DNA of 64,000 bases from Octopus bimaculoides (taxonomy: Eukaryota), in NCBI RefSeq assembly GCF_001194135.2, contig NC_069005.1, positions 776,775 through 840,774 of the forward strand, given 5' to 3'. Shown piece by piece: positions 1 to 64,000 of this stretch (the first letter of the stretch is position 1; each line of letters begins with the position of its first letter). A program made the position numbers and the translations under genes. The notes beneath the pieces were generated by a model. That model worked only from the letters and a program-made list of their open reading frames with translations, did no database searches and was not told the DNA's origin.

Positions 1-1699
1 AGGGATCTTACCATTACTGGCCCCCATATAACATATTAATGATTGTAATGCTAACCTTTGATGAGTCAAGAGCAAGCTTTGTTTACAGGAGTAAGTTTTA
101 ATCACAAAACGCAAACACTAGTTTGAAGGAATTAAGTTTCCTTCTATGGTAATGTAATAAGATCCAACCCACTGACACAAACTCAATAGCAAATACACAC
201 ACACACACACACGAGAGAAATGCAAACATCTTGTTCTCATTGAAGCATTTTTTGGATCTCTATTGTCAGATTCTGAATTCTATTTATGCAAAGTTAACCC
301 CATTTTAACGTTGGAGCTCTCAAAGTTGACACTAATGATAGTGTCTGATTTTGTTTTCTTTTTATTTTATGAAATCAACTGAAGATATAAATATATTGAG
401 ATGAAAATGATATTTTGCGAGCGAAAATTCACAAATATGTGTGAGCAACTTGTGTCAGTGTAGTTGAGAAAAATGTAGGAAAATGCAAAGAAATGAAATA
501 AAAAAGTTGGTTGACAGGTAGAGGAGGACATTGTCAAAAGGAGAATGAGAAAAGAAAACAATGGAGATAGATAATATTTGTCTTTATTGTTTAGGGGGGG
601 GGGGATAAAGGAAAACAAATATAATAGGAAGGAGTGAAATTGAAGGACGCTGACCTATACGACTAAACGAACAACCGGGGGTCGTCACGTCATTCGGGGT
701 TTTCTTAATCCTAATAGAAATTTGTGAAAATAATAAATAAAATGAAATAGGAAACAATACATGAAAATTCCTCGACTTTCGTTCTGGATCAACGACACCA
801 TTGTCGTCTGCAGAGTAAATACGTTTATCTCCGTCTCTGCTCGTTGCATCAATGAAAAGATTTGAAACCTTGATGCTGGGTTTGAAGTTTGCATGTTTGC
901 CGCTTTTACGCCTCCAAGTAAATTTTTTTTTTTTTGGAGATTATACTTTTAAGGGCGCAGAAATCCAACTTACGCGGGGCATCGCATCAGAAGCCCTAAA
1001 ATCGGCCCCCAACAAAACCAACAGTACATGTAACATATAACAAGGTTTTCCACTATCATCACAACTTCTATTAATTCTCTCTCTCTCTCTTCTTTGAACT
1101 TTCTCAATAAAGACATATAAAATAAAGGAATATATTTATTATTGCAATTACACAAATTCTATTCAAAATGGGTTGTAACTATTATCCGGGTGGGATGGCG
1201 ATTCTTCAGGTGGTCCGTTAGTGTTAATATATTTAATGCAAAGGACAATTAAGAAGTCGGTGAATAATATTCATTTGACAAATTAATAAATGACAAAGCA
1301 TCAGATTAAAATACTTTGAAATGTTTAGTTATCCTCTTTTCTCATTTCAAATTCTGCCAAGATAAATGTTGTCAAATAAAGAACTAATCAAATACTGGAT
1401 CGATCGATATAATTGACTTAAACCTGTCCCATAAATTTAAGGATTTATATCTATATTAAAGATCAATATTATTTTCATGTAAAAACATATTTTTTTCTTT
1501 AAAATGAACCTGTCTGAGTCTATGTGAAGCAATCAATGTTTTCTACATCAGTAAATACTCGAATATTAAAGAAAACATGAAAATGTGTTGTGTTTGTACT
1601 GTTAAAAACACTCAGCCCATACGTTAACGTGTAAAGAGGATAGAAAAAGATGTTAAACCATGTACATTGGAGCCACGCAAAATATAAGCAGATATTTAC

Positions 1700-2031
1700 C
1701 ATTGAGTCCAGGGTGGGTTCGAGTTATCGAGGACCTGGTGCCATTTTTTATGCCAGATTAAATCTTCGGCCGCTTTAGCCCAGAATGTGGTTGGATCTTG
1801 CAGGGCTTGCCGAAAGCTTTCTTCGTGTGTGTCAATGTAACCAGGTGGAGAGGAATGGAGTAAACATTGACTTGTTGAATAGAATCGAAAATTAAATGGC
1901 AATAGTTTGTATTGGGGACCAGCTTTAAGAGACCGGAGTAGAGATATTGGAGTAAGAAATCGTTTGATGAACAGGTGTGGACAGGTAAGCATCGTTCCAG
2001 CTCTGTTTAATTTGAGTGCTGTTGCAGCCAT
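1700..2031 (-). CDS. ACSS3: Acyl-CoA synthetase short-chain family member 3, mitochondrial; coding exon 1 (gene continues left of the window)
   Basis: Translation MAATALKLNRAG...FRQALQDPTTFWAKAAEDLIWHKKWHQVLDNSNPPWTQW matches the N-terminal ACAS domain of ACSS3-type enzymes. The first 66 aa have no D/E and are K/R-rich, like a mitochondrial presequence (RFY/S). The exon ends at donor TG|GTAAAT (1700/1699). Confidence 0.88.
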
Positions 2032-3009
2032 CGTGATGAAAGTAAATCAGTTATTTCTTGAAGCATGCTAACTTCTTCAAGCGTGACCAAATCTGCTCAC
2101 CTCCGCTCTGTCATGTGACCAAACCAACTGGGACATAAAAAGTGGGTGGCAATTTAGTAGAGTTCATCAGGTAAAAAAATATAGTAAATATAAATAAACA
2201 AAAATAGATATAGAAAAAAAAAAAAAGACATTTATGAGGTTAGATGAGCTGCAGATTAAATCTCTCGGTTAATGTTTAATATTTCGGGTATTTATTATCC
2301 TTGTCCCCGACGGGATCCGAACCTAAAACTCTCGCTCGTAACACGTCTTCAAAATGTTTCCAGTGCAGAGAAGGATATGATATTTTCGAGCAAAATAATG
2401 GAAAGAATTAAATGTTTTCAATAATAAAGAGAAAAAAAAAAAGACATTGGTGGTCCTCTCACTTTTGTATTGTATAATTTATACTAAACTAGACTTATTA
2501 AAATATTTGGTAAATTAATCATAAAAAATTTTTTTAATGAGTTTTCTTTTTTCAAAATTTTAATTATTACTTGTTCTTTTTGTTTTTTTCTTCTTAATCC
2601 CGGTATTTCTGTCCTATTTTACATTGACACCATGAGAGCTTTCTTCTCTAAATAAATGAATTTAATCACACACACAAAATGACCAAATAAGGAAATTACT
2701 TTATCCAAGACACTAACTTTTTTTTGCCATATCCTGGATCAGGTCCGTCACCAGATTTTGGTGCCTTGGGGTGCTTCAGAATATTCTGGTTGGGCACTAA
2801 TTTATAATAATGTTTTGAAATAAGTGTACCACTATAAATTTGTGGGTAGACCATTGAATAGTGAAGGGACAGTGCTGCCCAGTGCACCCCCTTAACGACG
2901 GGTATGTCCTGGCTTCTATTTTCTAAAACTACAAACCGTCTGTGGGACTCGAAGTGTATGGTCCGTTCGTCGATTGTGCTACACTGAACTTTGCAAGGTC
3001 CCAGTTCAA

Positions 3010-3400
3010 TAACGGTTTCTAACTTAGACACAAGGCCAGCAATTTTGAGACATGTTTGTAGATACCATCGACCCTGGTACTTTATTTTATCGACCACAAA
3101 AGGATGAAAGGCAAAGCTGATCTTGGCAGGATTTGAACTCAAAACGTAAAGGGCCTTAAATTAAGTAGTATTTAGTATTTGTTGAACGTTCTCACAATTC
3201 TGCCAATAATTGTTTCCAATTTAGGCACAATGTCAATAATTTTGACATCGATTTCAGTACCTGATTGATATTTCATTTAACCGACCCTGAGTAGATGAGA
3301 GGCAAGTTAACCTCAATGGGAGTTGAACTCAGAATAAGAACGTATAAAGCCGGAACAGATATCGCCAAGTATTTCCTTGATGTTCTAACAATTCTGCTAA
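3010..3400 (-). mobile_element. Two adjacent degraded SINE family B copies
   Basis: ggtactttattttatcgacc...aggatgaaaggcaaag...atttgaactc motif at about 3010-3155 and a more decayed copy at about 3212-3400. Confidence 0.7.
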
Positions 3401-4650
3401 TAATAATAAGTGTTGAGGTGCGACGCATTCTGCTGAATGATGTGCATTGAAAAATTCTCGTTCAGTCAGGATTGTTGGTGGTAAATAAAATGAAATTATT
3501 GTTGTTATTATTATTATTGAGTGAATCAGTCAGATATCTTAAGAATCGGAGATTCAACAGGGATGTTCGTTGGTTCCACACTTTTTACTTTAGCAACCAG
3601 TCGTACTGCTCAAAGAATATCGGAATTGAATGTCTAGTACGTTGACGATATCGATATTGGTGCTGATTCTCTCCAGGTATAGAACTTTGTCGAATAACTT
3701 ATTAAATGAGAAAACAACAACAAAAAAAAACCCCACCTAGTCGAGGTGTTCAGGCGTCATCTATCGCCCGACATCATTTCTCATCCTCCTGTTTGATTGT
3801 TCCTCAGAGAAACATTTACTGATCCATGCCTTCCAATGGCTACTTTGTCAAATATACAACGTTTCCATTATTTCCCAAACAATACTTATAATGTAGAATG
3901 ATATGAAGCTTTTTTATTCTTAAAAATTATCTGTTGATATCAAAAATAATTTACCTGTAAAGAAGACGTCTTCCTTTTAAATTTGTCAATCTTTTAACTG
4001 ATTTCAATCTGCTCGTAAAACAAATGTTGATAATGGTTCTTATCTGAGTAGAAACCTCTTCACAGCTGTATGATGGGAGTTTTTTGTATTCTTACAGCTG
4101 AAGAGATATTTATTTCATTTCCTTGCTTCTAAGCATCTTTCCATTCTTTTGTTTCAAATGTAACAAAGCGCATCCTTTCCTGTATTAACAGGAATTCTCA
4201 TTCCTTCAGAAAGATGGACATAGTTTTCACTAAGTAGACAAATCCGAACAAAGAGGTACCTTCAAATAGAACACATCAACAAGCATGGAACATTATTTTG
4301 ATGTGATCTAAAGTTGATAGTCTGTTGACGAATTGTAGTCAGCAGCTTCATAATCAAGTACTAGGACGTGCATGGGAGACATTCGGCTGCGTGGATCATC
4401 AACCTTACTTACCCAGTGGCGGATGCAGAGGGGTTGCCTGGGCAACACTCTTTCCAGCCGAGCCGACACCAAAAAAAATCAAGACCAAATATTTTCACAT
4501 TACTTTTTCATGCGTATATGGTCTGCTACAACGAAGTTAGAATACATAAAAATGTGTCCATTTGTTAGGAATTGCGATTCCCGCTTCGTGTAGATTCTGA
4601 CTACGTTGGAATTTGTTGTGAAAAATATTTTTCCTGGGGTTTGGGAAAGC

Positions 4651-5030
4651 AGTTTCGGAAAATTTACATGTGACACTTTCGTTTCCTCATAACTTTCAGG
4701 AAAATGGGAATTTGTTTCAATGAAATTCTCTACAAATGCCTTCTGGGGTGTGTAGATTACAGTTTTAAGGAAATTTAATATGAAAAAAATAATTGTTTGC
4801 CGTGCACACATACATACTGATACACATAACATGTATCTCGATAAAAATTGTGATGCATGTCAGTGTGTATGTGTGCGTGCCAACCATTTTTTTTTTTTCC
4901 AAATTAAATTCCAATATAATTGTAATCTACACACTCTGAAAGATAGTTCTAGAAAATTTCATTGAAAAATACCCATTTTCCTGAAAGCTATAGGGGGGGG
5001 GGAGTCGACTCGTTTGAATTTCCTGAAACT
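4651..5030. repeat. 380-bp imperfect palindrome (foldback)
   Basis: Perfect stems 4693-4708 with 4972-4987 (16 bp) and 4748-4761 with 4921-4934 (14 bp), plus further imperfect pairing. All are symmetric about position 4840. Confidence 0.9.
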
Positions 5031-5335
5031 CTTCCTTTGCAAATCTCTTCTGTTCTGCTATTCCTTTTGCGTGTAAACCTGATGCCTGGCTTCCCTTTTG
5101 GCCACCTGATATCATTCTCTGCTTCCACTTTCATTCCAGTCTTTCCAGGCCTGTCTTTTTGCGTTTATGGCACTGTCTACCTCCTTGTTCCACCACCATG
5201 TCACCCTCGGTCTAACTGGGACTCGGCACCAACCACACATTTCGTCTGTAGCTCTCAGTAGATTGTCCCACAGGAACTTCCAATTGTTCCCTGAGCTTTG
5301 TATCCCCAACTCTTCCTCCCTCTTTTGTCAGAAGC
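5031..5335 (-). mobile_element. RTE LINE fragment (endonuclease-RT linker)
   Basis: Translation WKFLWDNLLRATDEMCGW...TWWWNKEVDSAINAKRQAWKDW is typical of RTE ORFs. Confidence 0.85.
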
Positions 5336-5446
5336 TTCCATTTGAAAATCTCTAAATTTTTGTGTTTCTTGGGTCTTGGAGCCTCCATACTCTTCTTTTC
5401 CAGATTAGTTTATTTCTCCAAGCCTTTCTAGCTCTAAATATATATG

Positions 5447-5486
<40 letters not shown>

Positions 5487-7819
5487 AGGAGAGGGAAAAT
5501 ATCTGTCAATCATGTTCAATTAATGAATGATAAAGTCTCCCTCTCCCCTAACTCTCTCTCTCTCTCTCTCTCAATCTTTCACATGTGTGTGTGTGTGTGT
5601 GTATTTGTCACCAACTTTAAAAAAAGTGCTTTTGCCAAAACCAGTCGAATTTCCCATTAAAGTTGTGCCACACCATCAAAGTTCAATGGTCTCATTCCCT
5701 GACACACTGCTGGCTTAACGAAAGAAAAAGTAAAACAATGTCGGAATGTGAATTGAATGTAAAAAGAAGCAGAAGGACAGAGAGGGGCAACAACAGCTTG
5801 TGAGCCAAAGCTGGGTAAATTTAGGTTAAAACAACACCTGAGAACATACAACTGTAACGTTACGGTTCACTTATTACATGGCATTCAAAATGCTATGCTG
5901 GTTACTTTCTAAACATATTTTTTTAGCCCATCGATAACACCCTCATAAACCTTTTGTGTATATTTAAAAATAAAACGATTTTTACTTGGTAAATTTTTCT
6001 TGAGCAAATGTGTTCTCAATTTTTATTTGCAGTAAACTTTTAAAGGCAACTGACACACCGTGCAGTTAGCCATCAACCTCACAGGTCTACGAGCTTGGTT
6101 CTGATCTATGTATTTTGTGGCTTACCGTCAATAGATCAATACAGTGCATTGAAATATGAGGCGGTGGATGGGGTGGGGGTACCTATAATGTTGCTTAGAC
6201 ATTCCTGTCACCATCATCATCATCATCATCATTATTTAACATCTGCTTCCCAATGAAAGCACACAATACATTCTGCAAAGTTGTCAGAATTAGGAAGGGC
6301 ATCCAGTTGTAGGAACGATGCCAAAGAAGACATTGAAGCATGATGTAGTCGTCCAGCTCATTAAATCTTATGAAGCCCTCCAACTCAAGCCAACCTGAAA
6401 GACAGACATTAAATGCAGTTGGCTAATCGTTTCTAACTAAATTAGAAGCCTTTAATACTTATAAATGAAATCATGGTTTCATTTCTCTGCATGTTTCAGA
6501 AATGAGGTATACTGCCACTTGACCAGCACTGAACCCTGGCTCTTAAAAACCAGTGAAAAATCATACAATTTTAATTCCATTAAAGACACAATAACAAACA
6601 TCCTAACAAATGAAGGAAAACCATATTTTGACACAATGAGGTTGTGTCAATGAGATCCTGACATAATTTTACAATAAAATTATCATAAAAGTTTGTGTCT
6701 TGGGAGGGTCATTGCATCATTAATAATAATAATAAACACATGCACTGGTTCAATATCACTTCCATATTGTTAGTCAGTTGGTTGGATATCTAACCAACTA
6801 AATGATTGTTTGTTTAATTTGTTGGTTAAACAACCAGTCAGTTGTTAGTTTGTCAAAGTCCTTTTGTTGCTATTTTGGGACCTCATCAATGACATGCCTT
6901 CTCTCTTCAATCTTCTTTGCCTTGAGTTTTGTTTATTATTATTAACATAATGTCTCTCCCAAGACACAACAAAATTTCTATCAAGGCACGAATTCACATC
7001 AATAAGCTTGAAAACCAAATACAAAAATGAAATTACAATAAAAGAATTTTTACATTTATAAAAAGTTAGAAAAATATTTATTTGCTAAATACAGTTTTTT
7101 TGTTTTTTATTATGTTTACAGCAGGGTCACAGCTCTTGAGCTGAAACTAGATAAAAAAAAAAAAAAAATGGACTAGCTGTTTTTTCAAAGTAATGGATAC
7201 AACTGTTTGTAAAGGTTAAAAAACAACATTCCAGTATATTTACAGATGGTTTGAAACAGTTTAATAGTTTTATAAGTCACACATGTACAGAATGGTAGGG
7301 GGTGACCTTTTTTTATAAAAAAACATTTATAAACCAATTTCACTGCAATTTATTCTCTTTTCATAAAATTCCTTTTAGATTAAAAAAAAAAAAAACAACT
7401 TCCCTCTGTTCATTTATATCTCACGTAAGCCAGGATATAAAGTTAAGCACTTGGTAATGTTTCCCCAATAGAGACATCGGAGTTGAAGAAGTTAAATGGA
7501 TTAAGGAATATTTAAATGACTGTAAAAAGCTTTCAAAACATGGCAAGGTACACACACACACGCAAGAAACAATTCTCCAAGTCATCTGGAAGAAAATAAA
7601 GTATGTAACATGTGTAGAATGATTCTAAACATGTTATTTAAAAATGCTCATTATATTTTATAAGAAAACTTTAATCCTCAATAAATATATTATTTAGGAT
7701 TATATAATTAATCTTTATCATGAGAGTTGAGGTTGATTAGCTCTCTGGATAGGTTGTCAACCTCTAGTAGCAAGTAGCTTCTCCTGAAGCAGGAATTAAA
7801 ACTCAGCACTATAAACGTA

Positions 7820-8000
7820 TAGAAAGATCAGATGGAACGACCAAGTCACCAACGATGAAGTTGTGGCTTGCATGCAGACACCCAGTCTTGTCATCCTACT
7901 GCAACAACAACACCTCTGTTGGTTGGGTCATGCATGCTACCACATGCCACTAAAAGACTTGTAATAAGATGAACTGACTTCTGTAAGAGACCGCAAGTAT
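7820..8000 (+). mobile_element. Degraded RTE/BovB-like LINE 3' fragment
   Basis: WNDQVTNDEVVA...LQQQHLCWLGHA resembles the WxDxxxNxEV...LRWxGHVxRM C-terminal motif. Confidence 0.6.
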
Positions 8001-8831
8001 GATTCCCATCTTTGTTTACAAAGACGTTTGAGTAACATGATGTTCCTTTATATGAATGCTGAAAGGTGAGACGACATTGTTGGTGGTCACCCTTGCTGGA
8101 GTCTGAAACTAGACAAAAGTTTAAAAAGATGAGAGATGAAACTGAGGATTACTGCGGAGGAAATGCAAATTCAACAAAAAAAAAAGAAAAAAACAGCAGA
8201 GCAATACTTGTGGACAGGGCCTTCAAGTGTAGTAACAACAGGTGAGACAGCCACTCTACCCAACTTGCGGCCCCTTTCATTAACAGAGGCCTACTACTGC
8301 TGTCAACTACAGCTTGGCAATAATCAGAAGAAAATAAAATACAACACTGTGTGATCTTTATAAGAGAAACACTGGGAACTTCCAGAACTGATATTATGAA
8401 ATAATCAAGTCATTTACTTCACTTTATTTTACCTTTTGTTTCAGCCTAACGAGATGGACTTTTCAAAGTGATTGAAACTGGTGGCTGCATACATAGTTGG
8501 AAATGTACTTCCTTACTTTTGTCTATGACAAAATTCTCAAAGCATTTTCTTTTTCTTGGGAAGAGTTATGCAACAAACAACAGGGGTCCTAGAACTGATC
8601 CCATCTCATAGGGTGAAGAATGCTGCTCTAGAACCGATGATGTTGACGATGTAATTTTAAAATAAGTGGAGGGCATGATTATAAACTCAGTCAAATATTT
8701 TATATCAATTTATCCCTATAAAGTGCTAACGCTGAAGCTTTGGCAGTCATACAAAATCCTTTTGAGCTCATCCCAATTACGGCTTACTTTAGATAAGTTG
8801 TAAGAGTTACCTACCTTAGGTCAATGTTTTG

Positions 8832-8916
8832 CTAAGAGGGATTATTCGAATTGGGCAGCTGTACGTAGAGGGAGTCCTTACAGCGAAGATATTCATTGAG
8901 ACGGAGAATACCATAA
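8832..8916 (-). CDS. ETNK1: Ethanolamine kinase exon 8, terminal (SYGILRLNEYLRCKDSLYVQLPNSNNPS*)
   Basis: Acceptor ttttgtctgttgcag. YGILRLNEY corresponds to the conserved YAxxRFxxY helix. TAG stop at 8834-8832. Confidence 0.88.
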
Positions 8917-9184
8917 CTGCAACAGACAAAATACATTAGTATACCGTTCAGTGTTATTAGTTATCATTAATTGTATGACTAATCAATATTACTAATTAGT
9001 TAAAACCAAGACATTGCTGCATAAATGAACTTACAGCTGAAGGGTTGTTAATTTATGAAGCTATTTTGTATCTCTGAAGTTTCAACAACAAGGAACAAAT
9101 GTTCAGATTTGGGTTGGATTTTAGGGTGGTGCAATTAAAAACAAGTTTGTAAATAATTGGTTGAGTGAACCATGTGATACGGAC

Positions 9185-9258
9185 CTGAGGAAATCAAATT
9201 CTATGACAGAATTATATGCTTGGATTAGAGACCAAATACCCCAGAAGAAATGGGAAGC
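9185..9258 (-). CDS. ETNK1: Ethanolamine kinase exon 7 (ASHFFWGIWSLIQAYNSVIEFDFL)
   Basis: Conserved ASHFFWGxWxLIQA motif. CAG acceptor and an atypical AG|GTCCGT donor. Confidence 0.93.
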
Positions 9259-9546
9259 CTGCAAAATAAATAGAAAAAAATGAATACACACATACATATA
9301 CATACATACATGTGTGTGTGTGTGTATGTATGTATATATATACACACACTGTTTGCAATAAGTTCCTTATAATCATAATCAATAGCAGAGCAAAACCCCA
9401 TTTTTGGATTTGGGACCCATACCAGTGCTGATCAAGTGTAAAACAAATAATCCAGCATAGCCTTATGGCCTTAATCTAGCTTCTCCACATTTGTCACTCT
9501 TGCAGGATTTGATGAGATTAAGTCTGAAATATTGACGAATACTTAC

Positions 9547-9719
9547 TGCAAAAAATTTGTTAACCCAGATATACATGTGTCTGACTTCTTCATCAGTGAC
9601 AGCATCGGTTTTAGAACCTTCTGGAGAGGCCATTTTCTTGTAGAGTTCTAGGTAGTTCTTTATCCATTTCAGTTGATATGCTTCATTTGGACAACGAGAG
9701 AAATCAGCTTCATCGACAC
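9547..9719 (-). CDS. ETNK1: Ethanolamine kinase exon 6 (VDEADFSRCPNEAYQLKWIKNYL...WVNKFFA)
   Basis: TAG acceptor and GCA|GTAAGT donor; phases are consistent with both neighbours. Confidence 0.95.
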
Positions 9720-9833
9720 CTATAAAAAAGAAATACAACATGTTAATACTGATGATGCTGATGTAAAGGATGATGACAATATATGTTGATGACAGAACGT
9801 TAATTAAAATATATGTTGATGAGTGTTAATTAC

Positions 9834-9917
9834 CAGCATATTCACAGAAATGGTTGGCAATGTCATAGGCGACGTAGTTCTCATTGGTGTATTCAAAATC
9901 TATAAAAGAAACTGAAT
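9834..9917 (-). CDS. ETNK1: Ethanolamine kinase exon 5 (DSVSFIDFEYTNENYVAYDIANHFCEYAG)
   Basis: Choline/ethanolamine kinase motif IDFEY...DIANHFCEYAG. CAG acceptor and G|GTAATT donor. Confidence 0.97.
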
Positions 9918-10566
9918 CTGAAAAATTAAAAGAAAATATAATGTAAGAATAACAGCCAGAGACAGCTAACGAACAGGAAAAGCTCATTAAGCAAAATTTT
10001 GTATAATAAACAAGGATATAAATACATACACACAGCTATATAATTGTGTGTGTAGCGATATATATGTGTCATCATCATCATCATCATTTAATGTCCACTT
10101 TCCATGGGTTGGACGGTTTCATTGAAAACCGGTAAGCTGGAGGACTGCACAAGGTTCCAGTCTGATTTGGCATGCCCTTCCTAATGCCAACCACTTTGAG
10201 AGTATAATGGGTGCATTTATGTGCCACGACTACAACTACGATTTCAGTTTGCTTGACAAGTCTTCTCAGCACAGCATCACCAAAGGTCTCTGTTACTCGT
10301 CATCACCTCCGTGAGGACCAACATTTGAAGGATCATGCTACTGGCAACAGCCACGAACTATGATTCCACTTGACAAGTCTTCTCAAGCACAGCATATCAC
10401 CAAAGGTCTTGTTCTGCACTCTTACCAATATATGTCTATGTCTATAAAAGAGGATCTCTCAGGGTAAATACCACAGGAACATGGCATTCTAATAATACAT
10501 TCATTTCAAGTAGGACAAGATGATTGCCACATATATATATATATGTATGTATGTATGTATGTATAT

Positions 10567-10735
10567 AGGCATAGGTGTGGCTGTGTGGTTAAGGAGCTTG
10601 CTTCCTAACCATGTGGTTCAATCCCAGTGCATGGGACCTTGGGCAAGTGTTTTCTGACATAGCCCCCAGTCAATAGGTCAATCAATGCCTTCTGATTGAA
10701 TTTAGTACACAGAAACCGAAAAACAGCCCATTGTG
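10567..10735 (+). mobile_element. tRNA-derived SINE family A copy
   Basis: ggcataggtgtggctgtgtggttaag...ggttcaatccca...ccttgggcaagtg; homologous to 21610, 42704 and 50600. Confidence 0.75.
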
Positions 10736-11432
10736 TGTGTGTGTGTGTATACATACATATGTATGTATGTATATGTATATCTACAAACAGTCACTTCATG
10801 ATGAGATATGACACAGAAAACTTCAAACTGTTGGCTGTTATTTTTTAAGTCATTCATGCATATAATTTGACTGACTGAACAAAAGGAGAATGTTTGATCC
10901 TTTTTTGTTTGTTTGTTTGTTTGCATGTATATATGTGTGCATGTATGTGTACATATACACATATACATACATATATATACATATACATACAAACATACAC
11001 ACACACACAAACTCATATATATATATATAGAACTATAGAATGAGGAGGTAATTTATTTAACCACATGGCATCCACAGTATTATATTTATTTAATCATGTG
11101 GTATCCACAGTATTATGGCCATTTCACAATGTTCTCTCTGTTCTTGACGTATGGTTCTCAGAATCCGCATTTGATACAGCTGATAAATATATATATATAT
11201 ATATATATACGTATAAAAATGTTGTCAACTGTTTTGCACTTCTAGGTGCCCTTAGACACACTACCAGTCTATATGCATATACAGTAGAACCTCGGCTTTC
11301 GAAAAACTCTGATCACAAATAAATCATACTTTATCTCCTGTCTTTCTCATATTCATTTAATACAGTAGTACCTTCGTTTATGAACGCCTCTGATCACAAA
11401 TAAATCGTGCTTTATATATATATATATGTATA

Positions 11433-11481
<49 letters not shown>

Positions 11482-11739
11482 AACGTGAGAGAGCTAGGGG
11501 TTGGGGGTACAACCCACTAAGGGATAGTATCTATCCGGTATACTGCTGGGAGGGTACCCAATTATTGCTACCCTAGTGCTATACTAGGTGCAATCAATGG
11601 GAGCGGGTAAAAGTGGAGGTTTTACCCAAAATTTGTATAACAATTAGAAAATGGAAGATAATATGCTGAACCCAACTACTTGCAGACGGTGTATCTCGTT
11701 GAATTCATTAATTTAATTCATAGCAAAAGTGACAAAAAA

Positions 11740-11972
11740 NNNNNNNNNNNNNNNNNNNNNNNNNNNNNNNNNNNNNNNNNNNNNNNNNNNNNNNNNNNNN
11801 NNNNNNNNNNNNNNNNNNNNNNNNNNNNNNNNNNNNNNNNNNNNNNNNNNNNNNNNNNNNNNNNNNNNNNNNNNNNNNNNNNNNNNNNNNNNNNNNNNNN
11901 NNNNNNNNNNNNNNNNNNNNNNNNNNNNNNNNNNNNNNNNNNNNNNNNNNNNNNNNNNNNNNNNNNNNNNNN
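11740..11972. other. Assembly gap; others at 19671-20290, 32357-32689, 33465-34072, 41409-41528, 42394-42674, 45789-45981, 47512-47801, 53810-54644, 55725-55879 and 58706-59041
   Basis: Runs of N. Confidence 0.99.
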
Positions 11973-12190
11973 TATATATATATATAGCACGATTTATTCA
12001 CAATCAAAGTTGTTTGGAAACCAAGGTACCACTGTATCGTTCTCTTTGGATACAACCAACCAACAATGTTTTCCAGTATTTAGTTCCTGACCTGATTTTC
12101 CCAAGTCTAATGATTCATTAACACATATCAAACCACATCACAAACATAAAAACTAATTGTTTAATTAATTATGTTGGTGGCTGTACAAAC

Positions 12191-12333
12191 CTGTTTTGGC
12201 ATTGTAGATGATGTTGTTCAAGAGCAGATCATTATGGCAGATGGCTATGGGCACATCGCAATTCTCAAATACCTTGCAGAGTCCATTGAACTCATCCCAC
12301 AGCTTTATTTTACCCAAAATCTCAGATGCGTAC
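12191..12333 (-). CDS. ETNK1: Ethanolamine kinase exon 4 (YASEILG...AICHNDLLLNNIIYNAKT)
   Basis: Brenner phosphotransferase motif CHNDLLLNNIIY. TAG acceptor and G|GTTTGT donor. Confidence 0.96.
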
Positions 12334-12583
12334 CTAAAAAAAGAGAATGCATGATATATGGATTTATATAACTCATGGTAATCCCCGCAAAAAAGCTCCC
12401 CTAGTGGACTCAGCTACATGTCTGCACAAATATGTGTGCCACGCATTGTACAATACATTTGTATATTTACCCTCAATGCAATAAAGAAGAATGAAGGAGG
12501 AGGAAATATGGAAGAACTTGTTAAAGGGAAATTAACACGGGATAAAAAAGCATTTCTTAGAAGAACCTTTGAAAGTACTTTAC

Positions 12584-12751
12584 CTTTGTTGTGTCTGGCT
12601 GTCTTCAAATTTATTTGGAATAATCTGTAGCATGTTCTTCATTTTCTTGAGCAGAATTGGTTCACCTTTGAAGAACACATTGTAAGTTTGAAAATCATCA
12701 ACATCAGTAGCTTTGATGCTGTGTAAGCGGACCATTTCTTGTGTAATCAGA
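12584..12751 (-). CDS. ETNK1: Ethanolamine kinase exon 3 (LITQEMVRLHSIK...EDSQTQQR)
   Basis: CAG acceptor and AG|GTAAAG donor; 168 bp, phase 2 to phase 2, open frame. Confidence 0.9.
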
Positions 12752-13019
12752 CTGATAATGAGACAAGTCGTTAAGAAATTAAATATTAGATATACACAAA
12801 ACGATTAAAATGGTGGTGTAGGAATCTGGAAAAATATCAAGATGGTGCAGCCATTTAATACATATTTTTCCTATACACACACGTCTGGTATAATCAGAAC
12901 ATCAATTATATGTACCCACACATGTAGTACAATAGACTAAGAGGTATGGTTTAATTAGTGACAAAGGGACGTTATAGTTAAATAGTTGGCAGTATGAGTG
13001 TTACTGACTTATGCCATTT

Positions 13020-13350
13020 TTTCCCTATGGTGCATAGGCCATCAACCACTTTTCTCTGCAATTCTCAACTCTGTGCCATTCACTGAAAGGAGGTCTTCCT
13101 CTCCAAGCTCTTGAGGTTTTTGTATTGTCATTGATGCTTCTGTAATTTTGCATATTTCTAGCTAAGGGTGTTGGCCCTATGCAAACCCATTTTTACCTCT
13201 GGGAACAGGTGGTCCATATCTGTCTGGCCTCCATCCTTTTCACTTGTCCATCCTTTCACTTGTCCAAGCTCCTGCCAGGAGCTTGTGCTCTGTTGGCATA
13301 GCTCTCAGGGTCATCAAGGCATACAAGCCACCACATCACAATAAGGATTG
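13020..13350 (-). mobile_element. Degraded RTE/BovB-like LINE 5' region
   Basis: Reverse strand resembles the RTE 5' UTR pattern (ttgtgatgtggtggcttgtatgccttgatgaccctgagagctatgcc...gggccaacaccctt); recognised by eye only. Confidence 0.5.
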
Positions 13351-13807
13351 AACCATGTGATGGTACAGAACGAGTGTAAAGTTAAACAAAGATGGCTAGT
13401 GAAGCCTAATTATACAAAAGGTTTCAATAAGGATTTGCTGTTTTACCCAGCACCAGACATGGTAACAACCTACGTACAGTTTACCGTTTGGACACACCAA
13501 CCTCCACCCAAAATTATTCAGTAAATGATTCTCATTAAGAAAACCATTTCTCTCATGCATGTATGCCCATCTGTGTAAAAGAACATTGAAATGCTCAATG
13601 GTCCACATTTGCAATGGAAATGTGTAGAATCTATTTAATTCCACAATATGGTTTCATGAAAGTGTTCCAGCAGATATCTCCAATCCTCCATGAAGACAAA
13701 CCAAAGGTGATACTTCTGCTGCATGTTGTCGCTGATTTCTTTTTTGTTTTATTGTCTCAAGAAACAGGTGAAAAGAATTCTTTGATTTTATTGAGAGAGA
13801 AAAGATG

Positions 13808-13945
13808 GTGAGCTGACAGAACGATTAACATGCTGGACAAAATGCTTAGCAGCATTTCTTTATCTTTATGTTTTGAGTTCAAATTCTGCTGAGGTTAATT
13901 TTGCCTTTTATCCTTTCAGGGTTGATAAAATAAGTACCAGTTGAA
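13808..13945 (+). mobile_element. SINE family B copy
   Basis: ggtgagctgacagaacgattaacatgctggacaaaatgcttagc...gagttcaaattctgctgagg...gataaaataagtaccagtt. Confidence 0.8.
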
Positions 13946-15352
13946 CAAAATTTCAGGTTGTGTACTTATAGTGGAAAGAATTAGTAATAGGAGGAGGTAG
14001 AGGGGGATTTCATGAAGACTGCAGTTCCTTGCAACTTGTAAGATCAATGTGAACGAAATATTTCTTCTGTCGATGGATATCTGTCATTAAAACATGACCC
14101 GGAAAGGTCGGCTAGATGTTTGAGATTCTAAATCGGATGAGCTACTTTCAACATGTCAGTACGTTAATGGGCTAAGTTTCAATATGTATTCATTCAATTT
14201 CAATATATGTCTTGTCCAAAGGTAATTTTAGTCTGAAATACTATATCATTAACTAAAATTTAAAGTCAGCTGTCAAGAAAAGATGTTCAACTTAAAATAG
14301 ATGATGCCCTTTCGTTTCTGTCTGTTTTATTGAAGTCCTTACGAACCATTGCTACTTTCTATGCCAGTTTTATTGGAAGGGGGGTGGGGTGAAAATCTAT
14401 GAATAATGCAATGTTTTTATAGTAATTTAATGCTAATGTTGGAACGACGTGCATCTATCAGTGTAAACCACTGATAAAACTGTATGTGCATAAATAACTC
14501 GAGTAGAATGACACAAGTGAATTTATGGATAAGAGAAGGCTGTTGTATGGTGACTGACCTAATAAGGTCAGAAGTGTGACAATGTGGATGCAATTTTGCC
14601 TATTCAGAAAACAGTTTTGAGATTTCCAGAAAATTAACCCAAAATTACTATCTAAAATCAATGACCAGTAGATCAATAGCTAATCAATTCAATAAAGAAA
14701 TAGCAAAGAAAAGAATTTAAACTTATTTTTTGGAAAAGTCAATAAGCTTATATTATAAAAGAGAAGTAGATTTCCGTCTGTCTGTCTGTCGTGACATTTG
14801 ATAAAAGTAAGGAAAGAAGGAGAGGAATCAAAATATGTCATGACATATTTTTAGAAGAAAAGGAGGAGAAAAATACAGTGAGAGAGAGTATATGAAAGAG
14901 ACATAAATAGATAGATAGATAGATAGTGTTATCACCATAGTAACTAACAAGTTTTGATTAAAAATGCAGGAATTCTAAGTGTAAGTCTGTTAACACAATG
15001 CAATACGCTTCAAAAAAAGACTATATGTATATATATATATATATGCATAGTTATTTTTTGCTGTTGTTTTTTGTGTATGTGTGTGTGTGTGTGTGTTTCT
15101 ATGTCTTTCAACATAAAGACAATGCAATACAGACTTCAAAAAAAGACTTTCACTTTGAACAATTGTGCTGAAATTTCTTCAGACACCAAATTGTCTATTG
15201 GCTTTGGTGACAAGAGGAAGAGGGGGAAAGCTTGCACTTGCACCCCCCCCCCCCTATAGAGTGGAATGGTTGACCAATGCAAGAAGTAGGTTAAGAGACA
15301 CTTTAAATTTAAACTGATTTCTCAGTTGATAAAAAGGGATTTTTGTTCTTAC

Positions 15353-15612
15353 CCGCTAATTTTTGGATCACACACTTCATGTACGTTTATGGGCCGTCCC
15401 TGTTGATAGCCATAACACATACCATTGCTGAAGCAACAGTAAACCTCTGGAGCCATACCTTTGGAATGCAGCAGGTTCATGGATAAATACTCTAATTTGC
15501 GGTCAATAAGAAGCTCAGTGTTTTTGCCATAGAGGCGAACAAGGACCATGTCACTGCGTGAATCATTTTGGTAGCAACCCACCAATTGATTGGTAATCCC
15601 TTCACTGAAAAC
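15353..15612 (-). CDS. ETNK1: Ethanolamine kinase exon 2 (VFSEGITNQLVGC...VLVRLYGKNTELLIDR...PKISG)
   Basis: CAG acceptor and GG|GTAAGA donor. Contains the GITN and VRLYGKNTELLIDR choline/ethanolamine kinase motifs. Confidence 0.95.
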
Positions 15613-15692
15613 CTGCCAACACAACAAAAAAAAATAATATACTAAAAAACATACAATGCAATTCATAGATTAACATCACATGTGAGTGTCTG

Positions 15693-16052
15693 GTTAGAGA
15701 GTTTGCTTACCAACCACATGGTTCTGGGTTCGGTCCCACGGCATGGCAACTTGGGCAAATGTCTTGTACTACAGCTACAAGTTGACCAAAGCTCAGTGAG
15801 TGGATTTGGTTGATGGAAACTGAAAGAAGCCTGTTGTATATGTGTGTGTGTGTATTTGTGTTTCCTTGTCTTGACATTGCATGATTCTTGTAAACGAGTG
15901 TAATTAATTTCCAATCTTCCACAGAAACGTGTCTGGCCATGAAGAAAACATAAAGTGACAGGAAGGGGCATCCAGTCACAGAAAATCTGCCTGAGTAAGC
16001 TCCATCTAACCCATGCAAGCATGGAAAAGTGGATGTTAAAACAATGATGATG
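15693..16052 (+). mobile_element. SINE family A copy with an RTE-type 3' tail
   Basis: ccaaccacatggttctgggttcggtccca... followed by ggaaggggcatcca...aacccatgcaagcatggaaaagtggatgttaaaacaatgatgatga. Confidence 0.8.
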
Positions 16053-17138
16053 AAATGTCCAGCTAACATCAATCAGCAAGACCAAAGGTCAGCAAACCTT
16101 TTGGCAGTAGACTGAATTGGAAATGCTTTTATGTCAGGCCACAATGAAGAAACATGCAATAGCAGTTTTGTTTGGTTATTTATTTTTTAAAAACTTTTTA
16201 ACTGTCACCTGTTGTAATAAAAGAATCGATACAAATTTATTGACTTAAAAAAAAACTAATGTCATGTCTAACATGGCGAAGAGTTTATGGATCAGACGAA
16301 CGGTTTGCAGTGATTATGATGATATCAGCCAGTGTGGCTTCCTTCATAGACATATCAATATTTTCTGTCACCGTCTCCTTTCTTAGAATCGATTATGCAA
16401 TGCAAATCATATAACAACAACGTAAGAGACATACTTTGGGCTTTGTTGCTCTGTTTATTTAGGAAAGTGAATGCATTAACTACCTTTTAAAACAGGAGAA
16501 ACTAAAAAAAGTTTTAACCAAGTCAAGGAACCTCATGCTTATAAATTTTTTGGTTTTAGCATAAAACATTGATTTATTTATAGCCATTGCAAAAATAAAA
16601 CTTGTTTGAATTTGTTTTATTGTTCACCCTTTCCTCTTTATAATGTTTTGGGTGTCATTAAAGATCTGACTACAGGCAAAGCTTTAATGTGTCCCAGCCC
16701 AAGGAAGCAAGACATTTAAAGTATAGAAGATGCCTGATGGTGGATCTCCAGTTGGTTGCAGGTTTCTGAACAATTCGCAGGAGATTGATATGCTAAGTAA
16801 GGTAGGGGTTCCAGACTGCTGATGCAAACTCTAAATGTAAATAAACTATCACCATTTACAGCTTTAAATAAATATCTGGAAAGCAGTTGAGTGATGCTAT
16901 GACACCCTCAGCCTTTTGCATAATCTTAGAGATGTGGTTTGTACTACATAGATCACTCTTAACATTCACAAGATCACATTCACAAGATGTCATAAGATTG
17001 GTGTTGTTGAAGGAGTATGTAAAAGTAAGGTTTTCTCCCCAAAATGCTTGGTGCTGCACTTGTCCACAGCCAGCTTGAGTTGCCAATCAGTAATCAGTGA
17101 TGCATGCATTTATGCAGTAATACATGTATCTATGCATA

Positions 17139-17353
17139 CGAGGGGGTGGGGGCTGAAAAGTTCCTGGCTTTGGATAAAAGAAAATACAGGAGGATCAGTT
17201 AATTATGATTTTATTTAACATACCCCCCCACCTCACATTTACACACTTCTTGCAGCAAACCTTCAGTTTTTCTAAGCCCTGTAAAAGAACTCAAAAGATT
17301 GGGCATCCAACCAGGCCTTTTGCAACACCCAGGAACTTTTCAGAACTCCCTCA
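17139..17353. mobile_element. Mariner-type MITE
   Basis: Inverted ends cgaggg...gctgaaaagttcctgg and caggaacttttcagaactccctca; TA precedes the left end. Confidence 0.75.
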
Positions 17354-18245
17354 TCTAAGTATGCATACATCTATGCTTATATGTATGTATGCAAGTATAA
17401 ATACATGTGTATGCGTGTTAAGGCCTCCCAGAGAAATTTTGGACTGGTTTCTAGTCTTTTGATACCAACCGGTCTGAGATCACACCTACTTCTGTTATAC
17501 TGTTTTAAAGTAATTCAAATTTCATCTTCTCTTAAACTTCATACTGACTTATGTTCCAAACTGCAGCTTAAGAATGACAAAGATATTTTACTAAATAAAT
17601 TCTTCAACATTTTAAGAATTGAAACCAGGACAGAATATTTAACAGCTGCTGTTTAACTCCAGATCGCCAGCAATCGAAATGACATGATAGGTTGACAGTC
17701 AATGATGTTACATTAAACGTGTCACCACAAACATGTGCAACCAAGCATAAAATCATTAAAACATTCTACACACGCTAAGCCTATGAGGAAGCTTCTACAC
17801 AGTTAATAAATTTGCTAGAAATAGCAGTCGAATAACCTTCAAATCACACACTCTGCTATCTTTAAGAAACGCCATTCACATGAAAAATACAATTGACATT
17901 TAATGTAGCAGCATAAGAGCAATAATTATACAATTAAGAAATAAAGAAGGGCACTCGTTAAAATAAGTCGTTGATGACTTTTGATTTCGAGTGATTGCCT
18001 AATTATTTCTCAACATGTGACATTGAAACGTTCATTATGAATTGGGTCGTTTTGTGAAGTTTTTGTCATTGCTGCAGCCACGTCCCATTCAACTCCCAGA
18101 GGTCGTCAAAGGGCTGAAGTTCGCCATCGATAGCCGTAATTCCGTGTTTTGGGTTGCCTCTGAAACTTTTTGAGGATGAAACACCAGTGTTCCCCGGTGC
18201 GATGTGTAATAGAAGTGGGGGTGCAGATTTATTATTCTAACTACT

Positions 18246-18390
18246 TGGCGGCGAGCTGTCAGAATCGTTAGCGCGTCGGACAAAAAGGTTAAGCTGCATG
18301 TCTTCCGGCTCTTTACGTTCTGTTGTTCAAAAGCTGCTGAGGTCAGCTTTGCCTGTCATCTTCTCGGGGCTAATAAAATAAAATACCAGT
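18246..18390 (+). mobile_element. SINE family B copy
   Basis: ggcggcgagctgtcagaatcgttagcgcgtcggac...tacgttctg..gttcaaaa...aataaaataaataccagt. Confidence 0.75.
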
Positions 18391-20759
18391 AATCGCTAGG
18401 ATCAATCTGGCGGAGATTCGGATCAGGACACCCGCATAAGTTGGGTTTTGACGGGGCGGTTTCCAACAGCTAAAAATCTACCTTAAATCACACACCTTTT
18501 CATCTGAAAATATTTTCGCTTTTTATTTTATTTATATTTACCGAAAAAGCTTCTTCCATCCTTTTTATTAAGTACATAGTGCAAAAAAAAAAAAAATGGC
18601 CAAAATCAGTACATTATAAATTTTTAAAAATTGTTTTTCATAAAGAGTTTCCCCCATCCATTCGAGGGTCGGGGGTGAAGACAAAAATTGGGAAAACCTT
18701 CGTTAAAACGGAAGGAATCCAATTTATGTTGACGTCCTGATTCGAGACTCCGTCCAATTATTTTACCTATTCCATTATTTTTTTGCTCATTTTATGGTAA
18801 AGTTTACGAATATGTACAAAACAGAAGGAGTCCACATAGAAGCTACACGCTGGACTCCCAGAATGTCTACAAAAACAACAAAGTATGGTTTTTGATTGTT
18901 CATAAAACGGTAATTAAAATCTGTTCAATTAGCGGTATTAATCACATGTTCACTCGTTGATTCATAAATTTACTCTACACGTGTGGAATCCCAAAACATC
19001 TGCGAAAAATCTTAAGTTAGCTGTTTTCATGAATATACAATAAAACGGTAATTAACTCAGTTTAATTAACCATTGTAGTAGTTTATGTAAGACGGTGATT
19101 TATTCTTATAAACTAAATGGATGTAGCATGTCGTTACAATGTGATCCCTTTCGTTTTGTACCAAAAAAAGGGATACGTTATTCATGTTCCGATTTGACAA
19201 CTTTATCCCATACTTTATTACCATTCTTATTGTATATTTTCTTAAATCATGATAAATATCTACAATCCATTAAGAATAAAATTCTAGTGAGCTTTTTAAT
19301 GCTTCATGCATTACCATATGGTCATCTAATTAAAATTTGGTGAGGTTTATTCTGCCTTCCAGTTAGTTTAGAATAGAAAAGAAAACGAGAGAAAAACCTC
19401 TACATATTTTATAAAGAAGAATATACTCTTAGCGATTGTTTTTCATGGAGATGGTGTCCCTGAGTAAATTATTTTAATCTCTTAGGCTAAACGCCGCGAA
19501 TGAGATTTAGTGACAATCATGCCTTTCTCAACAACAGTGAAGACTTGCTGAAGAAGCAGATATTCAACGAGGGCGAGAAAACATGTAATAAATCGTAGAA
19601 ATGTACAAGAAATAGCAGGTCAATGACCCTCATGTAAAGGAGGGATACATTACATAGTGACATCCTAGTGNNNNNNNNNNNNNNNNNNNNNNNNNNNNNN
19701 NNNNNNNNNNNNNNNNNNNNNNNNNNNNNNNNNNNNNNNNNNNNNNNNNNNNNNNNNNNNNNNNNNNNNNNNNNNNNNNNNNNNNNNNNNNNNNNNNNNN
19801 NNNNNNNNNNNNNNNNNNNNNNNNNNNNNNNNNNNNNNNNNNNNNNNNNNNNNNNNNNNNNNNNNNNNNNNNNNNNNNNNNNNNNNNNNNNNNNNNNNNN
19901 NNNNNNNNNNNNNNNNNNNNNNNNNNNNNNNNNNNNNNNNNNNNNNNNNNNNNNNNNNNNNNNNNNNNNNNNNNNNNNNNNNNNNNNNNNNNNNNNNNNN
20001 NNNNNNNNNNNNNNNNNNNNNNNNNNNNNNNNNNNNNNNNNNNNNNNNNNNNNNNNNNNNNNNNNNNNNNNNNNNNNNNNNNNNNNNNNNNNNNNNNNNN
20101 NNNNNNNNNNNNNNNNNNNNNNNNNNNNNNNNNNNNNNNNNNNNNNNNNNNNNNNNNNNNNNNNNNNNNNNNNNNNNNNNNNNNNNNNNNNNNNNNNNNN
20201 NNNNNNNNNNNNNNNNNNNNNNNNNNNNNNNNNNNNNNNNNNNNNNNNNNNNNNNNNNNNNNNNNNNNNNNNNNNNNNNNNNNNNNNNNNNAAAAAAAAA
20301 AAAAAAAAAAAGAAACAACCAAATCAGACGTGTTTTTTGTTGGTTGAGATTTAATTTCTTATACTGAATGTTAGATGTTTCGTGTGTTAATCGTGAAAAG
20401 AAAAAAATTATTTACTTGAAATTATGAAAAGATGGCGAAGGGCAGAGATGGTGCTTGTGATGAAGATGTTGAGACATAAATTAGAGTATAGTGCCCGGTT
20501 CATACTGAAAAAAATAGCAGATCGAGTTGCTGGAAGACTAGAAAACAAGGGTTATTGAGTCGAACAGAGAGTGACAGGTGCCAAATCTCCCACAGGTCGT
20601 TCATCCTCCACCTTAAAAGAAGGATACATTTAATAACATAGGTTCAAGTATGTGCACCGTTAGCTAGAAATAAAAATAAAAAAAGAAGAGAACGTTTTAG
20701 ATCGTATATCTTCTGATTAATCGGGGCTGACCCGGCTTAAAACAACAACAACGAAATGT

Positions 20760-21100
20760 TATAACATTATTTTATGAGCGACTTACTTTGAAGAGTATCG
20801 AATCCTGCTGCCAGGACGGCCGCACCAGTTTTAGAATATCGTAAATACCATCTTTGTAATCGTTTGGGTTGATTGATATCGGCACGACGGCCCGCGGCGA
20901 CATTTCTGATGTCGAAGATATATCAACACCTATTTCTCGATGTGACCCAGCTTGTTCTGTGATGTGTTGTCACGATAGACGACGACGGGTTTTATGTTGC
21001 TGACGGTTTAACATTTACTCGACAAATAGACAGACACACGAGAGGCAGGCAGTGATAAGAAACCTCGAATTACATTGATACTCGGCACCCAAGTACTTGC
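20760..21100 (-). promoter_or_regulatory. CpG-rich 5' region around ETNK exon 1
   Basis: Visibly CpG-dense relative to the CpG-poor gene body and surrounds the start codon. The TSS was not determined. Confidence 0.45.
20787..20903 (-). CDS. ETNK1: Ethanolamine kinase exon 1 of 8 (MSPRAVVPISINPNDYKDGIYDILKLVRPSWQQDSILFK)
   Basis: First ATG after an in-frame TGA. The RPSW motif is typical of the ETNK N-terminus. Donor AAA|GTAAGT, phase 0, joins exon 2. Confidence 0.85.
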
Positions 21101-21609
21101 ACACTTAAAATACTTGGTGTTAGAAACTTCGAACATCAAAACAAGTGTTTGTTTATTTCTTTTTAATTACAAAGCTCAGCGCATACAAGTAACAACTAAC
21201 AGAATGTGACAAGAGGCGAATATTTATATATATATATACACATCTATATATGAAAGTACGCCCATGTCAGAGGCGTAACTAGAGAAAAAACCAGTGTTGC
21301 GGATTTTAACTCTAGTCCGTCAGGCTGTGATGCTAAGCTCCTCGGTACAGTATAAACACACACACACACACACACACATATGTGTGTGTGTGTGTGTTTC
21401 GGATATTGTAATAATGTTTCTAATGGAAATTATAATAATCCTCGCTACTATAGACACAGAGGCTGAAATTTTGAGAAGTCTAATCGATTAGATCGGCCTC
21501 AGTGTTCGACCGGTTCTTATTTTATCGACTCCAGAAAGGATGAAAGGCGAAGTCGGTCAGGGAGGAATTTGAAAGCATGCACTAATACCGCTTTATTTCA
21601 TTATTTTGT

Positions 21610-21770
21610 GGCAGTGTAGTAAGAAGCTTGCTTCCCAACCACATGGTTCCGGGTTCAGTCCCACTGCGTGGCACCTTGGGCAAATGTCTTCTACTATAGC
21701 CTCGGGCCGACCGAAGCCTTGTCAGTGGATTTGGTAGACGGAAACTGAGAGAAGCCCGTCGTATATACAC
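21610..21770 (+). mobile_element. SINE family A copy
   Basis: cttcccaaccacatggttccgggttcagtcccactgcgtggcaccttgggcaa...ggaaactgagagaagcccgtcgtata. Confidence 0.85.
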
Positions 21771-21871
21771 AAACATGACAGAAGTAAATAGACACCCTTA
21801 TAATCATTAAAATTTCTTTAAATCTGAAATTATACGTTCAAATTATTTATCAATTGTTATAATGTAAATAT

Positions 21872-22400
21872 CTAATATTTAGTAGACATGCCCCTTCCAT
21901 TTTTCAATGCAAGGACCCTATTAGGCATGTCACTCATCAGGTGACGAATATTCTCTTGAGGAATTTCTTGCCAAGTTTCTTAAAAGATCTGGCTTTGAAA
22001 ATGCTTTCTTGTTCTTTTTAAAAAGTGTCCCGTCCATTATGTCCCAGAAGTGTTCAATAGGGTTCATATCTGGTGACTGGCTTGACCATGGAAGCTTTTT
22101 AATACCATTCTCAGCCAAAAAAATCTTGGGTCATTTTAGCCGTGTGACAAGGAGTCCCATGTTCCATAAATAAAGAGTCTTCTTTAATCATTTCACCACC
22201 GGAGAAGATTGGAAGAAATCCTTTCTGCAATATGAACACATATTTATCTGAGTTTATGTTTCCCTCACACTCCACCAGTTCTAATCAACCATTGCTCTAA
22301 ATTCCTCCCCAGACCATCACAGAATGGATTTCACATCCATAACAAAAACTGCGAGCCAAAAATACCATTTCTACACAAATTAATGTCCTGCGTTGCATCC
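21872..22400 (-). mobile_element. Tc1-like transposase remnant (disrupted)
   Basis: MVWGGI...NSDKYVFILQ...FMEHGTPCHTAK / LPWSSQSPDMNPIEHFWDIM / MPNRVLAL...TKY*, with stops and frameshifts. Confidence 0.88.
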
Positions 22401-25400
22401 ATAAAAAAGCCATCCGGCTGATTAGCAATAATCCACTCACACACATCAACTGTCGTCTCCTCCATCACAGACTACTCCATATGTCTCTCTCTCTTTCTCT
22501 GTAATCATTCTTTTTAAATTTCCCACCACATAATTACGTTAAACACCATTCCAACTTATTTCTCCCCACATCACTTCTCTCAAATGCCTTTCCCACCAAC
22601 ATCTTTCTCATACACTTGTAGATATTTAAACTAGATAACAACCTTCTGAACAACAGACCTGAAAAGGTCACCACACAGCTTCAGCTTCCGATAGAGTAAA
22701 AAAAAAAAGAATTTAAATTAAATAAAGCCATTTAATTAGTAATTGACTATAAATTTGTTTTTATAAAATTATTCAGTAAAAAAATAATTTTTTTATTAAC
22801 ATTGTTATATAATAACCCTTACGAATGAAGAATAACACCCACCTCAATCAGTGTCAAGTTAAAATGAAACCACCCCTTCTTATATCATAATAATAATAAT
22901 AACTACACTGTGGGTTTATTAACATTTTTAATGTTAAACCTTTCTTTTGTTGAAGCTTTTCTGGGCTTTCGATATTTCAAATTGAATAACATTTTGAAGA
23001 TTATAATTTTTTTGGCCATGACTTTTAAATTTCATTAAATTGAACATTTTTGGAATTTGAGGCTGACACAAAATAAAGTTTCTGATTTTACATGAAATCC
23101 TGTCTGACAATCTAGTTTACTGGTTCAACTTCTAATAACTATTCGTGGTTCTCTTTTGCAAGAATCTCTTGTATTACCAATTGCAAGGATTGTTTCAATT
23201 AACGAAGAATGTCGAAGAGTTTCACAGGAATGCCAACAGCAATATAGAAAGCATTGGGATAAGAAAAAAAACAACAGCCTTGAACAGTTAAGTTTATCAA
23301 GACGATTAGTAGACAAAAACTCCCTCTAAGTTGATTAAAATCTTAAAAAGAAATAGAGAAAACGTCAAAGATACTCCAGAACGATAGGATTTTTTCGAAA
23401 ATACAAACAATGCAGATGAGAATGTGTCTGGGTTTTAAAAACCAATTATTAAAAGCCATGGATATGGTTCTATCTTATTACCTTTTCCACGAAGTATCTG
23501 GGTTGGCAAAACTTGAGATAATGTATGTAGTATATATATAATTAGAGGATATGTTAACTTCGTGAAGGGATGGTTGCATCCAAGGAAATACTGGTTCAAT
23601 ACCTAGTGTTTTGGGGGAATGAAATTCCCTTAAAACAATAGATATATATATACAAACATATAGTTTATATCCAGTTAAATGGAGGTAAGGAAGTTAACAA
23701 TTATTATTAGCAAATTGGTTATCTTCACTTCTTAAAGCCGTTTCAATTAATACTCAATAATTTAATTACAAATTAAATTACATTAAATTTACATTTATGA
23801 GACATGAGTATAATTTCATTAGAGAGAAAAAAAGCTGTACCTTTGGATGTTATGTGTGGGTCCATCAATTCATTTCAACAGACTCATCTCAGGTCCGCAT
23901 ACAACATCCAAAGGTACATCTTTTTTTTTTCTCTAATGAAATTATACTAATGTCACATAAATGCAAACTTAATGTAATTTAATTTGTAATTAAATTATTG
24001 AGTATTAATTGAAACGGATTTAAGAAGCGAAGCTGACCAATTTGTTAATAATAAATAATTGTTAACTTGCTTGTCTACACACACGCGCGAAAGAGAGAGA
24101 GAAAGTCTCATAGCAAATATTATGAGTTGAAACTTTTAATCGCGACGACGCTCCTTTCCATTAGAAGAGTAGAACTTCCTTTGGGATTGCCCAACATCGA
24201 AATAGCAATTGGCTTTAAGCTAGATCCACTTATTACTGTTGGCTCAAAATCGCAGAGCTACACTTAGTATTTTAACGACAAATTATTTCAGACAACTTTT
24301 GACTGCTACACAAAAAATAACCAACAATCTAAGCTCACTTGGTAGCTATCGATTTCACATTAGTTTTAAATTGTCCTAAAAGCCGAAGGTAACATGCAGT
24401 AAGACCGATTTCTCAGCCGATCGCCAAAATGGTTATGATTCGGCCACATTTACTGATTGCATCTCCAGTCTGGAAACTCCTTCGTGCTCACTATGTACTG
24501 GAAGCTGTCTAAATACCTGACACCAGATAAATACCTTCTCTCAGTCATTTACTATATCTTAAAAGGTTTTGTTTCTTTCGGCATTGATACACCAAAGTTC
24601 CAATGTCTAGCAGATGACTCGATAGAATCCCACAAGATTATTCGACATTTCTCTAACAACTTTGGCCTCCTTTTTTAATTCAACCACTTGTAGAAACGTT
24701 TATAAAATGAAATAAAAAAACAGCGCAGCACCCAAGGTTTTCAGAAACATTTTATTTTTCATGCATAGAATTGTTGAAGCACGAAATAAAACAACTTTTG
24801 TCAGTTATTAGTTGTCCAAACATCCTTCAACGATTCCATGCTTTCCGAAATCCACCAACACAACCCTTGACGTACCTCTTCCACCTTTTTTCTCTTTATG
24901 GTGGCTTTTACTAATCCTCTGTTTTCATGTATTTTATTCAGGGTACAATGTTTCTCGCTTTCGATGCTTTCTTTCTTTACTTGACTTAGTTCGACTTTCT
25001 TTTACCCATTTCCGATGAATTCTATTTGAATGCTGTATACGACAAAAATGGGCAAACTTTTTCATGAATCGGGTCACATGAGACCGGTGGGCCACATTCC
25101 AAAAATATTTCAAGCTAATTTTTTTTTATCAGGCCTGTTACTCAGAGAGTCCCACGGGCTGCAGTGTATCCATAGTCGATATACAATAAGCTCGCTGTTT
25201 AGAGGATTGTGGTTTGAATATAAAAACTGTCGTTGTTTAGCCCCGGGTCTACTTTGATTGCGCAGACTTAGGATCAAAGATGTGTTCATCTGTGACCATC
25301 CATATTTCTCTTTATATCAGATATTACATTATCCAATGTTAGTTATTTTGAAAGATAGCTTGGTGTGATTTCAGTTGAATTGGCGCGCGCGTGTCAATGT

Positions 25401-27406
25401 GTGTGTATTATATCAAACACGACTGTGTTTAGTCTAATCTCTTTGATTAAAATTTTTTTTCCGTTTTCTTATTTGTTAATGTTAACTTTGGCCAAGTTTA
25501 TTAAAGCTTCTTGATTTTCTCAGTCTCACCTTCAGGGCAATTATCATGTTTTTCTTACATTTCGTTATTCATTTTGCACACTTGGAGAGTTTTTTTTTTC
25601 TTTTGAAGTTCATAAGAGCATAGCTGCTCATTCCATTTACCAATTTCTGAACACACCAGCTCCAATAGGTTTTATGACGTGGGTCACAGAGATCTCAAAC
25701 AGCAAATGTCATGATGCAATCCAACTGAAAGCATTCAATCAAGGAAATTCCATACACAGCCTCCTCCTCCTCATCATTGTTGTTATCGTCATCCTCTTTA
25801 TTCTCATCATCATAATCATCGTCTTCATAGTTGTTATCTGTTGTCAACATTGTTATCTGAGTATTTTGTCTTCACAGTGTCCCCATTCAACACAGATGAC
25901 CTTAAACAAGTCTTTATAAACTTTACTTAATTTCTCTCTCTCTCTCTCTTTCTCTCATGGCCACAGTTCATAGATTTTGCATGTATTAATACAACTGCCA
26001 CAACTAGCATGGTTTATTATCTAATTTATTATGGTTGATGAAGTATTTATAAGGAGCTTGATACTTTCAGCACAACTGGTTCCATCAAGGCTAGACAGTG
26101 CAACATTTGGTTCAGCGAAGATCACTATGTCCTTCAATGTTTTCTTGTTTCTTTATCTTCAAATCCTTAACATGCTTATCCCAGAAGATTTTTATCTGAA
26201 AACGTCTTTTTTGTTATCTAAAAGTTCTTCTGTTGTTATTTGAAACTTTGAAGCTTCAAATCCCTTGATAACAAATCAACAGACATGTCAAGTATTAACG
26301 AAGCATAATTAAATTATTTCAGGGCAACTCATGATTTTGACCCCTCATCAATGCAATCATTCAAACAACCCTTTTCTTTTTTTTTACTTCATTTTTTACA
26401 ACTTTTAAAAAATAGAATCAACATCAAATTCTGTTTGTTACACATGGTGACAGCGCTAAGCAGTGCCAAACCTTTTGGAGAAAGTTTCATGAGTTGTTTA
26501 ATAATAATAACAATGGTTTCAAATTTAACCTTGGCAGCATTTGAAGCCAGAATACAAAGAGCCTGAAGAAATGCTATTAGGCATTTTGTCTGGCACAATA
26601 ACGGTTCTGCCAGCTTGGCATCTTAATTCTTCCAGGAGCGGGGTTTGCTCAATTACATTGGCCCCCAATGCTAAACTGGTACTTCTTTCATTGAACCCAA
26701 AAGGAATAAAGCAATGTTCCCTTAGCAACACTTAACCTGACATGCTGACAATTCTGCCTTCAATAATGATCATCAATAACAGCAACATTAACAACAGTAA
26801 TAATTGTATTATTAAAGAATAACTAACAAAACCACAATTTTATAATATAAAATTTTATTCAAATAAAGTCAACAAAACCACATTTTGTTTATTATTTCAT
26901 TTAACATAACAGATACATAATCTCTAGTCACATCATTTTCCATATATTTATATATATTTCTCTTTGCACAAGCAGTCTTCTTATTGTTTTCTTTTCACAC
27001 ATGCAAACCTTTCTAACATAATTCTAAAGCAGGAACAAAAATGTAGCCCTGTTCAGCAACACTGAATTTCAAATATCCCCTATTTTAAAGAAGGAAACAA
27101 TACAAAACAAAGCAGCGTATTATATGAGCAGATTCCATCTTCAAAGATCCACTGAATCAATTAAACAAGCTGAGATTTGCCAAAGCATGGGAGACCTACT
27201 TTTCGAATATGGCTAAATCTACATTAGAGTCTTGATCTTCTGGAAGAAATAGTTCAGTCCTGGACCACTATTTAATCATTACAAGATTGAAATATAATCT
27301 GGTACAAAATATTGATTACATTCTCATCTCTAAACTGGCATTGTTTCTTCAAACATCTTATTTATAATCACTGAACCAAATCTATTTCAACATACATCAT
27401 AACACC

Positions 27407-27636
27407 TTTAACTCTTTTATTGCCATATTTTTGTGGAAATACAGAACTTTTGTTTCAATTAATTTTGAAAATAATTAAGAATTTAGTAAAATAATTGCCA
27501 TTATTAAGCTGGTGTCTGGGACAAAAATAGATTGTGGAATTTTGATGGAAGGTTTTCATTTTGATCATTTTAAAACCTGAAGTTTATTATCAAAGAACCA
27601 GGGATGATGACAGGTGGGTTGGTATGAAAAGGGTTA
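27407..27636. mobile_element. Copy of the same TTAA-type MITE family as 45421-45655
   Basis: ttaactctttt...gaaataca...aatttagtaaa...ttttgatggaaggtttt...gaaccagg...tgaaaagggTTAA. Confidence 0.65.
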
Positions 27637-29285
27637 ACTACGTTTCGTGTCTTGTATTTTTGGATAGACTGTGGCACAATGAACTCATTATCACCTGTCG
27701 CCTGACTGGGCACTCAGTAAACACCTGGAGCTTACATTAGTACGTTGTTCAAATTACTCAGAAAAAACATCTAAGCAAATACTGTTTGGTTGCCTTATTG
27801 CAATCACTGAGCGGAGAGAGAGAAGCACATGCATAGGAGATTGCTGGAGATTTTAAGGTAGAATCTCTTAGCGATAGTCTCCTATGGACATTAGGTATGT
27901 ACATGGGTCAGCTATCCAGCAAAAACTTACATCAATTATCTCTGAATGGAGATAGGGTGTTGCCCTATTGACCTCCTGAATGTTATAAGAGATCATGATG
28001 GATGGTGCAATCAAGTCAAGCAAATCTAAAAAAGCTTAACCAGACGATTGCCAGTTTCGACTTTGTGTTTATATAAGAAGAGAAGCGTTTGGTGTCAGGT
28101 TAGAAATGCAGTGTTGCAGTCATTGAAGCAATGAAGGAAACTTCAAATCAAAGTTGATAGCACTGTTCTGATGATGAAAAAAAGAGTTCTCTGCTAAGTT
28201 TCAACACAAAAATGGACTCGCAGACTGGTCACTTGAATGCTCTCTCTGACCTTTAGCAAGGCCGTATTTTCTCCACTCATGTTTTTGCAGGCAGATGTTT
28301 GGGTTTGACATCAGTTACACCAATTCCACAGGAGATGAGGACTGCTCCTCCTTTGACCAACTAAGAAAAAAAAGGAGGGGGGGGGGACATGGACACAAGC
28401 CAGGCAGCTCTTGATACCAAAGGATAAGGGGAAAGAAAGGGGCAAAACTAGGAAAGAGTTCAGGTGAGGTTAATGAAGCTATTCTTCCTTAAAAAAAGCT
28501 AAAATCTGTAGCAATGTAAATACCATTTTATGAGGCAACACAATAATCTATTTGTTTAGGTTGACAAACAGACAGACAGATCAATGAAGAAACGGGATTG
28601 AAAAAATAAAATTACTTTCTCACATTGCACATCATTTTATATCACCCCCCCCCCCATACACATTTATTTACATATGAGTATATGTATGTGGGTGTGTATA
28701 TATTTTGCCAGTATCCTCCTCAGTAATGACAGCAAAATATCACAAAAGCTGAAAGTTTACAATAGTAAAGCATCAGGGCTCATCTCTGAATGGTCTGCAA
28801 GACATGATGAGCAGTTTGAAATTCTCAAATCAATTCTTTATAAATGTCACAACAGGACCATTCCACATGTAAAACCTAGAATGGCAAGTTTCACTGGCAC
28901 CAGAACAATTTGCACAAACAAACTGACATTTTCAACACAAACCAAAAGGTTTAGGGACTCAAAGTATAGATGGTGGTGGAAGTGGAAGTGATGATGGTTA
29001 TGATGATGATGATGATATATCAAGGCTTCATTCAGTTTATATTCTTTAGAGTTTTAACACTGAATGATTTTTTAAAAATTCCTTTGAAAGGTCAAGGGTC
29101 ATGAAAGGGGAATTTGATACACGAGGACAATAATTCATATTTATAAATTTTCTGGATTATCAAGTTCCATTTATTTTTTCAAGAAATCAACAATCTCAAT
29201 AAAATACAAAAGGCACTCGTAACAACGGCTGGCAATAAAAGACTGACTGAATCATAATGAGATATTTCACACTATATATGTTATA

Positions 29286-30277
29286 CAGAGTGTCCATAAA
29301 TTATCTTTACAACTTCCACAAGTTCTTTCAGGCTGGCTGCATTGCCTTATGTGTTAAAAGGTGGTATTTTTGTAGTTATATAACTGAGGTTTGATCGTGA
29401 TTGCTCAAGTTTTTTCTTGTGTCACAGATGACTGCTTTGTTGGCACCAAAGAAAAAACACAGATCAGTGACCTGATTTCTCTAGTCTGGTATTCATCGCA
29501 GCCTTTCAGTCCAATACAGGGACAGTGCTCTACCACAAAGAGTTGTGTATGAGTGGATCAAGAGGTTTAAAAGTAGCCAGACAAGCGTGAAGCTCAAAGA
29601 GGAAGCAGGGCACCCATCAACATCCACCATTGGCATGAAGATTCAACAAGCTTGAGAGATGGTTCTGGTGAACCAACGAGTGACCATTGATGAGGTGGCA
29701 TGTTCTCTGCATGGAGAGAAACAACTTAGAAATCCATGACTAGTGCAGCCTCAGATTTAATCAAATGATTGGCCCATTTTTCTTTGCAGAAAAAAAATGA
29801 TTCTTTCTAACACTTAGATTGATCTTTTACAAGAATTTCTTGTGCCACAGTTGCACCATTTGCAGCCAACAGCTATTTCCAACAAAATGGTGCACCTCCC
29901 CATCAGGGGTTGAATGTTCAAGAGTTTCTTACCAAAACTTTCCCAAACCAGTGGATTGAGAGGGGCAGTCCAGCTCCCTGCCCATCTAGATCATCAGATA
30001 TAACCACCCTGCTAGACTTCTTATGGGACTACATTAAAGACAGAGTCTAACATGCAACAGTTAAAGACCCCCACTGATCTCACAGAAAACATATGCCAAG
30101 CCATATCTAAAGCCCATGGTCAGAAATTGAGCATCATTTAGATGCATACAATCGACTCAGACCACAGGGAAGTTTTTCTGATGTTTCTCGGGAAGCTTTA
30201 TTTCTTTGCCTGTTTTCTGAGTTGTTCTTATTTTACAGAAGTTTTCAAATTGTAAAAATAATTTTATGGACACCCTG
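29286..30277 (+). mobile_element. Non-autonomous Tc1/mariner element with both TIRs
   Basis: Left TA-cagagtgtccataaattatctttacaa and right ttgtaaaaataattttatggacaccctg are inverted. Internal remnants EMVLVNQRVTIDEVA, FQQNGAPPH and RSSDIT...DFLWDYIKDRV. Confidence 0.88.
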
Positions 30278-30815
30278 AATATATTTCACACTTGGCACCT
30301 TCTTTTTCCTTCTTGTTAGAATCATTCTATCAAAAAGCAGTTTATTGAAAATGTTTGACAAAGAGAAGAGTATAAACAGAGACTGACAAATGTCAAACAA
30401 CCTAAACTGAACGATTGCAGTCATCTTCACAAATATTTCCCAGGTGTTCTGGCCATGCCAGACCAATGGACCATTAAACCACCGACACAAGCAAATAAGG
30501 CAGCTGCTACTTGGTCAGCTGACTAGTTAGAAATAGCAGTCTAATCTCCCTCAGATCACCTCCTACTGTCATAAAAAGAGACTGCTACGACACATTAGAT
30601 AGACAATGTCAGCAAAAAAAAGAAAACTAAAATTGGAATGGTGATGGACAGAACACCTTCGGCTTTCCTCTCTGGAATCGGGTGGAATGGTGACCAAACT
30701 CTTATTGCCAATGCATCCAGTGAGGAAAGAAAATGAAAGACTTTTTAGTTTTGATTGTTTGGATGAGAGAGAAAGAGAACCCCAAAAAGGGGAAGCAGAC
30801 ATCTGGGGTGTTATC

Positions 30816-30982
30816 TTATGTTAGGTAAGACCAAAGATGGTAAGAAAAGATAGAAGAGAAAGCAGCAGTGAGTAAAGAAGAAAGTAAGTTGATGGCATGG
30901 TTGTTGAGCAGTTGTCTGCCATTGATATGTTGGACATTAGGAGCAGAATGTTCGACAATTATATTCCGTTCTTGGTCGTAAC
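30816..30982 (-). CDS. TMEM19: TMEM19 exon 6, terminal (GYDQERNIIVEH...LLNNHAINLLSSLL...WSYLT*)
   Basis: LxNxAxNLxSS motif. CAG acceptor and TAA stop at 30818-30816. Total CDS 1020 nt (339 aa). Confidence 0.93.
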
Positions 30983-31426
30983 CTGCAACAGAAGAAATAA
31001 TAAAATGTCACATGTGGCATTCATTGGTTATTTAATGAGAAAATGAAGACATGACAGGAATAATGGAAGTTGCTGGATGGTTTTTTTTCTTGTGATTTGG
31101 AGAGAGAATAGGGTTGGTGGTGGTGGTGGTGGTGATAGACATAGGGCAGAAAGCAATTTCAGACGTGTGTGTGTGTGTATGGTTGATTTGTAAATGTACA
31201 ATAGTACTGTGCAATGTATAACATACGTACTGATGTAGTCATATAAAATGATTTATTAGACACAGAAATTATTATTATCATCATTACATGAAGGATGTGA
31301 AACAGCCATGATCCTATGGATATCAACTGGTGAAATAAATATATTCATCTTTCAGATACCAATTAAAATAATTACAATAAATGAAAAAATAGCAAAGAAA
31401 CCTGAGAATGAAAGTCTGCTACGTAC

Positions 31427-31642
31427 CGGAGTATTGTACAGTTGCTCCAAGGAGAGAATCAATGAAAGACCCACCGAACCCACAGACTAAGCCGACTATG
31501 ATGACTGGCCACTGGACTGGACTCTCGTGGAGCTTCCGTTGGTTGATGGTTAGCAACAGTGTTAAATAGTAAGTAACACCGATAACCAAACCACCAAGAG
31601 CACTGCAGAGTAAACCGACAAAGGAAACGGCACCATTGGTCC
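31427..31642 (-). CDS. TMEM19: TMEM19 exon 5 (GTNGAVSFVG...GSFIDSLLGATVQYS)
   Basis: GTNGxV and DSxLGATxQY motifs. CAG acceptor and G|GTACGT donor. Confidence 0.96.
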
Positions 31643-31778
31643 CTGGAAAACAACAAAACCAAAATTTAGGGGTTAGGTTGAATATTGACTGATTGCTCTT
31701 ACGGAGGAATGGATATCTGAATATTCATGATGATGATATCTATAAAATGCTGAGATTTATATAATCACGATTCCTTAC

Positions 31779-32033
31779 CTCTGGGAACTTTTCTTAATGT
31801 TGTAATGAGTCGTGGCTGTCCAGAACCGATGACAGTGCCAAATTCCGAGGCAAATGTGTCTCCACAGGAACATGCCAGTGCTCCTAACACAGCTGTTGAC
31901 ATCCATGATGCCTGGTAGTGATTAACAAAATCCACTGGAAATTCTTTCATGCCAATATCAATGAGATACATCAGGCTGATTTCGCTGGCCACTCCACCAT
32001 TGCATACAACCTGCACCCAGTTGCGCTGGCCGC
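31779..32033 (-). CDS. TMEM19: TMEM19 exon 4 (GQRNWVQVVCNGG...ALACSCGDTFASEFG...PRLITTLRKVPR)
   Basis: Hallmark DUF92 motifs GQRNWVQV, GDTxASExG and PRLITT. TAG acceptor and G|GTAAGG donor. Confidence 0.97.
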
Positions 32034-32689
32034 CTAAAAAATAATGCAAACTTTTCACACACATATATATATATATATATATTATTTTGTTTAAAAGAGT
32101 TCCAACACTGTCTGTTTTTTATGTTTTATTTATATTCCTGCAGAACCAATGTGGGGTATAGAATATGGAATATACAATATATAATATAAAATAAAATAAA
32201 ATAAAATAAAAATGGATGGCACCATGAAAGAAAGTATTGAATGTAGATGAAATATTGAGTGTTCAATATAAAGGATCAAATATATAAATATATAAAGGCG
32301 ACTCGAGTTTCAGGGCTATTTCCCTTCGTCATGGCCGGTATGAAAGACTTTAAAGTNNNNNNNNNNNNNNNNNNNNNNNNNNNNNNNNNNNNNNNNNNNN
32401 NNNNNNNNNNNNNNNNNNNNNNNNNNNNNNNNNNNNNNNNNNNNNNNNNNNNNNNNNNNNNNNNNNNNNNNNNNNNNNNNNNNNNNNNNNNNNNNNNNNN
32501 NNNNNNNNNNNNNNNNNNNNNNNNNNNNNNNNNNNNNNNNNNNNNNNNNNNNNNNNNNNNNNNNNNNNNNNNNNNNNNNNNNNNNNNNNNNNNNNNNNNN
32601 NNNNNNNNNNNNNNNNNNNNNNNNNNNNNNNNNNNNNNNNNNNNNNNNNNNNNNNNNNNNNNNNNNNNNNNNNNNNNNNNNNNNNNNNN

Positions 32690-32737
<48 letters not shown>

Positions 32738-33156
32738 GTATGTGTATATATAAAAATTAATATAAGCAGCTAAGCGCAATATAAAACCATAAAGAGAAAA
32801 TTTAATCATCACTAATTGTGACTGAGGCTACTGAATAGCCCCTATATTGCTAGAAACCCTTAAAGCTGCATCAATGTACATTTACATAGAATGACAGGGG
32901 AGGTAACTGCGCAGTGAGTAAAGCTGGAATCACTGAACTAGTTTCGTCTGTTAATTTCAGACTCCCAAGCGGTGTCTGCCTCACCGCTCAGATGGTTCAG
33001 CTAAAACCTTCTGCCAGTATATTATGTATTTAGCAAAATGCGATTGTGTGTACTAAAAATTAATATAAGGAGCTAAGTGCAATATAAAACTATATAGGAA
33101 AAATTTAATCATCACAAATTGTGAATGAGGGTGCAGAATAGCACCTATATACATAT

Positions 33157-34255
33157 ATCATCATCATCATCGTTTAACGTCCGCTTTCCATGCTAGCATG
33201 GGTTGGACGATTTGACTGAGGACTGGTGAAACCGGATGGCAACACCAGGCTCCAGTCTAATTTGGCAGAGTTTCTACAGCTGGATGCCCTTCCTAACGCC
33301 AACCACTCAGAGAGTGTAGTGGGTGCTTTTACGTGTCACCCGCACGAAAACAGCCACGCTCGAAATGGTGTCTTTTATGTGCCACCCGCACAAGCCAGTC
33401 AAGGGGCACTGGCAACGATCTCGCTCGAAAATCCTACGGGAGCCAGTCAGGCGGTACTGGCAACNNNNNNNNNNNNNNNNNNNNNNNNNNNNNNNNNNNN
33501 NNNNNNNNNNNNNNNNNNNNNNNNNNNNNNNNNNNNNNNNNNNNNNNNNNNNNNNNNNNNNNNNNNNNNNNNNNNNNNNNNNNNNNNNNNNNNNNNNNNN
33601 NNNNNNNNNNNNNNNNNNNNNNNNNNNNNNNNNNNNNNNNNNNNNNNNNNNNNNNNNNNNNNNNNNNNNNNNNNNNNNNNNNNNNNNNNNNNNNNNNNNN
33701 NNNNNNNNNNNNNNNNNNNNNNNNNNNNNNNNNNNNNNNNNNNNNNNNNNNNNNNNNNNNNNNNNNNNNNNNNNNNNNNNNNNNNNNNNNNNNNNNNNNN
33801 NNNNNNNNNNNNNNNNNNNNNNNNNNNNNNNNNNNNNNNNNNNNNNNNNNNNNNNNNNNNNNNNNNNNNNNNNNNNNNNNNNNNNNNNNNNNNNNNNNNN
33901 NNNNNNNNNNNNNNNNNNNNNNNNNNNNNNNNNNNNNNNNNNNNNNNNNNNNNNNNNNNNNNNNNNNNNNNNNNNNNNNNNNNNNNNNNNNNNNNNNNNN
34001 NNNNNNNNNNNNNNNNNNNNNNNNNNNNNNNNNNNNNNNNNNNNNNNNNNNNNNNNNNNNNNNNNNNNNNNNTTGCACACCACAACTGATGCTTCTAATG
34101 TTCAGCTTTTCTCTCAAGATACTTACACTCTGACGGGTATTCACATTGACATTACACATCCAACGGAGCATACTGGCTTCATTCCTTGCGAGCTTACGTA
34201 TGTCCTCAGCAGTTACAGCCCATGTTTCACTGTCATGTAGCATGGCTGTTCGTAG
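33157..34255 (-). mobile_element. RTE LINE 3' part spanning an assembly gap, ending in a (GAT)n tail
   Basis: Translation RTAMLHDSETWAVTAEDIRKLARNEASMLRWMCNV...LREKLNIRSI right of the gap. Left of the gap is the characteristic 3' UTR (aacccatgctagcatggaaagcggacgttaaacgatgatgatg). Confidence 0.88.
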
Positions 34256-34286
<31 letters not shown>

Positions 34287-34368
34287 TACATACACACACA
34301 CACACACATACATACACAAACAAGTGGAGTGTAGAGAGAAAAGAAATACAATTTGAATTGTTACCTAC

Positions 34369-34506
34369 CCTCTTTGAAGTTTTCCTCAAAGGACCTTTTT
34401 TTACTGCTGCGGAATTTTGTGGCAGACGACGCCGTGAAGAAGAAGACAATCAAAGACGTGGCAAAGCAAATGTTGGCAGAAATCATCAGGAACCCAACAA
34501 ACAGGG
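34369..34506 (-). CDS. TMEM19: TMEM19 exon 3 (ALFVGFLMISAN...FFFTASSATKFRSSKKRSFEENFKEG)
   Basis: CAG acceptor and G|GTAGGT donor; matches the FFxxSSxxTKxxxxxK DUF92 segment. Confidence 0.93.
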
Positions 34507-34961
34507 CTGTTGAAGTAGAGAAGCATTGACTTGTATAATAACACTGATACAGATTCTATCTTATACAGGTAACAAATACATTTCACACACAACACACACA
34601 TATATCTATAATGTTGTAGATAGTCAGCCCATTTGATCCCTTTTGATACCTTAACTGCAGACTCCATGCACATGAGAATTTACCATCAGGGTGTTACTCA
34701 AGTGACCCTGCCATTCAGCCAGGATGGTAAGGGTCACTGTTATCTCTTACTGAGATAATCTGCAAGAAAACCTCATTGAAATGGTCCTTTAGTCAGCTGT
34801 CAGTTCTGATTGTGGGGTATATGCAGAGATGATTGATAACAGGGCTATTGAAAGATACCTGGTGGTGCTTAACTGTTGAATCACAATGAAGACTGAAAAT
34901 GCTTTTTACACTGACCACTGACACAGTTTTTGTGCTGTTGAAGAAGACTAAGTTACCAGGA

Positions 34962-35090
34962 CCGGCTGTGTAGTTAAGAAGCTCATTTTGCAACCACATG
35001 GCTTCAGGTTCAGTCCCACTGTGCAACATTTTCAAAGTGGTGCCCCAGCATGGCCACAAACCAATGACTGAAACAAGTAAAAGATAATAA
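34962..35090 (+). mobile_element. SINE family A copy, internally deleted
   Basis: Head (caaccacatggcttcaggttcagtcccactg) joined directly to the tail (gccccagcatggcc...aatgactgaaacaagtaaaaga). Confidence 0.7.
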
Positions 35091-35297
35091 ATGCTCACAA
35101 AATGGCAGTTTTGGGGGGTCTCTTTCTGAAGCTTAAATCTGGTTTATGGAGGTGTGGCATAACAGGCAGGTTAATGATGAGGAGTGGCAGTAGGGATAAG
35201 CAGGGGTGGGAGGGTAAAGCATAAGCTACCACCACCACCACCACCACAACAACAACAGAGAACAGAACAAAACAAAACAACCACAGAGAAGACGAAC

Positions 35298-35408
35298 CAC
35301 TAAAAGCTCCAGAAGTATTCAGTGATTTCCGGTGGAAGGCTACACTGGCTAAAAGCACTGGTGAAACTGTGGAAGCTATCCATCGCCAGGGAGTCACGGC
35401 TTCATAAC
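35298..35408 (-). CDS. TMEM19: TMEM19 exon 2 (GYEAVTPWRWIASTVSP...RKSLNTSGAFS)
   Basis: PWRW and KSLxxSGA motifs of TMEM19. CAG acceptor and G|GTTCGT donor. Confidence 0.93.
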
Positions 35409-35547
35409 CTGAAAAAGACAAAAAACAAACACAAAAATACTCATATGACAACTTTTAACACAAATTAATTTTGTTCATCAAATTTAGCAGCAAAAGTTGG
35501 GGATCTTGATACGGATTTTGAAAGAAAGGAAAAGAATGGATGTAAAA

Positions 35548-35609
<62 letters not shown>

Positions 35610-35611
35610 TA

Positions 35612-35822
35612 TATTTCTTTATTGCTCACAAGGGGCTAAACATAGAGGGGACAAACAAGGACAGACAAAGGGATTAAGCCGATTACATCGGCCCCAGTAC
35701 GTAACTGGTACTTATTTAATCAACACCAAAAGGATGAAAGGCAGAGTCGACCCCGGCGAAATTTGAATTCAGAACGTAACAGCACATGAAATACCGCTCA
35801 GCATTTCACCTGCTAACGTTTC
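35612..35822 (-). mobile_element. SINE family B copy in TMEM19 intron 1
   Basis: aggggctaaacatagaggggacaaacaaggacagac...ggtacttatttaatc...gaaaggcagagtcgacc; near-identical tail to 46415-46555. Confidence 0.85.
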
Positions 35823-36149
35823 TGTATTTCGATGGCGACAAGGAACTTTAACTTGTAGCAGAACAACACATCCCAAACATCATCGACTTTTCAGTTTCCT
35901 CGTCGCTGTCGATATTCCTCGCTTCAATATATACACACATATACAATGGATACACACACGCTACTAATCAACAGAAGGCTTTGGTAGAAGACCCTTCCTA
36001 AAGGTACCGTGCAGTGGGACGAAGCCCAGTGGTGTGTGGCTGTGAAACGAACTTCTTAATGACACACCCAAGCCTTTCTAGAATTATGATTTAAGCCATC
36101 TGCTGAGTAGACTCAGATGGGAGAAGTGTGAAACCTATTTGCTACCAAG

Positions 36150-36700
36150 GGAAGGCGACATATAACAGGCGAAACTCAGTACGGGAGGGTCCCTTCATCC
36201 CGTTTCCTTGCCCACCAAATACACTTAACAACTTACCTGAATCTTGAAAGATGATTCCGTATCCAACATTTAAGACCCAACAACAAAATCCGAAAATAGC
36301 AGCAGCACCGGCGAAGACAATATACAAGAGAAGGTTTTCGTAGCGTTGAGAGAAACTGGACGACGCCATCTTATTAAATACATGTAAAGATGGTCTTTCT
36401 TTCGTGTATATAAGTAAACCTTTGCAGACTGATCAGTCAAAACAACGAAATAAGAAACAATGTGTGAAACTTTATAAATTACGTATTTATGTTTTTGATG
36501 CATGGATCAAAAAAATTATTATAAAAAAAATAAAATTTATTATACGAAGCTATTTTTGATGACTGAGTATAACGAAGTTCGAGGAAGTTAAAGGGAAAGA
36601 ATCTTAACTGGAAAGATCGCTCGGTCCCGGTCGCAAGATTTCAATGAGGCATTCAAGGAGAATAGCGTCCAAAATTATTATTTAAAAAAAAAATTTTCTT
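36150..36700. promoter_or_regulatory. CpG-rich 5' region of TMEM19, facing NCLX (possibly a shared divergent promoter)
   Basis: Local CpG enrichment around and upstream of the TMEM19 ATG. Bidirectionality is inference only. Confidence 0.35.
36237..36369 (-). CDS. TMEM19: Transmembrane protein 19 (DUF92 family) exon 1 of 6
   Basis: ATG followed by a hydrophobic helix (LLLYIVFAGAAAIFGFCCWVLNV). Donor G|GTAAGT. Confidence 0.88.
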
Positions 36701-37714
36701 TCAAGCGAGTGTGTTTTAAACATTGTAGTTTACGAGCCAAAAATAGATAAATAGAAATAAATTGGTTGTTGGGAGGGAGGATTTTTTCGTTCTGACTATT
36801 TTTCAGATCTATATTACGTATATTAAAAAAGATATAATCTCAGATATTTAAACCATAAACATGGACTCCTTCTGCCCTAAGGAGACACGCTTTTATTATA
36901 ATTCTGTTCTTATCTTGGATGCCTTGTGAGAACAAGAAGGCACTTTCCACTTCTTCCTCCTCCTTATCATCATCATCATCATCACTTACGTCTGCTTTCC
37001 ATGCTGGCATGGGTTGTCACAGTCCAAGCGAGTTCTAATTCATAGGATCATGTCTCACATGCACAATTTATGTTTGATGTGCTTTCTATGCCTTGATACC
37101 TTTCCTAAGATCCGCCCTTAGGTGCTATGATATAAAACACTTTACAAAGAGCAAGCATCATCATCATCATCATCATTACCTTCATGGCACCAGCACAAGA
37201 GAGGTTAACTTGCCTTTCACAAGTTGAGGCTCCTTGCTTCGTTTGCCACCCACTTTGCACAATGTACATTTTATAGGGGCAGAATTATGCATTTTATCAT
37301 GGCATTTTTCATCTTCATCACCATCCCTACCCTCCTTACTCTCATCATCATCATCATCTTGTAATTTATGAATACATCAATGAAATTCTATCAAAACAGC
37401 TGTAGTAAATTTTAACCACCATTTCTGTTCTTCTTTTTATATATACATATGTATATATGTATATATGGGTGTGTATGTATTTGTGTGTACCATTGACCTG
37501 GCATCACTCATCCATGTTATGGAAGCAATGATGTCCATTTCCAATCTTTCATGAAAGACATGTCTAGCCATGGAGAAATACTTGCTTGGGAAAAAAACAG
37601 GTGACAGGAAAGTAATATGGCCATGGGAAATGTGCCTCAATGAATTCCTTCTTGCTTTTCTAAACATGGGAAAATGGACGTAAAAATGGCGATGATGATA
37701 ATGATGAATAGTGA

Positions 37715-37812
37715 TGATGACGACAACGACAATGCCGATGATAATGTTGATGATGATGATGGTGACGACAACGACAATGCCGATGATAATGTTGATGATG
37801 ATGATGGTGATT
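37715..37812. repeat. Tandem duplication (about 45-bp unit, two copies) within a GAT/GAC-rich tract
   Basis: gacgacaacgacaatgccgatgataatgttgatgatgatgatggt occurs twice. Confidence 0.9.
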
Positions 37813-38187
37813 TTGTATTTATACTTGGAATCTATGCTATGATGTATGGAGGGCGTTTGTACTAGAGAAAATACAAAAAAAAAAACAGCAAAAACAATCC
37901 AGGGAAATAAAACATATTTTATTTCATCTCATCTCTTTTCATTTTTAAATTTTCACCCACAAAACAAATTCTTTCCCCAAAATTAGATAATGACCAAAAT
38001 TTTCTGTCATTGTTTTTCACTTTCTCCATTGTATAAAGTTTCTATGACACAAAAGTTCTACATACGTCAAACGAGACTTCGGTTAGATGTAATGACACAA
38101 AAGTGCAATGATTCAAAGCTATTTAATTAATTTATATTGCCTTTAATAAATTGGTATATTGGTAGAATTGTGTGTATGTATATACAA

Positions 38188-38199
38188 CTATATATATAC

Positions 38200-38278
<79 letters not shown>
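38188..38278. repeat. (TA)n microsatellite; representative of many TA/CA/GA arrays in the window
   Basis: Directly visible. Most N-gaps are flanked by such arrays. Confidence 0.97.
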
Positions 38279-38281
<3 letters not shown>

Positions 38282-38284
38282 GAT

Positions 38285-38445
38285 GCATGGCTCAGTGGTT
38301 AGAGCGTTGATCTTACGACTGTTATGTTGTAAGTTTGAATCCCGGACCGGGATGCGTGTTGTGTTCTTAAGTAAGACACTTTATTTCAAGTTGCTCCAGT
38401 TCACTCAGCTGTAGAAATGAGTTGCGATGTCATTGGCGCCAAGCT
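38285..38445 (+). mobile_element. tRNA-derived SINE head with Pol III A and B boxes
   Basis: A-box-like TGGCTCAGTGG and B-box-like GTTTGAATCC, followed by gtgttgtgttcttaagtaagacactt; inserted after a (TA)n array. Confidence 0.65.
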
Positions 38446-38552
38446 GAATCTCTTAGAGATCATTAAATAATATACACATTTGATTAATTAGTTGTTATTT
38501 TTTATTAAACCTTTTAAAAAATAAAATAAAAAACGGAGGGAACTTAGTTAAC

Positions 38553-38601
<49 letters not shown>

Positions 38602-38605
38602 CCAA

Positions 38606-39410
38606 GTCAGTAGCAGAGGAGGATGCTCTGAGAGCATAGCTGTGAGAATAAGAATAGGCTGTGCAAAGTTCAGAGAGCTCCTACCTCTGCTGGTAACAAC
38701 GGGCCTCTTGTTCAGAGTGAAAGGCAAACTCTATGATGCCTGTGTGTAAATAGTCATGCTACATAGCATTGAAGCATGGGATCTGACTGCCAAAGAACAT
38801 GTGTAGGCTTGAAAGAAATGAAGCTGGTATGCTTTGCAAGATGTGCAATGTCAGTGCGCACGTATGACACAGTGTAAGCGTCGTGAGAGAAAAACTGGGC
38901 ATAAGAGGCATCAGATGTGGTATGCAAGAGAGATGACTGCGCTGGTTGGCCATGTGATGCATATGGACGAGGACAGCTGTGTAAAAAAGTACTGATTTCT
39001 ACATGTGGAAGAAACCTGTGGAAAAGGTAGATCTAGGAAGACATGGTGGTGAAGCGTAATGTCCAAACGTTGGACCTCACTGAGGCAATGATATAACACG
39101 CTTGAGATATAACACGCTTGAGAAGACTCATGAAGCCAAGTGAAATTGTAGCTGTGGCTGGTGCTGGTGACATGTAGCAGCATCCGTGCCAGTCTCACAT
39201 AATGGCACCCATGCCAATGACATGTAAAGTGTACCCATTACACTCTTGGAGTGGTTGGTGTCAGGAAGGGCATCCAGCCATAGAAACCATTCCAAATCAG
39301 ACTGGAACCTAGTGCAACTCTCGGGCTTACCAGCTCTGATCAAACCATCCAACCCATGCCAGCATGGAAAGCAGATGTTAAACAATGATGATGATGACGA
39401 TGATGATATA
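38606..39410 (+). mobile_element. Degraded RTE LINE 3' end with 3' UTR and (GAT)n tail
   Basis: Decayed RT C-terminus (RIRIGCAKFRELLPLL...RVKGKLYDAC; WLAHVMHMDEDSC) followed by aacccatgccagcatggaaagcagatgttaaacaatgatgatgatg. Confidence 0.85.
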
Positions 39411-39578
39411 TGTTATTGTACACACACACATACATGTAAATACTTATACATTCATACATACATGCACGCATAAACAAATGCGCACAGACACACACACACA
39501 TACTCTCCTTCTCTCTCACACTATTTTCATCTTCTTTCCCTTTCTCTTTACTCTCACCTTTTCTATCTCCCAGCTCTT

Positions 39579-39623
<45 letters not shown>

Positions 39624-40759
39624 CCTATCTCTATCTCTCACTTCTATTTAGTGGCTCCACTTGACCACAGTCACCCCCACCACCACCATATTCACATAAC
39701 TCAAATTTTCACTGTATTCATCTATAACCTATTGTGTTATTTAATTATTTAATTGTGTATAAACCACAATGAGTGTGTATGCGTGCATGAGTAGTTTTGT
39801 AATATGTGTGTGTGTGTGTGTGTGTGTGATTATATGATCGAATTTAAAAGTATGTATGTTTACATACAAATTCACAAATGACTTGTCTGTTAGATGTGTC
39901 TGCATCACTTTGCATACAGCATATTGTATAGATACATATATACACATTCTTTTATATAATACATACACACATGTGTGTATATATGTGTAAGTATTTTTAT
40001 ATATATATATATATATATATGCATATTTATATTTATATACTTATATATACAGATGGCCAGATGCCTCAACTCACATATTCTGGCATTGTCACACACACAT
40101 GAACGTGCTGCTGGCTGTTTGGCCCACATAACATAATATGTTGTGCTTCTAACTAAACTAGTGAATACAAACTTTAGTAAAACTTCCTTGACAGCTAAGG
40201 TGCTCACAGTCACACAGTTGTATAACCTCAGAGCTTATACTTCTAGTCAAGTGTAAAAGATCTGGAATTCATAAGTCACTCTCAACCTAGTTTTAATTAA
40301 GCAGGTAAACGAGTTTTCCACGGCAGCCAACTTTCCTTTACTCTCTGTTAACCCTTTCTGAGGAGTTGTGCTTTTATATGACCCTTTCAATCTATTGATT
40401 CCATCTATCAATCAATCTATCTATCTATCTATCTAACTCTGTCTATCTGCCTGTCTGTCTGTCTGCTTGTCTGACTGTAAGGCTATCCAATGCGAGTTAG
40501 TTCCATTAGAACACGGTAGAAACCAGAGGCACCTGGTAGACACAAGAATATTAAGATGGTGTTTGTGAGTATATATTTCAATATGTATTACCACATTTCT
40601 GTTTTTGAGTATCTGACAAATCTAATTAATTAAATTCTAACTACATCAAATATAAATATTTTCCAATATTCATTGAGATTTCTATCGGAAATTATATGCA
40701 CACAAAATATCTTGTTTTGTGCATACAAGAGACTATATTTCCAACATTTTAATTATAAT

Positions 40760-40799
40760 CTATCTATCTATCTACCTACCTACCTACCTACCTACCTAC

Positions 40800-40835
<36 letters not shown>

Positions 40836-40859
40836 TAATCTATCTATCTATCTATCTCC

Positions 40860-40934
<75 letters not shown>

Positions 40935-40945
40935 CCTACCTATCT
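40760..40945. repeat. (TATC)n/(TACC)n tetranucleotide microsatellite
   Basis: Directly visible. Confidence 0.97.
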
Positions 40946-41233
40946 ATATTGATAGTTTTATCAATTGACACTTCAATCAGTCAGTTCATTTGATTGTTTT
41001 TTAGTGTATACACTAACGTATCTCGTTAAACACACACAAAGTGAAAAATATTTACATATATCCACACATTGACACACACACATTTCCTCTGTTTGATGTC
41101 ACCATGTGGAATTCCTCCCATCAGGTAGTGTAGAAACGTTTTTCTGCATGTTTTACTTGAAAAACTAATATTTTTGTGTACATATATTCACAGACATGGA
41201 TACACGTGCATGTATATACACTCACGCGAGCAT

Positions 41234-41278
<45 letters not shown>

Positions 41279-41528
41279 GGACAGATTGCTGTCTTTCGAC
41301 AAGGGAGATTGCTTAATTTCCATTATTGCTCAACACCAAAGTTAAGCAATATCATTAATCCTAGTTAACATTTAAAGAGAGCATTTTAGCATTGAAAAGT
41401 GCTTTTATNNNNNNNNNNNNNNNNNNNNNNNNNNNNNNNNNNNNNNNNNNNNNNNNNNNNNNNNNNNNNNNNNNNNNNNNNNNNNNNNNNNNNNNNNNNN
41501 NNNNNNNNNNNNNNNNNNNNNNNNNNNN

Positions 41529-41560
<32 letters not shown>

Positions 41561-41617
41561 TATATATTTATATATATATGTATGTATATATTTATTTATC
41601 TATATATGTATATATAC

Positions 41618-41789
41618 CAGTGGTTCCTAACCCTTTTATTTAAATGAGTTTTTCCACAGACCCCTTTTAATATGCTTATCTTTATGTGCGTGTATATATA
41701 TATATGAAATTTTGAATTTAGCTCATGGACCCCCAGTCCTACATTTGTGGATTACCAGGGGGCCATGGACCCCAAGTTGGGAACCACTG
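41618..41789. mobile_element. hAT (Charlie-like) MITE
   Basis: TIRs CAGTGGTTCCTAAC and GTTGGGAACCACTG; flanks atatatac and gtatatat fit an 8-bp TSD at 6/8. Confidence 0.82.
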
Positions 41790-41884
41790 GTATATATGTA
41801 TACACACACACATGCTTGTGTGTGTGTGTGTGTGTGAGGAGGGGGACATAGCTGAAAAGGACATGCATGTATGTGTGGATGGCT

Positions 41885-42180
41885 ACAATATCTCTTAGCT
41901 TCACATGTCTTCTCAGGCATTGCAAATCGCCTGAGATCTCGGTCCCCTCTCATCCCCTTTTGCGAGGCTCAACAACTGCAGATCCTTTCCCGCCACTTTG
42001 TCCCATGCCTTCCTGGGTCCCCTCTTTTAATGGGATTCTCTCCACATTGAGTGATCAGCATTTCTTTATGTGGCTCTCCTCATCTCTATGCATCATCACA
42101 CGGCCATACTGGTGCAGTCTTCCCTCTTGCACTCAATGCCTCTTATAACCAAGTTTTCTCTTCAAAACACTTGTCTCAAG
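41885..42180 (-). mobile_element. Degraded RTE LINE 3' fragment
   Basis: Reverse strand resembles the same RTE C-terminal segment seen at 38850-39120. Confidence 0.65.
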
Positions 42181-42249
42181 CCTAATTGTGTTTATCTTCT
42201 TTACTAACCATCTCTTCCTCCCTCCCTCTCTCTGTCTCTTTCTTGCTAT

Positions 42250-42284
<35 letters not shown>

Positions 42285-42674
42285 CCTCTTTACACTTTGA
42301 CAATTCAAGAAGTGGAAAACGTCTTAATTAGGTTCTCATAGTTTTCTTCCTGTAACGTCTCTCATGGCCGATCCTTCCTATGTTTAATGAGCANNNNNNN
42401 NNNNNNNNNNNNNNNNNNNNNNNNNNNNNNNNNNNNNNNNNNNNNNNNNNNNNNNNNNNNNNNNNNNNNNNNNNNNNNNNNNNNNNNNNNNNNNNNNNNN
42501 NNNNNNNNNNNNNNNNNNNNNNNNNNNNNNNNNNNNNNNNNNNNNNNNNNNNNNNNNNNNNNNNNNNNNNNNNNNNNNNNNNNNNNNNNNNNNNNNNNNN
42601 NNNNNNNNNNNNNNNNNNNNNNNNNNNNNNNNNNNNNNNNNNNNNNNNNNNNNNNNNNNNNNNNNNNNNNNNNN

Positions 42675-42703
<29 letters not shown>

Positions 42704-42706
<3 letters not shown>

Positions 42707-42985
42707 GGTTCTGGTTTCAGTTCCACTGCATGGCACCTTGGCCAAGTTTTTTCTACTACAGCCTCAGGCCGACCAAAGCCTTGTGAGTGGATTTGGTTGA
42801 CAGAAACTGAAAGAAGCCTGTCATGTATGTGTGTGTGTGTATGTATGTGTGTCTGTGTTGTCCTCCACCAGCACTTGACAACCGATGTTGGTGCATTTAT
42901 GTCCCCATAACGTAGCAATTTGGTAAAAGAGACCGATAGAATAAGCACCAGGCTTACAAAGAATAAGTCCTGGGGTCGATTTGTT
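42704..42985 (+). mobile_element. SINE family A copy
   Basis: catggttctggtttcagttccactgcatggcaccttgg...gagaccgatagaataagcacc...ggggtcgatttgttcg. Confidence 0.85.
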
Positions 42986-43942
42986 CGTGTTGTATCTCAT
43001 AATTTCTGTGCTGTGTTGTATCTCATAATTTCTTGACACAATTCATATTAAATCGGTCGTTAAAATTGATAAAGCAAAAGTCCAATATTTTATCAGATCA
43101 ATGCTAAGGACGTAAGTGAAGAGAAAATGGGACGACACTGCGGAGAATGAGGGACAAACACTGATTAGGATATGGGACAGCATGACGGAGAAGGAGGGTA
43201 AACATTGAAGAGAATGTGGGGCAAACAACTGGGATGTGGGACAACAACGGGATGAGGGACAACAGCAAAGTGAAAGTGGGGCATCAATAAACCTTTCTAA
43301 TTTAGGCACAAGTTGAGCAATTTTGATGGGAGGGTTAAGTTGGTTATATTGAAGCCAGTAATCCAGTCAATCAATATTCCTTTTATTGACCTCACAAAAG
43401 GGCAAATGGCATAATTGGCTTTGATGGGATTTGAACTCAGAAGTAAAAGAAGTAAAAAATGTGGTTGGGAAGCAAGCTTCTTACCTCACAGCCACGTCTG
43501 CTTAAATACCTAAAAGTTACCTTCAGACAATATGGCAACCTGAAGTTTAGTTTTGCTATTGTTCCTCCTTTTATTGTTAACACCAAACTATTCAGACCTT
43601 AGATTTCCATTTTACCTTCAGTACAAGTCAAACAAGATTTACTGACTTCACATTATCAATCATTCTCTTTCTCTTTTCTAGGTCACTGTTTATAGGTATG
43701 TGGGTGTGTATGTATATGCATTATGTATTTATGTATGCATGTATGTGTGTGTATGTGTGCTTGTCTGTTCATATAACCTATGTATCTATCCGTCTGTATG
43801 TCTATCTGTTTACTTTCATATCCATATGCCTACATACATGTGTACACACACACACATATACACATACATCTATCTGTGTAACAGCCCACTAACTATTCTA
43901 CCTGTATAAAATATAAACTGTGGGTAGGGGGTATGATATCTA

Positions 43943-44580
43943 CTATGTATATTTCCTATTTAGTATTGGGGAAGTTTCATTTATGAGCACATACTCTTGT
44001 ATTTGTCTAAGTGTTGGGTCATCTGGGTGTTTGGATAAAATGCTGATGTCAAGTTGACCCAGGTTGCCTCCATGCTGGTCTCTGGCATATTGGTAGAGTA
44101 TGGACAATTGTTTTTTGTCGTCACATTGTCTCATATGTTCGTTTAGCCGTTCTGCAATGCTCCTAGAAGTTTCACCTATATATGTCATATTCAGGTCTTT
44201 ACAAGCACCTTCTATGCATCTTATGCTGTAAACTACATTTTCTAGTTCTACAGTTAATGCCAGGGATAATCCTACATACCATGCAGTTATCATTGGTGCA
44301 TATGGTATTCTCAATGGGGTACGTCCCACATTGTTGTGATCTGATGGAGTTCCCTGGCTTTTCAACAATCTTAGTGTTGAGTTTGGCCTCCTTCAAAGCT
44401 TTCCTAAATCTACAGGCTAGTTCTCCATGGGCTGTGACTTCTACAAACATCATTCTTTGATATTTGTCAGTTTTATACCACGTGTTCACCCTGTTTGCTT
44501 TGTCACAAGTTCTTTGTATCCTATTCCAGTCTTTGCTTCTATATCTAAGGCAGGTACCATTGGTATCATTGCATATAATG
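43943..44580 (-). mobile_element. Penelope-like retroelement 3' part: linker and GIY-YIG endonuclease, one frameshift
   Basis: Two overlapping frames, YRSKDWNR...KIVEKPG...CTNDNCMVC...INCRTR and NVVYSIRC...TYIGETSRSIAERLNEH...LNRK, joined by a 1-nt shift in the T-run at 44238-44241. Confidence 0.88.
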
Positions 44581-44805
44581 TTATCTATAATGTTATTAGA
44601 TAGCAGGGACAGGAAGAGATTTATTGTCACAGCGCAGACACATGGTTCTCCTACATTATATAAGGAGGAGTAAAAGCACAGAAGTTGTTGTAATCGGAAA
44701 GATAAATAAAAATGGTGGAGACAAAGTATTAAAGTATACCTTCAACATACAAGGAGATAAATAGAAGAGAATTTAGAGACAGAAGTTGTTGCCCATTGTG
44801 TTTAA

Positions 44806-45025
44806 CCCTTTGGCATTCGGATTATTCTGTCAAATGTAATCCTTATTTAATCCCATTGTTTTCAATTAATCAAGCATTATCTCGTAGCTTTGAGATTTTG
44901 ACGATGTGGTCATTAATTATTAGAATCACATTGTAAGGTAGGTGAGAGAACTTGGATCTGACCAGTTTGAACATAAAACACGTCAAATATTTTGGCTGGA
45001 GATGGCCAGTTTAAATGTTAGAAGG
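44806..45025. mobile_element. piggyBac-like MITE between TTAA sites
   Basis: TTAA-ccctttggcatt ... aatgttagaagg-TTAA. Confidence 0.7.
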
Positions 45026-45259
45026 TTAACACAAAGGGCAGGGTCTACCTATGCTGCAATTATTATCCTATCAATAAGATCAACCAAGTAAGCAATGTTC
45101 CAAGCCATCCTAAGTAGACCAGAGTCTCAACCAGAAAATATTATTAAAGATGAGCAATGACAAGATTCTATAAAATTAGTGGCACTACTGAGATCTTTAT
45201 TCTTACTGAGAACACCAAAGGTATCACCCAAGATAACAATACCAAGTTTTTATAGACTT

Positions 45260-45655
45260 TAACAATTCTGTTACCATATTTCTCTTGAAATACACTGCCA
45301 CAATTTCAATTAATCTTGAAAATAATGAAGAATTTAGTAAAGTCATTTTGTCATTATCAAACTGGTCCTTGGAACATAAATTAACCTGGAATTTTGATGA
45401 AAGCTTTAAATTAAGATCACTTTAACTCTTTTGTGACCACATTTTTATTGGAATACAGACATCCTGTTTCAATTAATATTAATTTAGAATATAATGAAGA
45501 ACTCAATCAATTTTGTCGTTATTAATTTGGTGTTTGCAACAGAAATTAACACAGAAGTTTGATGGAAGGTTTTAATTTCGATGACTTAAAAACAAGAAGT
45601 TTGTATCAGAGAACCAGGAGCAATCTAAGGCCGTTTGGTGTGAAAAGGGTTATGA
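45260..45655. mobile_element. Tandem pair of a second TTAA-type MITE unit
   Basis: Unit ttaac..tttt...accatattt...gaaataca...aataatgaagaatttagtaaa...ttttgatggaagg occurs twice (45260-45420, 45421-45655) and ends tgaaaagggtta. Confidence 0.65.
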
Positions 45656-45743
45656 TAGCATTTGGTAGAGTCTAGCATAATAGCTTCATCAGCCATAATG
45701 AAGGAATTCACCATGGGACAGAAGCGGACACGTGCAGACTGAC

Positions 45744-45788
<45 letters not shown>

Positions 45789-46414
45789 NNNNNNNNNNNN
45801 NNNNNNNNNNNNNNNNNNNNNNNNNNNNNNNNNNNNNNNNNNNNNNNNNNNNNNNNNNNNNNNNNNNNNNNNNNNNNNNNNNNNNNNNNNNNNNNNNNNN
45901 NNNNNNNNNNNNNNNNNNNNNNNNNNNNNNNNNNNNNNNNNNNNNNNNNNNNNNNNNNNNNNNNNNNNNNNNNNNNNNNNNGCATGTGTGTGCATGTGTA
46001 TCTATCTATCTATTTATCTCTCTCTCTCTCTATCTATCTATCTATATATATATATATATATATATATATGTCTGCATAGATATATGTATATATATATATA
46101 TACGTATATGTATATATGTATTTGTATATATGTATGTATGTATGAATGTATGTATATGTGTGTACGCGTAAAACTGCTTGTTATAGAAATCTATTTAACT
46201 GTCTGTAAATCACATAAAAAGGTTCTGAAACAAATTCACTTTTGTATTCAAAACAAAAAGATGTGTCAGTTGTTAAATAAGCAAATGTAACTTGATATGA
46301 AATTTAATTATATTTGCTGGTCGTTACTAAATCAGACACACGTGCAATGCGCGCCTGCACACGCATGCACACACACACATTTCTGCAAATAAATGATACA
46401 TTCATGGAATATTT

Positions 46415-46555
46415 TTATTTCTTTATTGCCCACAGGGGACTAAACATAGAGGGGACAAACAAGGACAGACAAAGGGACTAAGCCGATAACATCGACCCCA
46501 GTGTGTAACTGGTACTTATCTAATCGACCTTGACAGAGATAAAAGGCGGAATATT
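46415..46555 (-). mobile_element. SINE family B 3' part
   Basis: ttattgcccacaggggactaaacatagaggggacaaacaaggacagacaaaggg...actggtacttatctaatcgacc. Confidence 0.8.
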
Positions 46556-47138
46556 ACAAATTACACATGCACACTCATACACTTGCACTTAGGTGTGTGT
46601 GTGTGTGTGTAACGAGTGTTTTTGTTTTTGTTTATGTGTGTGTGTGTGTCTGTGACACTCACTGCATCAAATGTTGGGTTGGGTTTCACAGACAGAGATA
46701 ATCCTGAACAACAGGTTTTAGAGATAACACACACATTTGATAGTGGGTGCCACAACTGGAAGGGAGCAGTCAGAGTTTTGACCGGGATCTTCTTATTTTT
46801 GTATATCAGCAGAAAGGTTATCAGATGTTCTGACATAAAAAAAAAGAAAAATTGACCCCAGGACTTATTTTTTAAAGCCTTGTACTTAAATCAGTCTCTT
46901 TTGCTGAACCGCTATATTATGGGGACACTAACACACTAACACTGGTTGTCAAGTTGTGGTGAGGACACACATAGATATATATACATACACACATAGATAC
47001 ACACAGACATACATAGACATATACATACAATTGCTTTGTTTGACTAAAACCCTTCAGAGCATTGCCCCAGCTTGGCTGCAGTCCAATGATTGAAACAAGT
47101 AAAGAGCTAAAAGCTTCATAGATATGATGATAGATACA

Positions 47139-47376
47139 CAGGGTGGCCCCAAAGTAGGTTTACAGTTATCGCGTAGGCACTTTAAATTTCTTTTTAAAAC
47201 ATCTTATTACATTTAAATTTCTATCTTACAAACTGAAAAATGGAACTTGACAAAATTAACTAAATTAGCCTAGAATAATGGTTTCGTATTTTTTTTATAA
47301 TTAAGATTTAAACTGTTAATTTATGAATGCGAAAGAGATGATTGATTAACTGTAGACCTACTTTTGGGCCACCCTT
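47139..47376. mobile_element. Tc1/mariner-type MITE
   Basis: About 29-bp TIRs: cagggtggccccaaagtaggtttacagtt and aactgtagacctacttttgggccaccctt; TA follows the right end. Confidence 0.88.
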
Positions 47377-47467
47377 TATAAGCAAAGTTAGCTTTATGAA
47401 GATGGATGAGGAGGAAAAGAACAAAAGATGAATTTCGACAAACTGATTAATGAGAAGCCTGTGACTT

Positions 47468-47511
<44 letters not shown>

Positions 47512-48489
47512 NNNNNNNNNNNNNNNNNNNNNNNNNNNNNNNNNNNNNNNNNNNNNNNNNNNNNNNNNNNNNNNNNNNNNNNNNNNNNNNNNNNNNNNNN
47601 NNNNNNNNNNNNNNNNNNNNNNNNNNNNNNNNNNNNNNNNNNNNNNNNNNNNNNNNNNNNNNNNNNNNNNNNNNNNNNNNNNNNNNNNNNNNNNNNNNNN
47701 NNNNNNNNNNNNNNNNNNNNNNNNNNNNNNNNNNNNNNNNNNNNNNNNNNNNNNNNNNNNNNNNNNNNNNNNNNNNNNNNNNNNNNNNNNNNNNNNNNNN
47801 NGGTGGTGGTGGTGGTGGTGGTGATGGTGGTGGTGGTGGCTTCGGTGGTGGTGGTGGTGGTGGTGGAGATGATGCTGGAGATATTTGTTAATTTATAAAT
47901 GTAATATTATTGTGTTAATTAAAGATGGACTATTCCACATTGTTTGAGATATCATTGATTGGCTTCTGTTAATTGGCTCTCGTTGTCATCATCATCCCTT
48001 TTTAATGTCCGCTTTTCCATGCTTGGATGGGTTGGACAGGATTTATTGAAGCATATTTTCTATGGTGGGATGCCCCACCATCATTGTCATTGCCATCGTC
48101 ATCATCCTCCATACCATCACTACCATCAACCTCATCATCATCTTCCCTGTTTTACTCTGACATTTCAACAAGAGGCTCAGAAACCCAGCCTTGAAGTATA
48201 TTCAGACCAATGTCTGAGAGGAACCATAATAAAAGAGAAACCATTGTTGTTTTCCTCTCTGGTTTTAGCTGCCATCCGAGGCTAACAGCTGTGGAATTAC
48301 CATTCAGCTGCTGCTGCTTTCTTCTTCTTCTTCTTCTTCTTTGAGCAACACAAAGAATTGGCTTAGAAGCTTATTGATTCACTGGGCCATCTACAGCTGG
48401 CATCAGGCTTCTTTTAATAATTCCATGATACAATTCCTTTTTGAATGACTATTGCATATGTATGTGTATGCATATATATATATATATAT

Positions 48490-48572
<83 letters not shown>

Positions 48573-49589
48573 TGTGTATGTAGGTATGTTTGTGTGGGGG
48601 TATGTGTATATATATCTATATCGATATTTATATCTACATCTATATCTATACACACACACACACACACACAAGCACAAACGTGCACATACACACACAGACA
48701 TATATATTTATGCATAAATGTACATATTTGTGTATCTTAGAGGACAGCTTTTCTTTCAAACCTAATTTAGAATTAAAAACACTTTTGTGTTTCACTCTAA
48801 TCTTTTCTCTCTCATCAATAATTTTCCACATTTCCTTGTCGTTCATTTACATTCACTTTGGAACAACAACATTCCTAACTTCATTAATGTTTCTAGACCT
48901 GCCTTTCACAGTCTCATCTTCAGAATGGAGTGGTGGTAGTGGTGTTGGAAATGATGCCATCACTGACAGCAATTATCATCTGCCAAACATTAAAGGCATT
49001 CCACTGATAATTCCAGGCTACTTTCAGGCTTCATTCCTTAAGCATCATATTTCTGTGTTCATTATGGGTTTTAATCTTGCTACTTATAGCTAATGTTTTA
49101 AGGGGATTCTTGTGAAATTCTATATAGGATAGTAGCAGATTAAATTGTAAGAACCACACAAGAACAAATCCATTCTCCCTGCCCTGCTCCTCACAAATTT
49201 TAAGAAATACAGCATCCAGTATGAACTCACAAACCACACATAAATTATACGTGAATCAAATGCACTGTTTTTAGAATGGATCATTTGTCATCAACCCCCC
49301 AGACTGGGACCAGAGGATTGTGCTCTGGAGAACTCCTATCAATTTTACTTACTAGGGAAAATGTCATTAATTAATTAGCTGAACGGATTGCATGTTGTTT
49401 ACGTGCCAGGTAAGGCACCTCCAAAAACTACCACTCTGTGAACACAGCACTGAACTGCCACAACCGACATTGAACAGTGAACACCAGGTTATCATTCCCT
49501 ACATTGCTATCTGCCCATGGACAGGTGTGGGGGCCTTTGCCCATGTGTCGTTTATTGTTCTCTGCTTGCATGTGGGTCTGAGTAGTCTT

Positions 49590-50100
49590 GTGAGTGTGTG
49601 CATGTATGTGTAGAGTTGACGTGCTTCTATATGCCTGTGTGTGCGTATGTATGTGCTGAGTGGAAGTCTCTGGCGTGTGCTGAAGTGTGCATGTGTATAT
49701 CTGTGTATGAACGTGTGTCTGTATAAGTGTACTTGCCTGTAGACATGTGAGACTGTGGGTGTCAATGTACATTTGGATTTGTATGTCCTGTGCTCTGTGT
49801 GTGGTGGTGGTGGTGGGGGGGGGGTGTACCTGCGTGCATGCACTCCATGGTGGTAGTGTTGATGTGATCTCTGTATGTGTCTGGGTGAGTAACTCTTTGT
49901 CCCCCTGAGGGATGTATCCATGTGTGTAGGTGTGTTTCTGTATGTGTGTATGGCTGTATGCGTGCGTGATTGACTGACACACATACATGTGGTGTGTGCT
50001 GGCGTGTGCCCACAAGCATAATCATTAATGTGCACATCTGTGTGTCTTTGCATTGATTTAAACATTATGAATGTGCGTGTCTGTTTGTCTGTCTAACTGC
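49590..50100. repeat. Degenerate (TG)n low-complexity tract
   Basis: Decayed TG/TA alternation. It produces the long His/Thr-rich spurious ORFs in the track. Confidence 0.8.
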
Positions 50101-50599
50101 TAAAACCTCTCAATACAGTCAAACTCAAAAGTAAATCTCTCAGCTTAAAACCTCATTATCTCACCTGAAGAGTCTTCTATGCACTGTGGGTCACATCTGG
50201 TATTAGGGCATCGGTCCACATCCACAAGGAAGCAGTGCACTTTGAAGATGAGACAATTGTTGAGGTAATATAAGACTTTTTTGTTGGTACATTCCATCTT
50301 CTCTTTTTGTCTTTAATATATACCCAACTTCCATCCTGGAATTCCTGAAATTGTTTCAACGATATTTGCTAAGTATCGCTGATGATGCCTGGTAGCCATA
50401 AGTGGTGAATGTGATCTGCTGACGTACGACCTGGGACTTATCCTGAAACAAGGCTTCGATACTGTGTTTAACATGTATTTTCTTAACCTTACACACTCAC
50501 ACACACATATATATAATGTATATGTATATTTATATATATATATATAATGTATATGTATATATATGTATATGTGTATATATGTATATATGTACAGACATA

Positions 50600-50740
50600 C
50601 TTACTAAATCCACTCACAAGGCTTTGGTTGGCCCGAGGCTATAGTAGAAGACACTTGCCCAAGGTGCAACACAGAGGGACTGAACCCGGAACCATGCGGT
50701 TCGTAAGCAAGCTACTTACCACACACCCACTCCTACGCCT
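50600..50740 (-). mobile_element. SINE family A copy
   Basis: Reverse complement of the 21610-21770 head sequence. Confidence 0.85.
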
Positions 50741-50999
50741 ATATATTTACCAAAATTACATAAAAGTATCTTGAAATACTAAAGAGAAAATTTATTCAAT
50801 AAAATCGCCATTGGCTTCAACCACAGCCTCCAGACGACTTCGGAATCTCCTGCAACTCTTCTGGACGGTCTTTCTCGCAGCAGCAGCAACTGTTGAACTG
50901 TTCCCAAATTGGTTCCTTGTTTAAAATCCATCGAGGCATCATATTTTGCTCAAGATTAAACCTGGACCCTTTCTTCATCAGCCTTTTCTTCTTTTGCAG

Positions 51000-51155
51000 T
51001 GTCGAGATTTCCATCAACTGAATTTGACATCAGCACAGATTTGTACCTTCATCAAGAATGTCTCGGCTTGTCATGACAATTCTGCCTGGTTTCCATACAA
51101 TGAAATTCTTTACTGTCAGTTTGCAGACTACATCGGTTGGGGAGTCTTCTTCTTG
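51000..51155 (+). CDS. SLC8B1: NCLX mitochondrial Na+/Ca2+ exchanger, first identified internal exon (CRDFHQLNLTSAQICTFIKNVSAC...ILYCQF)
   Basis: Cys-patterned N-terminal domain of NCLX/CCX proteins. Strong acceptor ccttttcttcttttgcag and donor TTG|GTAAGT. Confidence 0.85.
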
Positions 51156-51430
51156 GTAAGTGACTCATTGATTTTTGCTTGTCTTATCTTGATAGGGACC
51201 AGACAGAAAGTGCAATGAGAGTTACTTGTAAAAGATCCCTATCAAGGACCTGCCTCCTGAGGATCCTGCCTCCAAGACTCTTCCAGGAATAATGAGCTGC
51301 AAGAATGCATGTGTGGACCAATTCCCCACTTCTTCTCTGAAATCATTCCTTCATTGAGTCTCATTTTGTCTTCCACCCCAACCAAACCTTTCCATCTGCC
51401 TTATGAATGTTTTTCTTTTTTGTTTAACAG

Positions 51431-51483
51431 ATTGTCTGGTGGTTGTTGTTGTTCTTGTTTTTGATGATCACTTCTGACCAATT
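51431..51483 (+). CDS. SLC8B1: NCLX exon (IVWWLLLFLFLMITSDQF)
   Basis: CAG acceptor and TT|GTAAGT donor; TM helix aligning to the WLLYLFLILGVTAAKF segment. Confidence 0.88.
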
Positions 51484-52631
51484 GTAAGTAAAACGCTCTT
51501 CCTTAGATATTTGATTGAAATTAATCACCACTAATTACTCTTATCATTAATTTGTTGTCTCATAACTAAACAGTTTCTCTTGATGTTGAGGACATATTTC
51601 TCTGATTCAGTTCAGAAATGCCATCCATTATTGGATCGGTGAGTTACCTTTGATGGTCATGCCATTTGGTATGAAAAGGGTTAAAGTAATCTTGATTCTT
51701 TGATACAATGATGCAGATTTCTTATTGTAGTTGTCTCAGCTTAGCTTTGATTGAAAAAAGCTATTATTAAAGGCATTCCTACTGTGGCCATCTGGTCTTT
51801 ATAGCTGAGGAAGATTTGGTGGTTATTTTTTTTAATACATCAACTTTTTAGTGCAGCAGGCAAAAATTTACAAAGGAAAAGGTCTGAGGGCAGATCACAA
51901 GTTTTAACTTTTATATCTGTGTAAACCTTGTATAAATCTTGTATAATTCGATATACATTAATAAAGATAAGTTTAACACATTAAATTAATGCGTAACGTC
52001 TTCATTAACGCCGCCACTGAATTTATGATGTTTCTATCACTTATGAGGTATTTCTATATTTTTCAGCTTGAGTGTAGTTGGGTTTCAAGGGGGTGGTACA
52101 AACCTAGTAATATGGGTTTTATGGTGAAAACAAAATTTCCTTTCAAATGGCAATCACCGGACGATTTCCTGTTCGAGTCGAACCGTTTTAAATCGTAGTG
52201 AAAACGCAACCTTTGTTTTTTTTTTTTGTATTTTATTTTCATTTTTTATTTGGTGAGGAAGAAAGGGCAGTGCTTGTGACCTTTGCAGATTCTTCAATAT
52301 CGGTAAGATTGATATTACTGGAACCTCTTGAACCATTGTTAGTAAACCCTTGAGGAAAAGACATAATCTGTAGAGGGAGAGTTCCAGAAGGTTGACATTC
52401 TGTAAAGGAAGTACTGGGTGACAGGGATTAATGAGGGGCATGGTGGGATTGGACACAACATTGAGGATGAGAAAAGAAAAGACAAATAGGTCATGAATGC
52501 CCAAGTGGAGCTTGTATAAAATCCAGACAATTCTGAGAAAGAGAAACCATTTTTTTTACAGAAGTCTTTTTTAAAAATTGATGAAAACACAAACAAACCA
52601 TTTAATATTTTCTTCTTTTTTTTGTTGACAG

Positions 52632-52689
52632 TTTGTGTGAGTCATTGCAAGTAATTACAAAAACTTTACACCTGTCTCAGAATATTGCT
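52632..52689 (+). CDS. SLC8B1: NCLX exon (LCESLQVITKTLHLSQNIA)
   Basis: Aligns to CPNLSAISTTLKLSHNVA. Followed by the U12-type donor GTATCCTT. Confidence 0.92.
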
Positions 52690-53083
52690 GTATCCTTAAA
52701 CAAATTCTTTATTTCATATTCTGGTCTAAAGAACATCAAAAGTCTGAGGATGTTCCTACCTTTTGTATTATTGATGAAGAGTGATTGAAATTAAAAGGTC
52801 AACTTTGCCTTTCTTCTTGGGGTCAATAAATTAAGTACCAGTTGTGCACTGGTGATGATGTAATCGACTTAACCCCTCCCCCAAACTTGCTGGCTTTGTG
52901 CTAAAATTTGAAACCAAGATTGTGTCTTAGTGTTGTTGTTTTTACTACTTTTGTTGTTGTCTACTTTGTCTCCTGTTGCCATTGCTAACAACGGCATTGG
53001 GGGAGCAGAATACAGTAATTATAATTATCACTGATGTTATCAACGCTATCACACCTGTTGTTACCTTAACTCCACAAACACAG
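52690..53083 (+). other. SLC8B1: U12-type (minor spliceosome) GT-AG intron of NCLX
   Basis: 5' site GTATCCTTA; branch site TTACCTTAAC at 53061-53070; no polypyrimidine tract before the CAG. Confidence 0.92.
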
Positions 53084-53195
53084 GGTGTCACCTTTCTGGC
53101 ATTTGGAAACGGTGCCCCAGACATATTTTCTTCCATTGCAGCTGTGAAAAACGCCAAACATGGCGATGCCAGTTTAGCATTTGGTGCCTTGTTTG
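53084..53195 (+). CDS. SLC8B1: NCLX exon with alpha-1 repeat (GVTFLAFGNGAPDIFSSIAAV...LAFGALFG)
   Basis: CCX-family alpha-1 signature GVTFLAFGNGAPD. Donor G|GTGAGT. Confidence 0.98.
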
Positions 53196-54644
53196 GTGAG
53201 TCAATATCATTTCTTTTCTTTGTTTGATCACTTAACTACATGCTCTTTGACTGGTGTTGTCTTGTTTATGCTCTTCTCGGCGGCCCATTCCCAGTCTGCT
53301 TCTTGTTGTCACAGATGTCTGTCAGCACCCAACAAACAGATCAGATAATATAAACCTGATACTCTGGGTGCAGCCGAACTCAGTCACTTTCAATTGTACG
53401 ACTGCTCGGTGCTTCTGTGTCTCAGCTGCAAGGGTGATAGGCTTTGCAAGACACCAAAGAATGGTAAAATAGAATCATTGCAGATGGTTAACAGGCAGCT
53501 TAGATTTTAGATTTTATCTGATTCGTGAGAAGATTGTTGTTGGTAATGTTTGCTTAATATCATATTGTGAGATTTCTTATGTAAACTTATTGCTGAGTTG
53601 GCACAGAGAGAAGATACGATGATAATCGAACAAAAGTCAAACTATTCTATTGTAAGAATAAAAAGAGTTCAATGGGTGTTGAAGATAGTGATTGAGGGGA
53701 AAGGGGTGATGGTGGCAGCAGTGGGGATGGTGGTGGCAGTGGGAAAGGAGTGATGGTGGTGGCTGTGGTGATGGTGGTGGCAGTGGGAAAGGAGTGATGG
53801 TGGTGGGAANNNNNNNNNNNNNNNNNNNNNNNNNNNNNNNNNNNNNNNNNNNNNNNNNNNNNNNNNNNNNNNNNNNNNNNNNNNNNNNNNNNNNNNNNNN
53901 NNNNNNNNNNNNNNNNNNNNNNNNNNNNNNNNNNNNNNNNNNNNNNNNNNNNNNNNNNNNNNNNNNNNNNNNNNNNNNNNNNNNNNNNNNNNNNNNNNNN
54001 NNNNNNNNNNNNNNNNNNNNNNNNNNNNNNNNNNNNNNNNNNNNNNNNNNNNNNNNNNNNNNNNNNNNNNNNNNNNNNNNNNNNNNNNNNNNNNNNNNNN
54101 NNNNNNNNNNNNNNNNNNNNNNNNNNNNNNNNNNNNNNNNNNNNNNNNNNNNNNNNNNNNNNNNNNNNNNNNNNNNNNNNNNNNNNNNNNNNNNNNNNNN
54201 NNNNNNNNNNNNNNNNNNNNNNNNNNNNNNNNNNNNNNNNNNNNNNNNNNNNNNNNNNNNNNNNNNNNNNNNNNNNNNNNNNNNNNNNNNNNNNNNNNNN
54301 NNNNNNNNNNNNNNNNNNNNNNNNNNNNNNNNNNNNNNNNNNNNNNNNNNNNNNNNNNNNNNNNNNNNNNNNNNNNNNNNNNNNNNNNNNNNNNNNNNNN
54401 NNNNNNNNNNNNNNNNNNNNNNNNNNNNNNNNNNNNNNNNNNNNNNNNNNNNNNNNNNNNNNNNNNNNNNNNNNNNNNNNNNNNNNNNNNNNNNNNNNNN
54501 NNNNNNNNNNNNNNNNNNNNNNNNNNNNNNNNNNNNNNNNNNNNNNNNNNNNNNNNNNNNNNNNNNNNNNNNNNNNNNNNNNNNNNNNNNNNNNNNNNNN
54601 NNNNNNNNNNNNNNNNNNNNNNNNNNNNNNNNNNNNNNNNNNNN

Positions 54645-54678
<34 letters not shown>

Positions 54679-54712
54679 TGTGTGTGTGTGTATATGTATG
54701 TGTGTGTGTGTA

Positions 54713-55235
54713 CAGGGTGTGGTGAAGTTTGGTGGCCAGATTTTAGGGGTGATGTGGTCGCAGTAATTGTCTGACAGCCATGACTGGGTTCTCCTGCTTG
54801 TGTGGCAGGGTGCAGAGTCCTGTTGCCAGACATAAGTTATTCCGGCAGCCACCCTCTTGACCCAGGGAAGCACTACCTTCTCCAAGCACTTGATGTAGGG
54901 CTCCGTGTTGAGTGTGAGGCCATGTGGGAAGATGATTGGAGGCAAAATGTCGCCATCACTAGTGATCACTCCAAACACCATGAGGTTTGTTGACTGGATG
55001 TTTGATTTTTATCACTGTCAGTACACATCCTCAGACTGACACCCAAACACTCTGAAATGTTCGTATTGGAGCTTCCAGTGTGAATACCAAGCAGTACAGC
55101 ATGTACTGCTTGGTACTCACAGATGGTGCCCAACTGACCCTACTATACTGTGTAGTCGACAAAATCAAAAACAAACAATGCTCATGTGTGAAGTTTAAAA
55201 AAATAAAATGGCAACAATTTACCCATCGCACCCTG
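54713..55235 (-). mobile_element. Internally deleted Tc1/mariner element
   Basis: Open stretch MVFGVITSDGDILPP...YVWQQDSAPCHTSRRTQSWLSDN...IWPPN. Ends CAGGGTG (54713) and CACCCTG (55229-55235). Confidence 0.88.
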
Positions 55236-55302
55236 TTTATATATAATGAGGTTCTATTATTGTTCAATTTGAATTTTATGTCCTGTTATTATTTTTTTAT
55301 AG

Positions 55303-55470
55303 GTGCTGGTCTGTTTGTCACAACAGTCGTTGCTGGGATCATTTCAATAATAAAACCCTTCAAATTAATGGAAAGACCCTTCCTAAGAGATGTTGTCTTC
55401 TACATGGTAACGCTGTTTTTTGCCTTTTATATTCTCTGGAAAAAATCCATCACAAAATACGAATGCATAG
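55303..55470 (+). CDS. SLC8B1: NCLX exon (GAGLFVTTVVAG...RPFLRDVVFY...KYECI)
   Basis: GAGxFVTTVVAG and RPFxRDxxFY motifs; canonical splice sites. Confidence 0.97.
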
Positions 55471-55678
55471 GTGAGTCTGAAAATGTCTTTCAAGTATAAT
55501 CTTCATGTATTTCTCACTCATTATACACATGCACGCACGCACACACACACACACACTGAATCTCCCTGAGAACTTCACTGAGGGTCTGCATGTCTGTGGA
55601 GTGCTCAGCCACTTGCAAGTTAATTTCACAAGCAGGCTGTCCCAAAGTTTTTTTAAAACTAGGACTTATGTATGTATG

Positions 55679-55724
<46 letters not shown>

Positions 55725-56585
55725 NNNNNNNNNNNNNNNNNNNNNNNNNNNNNNNNNNNNNNNNNNNNNNNNNNNNNNNNNNNNNNNNNNNNNNNNNNNN
55801 NNNNNNNNNNNNNNNNNNNNNNNNNNNNNNNNNNNNNNNNNNNNNNNNNNNNNNNNNNNNNNNNNNNNNNNNNNNNNNNCTGTATATTTTTTTAAAATTA
55901 TTTTTATAATTTGTATAGATTTATTTTACTATAAATGCAAAACAACACCATGAAGGAATCGACGTAAGCTTAAATAATAAACCACGATAAATGAACCTCG
56001 ATATTTTGAGAGGTTACTGCATATGTGTATATAAGGGGGGGGAGAGAGAGAGAGAGAGGGGGGGTAAGGTAGATAGGCATATATTGGCTCGTCTCAAGCC
56101 TTACTCTGTTCATCTGCTTTACTTCTTCCTTAACAGCTTTGATAAGGGTTTTTCTTAGAAGTAACTTTCAATGCTGGTCAGTGGTCAGTGGTCAGCATAA
56201 TTTGCACAAGAGGGATTTCGCTGACAATCGGAATTAAATAATTACTTAATTTTGCAAAATCATTGAGTAGTACAAGATTAATCAATTAAGGGACATAATT
56301 AGACAGGTATGCCCTGCTATGCAAATCCGGACTGACCAGTTTAGCTACACAAATACCAACTAAACAGAAATCTCCCTCTCTCTCTCTCTCTCTCCCTCCC
56401 ATATTTCTGCTCTCTCTTTCCCTCCCATACATACATCTGTGCATCTATTTCCTCTCCCCCATACACACTCACTTACACTCTCTCTGCTGTTTTTCTCTTA
56501 CATCTTCGTCCCTCTCTGATTCTCTGACTCTCTCACTGTCCATTACTTTCCTTCTCAAAATTCTCTCTTTGTTTTCTTATTCCAG

Positions 56586-56675
56586 GTTTCATCCTGCTCT
56601 ATGTAACGTACACCTGTGTCGTCGTCATCAGTCGCTACATCTATATTTGGCTGAAAAAGGAGGAGAAATGTCCAT
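56586..56675 (+). CDS. SLC8B1: NCLX exon (GFILLYVTYTCVVVISRYIYIWLKKEEKCP)
   Basis: TM helix aligning to GYLGLYVFYVVTV; CAG acceptor and T|GTAAGT donor. Confidence 0.92.
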
Positions 56676-57275
56676 GTAAGTTGAATACACAGGGCACTGG
56701 GGTAGTGGAACTTCCTTTGAGATCAGTTATGTGTTTAATGTAGCAACTTAAACTCCCTTTAATGGTTAACAGGTTGAAAGAGGAGACATTTGCTCTGTAA
56801 ATTATAACTAGTAAGACGACAAAGTATAGTAGTGACCAAACCATTATTACACTTAGAAGGAGAAGCAGACTGGATTAGGTTAATCTATGTGGAGCTTTAA
56901 ATTCTACAGAAACGGTTGTACATCTAATTATTAGAATATATTTAAATAGAAAAGACAGGATTATATCCTAAACCTTATGATATTATGTCAGAAAAAGGGA
57001 GGCAGCTTATGACCCCAACAAGGACCAGGAGAGGAAGTTCAACCTGAAACCAATTTACTACCTTTTATCTTTTACTTGTTTCAGTCATTGGACTGCGACC
57101 ATGCTGGGGCACTGCCTTGAAGGGTTTTGTCAAACAAACCTCTTAACCACACTGCCATGCCTATGTTCAACGAAGTTATTTTCAAGATTAGCTGCTGCTG
57201 TCAGTGATGATGATGAGCAAGTTTGTTGCTAATGTTGCACTCAATAGCTTTATTATTGTTATTATTATTATTATG

Positions 57276-57480
57276 AAGGCAGTGAGCTGACAGAATTGTT
57301 AGCACATTGGACGAATGCTTAGCAGTATTTCACAGGTTGCTACATTCTGAGTTCAAATTCCACTGAGGCTGACTTTGCTTTTCATTGATAAATTAAGTAC
57401 CAGGGAAACACTGGGGGTTGATGTATTCAACTTGTCCCCTCCCCACAAATGTCAGGCCTGGTGCTTTAGTAAGAAAGGAT
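57276..57480 (+). mobile_element. SINE family B copy
   Basis: ggcagtgagctgacagaattgttagc...ttctgagttcaaattcc...gataaattaagtaccagg, preceded by (TTA)n. Confidence 0.8.
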
Positions 57481-57578
57481 TATCATTATTATTGCTGTTG
57501 TTGTTGTTGTTGTAATGGCCTTTCTAGCCCGATGTCAGCTTCATATTTGTAGCCATCTTCTTTATGATTTTCTTGCAG

Positions 57579-57683
57579 TACTCGACTCCGATGATTCCTC
57601 AACCCAATCTGACAACTCAGAGAAAAATGCCAAAGAGTTCTGTGAAGCTGTCAACAATACAGAAATGAGTGGGAGCACCAGTG
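57579..57683 (+). CDS. SLC8B1: NCLX regulatory-loop exon (LLDSDDSSTQSDNSEKNAKEFCEAVNNTEMSGSTS)
   Basis: Phase 1 to phase 1 and open. Acceptor ttttcttgcag and donor G|GTACGT. Low sequence conservation, so support comes mainly from splice signals. Confidence 0.75.
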
Positions 57684-58489
57684 GTACGTGTGGCGCTGAT
57701 GACCGTTTGATATTGTTGTTGCTGGTCTTTTGTCTTTTTTATCGTTTACTTGTTCCAGTCATTGACAGTGTGGCCATACTGGGGCCACACTGCCCTGAGG
57801 CGTTTAGTTGGACAAACTGACAACAGTATTTGTTTTTTATTTTCTTGAGTCTGGAACTTTTTCTGTTAGTCTCCTTTAATCAAACTGTTGTGTTTTGGAG
57901 AACATAAACAAACCCACACTGGCTCCCAAGTCGTGGGTAGGGACAAACACAAACAGAAAGATATACATACACATACACACATACATATATATATACACAT
58001 ACATACTAACTTCAGCAATGTAACTACACACAGGCTGTTGGTTATTTTTTTTACTTCTCTGGACTTTTCCCTTTCTCCTCTCTGAATGGACAAGATTTCC
58101 AAAAATTAATCAAAGGAGTACAAAAGAAATGACAGAATCTTATTATGAAACGTGGTGATGCCTAATGCTGACAAAATGGGCTGCAGAGGGATTTCCATGG
58201 AGACTGCTTGTTATTTTTGTCGTTGCTAATATTTTTGTCGTTGCTAATATTTTTGTCATTGCTGGTGTCATTCTCCAAATCTGTTGATTCCAATATAAAA
58301 TTAATGTAATTTCTCTACAGAATCACACAACATGTTTCCACACTTTCCTTCTACCACAATACCAAAATCAACCTTATATTAACGAGATCCCTAACCTAAC
58401 CACTTCCTCAAGCATAAACATGTCCTCCTTTTATTTGAGTACCATTACAACTCCAGGGAAATTCAATGGTTTATATTTCCATATTTCAG

Positions 58490-58620
58490 ATAAGGAAGAA
58501 CTTCTAAGTGATGATGAAGACCATAACCCTTTCCAAGATTTTCTCAGGGCAATAAACCCCATGGAACATTGTGACTATGCAGAGGCTCAGTGGTACTGGA
58601 AAGCTTTTTATATTTTAAAG
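58490..58620 (+). CDS. SLC8B1: NCLX exon (DKEELLSDDEDHNPFQDFLRAINPM...WYWKAFYILK)
   Basis: RAINP...YWKA aligns to the RALNP...YWKA segment. CAG acceptor and AAG|GTACTT donor. Confidence 0.92.
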
Positions 58621-59155
58621 GTACTTCTTTTGGGGTTCTTTCTTTCTTTTTCAAACAGTTTACATAATTATGTTTAGTGAACTGCAACATTAACACAAGT
58701 GTAGCNNNNNNNNNNNNNNNNNNNNNNNNNNNNNNNNNNNNNNNNNNNNNNNNNNNNNNNNNNNNNNNNNNNNNNNNNNNNNNNNNNNNNNNNNNNNNNN
58801 NNNNNNNNNNNNNNNNNNNNNNNNNNNNNNNNNNNNNNNNNNNNNNNNNNNNNNNNNNNNNNNNNNNNNNNNNNNNNNNNNNNNNNNNNNNNNNNNNNNN
58901 NNNNNNNNNNNNNNNNNNNNNNNNNNNNNNNNNNNNNNNNNNNNNNNNNNNNNNNNNNNNNNNNNNNNNNNNNNNNNNNNNNNNNNNNNNNNNNNNNNNN
59001 NNNNNNNNNNNNNNNNNNNNNNNNNNNNNNNNNNNNNNNNNGAAGGAAGATATGTCTTTGTTCTTTTTTTTTTTGTTTTTCATTAAAACACATCAAACCA
59101 ACATTTCCCTTGATGACTGCCTTTTATCTCGTTGTTGTTGTTGTTGTTGTTGCAG

Positions 59156-59288
59156 GCTCCTTTGTTATTCATTCAACTCCTGACCATTCCGCTAATAAGT
59201 TACGAAAGACCCAACAAGGGATGGAACCGACATTTAAATTCCTTGCATCTCATCACAGGATCCTTGTTCTTTGTGTTGGCCACTAATC
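59156..59288 (+). CDS. SLC8B1: NCLX exon (APLLFIQLLTIPL...WNRHLNSLHLITG...ATN)
   Basis: LTxP...WxRxLNxLHL motif; canonical splice sites. Confidence 0.95.
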
Positions 59289-59312
59289 GTGAGTATAACC
59301 AACGTAACATCT

Positions 59313-59377
<65 letters not shown>

Positions 59378-59385
59378 TATTATTA
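59313..59385. repeat. (CAT)n microsatellite
   Basis: Directly visible. Confidence 0.97.
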
Positions 59386-59386
59386 A

Positions 59387-59815
59387 AGGAGGTGGCGAGC
59401 TGGCAGAACCGTTAGCATGTTGGACGGAATATTCTGAGTTCAAATTCTGCCGAGGTCGACTTTGCTTTTCATCCTTCCATGGTCGATAAATTAAGTACCA
59501 GTGAAACACTGGGGTTGATGTAATCGACTAGTCCCCTCTCCACAAAATTTCAGACCTTATGCTTACAGCAGAAACGGTTATTATTATTATTGTTATTATT
59601 ATTATTATTATTATTATTGAGAAGGTGGCATGCTGGAAGAATTGTTAGCATGCTGGGCAAAATGCTAGGTTGGATTTCGCCCACCTTTACGTTCTGAGTT
59701 CAAATACCACTATGGTCAACTTTGTCTTTCATCCTTTTGGGGTCAATAAAATAAGTACCAGTTGTGTACTGGGGCTGATGTTATTAACTTAGCCCCTTCC
59801 ACAAAGTTTCAGACT
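59387..59815 (+). mobile_element. Head-to-tail pair of SINE family B copies separated by (TTA)n
   Basis: Copies at about 59387-59580 and 59621-59815, each with ttctgagttcaaat...aagtaccagt. Confidence 0.85.
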
Positions 59816-60131
59816 CAAATGACTGGATTTAAAGAACACTTGGCTGCTATTCTCTGCAGGTTTCTTAGGGATCTTTTTAATGAAAATTTAATTTACAAAC
59901 CCCAACCTTCATGAAACAAATTTGCAGTCCTAAACTGGGCCCTTTAAATGCCTCATAAATCTTAAACAGGCAAAACAACAATAGGGGCCCCCCCTCATAA
60001 CATACACCCAAGCCTGCATATAGATTAAAACGGATTCTGCATGTTGCACACAAATTCATTACTATTTATTGCGTTACGTTCTGGACTAAACTAAAATATC
60101 GTTGGTCAACCTTTTTCTTTTCTTGTTTCAG

Positions 60132-60247
60132 TCCATCACACATACATCGGTCATCTGCCAGTGTTAGTGTTAGCACTGTTGATTGGGTCGGTCCTGGCAG
60201 CCATCGTTTTCTTCACGTCTTCCTATACACCCCCAACCTATTACCCA
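60132..60247 (+). CDS. SLC8B1: NCLX exon (LHHTYIGHLPVLVLALLIGSVLAAIVFFTSSYTPPTYYP)
   Basis: TM helix; CAG acceptor and CCA|GTAAGT donor; phases consistent. Confidence 0.92.
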
Positions 60248-61009
60248 GTAAGTAGATATTTTATCTTCAGTATTTTGTGACAAGCACTGTACACTTGATA
60301 CAACCAGTCGACCATTCCAGTCGTACCCAGGAATCTGCACTTTGGAAGTATCTGTAAATAAAGTCCATTTCTGAACAAACAAGAGCAGATTTATTCACTA
60401 AGTGGGATCATGCCATCTGCAGGCACTTCATGAATATCAGATGGAAAAAATTCTATGTAGAGTTTGATACTCACCTGATAGTGTCTGAGTGTGCAAATAA
60501 GTTTGTCCTAACAGGGTGCCTCAATGTATGAATAAACACAGAAATAAAAAAACATAAATTGAAAGTGAAAACAGAAATAAATATTTGGTATTTAAAAAAA
60601 CAAAATCAATAAAGAAATAATGTTTGCTTTCGATGAAAATAATTTGAAGGGATTCAGTTTTGTAATGTAATTTTTAATTGCTTAGTCAGAGTAGTAAATG
60701 AGGGGTCATGACATATTTTAGGGGTTTTATAGGAGGGGAAGTGGGTAGGAAGGTATAACTCCTTTTTCAAGGCTTTTGCAATTGTTTGGAGGGGCCAGGA
60801 CAGCATGGCTGACAATGTGGGTTGAGGGTTAACAAGGCAACAAATGGTTTCATGTGAAGGGGTCTTCACAATTATTCAAGCATGCAACACAGAAGGGTTG
60901 GTACTCATCTGTTTTGGATGGGACAAGTACCTAATCCAACTGAATCTAAATTACATTTTATATATTTATATATGCATGTCTCTCTCTCTCAATATATATA
61001 TATATATAT

Positions 61010-61125
61010 ATATGGGAGAATATACAAATAATAACAACAGACGAGGACAGGTGGTGTAAATAACAAAAGTATATATTAGTATGACGCTCGGGAATACGGA
61101 AAGTCTTTGACGTTTCGAGCTACGC
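61010..61125. mobile_element. Short interspersed repeat, probably Penelope-derived terminal fragment
   Basis: aacagacgaggacaggtggtg...gtctttgacgtttcgagctacgc; the gacgtttcgagc motif is typical of PLE termini. Assignment by recognition only. Confidence 0.45.
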
Positions 61126-61231
61126 TATATATATATATAAGCCACGACTTCCATGACACAACAGTCACTAACCCAGAAATAAAACAAGCCTTTCTTTCTC
61201 TCATTTAACAAACTGTTTGTGTTTTTTACAG

Positions 61232-61309
61232 GCATTTAGTTTCCTCAGCTTTCTGATGTCTGTGTTGTGGATCTACTTGGTGGCAAACGAGGTTGTCAAC
61301 CTGTTGATA
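61232..61309 (+). CDS. SLC8B1: NCLX exon (AFSFLSFLMSVLWIYLVANEVVNLLI)
   Basis: SxxWIxxxAxEVVxxL motif; canonical splice sites. Confidence 0.96.
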
Positions 61310-62000
61310 GTAAGTACTACCAACCAGCACTATTACTACTACTACTGCTACTACTACTACTGCTACTGCTGCTACTGTTGCTGCCACTTCTGCTGCTATT
61401 CGTATCTTGACAGTATTTATTTTCTTTAATAGTTAGGTCTGTAGCCAGGGTCTTCACAGCCCCTCTAAAACCAGTTATGGGTTTGATGTAGGCGATGCTC
61501 TTTTTGAAAAGCAGCCAGTAAAACATGGGCAGCTGTGTGAATATTAAGGGTTCTGCCTTAATATAAGCAAAATACTTGGAACAGAACATGTGTTGAGGAA
61601 AATGTTGTATCTCTAAGCTGTGGGGAAGGGCTGAGACAAATGTCTGTGTTGTATTCCAGGAAGATAACTCACTACTCCCGCTGCCATTTGCCTTCCTCAA
61701 GTTTTCAGTCTGTAACAGCTCTTATCCTTCACTCACCCTAGGATGCTGGGTGTGTCTCAGCGAGTGATTGTAACAAACATGTGGAGTAAAAGGAAATAAT
61801 AATAATAATAACAATAATTATAATAGGTTACTTACTGTAACTCAGTAGGAGGGCACTTGTTGTAGCTCGATGTTAGGATTCTTTTCTTTTCCAACAGTCT
61901 AATCTGTTGAGTGTATATGAAAATGATAATAATAATATTAATAGTAATAACAATAACATTAACAACAACAACAATTATAATATTCATATTCTTCTTGCAG

Positions 62001-62076
62001 ACGTTTGGTATTGTCTTCAACATGAGTAATGTGGTTGTAGGGGTAACATTCTTGGCCTGGGGCAACAGTCTGGGTG
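62001..62076 (+). CDS. SLC8B1: NCLX exon with alpha-2 repeat (TFGIVFNMSNVVVGVTFLAWGNSLG)
   Basis: CCX-family alpha-2 signature GxTxLAWGNSxGD. Confidence 0.97.
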
Positions 62077-62420
62077 GTAAGTAAGGACTTACAATATCGT
62101 CTGGTCTTTCTTTTAATCTTCTTTTGATTTTTCCATTTTTATTTCATACTTCATTAAGATTCCTCACATTTTCCATTGCGTTGTTGTCTTTATTGAACTC
62201 ATAAAACAGAATATGTCAAATGTGCTCCTTTGTCACTTCCATTATAGCTTTGAAAAAATAACTGTTCAAATCAAACTGCACTCTTCAAAAGTTGCACTAA
62301 GAATAAGTACAAGGTAAAATTACCACCTGCTTTTACAGCAAGTTGATGCAGGTAGTTTATCCTGTCCCCTTCCGACTTTTCATGCAATTGAAAAAACTGC
62401 ATCACTTATGGGACAACCCA

Positions 62421-62480
<60 letters not shown>

Positions 62481-62552
62481 ACAAACACACCACACATAAG
62501 CCATTCCCCACTTTGAAGGCTTCCTTAATGTTCTAGAATTTATCTTTTCCAG

Positions 62553-62633
62553 ATCTGATCACTGACATCACCATCGCCAAGAACAACAACCCCCGAACTG
62601 GTATCTCGGCCGTGTATGGAGGACAAATGTTCA
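62553..62633 (+). CDS. SLC8B1: NCLX exon (DLITDITIAKNNNPRTGISAVYGGQMF)
   Basis: Second half of alpha-2. Followed by the perfect U12-type donor GTATCCTTT. Confidence 0.95.
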
Positions 62634-63569
62634 GTATCCTTTGCTTCTACACAAAATGACGACAATGACGATGATGATAATAATAATAATAATAATATAA
62701 GGATTTCTATTAATATCATATATATTCAAACTTGCATACATATGTGCATGCCAACACACAAACACACAGACATTATGTCTGTCTGTCTGTCTATACGTAA
62801 CTCAAGCCACTTGGTTTGAAGTGCAACACGAGTGGAAAAGTGATTTCGTCAAATGTTGGCATGAAGAGTCATCTCTGAAGTCATGCAAGGAAAGAGGTTG
62901 CAGAAGACATTTCAAGATGTTAAACTCAAGGATGAGTTAACAACTAATAATGTATGTATGTGTGCATGTGAGTCTAGGATATTTACACCCCATGGACAAT
63001 AAACCCCACCACCAAGGACAATTATCCCTGAGGACAACAGATGATGACTTAAAACTTCTTAATATATTGGAAAGGGGTTAATTAACCAAGTGGGATAATT
63101 GTCATTGGGGAGAATTGTCCTATGAGGGGTAATTGTCCTGGTACGGTGCATGTATGTGTGTGTGTAACGGTAAGGCCCCAGAATCTTTTAGGGTGTAGTG
63201 TTGTTTATCTTCAGTTTCATGGTGTTAAATAACAGATGACAGATAACTACACACCTGGATAATACACCAACCTATTGCAGGAAGCTCCCGTACCTGATCT
63301 GGTGGTATTATTCCTAAACAGATAAATCAACTGAACAATCAAGTGAATTTCTCAATTATAAAAACCAAATCTCTGCAGCAGATAAATAATTAGAATATCT
63401 ATTCTAATTCTAGTCTTTCTCTCTCTCTCTCTCTCTCTATTACTCCTCTCTCTATTTCTGTCACTCTCTCCCCCTCTCTTCATCTCTTTCTCACACAACA
63501 CTCCTCCCAGCTCCCAACAAACACATATTCCAAAATTTGTTGTCTTCTCTTAACCCAAATACACCACAG
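62634..63569 (+). other. SLC8B1: U12-type (minor spliceosome) GT-AG intron of NCLX
   Basis: 5' site GTATCCTTT; branch site TTCTCTTAAC at 63545-63554; no polypyrimidine tract before the CAG. Confidence 0.9.
62975..63142. mobile_element. Foldback-type MITE with GGACAAT subterminal repeats
   Basis: Left-arm motifs ggacaataaacccc, ggacaattatccc and ggacaac are mirrored by right-arm gggataattgtca, gggagaattgtcc and ggggtaattgtcc. Confidence 0.65.
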
Positions 63570-63634
63570 ATCTTGTTTTAGGAATTGGGATTCCTTTTGC
63601 AATTTCTACATGGTCAAGACAGGAAGATTTTGAA
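63570..63634 (+). CDS. SLC8B1: NCLX exon (NLVLGIGIPFAISTWSRQEDFE); gene continues beyond the window
   Basis: Completes the GGxxFNxxxGxG motif. CAG acceptor preceded by a U12-type branch site; donor GAA|GTATGT. Confidence 0.9.
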
Positions 63635-63660
63635 GTATGTAAATTTTATTTATAGTTCAT

Positions 63661-64000
63661 GGTACGCTTGCATTAAATGAGGATGCAAAGAAAGAGGTCT
63701 GGAGATGCCACTACGATAGATTGCTTAATAAAGAGAATGAATGGGAGAAAGAGAGCCTGCCTTATGTCGACCCAATAGAGGGACCAGCTATCCGAGTTGA
63801 TAGTACCAGGGTAGATAAAGCAATTAAGAGTATGAAGACCGGGAAAGCCCCCGGCCCATCAGGAATCACTGCAGAGATGCTCAAAATATCTGGCAGTGTT
63901 GGCTATAGCCTAGTCACCCGTATTACGAACCAGGTGATACACGAAGGAGTCATACCCTATGACTGGTGTAGCAGCATCATAGTCAACTGCTACAAAGGTA
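63661..64000 (+). mobile_element. RTE-clade LINE, 5'-truncated, ORF open to the window edge (linker and start of the RT domain)
   Basis: Stop-free frame GTLALNEDAKKEVWRCHYDRLLN...AIKSMKTGKAPGPSGITAEMLK...EGVIPYDWCSSIIVNCYKG, with the KxGKAPGPxGIxAEMLK and PxDW...YKG pre-RT motifs. Confidence 0.92.

Follow-up and report, generated by a model that had tools for sequence, protein, structure and literature searches.

The window, i.e., the whole 64,000-nucleotide stretch of Octopus bimaculoides DNA that was analysed, carries on its forward strand a gene identified by homology as the octopus orthologue of NCLX (SLC8B1, previously named SLC24A6 or NCKX6), the mitochondrial Na+/Ca2+(Li+) exchanger. 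The gene model was built by tblastn with the NCLX protein of Octopus sinensis (RefSeq protein, P0076), the splice sites being read by eye, and comprises the following parts:

51000-63634, forward strand: partial NCLX/SLC8B1 model of 14 exons, the 5' and 3' ends of the gene lying outside the model
51000-51155, forward strand: exon 1, from protein alignment
51431-51483, forward strand: exon 2, 53 nt, IVWWLLLFLFLMITSDQF, which restores a gap-free alignment
52632-52689, forward strand: exon 3, directly upstream of the first U12 intron, encoding (F)LCESLQVITKTLHLSQNIA
53084-53195, forward strand: exon 4, alpha-1 repeat, encoding GVTFLAFGNGAPDIFSSIAAVKNAKHGDASLAFGALF(G)
55303-55470, forward strand: exon 5, from protein alignment
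56586-56675, forward strand: exon 6, from protein alignment
57579-57683, forward strand: exon 7, from protein alignment
58490-58620, forward strand: exon 8, from protein alignment
59156-59288, forward strand: exon 9, from protein alignment
60132-60247, forward strand: exon 10, from protein alignment
61232-61309, forward strand: exon 11, from protein alignment
62001-62076, forward strand: exon 12, from protein alignment
62553-62633, forward strand: exon 13, upstream of the second U12 intron
63570-63634, forward strand: exon 14, downstream of the second U12 intron

The spliced translation of 474 amino acids shares 94.3% identity with the O. sinensis protein, with zero gaps. When the joined-exon peptide was used as a query, the top match was the O. 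sinensis 'mitochondrial sodium/calcium exchanger protein' and the second came from Argonauta hians, followed by SLC8B1 proteins of molluscs, echinoderms and vertebrates. Pfam Na_Ca_ex (PF01699) was found in two stretches of the translation (E=1.4e-48), where the alpha-repeats read GVTFLAFGNGAPD (alpha-1) and GVTFLAWGNSLGD (alpha-2). Regarding its membership in NCLX/SLC8B1 of the CaCA superfamily, the protein is assigned by the presence of two Na_Ca_ex domains with alpha-1 and alpha-2, as well as by its orthology to annotated exchangers; the mitochondrial location of the octopus protein and its Na+(Li+)/Ca2+ exchange are predicted from the family. An extension of the first exon through GTAAGT to about 51206, as suggested by tblastn, was rejected, as its frame fails to join the next exon, and it is also ruled out by the real 53-nt exon 2, with which the alignment is free of gaps.

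The initial annotation described all but one of the other donors as U2-like, and this holds for the whole model: 11 of its 13 introns are U2-type, with GTRAGT-like donors (GTAAGT, GTGAGT, GTACGT or GTACTT) and long T-rich pyrimidine tracts, and the sole exception besides the donor at 52690 is the one at 62634, GTATCCTTT. The assembly being fragmented, runs of 835, 155 and 336 N bases lie in the introns at 53196-55302, 55471-56585 and 58621-59155, respectively; they are flanked by microsatellites, with many more such runs upstream, and the lengths of the affected NCLX introns are therefore unreliable.

Other features surround or interrupt this gene. On the reverse strand, 1696-2031 holds an ATG-initiated open reading frame of 111 amino acids with a Pfam ACAS_N match (acetyl-CoA synthetase N-terminus, E=1e-11) and an N-terminus resembling a mitochondrial presequence, which is probably the first coding exon of an opposite-strand gene for a short-chain acyl-CoA synthetase. 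Upstream of NCLX, a reverse-strand frame at 43943-44368 bears a GIY-YIG nuclease domain (Pfam PF01541, E=1.6e-7) and is probably what remains of a mobile element, Penelope-like or of another kind. Within NCLX introns, a transposase-like frame (...WQQDSAPCHTS...) lies at about 54700-54981 on the reverse strand, adjoining an N gap, and a reverse-transcriptase-like frame (...GKAPGPSGITAEMLK...) lies at 63643-63999 on the forward strand and runs past the window end; neither of these two frames gave a Pfam match at E<=0.01.

U12-type introns are recognized by a /RTATCCTT donor (the slash marking the splice boundary here and below), a TCCTTRAY branch site about 10-20 nt from the 3' end and the lack of a pyrimidine tract. 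Their termini are GT-AG or AT-AC, rarely others, and switching between subtypes is known. The intron that separates exon 3 from the alpha-1 repeat has this organization, with the following elements:

52690-53083, forward strand: U12-type GT-AG intron, 394 nt, phase 0, assigned by motifs, matrix rank and orthologous introns
52690-52698, forward strand: U12-type 5' splice site in the context GCT/GTATCCTTA, 14.0 bits, rank 2 of 119,724
52795-52959, no strand assigned: dispersed SINE-like repeat, one copy of which lies within the intron and at least nine others elsewhere in the window by blastn
53060-53071, forward strand: branch-site 12-mer GTTACCTTAACT, 12.3 bits
53071-53083, forward strand: A/C-rich spacer tccacaaacacag, 13 nt, ending in the CAG 3' splice site, by direct reading

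The upstream exon ends in ...CTG TCT CAG AAT ATT GCT (...LSQNIA), the intron opens with gtatccttaa at 52690 and closes with ...gttaccttaactccacaaacacag at 53083, and the next exon opens with GGT GTC ACC..., encoding GVTFLAFGNGAPDIFSSIAAVKNAKHGDASLAFGALFG. The junction 52689/53084 is fixed because the 474-residue alignment is gap-free there and neighbouring site pairs all break the protein, which places the intron exactly between ...SQNIA and GVTFLAFGNGAPD, as first proposed; its use in octopus is thus predicted from protein homology. The branch core CCTTAAC occupies 53064-53070, and its second A (53069) lies 14 nt from the final intron base at 53083, in agreement with the earlier reading. In the octamer ACCTTAAC at 53063-53070, the A residues at 53068 and 53069, 14-15 nt from the intron end, are the candidates for the branch point; the octamer opens with an A where the consensus has T, which was counted against the U12 class. 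Between the branch site and the 3' splice site a pyrimidine tract is absent, its place being taken by the A/C-rich spacer, as had also been described. MIDB gives exactly the donor 12-mer GCTGTATCCTTA as the 5' splice site of SACM1L and of human INSIG1. The donor, the branch site and its spacing, the absence of a tract, the GT-AG termini and the orthologues of the same class (see below) all place 52690-53083 in the U12 class.

The SINE fragment that the initial annotation located at about 52790-52920 corresponds to the dispersed repeat listed above, whose copies occur on both strands of the window and are 71-83% identical by blastn. A related SINE-like fragment is present in the orthologous Argonauta intron (L007, 12188-12251), the insertion being either shared or independent. 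Rfam at gathering thresholds gave no match over the whole 64-kb window, so no RNA gene of a known family was detected in the intron.

For a quantitative assessment of the splice signals, log-odds matrices were derived from 77 human minor-intron 5' splice sites and branch sites (MIDB Table S2, Olthof 2019, PMC6717393), with the base composition of the window as background and 119,724 scorable positions on both strands. The two highest-scoring donors of all these positions are 62634 (15.1 bits, rank 1) and 52690 (14.0 bits, rank 2), and both are exon ends of one gene, defined independently by protein homology. The score of the 52690 donor exceeds the median of the 77 human sites (13.6 bits), which bears out its earlier description as U12-like; for branch sites the human median is 11.3 bits, compared to 12.3 bits for GTTACCTTAACT, and an equally good match at a permitted distance lies upstream of 0.13% of the AG sites in the window. 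By the same matrices, the donors of three U2-type introns reached -15 to -22 bits, and these introns had no match to the branch site. Other high-scoring donor strings, at 20627(-), 2378(-) and 28711(+), and copies of TCCTTAAC are tied to no exon and occur at chance frequency.

The rank 1 donor opens the other exceptional intron of the gene:

62634-63569, forward strand: second U12-type GT-AG intron, 936 nt, phase 1, in the alpha-2 half, conserved in 7 of 7 fetched species

This intron follows ...AVYGGQMF, with the donor TCA/GTATCCTTT and a CAG acceptor. Its branch-site 12-mer CTTCTCTTAACC at 63544-63555 (core TCTTAAC) lies 16 nt from the 3' end and scores 9.1 bits, a value reached at 0.9% of the window AG sites; the 3' region reads cttctcTTAACc, then a 15-nt spacer ending in cag, then AT CTT GTT... 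(NLVLGIGIPF). With U12 introns at 52690 and 62634, there is therefore one minor intron per protein half.

Whole gene loci were then compared from Chanos chanos, Argonauta hians, Mytilus californianus, Strongylocentrotus purpuratus, Rhinopithecus roxellana, Microtus ochrogaster and Uloborus diversus. In all seven fetched species, both U12 introns are kept at the identical codon and phase with U12-type donors. As to the first intron, its forms in these species are as follows:

Argonauta: GCT/GTATCCTTT, GT-AG, with a weakened branch site GGCTTAAC
Mytilus: GCA/GTATCCTTT, GT-AG, with TTCCTTAAG
Uloborus (spider): GCT/GTATCCTTT, GT-AG, with TCCTTAAC
S. purpuratus (L009, 7274-10597): GCA/ATATCCTTG, AT-AC, with TCCTTAAC and ending in AC
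Chanos (L006, 2222-2690): GCT/GTATCCTTT, GT-AG
Rhinopithecus (L010, 12702-12843): GCA/GTATCCTTT, GT-AT, with CCTTGAC 13-14 nt from the end
Microtus (L011, 8621-8723): GCA/GTATCCTTT, GT-AT, with CCTTGAC 13-14 nt from the end

At the pyrimidine-rich 3' end of the Chanos first intron (ctgttctgttggtcctcgctctttgcag), a U12 branch site is not recognizable, and this intron may be a 'minor-like' or 'hybrid' one drifting toward the U2 type. Together with the weak branch site of Argonauta, the pyrimidine-rich end in Chanos implies that the 3' signals of the first intron drift in some lineages. Two further eukaryotic contigs (L001 and L002) also carry the first intron. In addition, three short homologous gene calls run through the 3' end of the intron and back-translate to a (T/A)CCTTRAC branch site before GVTFLAFG, and their contigs confirm donors of the form ...SHNIA/GTATCCTT[AT]. 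As judged from the sequences of these animals, the two U12 introns have been held by SLC8B1 since at least the bilaterian ancestor.

Contig L005 starts inside the intron and covers its 3' end only, so it was excluded from the orthologue comparison; its positions 1-90 hold ACCTTAAC and then ttgagacaa directly before GGGGTAACA, and the orthologous intron there apparently terminates in AA, which would be a further non-canonical U12 3' end. Meanwhile, the homologous calls P0001-P0004, P0008, P0027 and P0028, from metagenome/Logan contigs, read ...NIAGVTFLAFG without an intron, which may reflect intron loss in those organisms or contigs derived from transcripts.

Both introns have counterparts in published catalogues. 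As listed in MIDB Table S1 (Olthof 2019, PMC6717393), mouse Slc8b1 has two minor introns of 120 and 684 nt, the first at chr5:120520661-120520780 and the second at chr5:120530397-120531080, the latter being the counterpart of octopus 62634-63569. In Table S2, the mouse strings GCAGTATCCTTT and ATCCCCTTGACA agree with the vole's first intron, and the human strings TCAGTATCCTTT and GCTTCCTGAGCT are an exact match to the monkey's second intron, TCAGTATCCTTT being the human 5' splice-site 12-mer that is identical to the octopus 62634 donor. Sheth 2006 (PMC1557818) lists 'SLC24A6 GT-AT GT-AT Conserved' for human and mouse among the non-canonical U12-type introns (Table 3), an entry that is the form of the first intron seen here in mammals. 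The gene is not mentioned in one supplementary file of the IAOD paper.

When human and mouse SLC8B1 are set against the octopus gene, their first minor introns share the codon (...N[IV]A/GVTFLAFGNGAPD) and phase 0, the donors GCA/GTATCCTTT and GCT/GTATCCTTA are of the same U12 type and the distance from branch site to 3' end is 13-14 nt in both. However, the mammalian intron is GT-AT with the core CCTTGAC and 103-142 nt long, whereas the octopus intron is GT-AG with the core CCTTAAC, has 394 nt and contains the SINE-like insert. The second SLC8B1 minor intron differs from the first in its position, in the alpha-2 half, and in being phase 1 and not phase 0. Other minor introns of ion-transport genes, such as those of voltage-gated Na+ and Ca2+ channels and of the SLC9A and SLC12A families, have the same 5' splice site and branch consensus; as they belong to unrelated genes and positions, they show only that the octopus case fits a well-described class. 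Deep conservation of minor introns and their enrichment in ion-transport genes are described in two papers (PMC6865273, PMC8767276). Moreover, O. sinensis was among the species compared for minor-intron conservation by Larue and Roy 2023 (PMC10639083), who found minor introns relatively enriched in molluscs, and mollusc orthologues of human minor introns are mostly classed as minor by Olthof 2024 (PMC11347168).

The proposal that a U12-type intron immediately precedes the alpha-1 repeat of NCLX is therefore upheld, on the strength of the motifs, the rank under the matrix and the introns of the orthologues, and we assign a probability of about 0.95 to the reading of 52690-53083 as a U12-type GT-AG intron of octopus NCLX that is orthologous to the catalogued SLC8B1 minor intron. 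The intron is not novel: the same intron is found in MIDB (mouse), in Sheth 2006 (human and mouse) and in 7 of 7 fetched bilaterian species, and the comparison of position and class that had been recommended shows it to be conserved. By this homology, the octopus intron is identified as the one already catalogued in human and mouse SLC8B1, and it is conserved, already known and ordinary.

Its removal in octopus by the minor spliceosome is predicted from the class, as would be any slow or regulated kinetics of this step. Following established U12 splicing, the U11/U12 di-snRNP would read GTATCCTTA, the rigid 5' splice site, jointly with ACCTTAAC, the branch site, with the fixed, short 14-nt spacing from branch site to 3' end substituting for a pyrimidine tract, and U4atac/U6atac.U5 would finish the catalysis, joining ...SQNIA to GVTFLAFGNGAPD. 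If the first intron were retained, translation would run into the following stop:

52786-52788, forward strand: in-frame TGA, after 32 intron-encoded codons

Neither alpha-repeat would then be made, as had been anticipated. Retention of the second U12 intron adds 8 codons. The early stop in either retained intron means that a functional exchanger would not be made, and a transcript retaining the first would be expected to stay in the nucleus or be degraded.

From this consequence it has been proposed that the octopus U12 intron acts as a putative regulated, rate-limiting switch for NCLX output in tissues, an idea that we regard as doubtful. Besides the early stop codon, it can draw on the slow splicing that one paper (PMC4066798) reports for U12 introns in some genes, and on MIDB (PMC6717393), where retention (mis-splicing index of 0.24 in one tissue) and alternative splicing are recorded around a mouse Slc8b1 minor intron; however, this mouse signal belongs to the second minor intron and not to the first, the literature search found no paper connecting Slc8b1 with minor-intron regulation, and the gating argument is generic, as it fits equally well the roughly 700 human minor-intron genes (699 according to PMC7507305). 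More specifically, the U12 pair of cephalopod NCLX could form a putative 'detained intron' switch, in which minor-spliceosome activity would tune mitochondrial Ca2+ efflux, e.g., in neurons or muscle, which we consider somewhat less probable again.

Regarding the splicing class itself, the intron could belong to the transitional 'minor-like' or 'hybrid' classes described by Olthof 2024 (PMC11347168), with a U12 donor and a 3' end usable by either spliceosome while drifting toward the U2 type. The differing 3' signals among orthologues point in this direction, as seen in the pyrimidine-rich Chanos intron without a branch match and in GGCTTAAC of Argonauta, but the octopus signals are strong (both above the human MIDB medians) and the octopus spacer lacks a pyrimidine tract, which makes this explanation very improbable. 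The least probable explanation is that U12-like motifs arose by chance at an ordinary U2-type intron removed by the major spliceosome: such motifs are indeed not over-represented in the window (5 bare RTATCCTT strings found against 5.5 expected, with CCTTAAC-like strings at chance frequency), but the two best U12 donors of about 120,000 positions fall on independently defined exon ends of one gene, each is paired with a branch-site match at the right distance without a pyrimidine tract, the signals recur at the identical codon in molluscs, a spider, an echinoderm and vertebrates, including the AT-AC form of the sea urchin, and GTATCC, mismatched at +4, +5 and +6, makes a poor U2 donor.

For the U12-type reading, the value as a discovery is small, SLC8B1/SLC24A6 having been listed as a U12-intron gene since 2006 and mollusc genomes having already been surveyed. 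The octopus model with two U12 introns can be useful to annotators, as gene finders tuned to U2-type introns can misplace such junctions. What is added here is that, in the compared loci, both SLC8B1 minor introns are seen directly to keep their position, phase and class from octopus to primates, within one orthologous series for the first intron that contains GT-AG, AT-AC and GT-AT termini.
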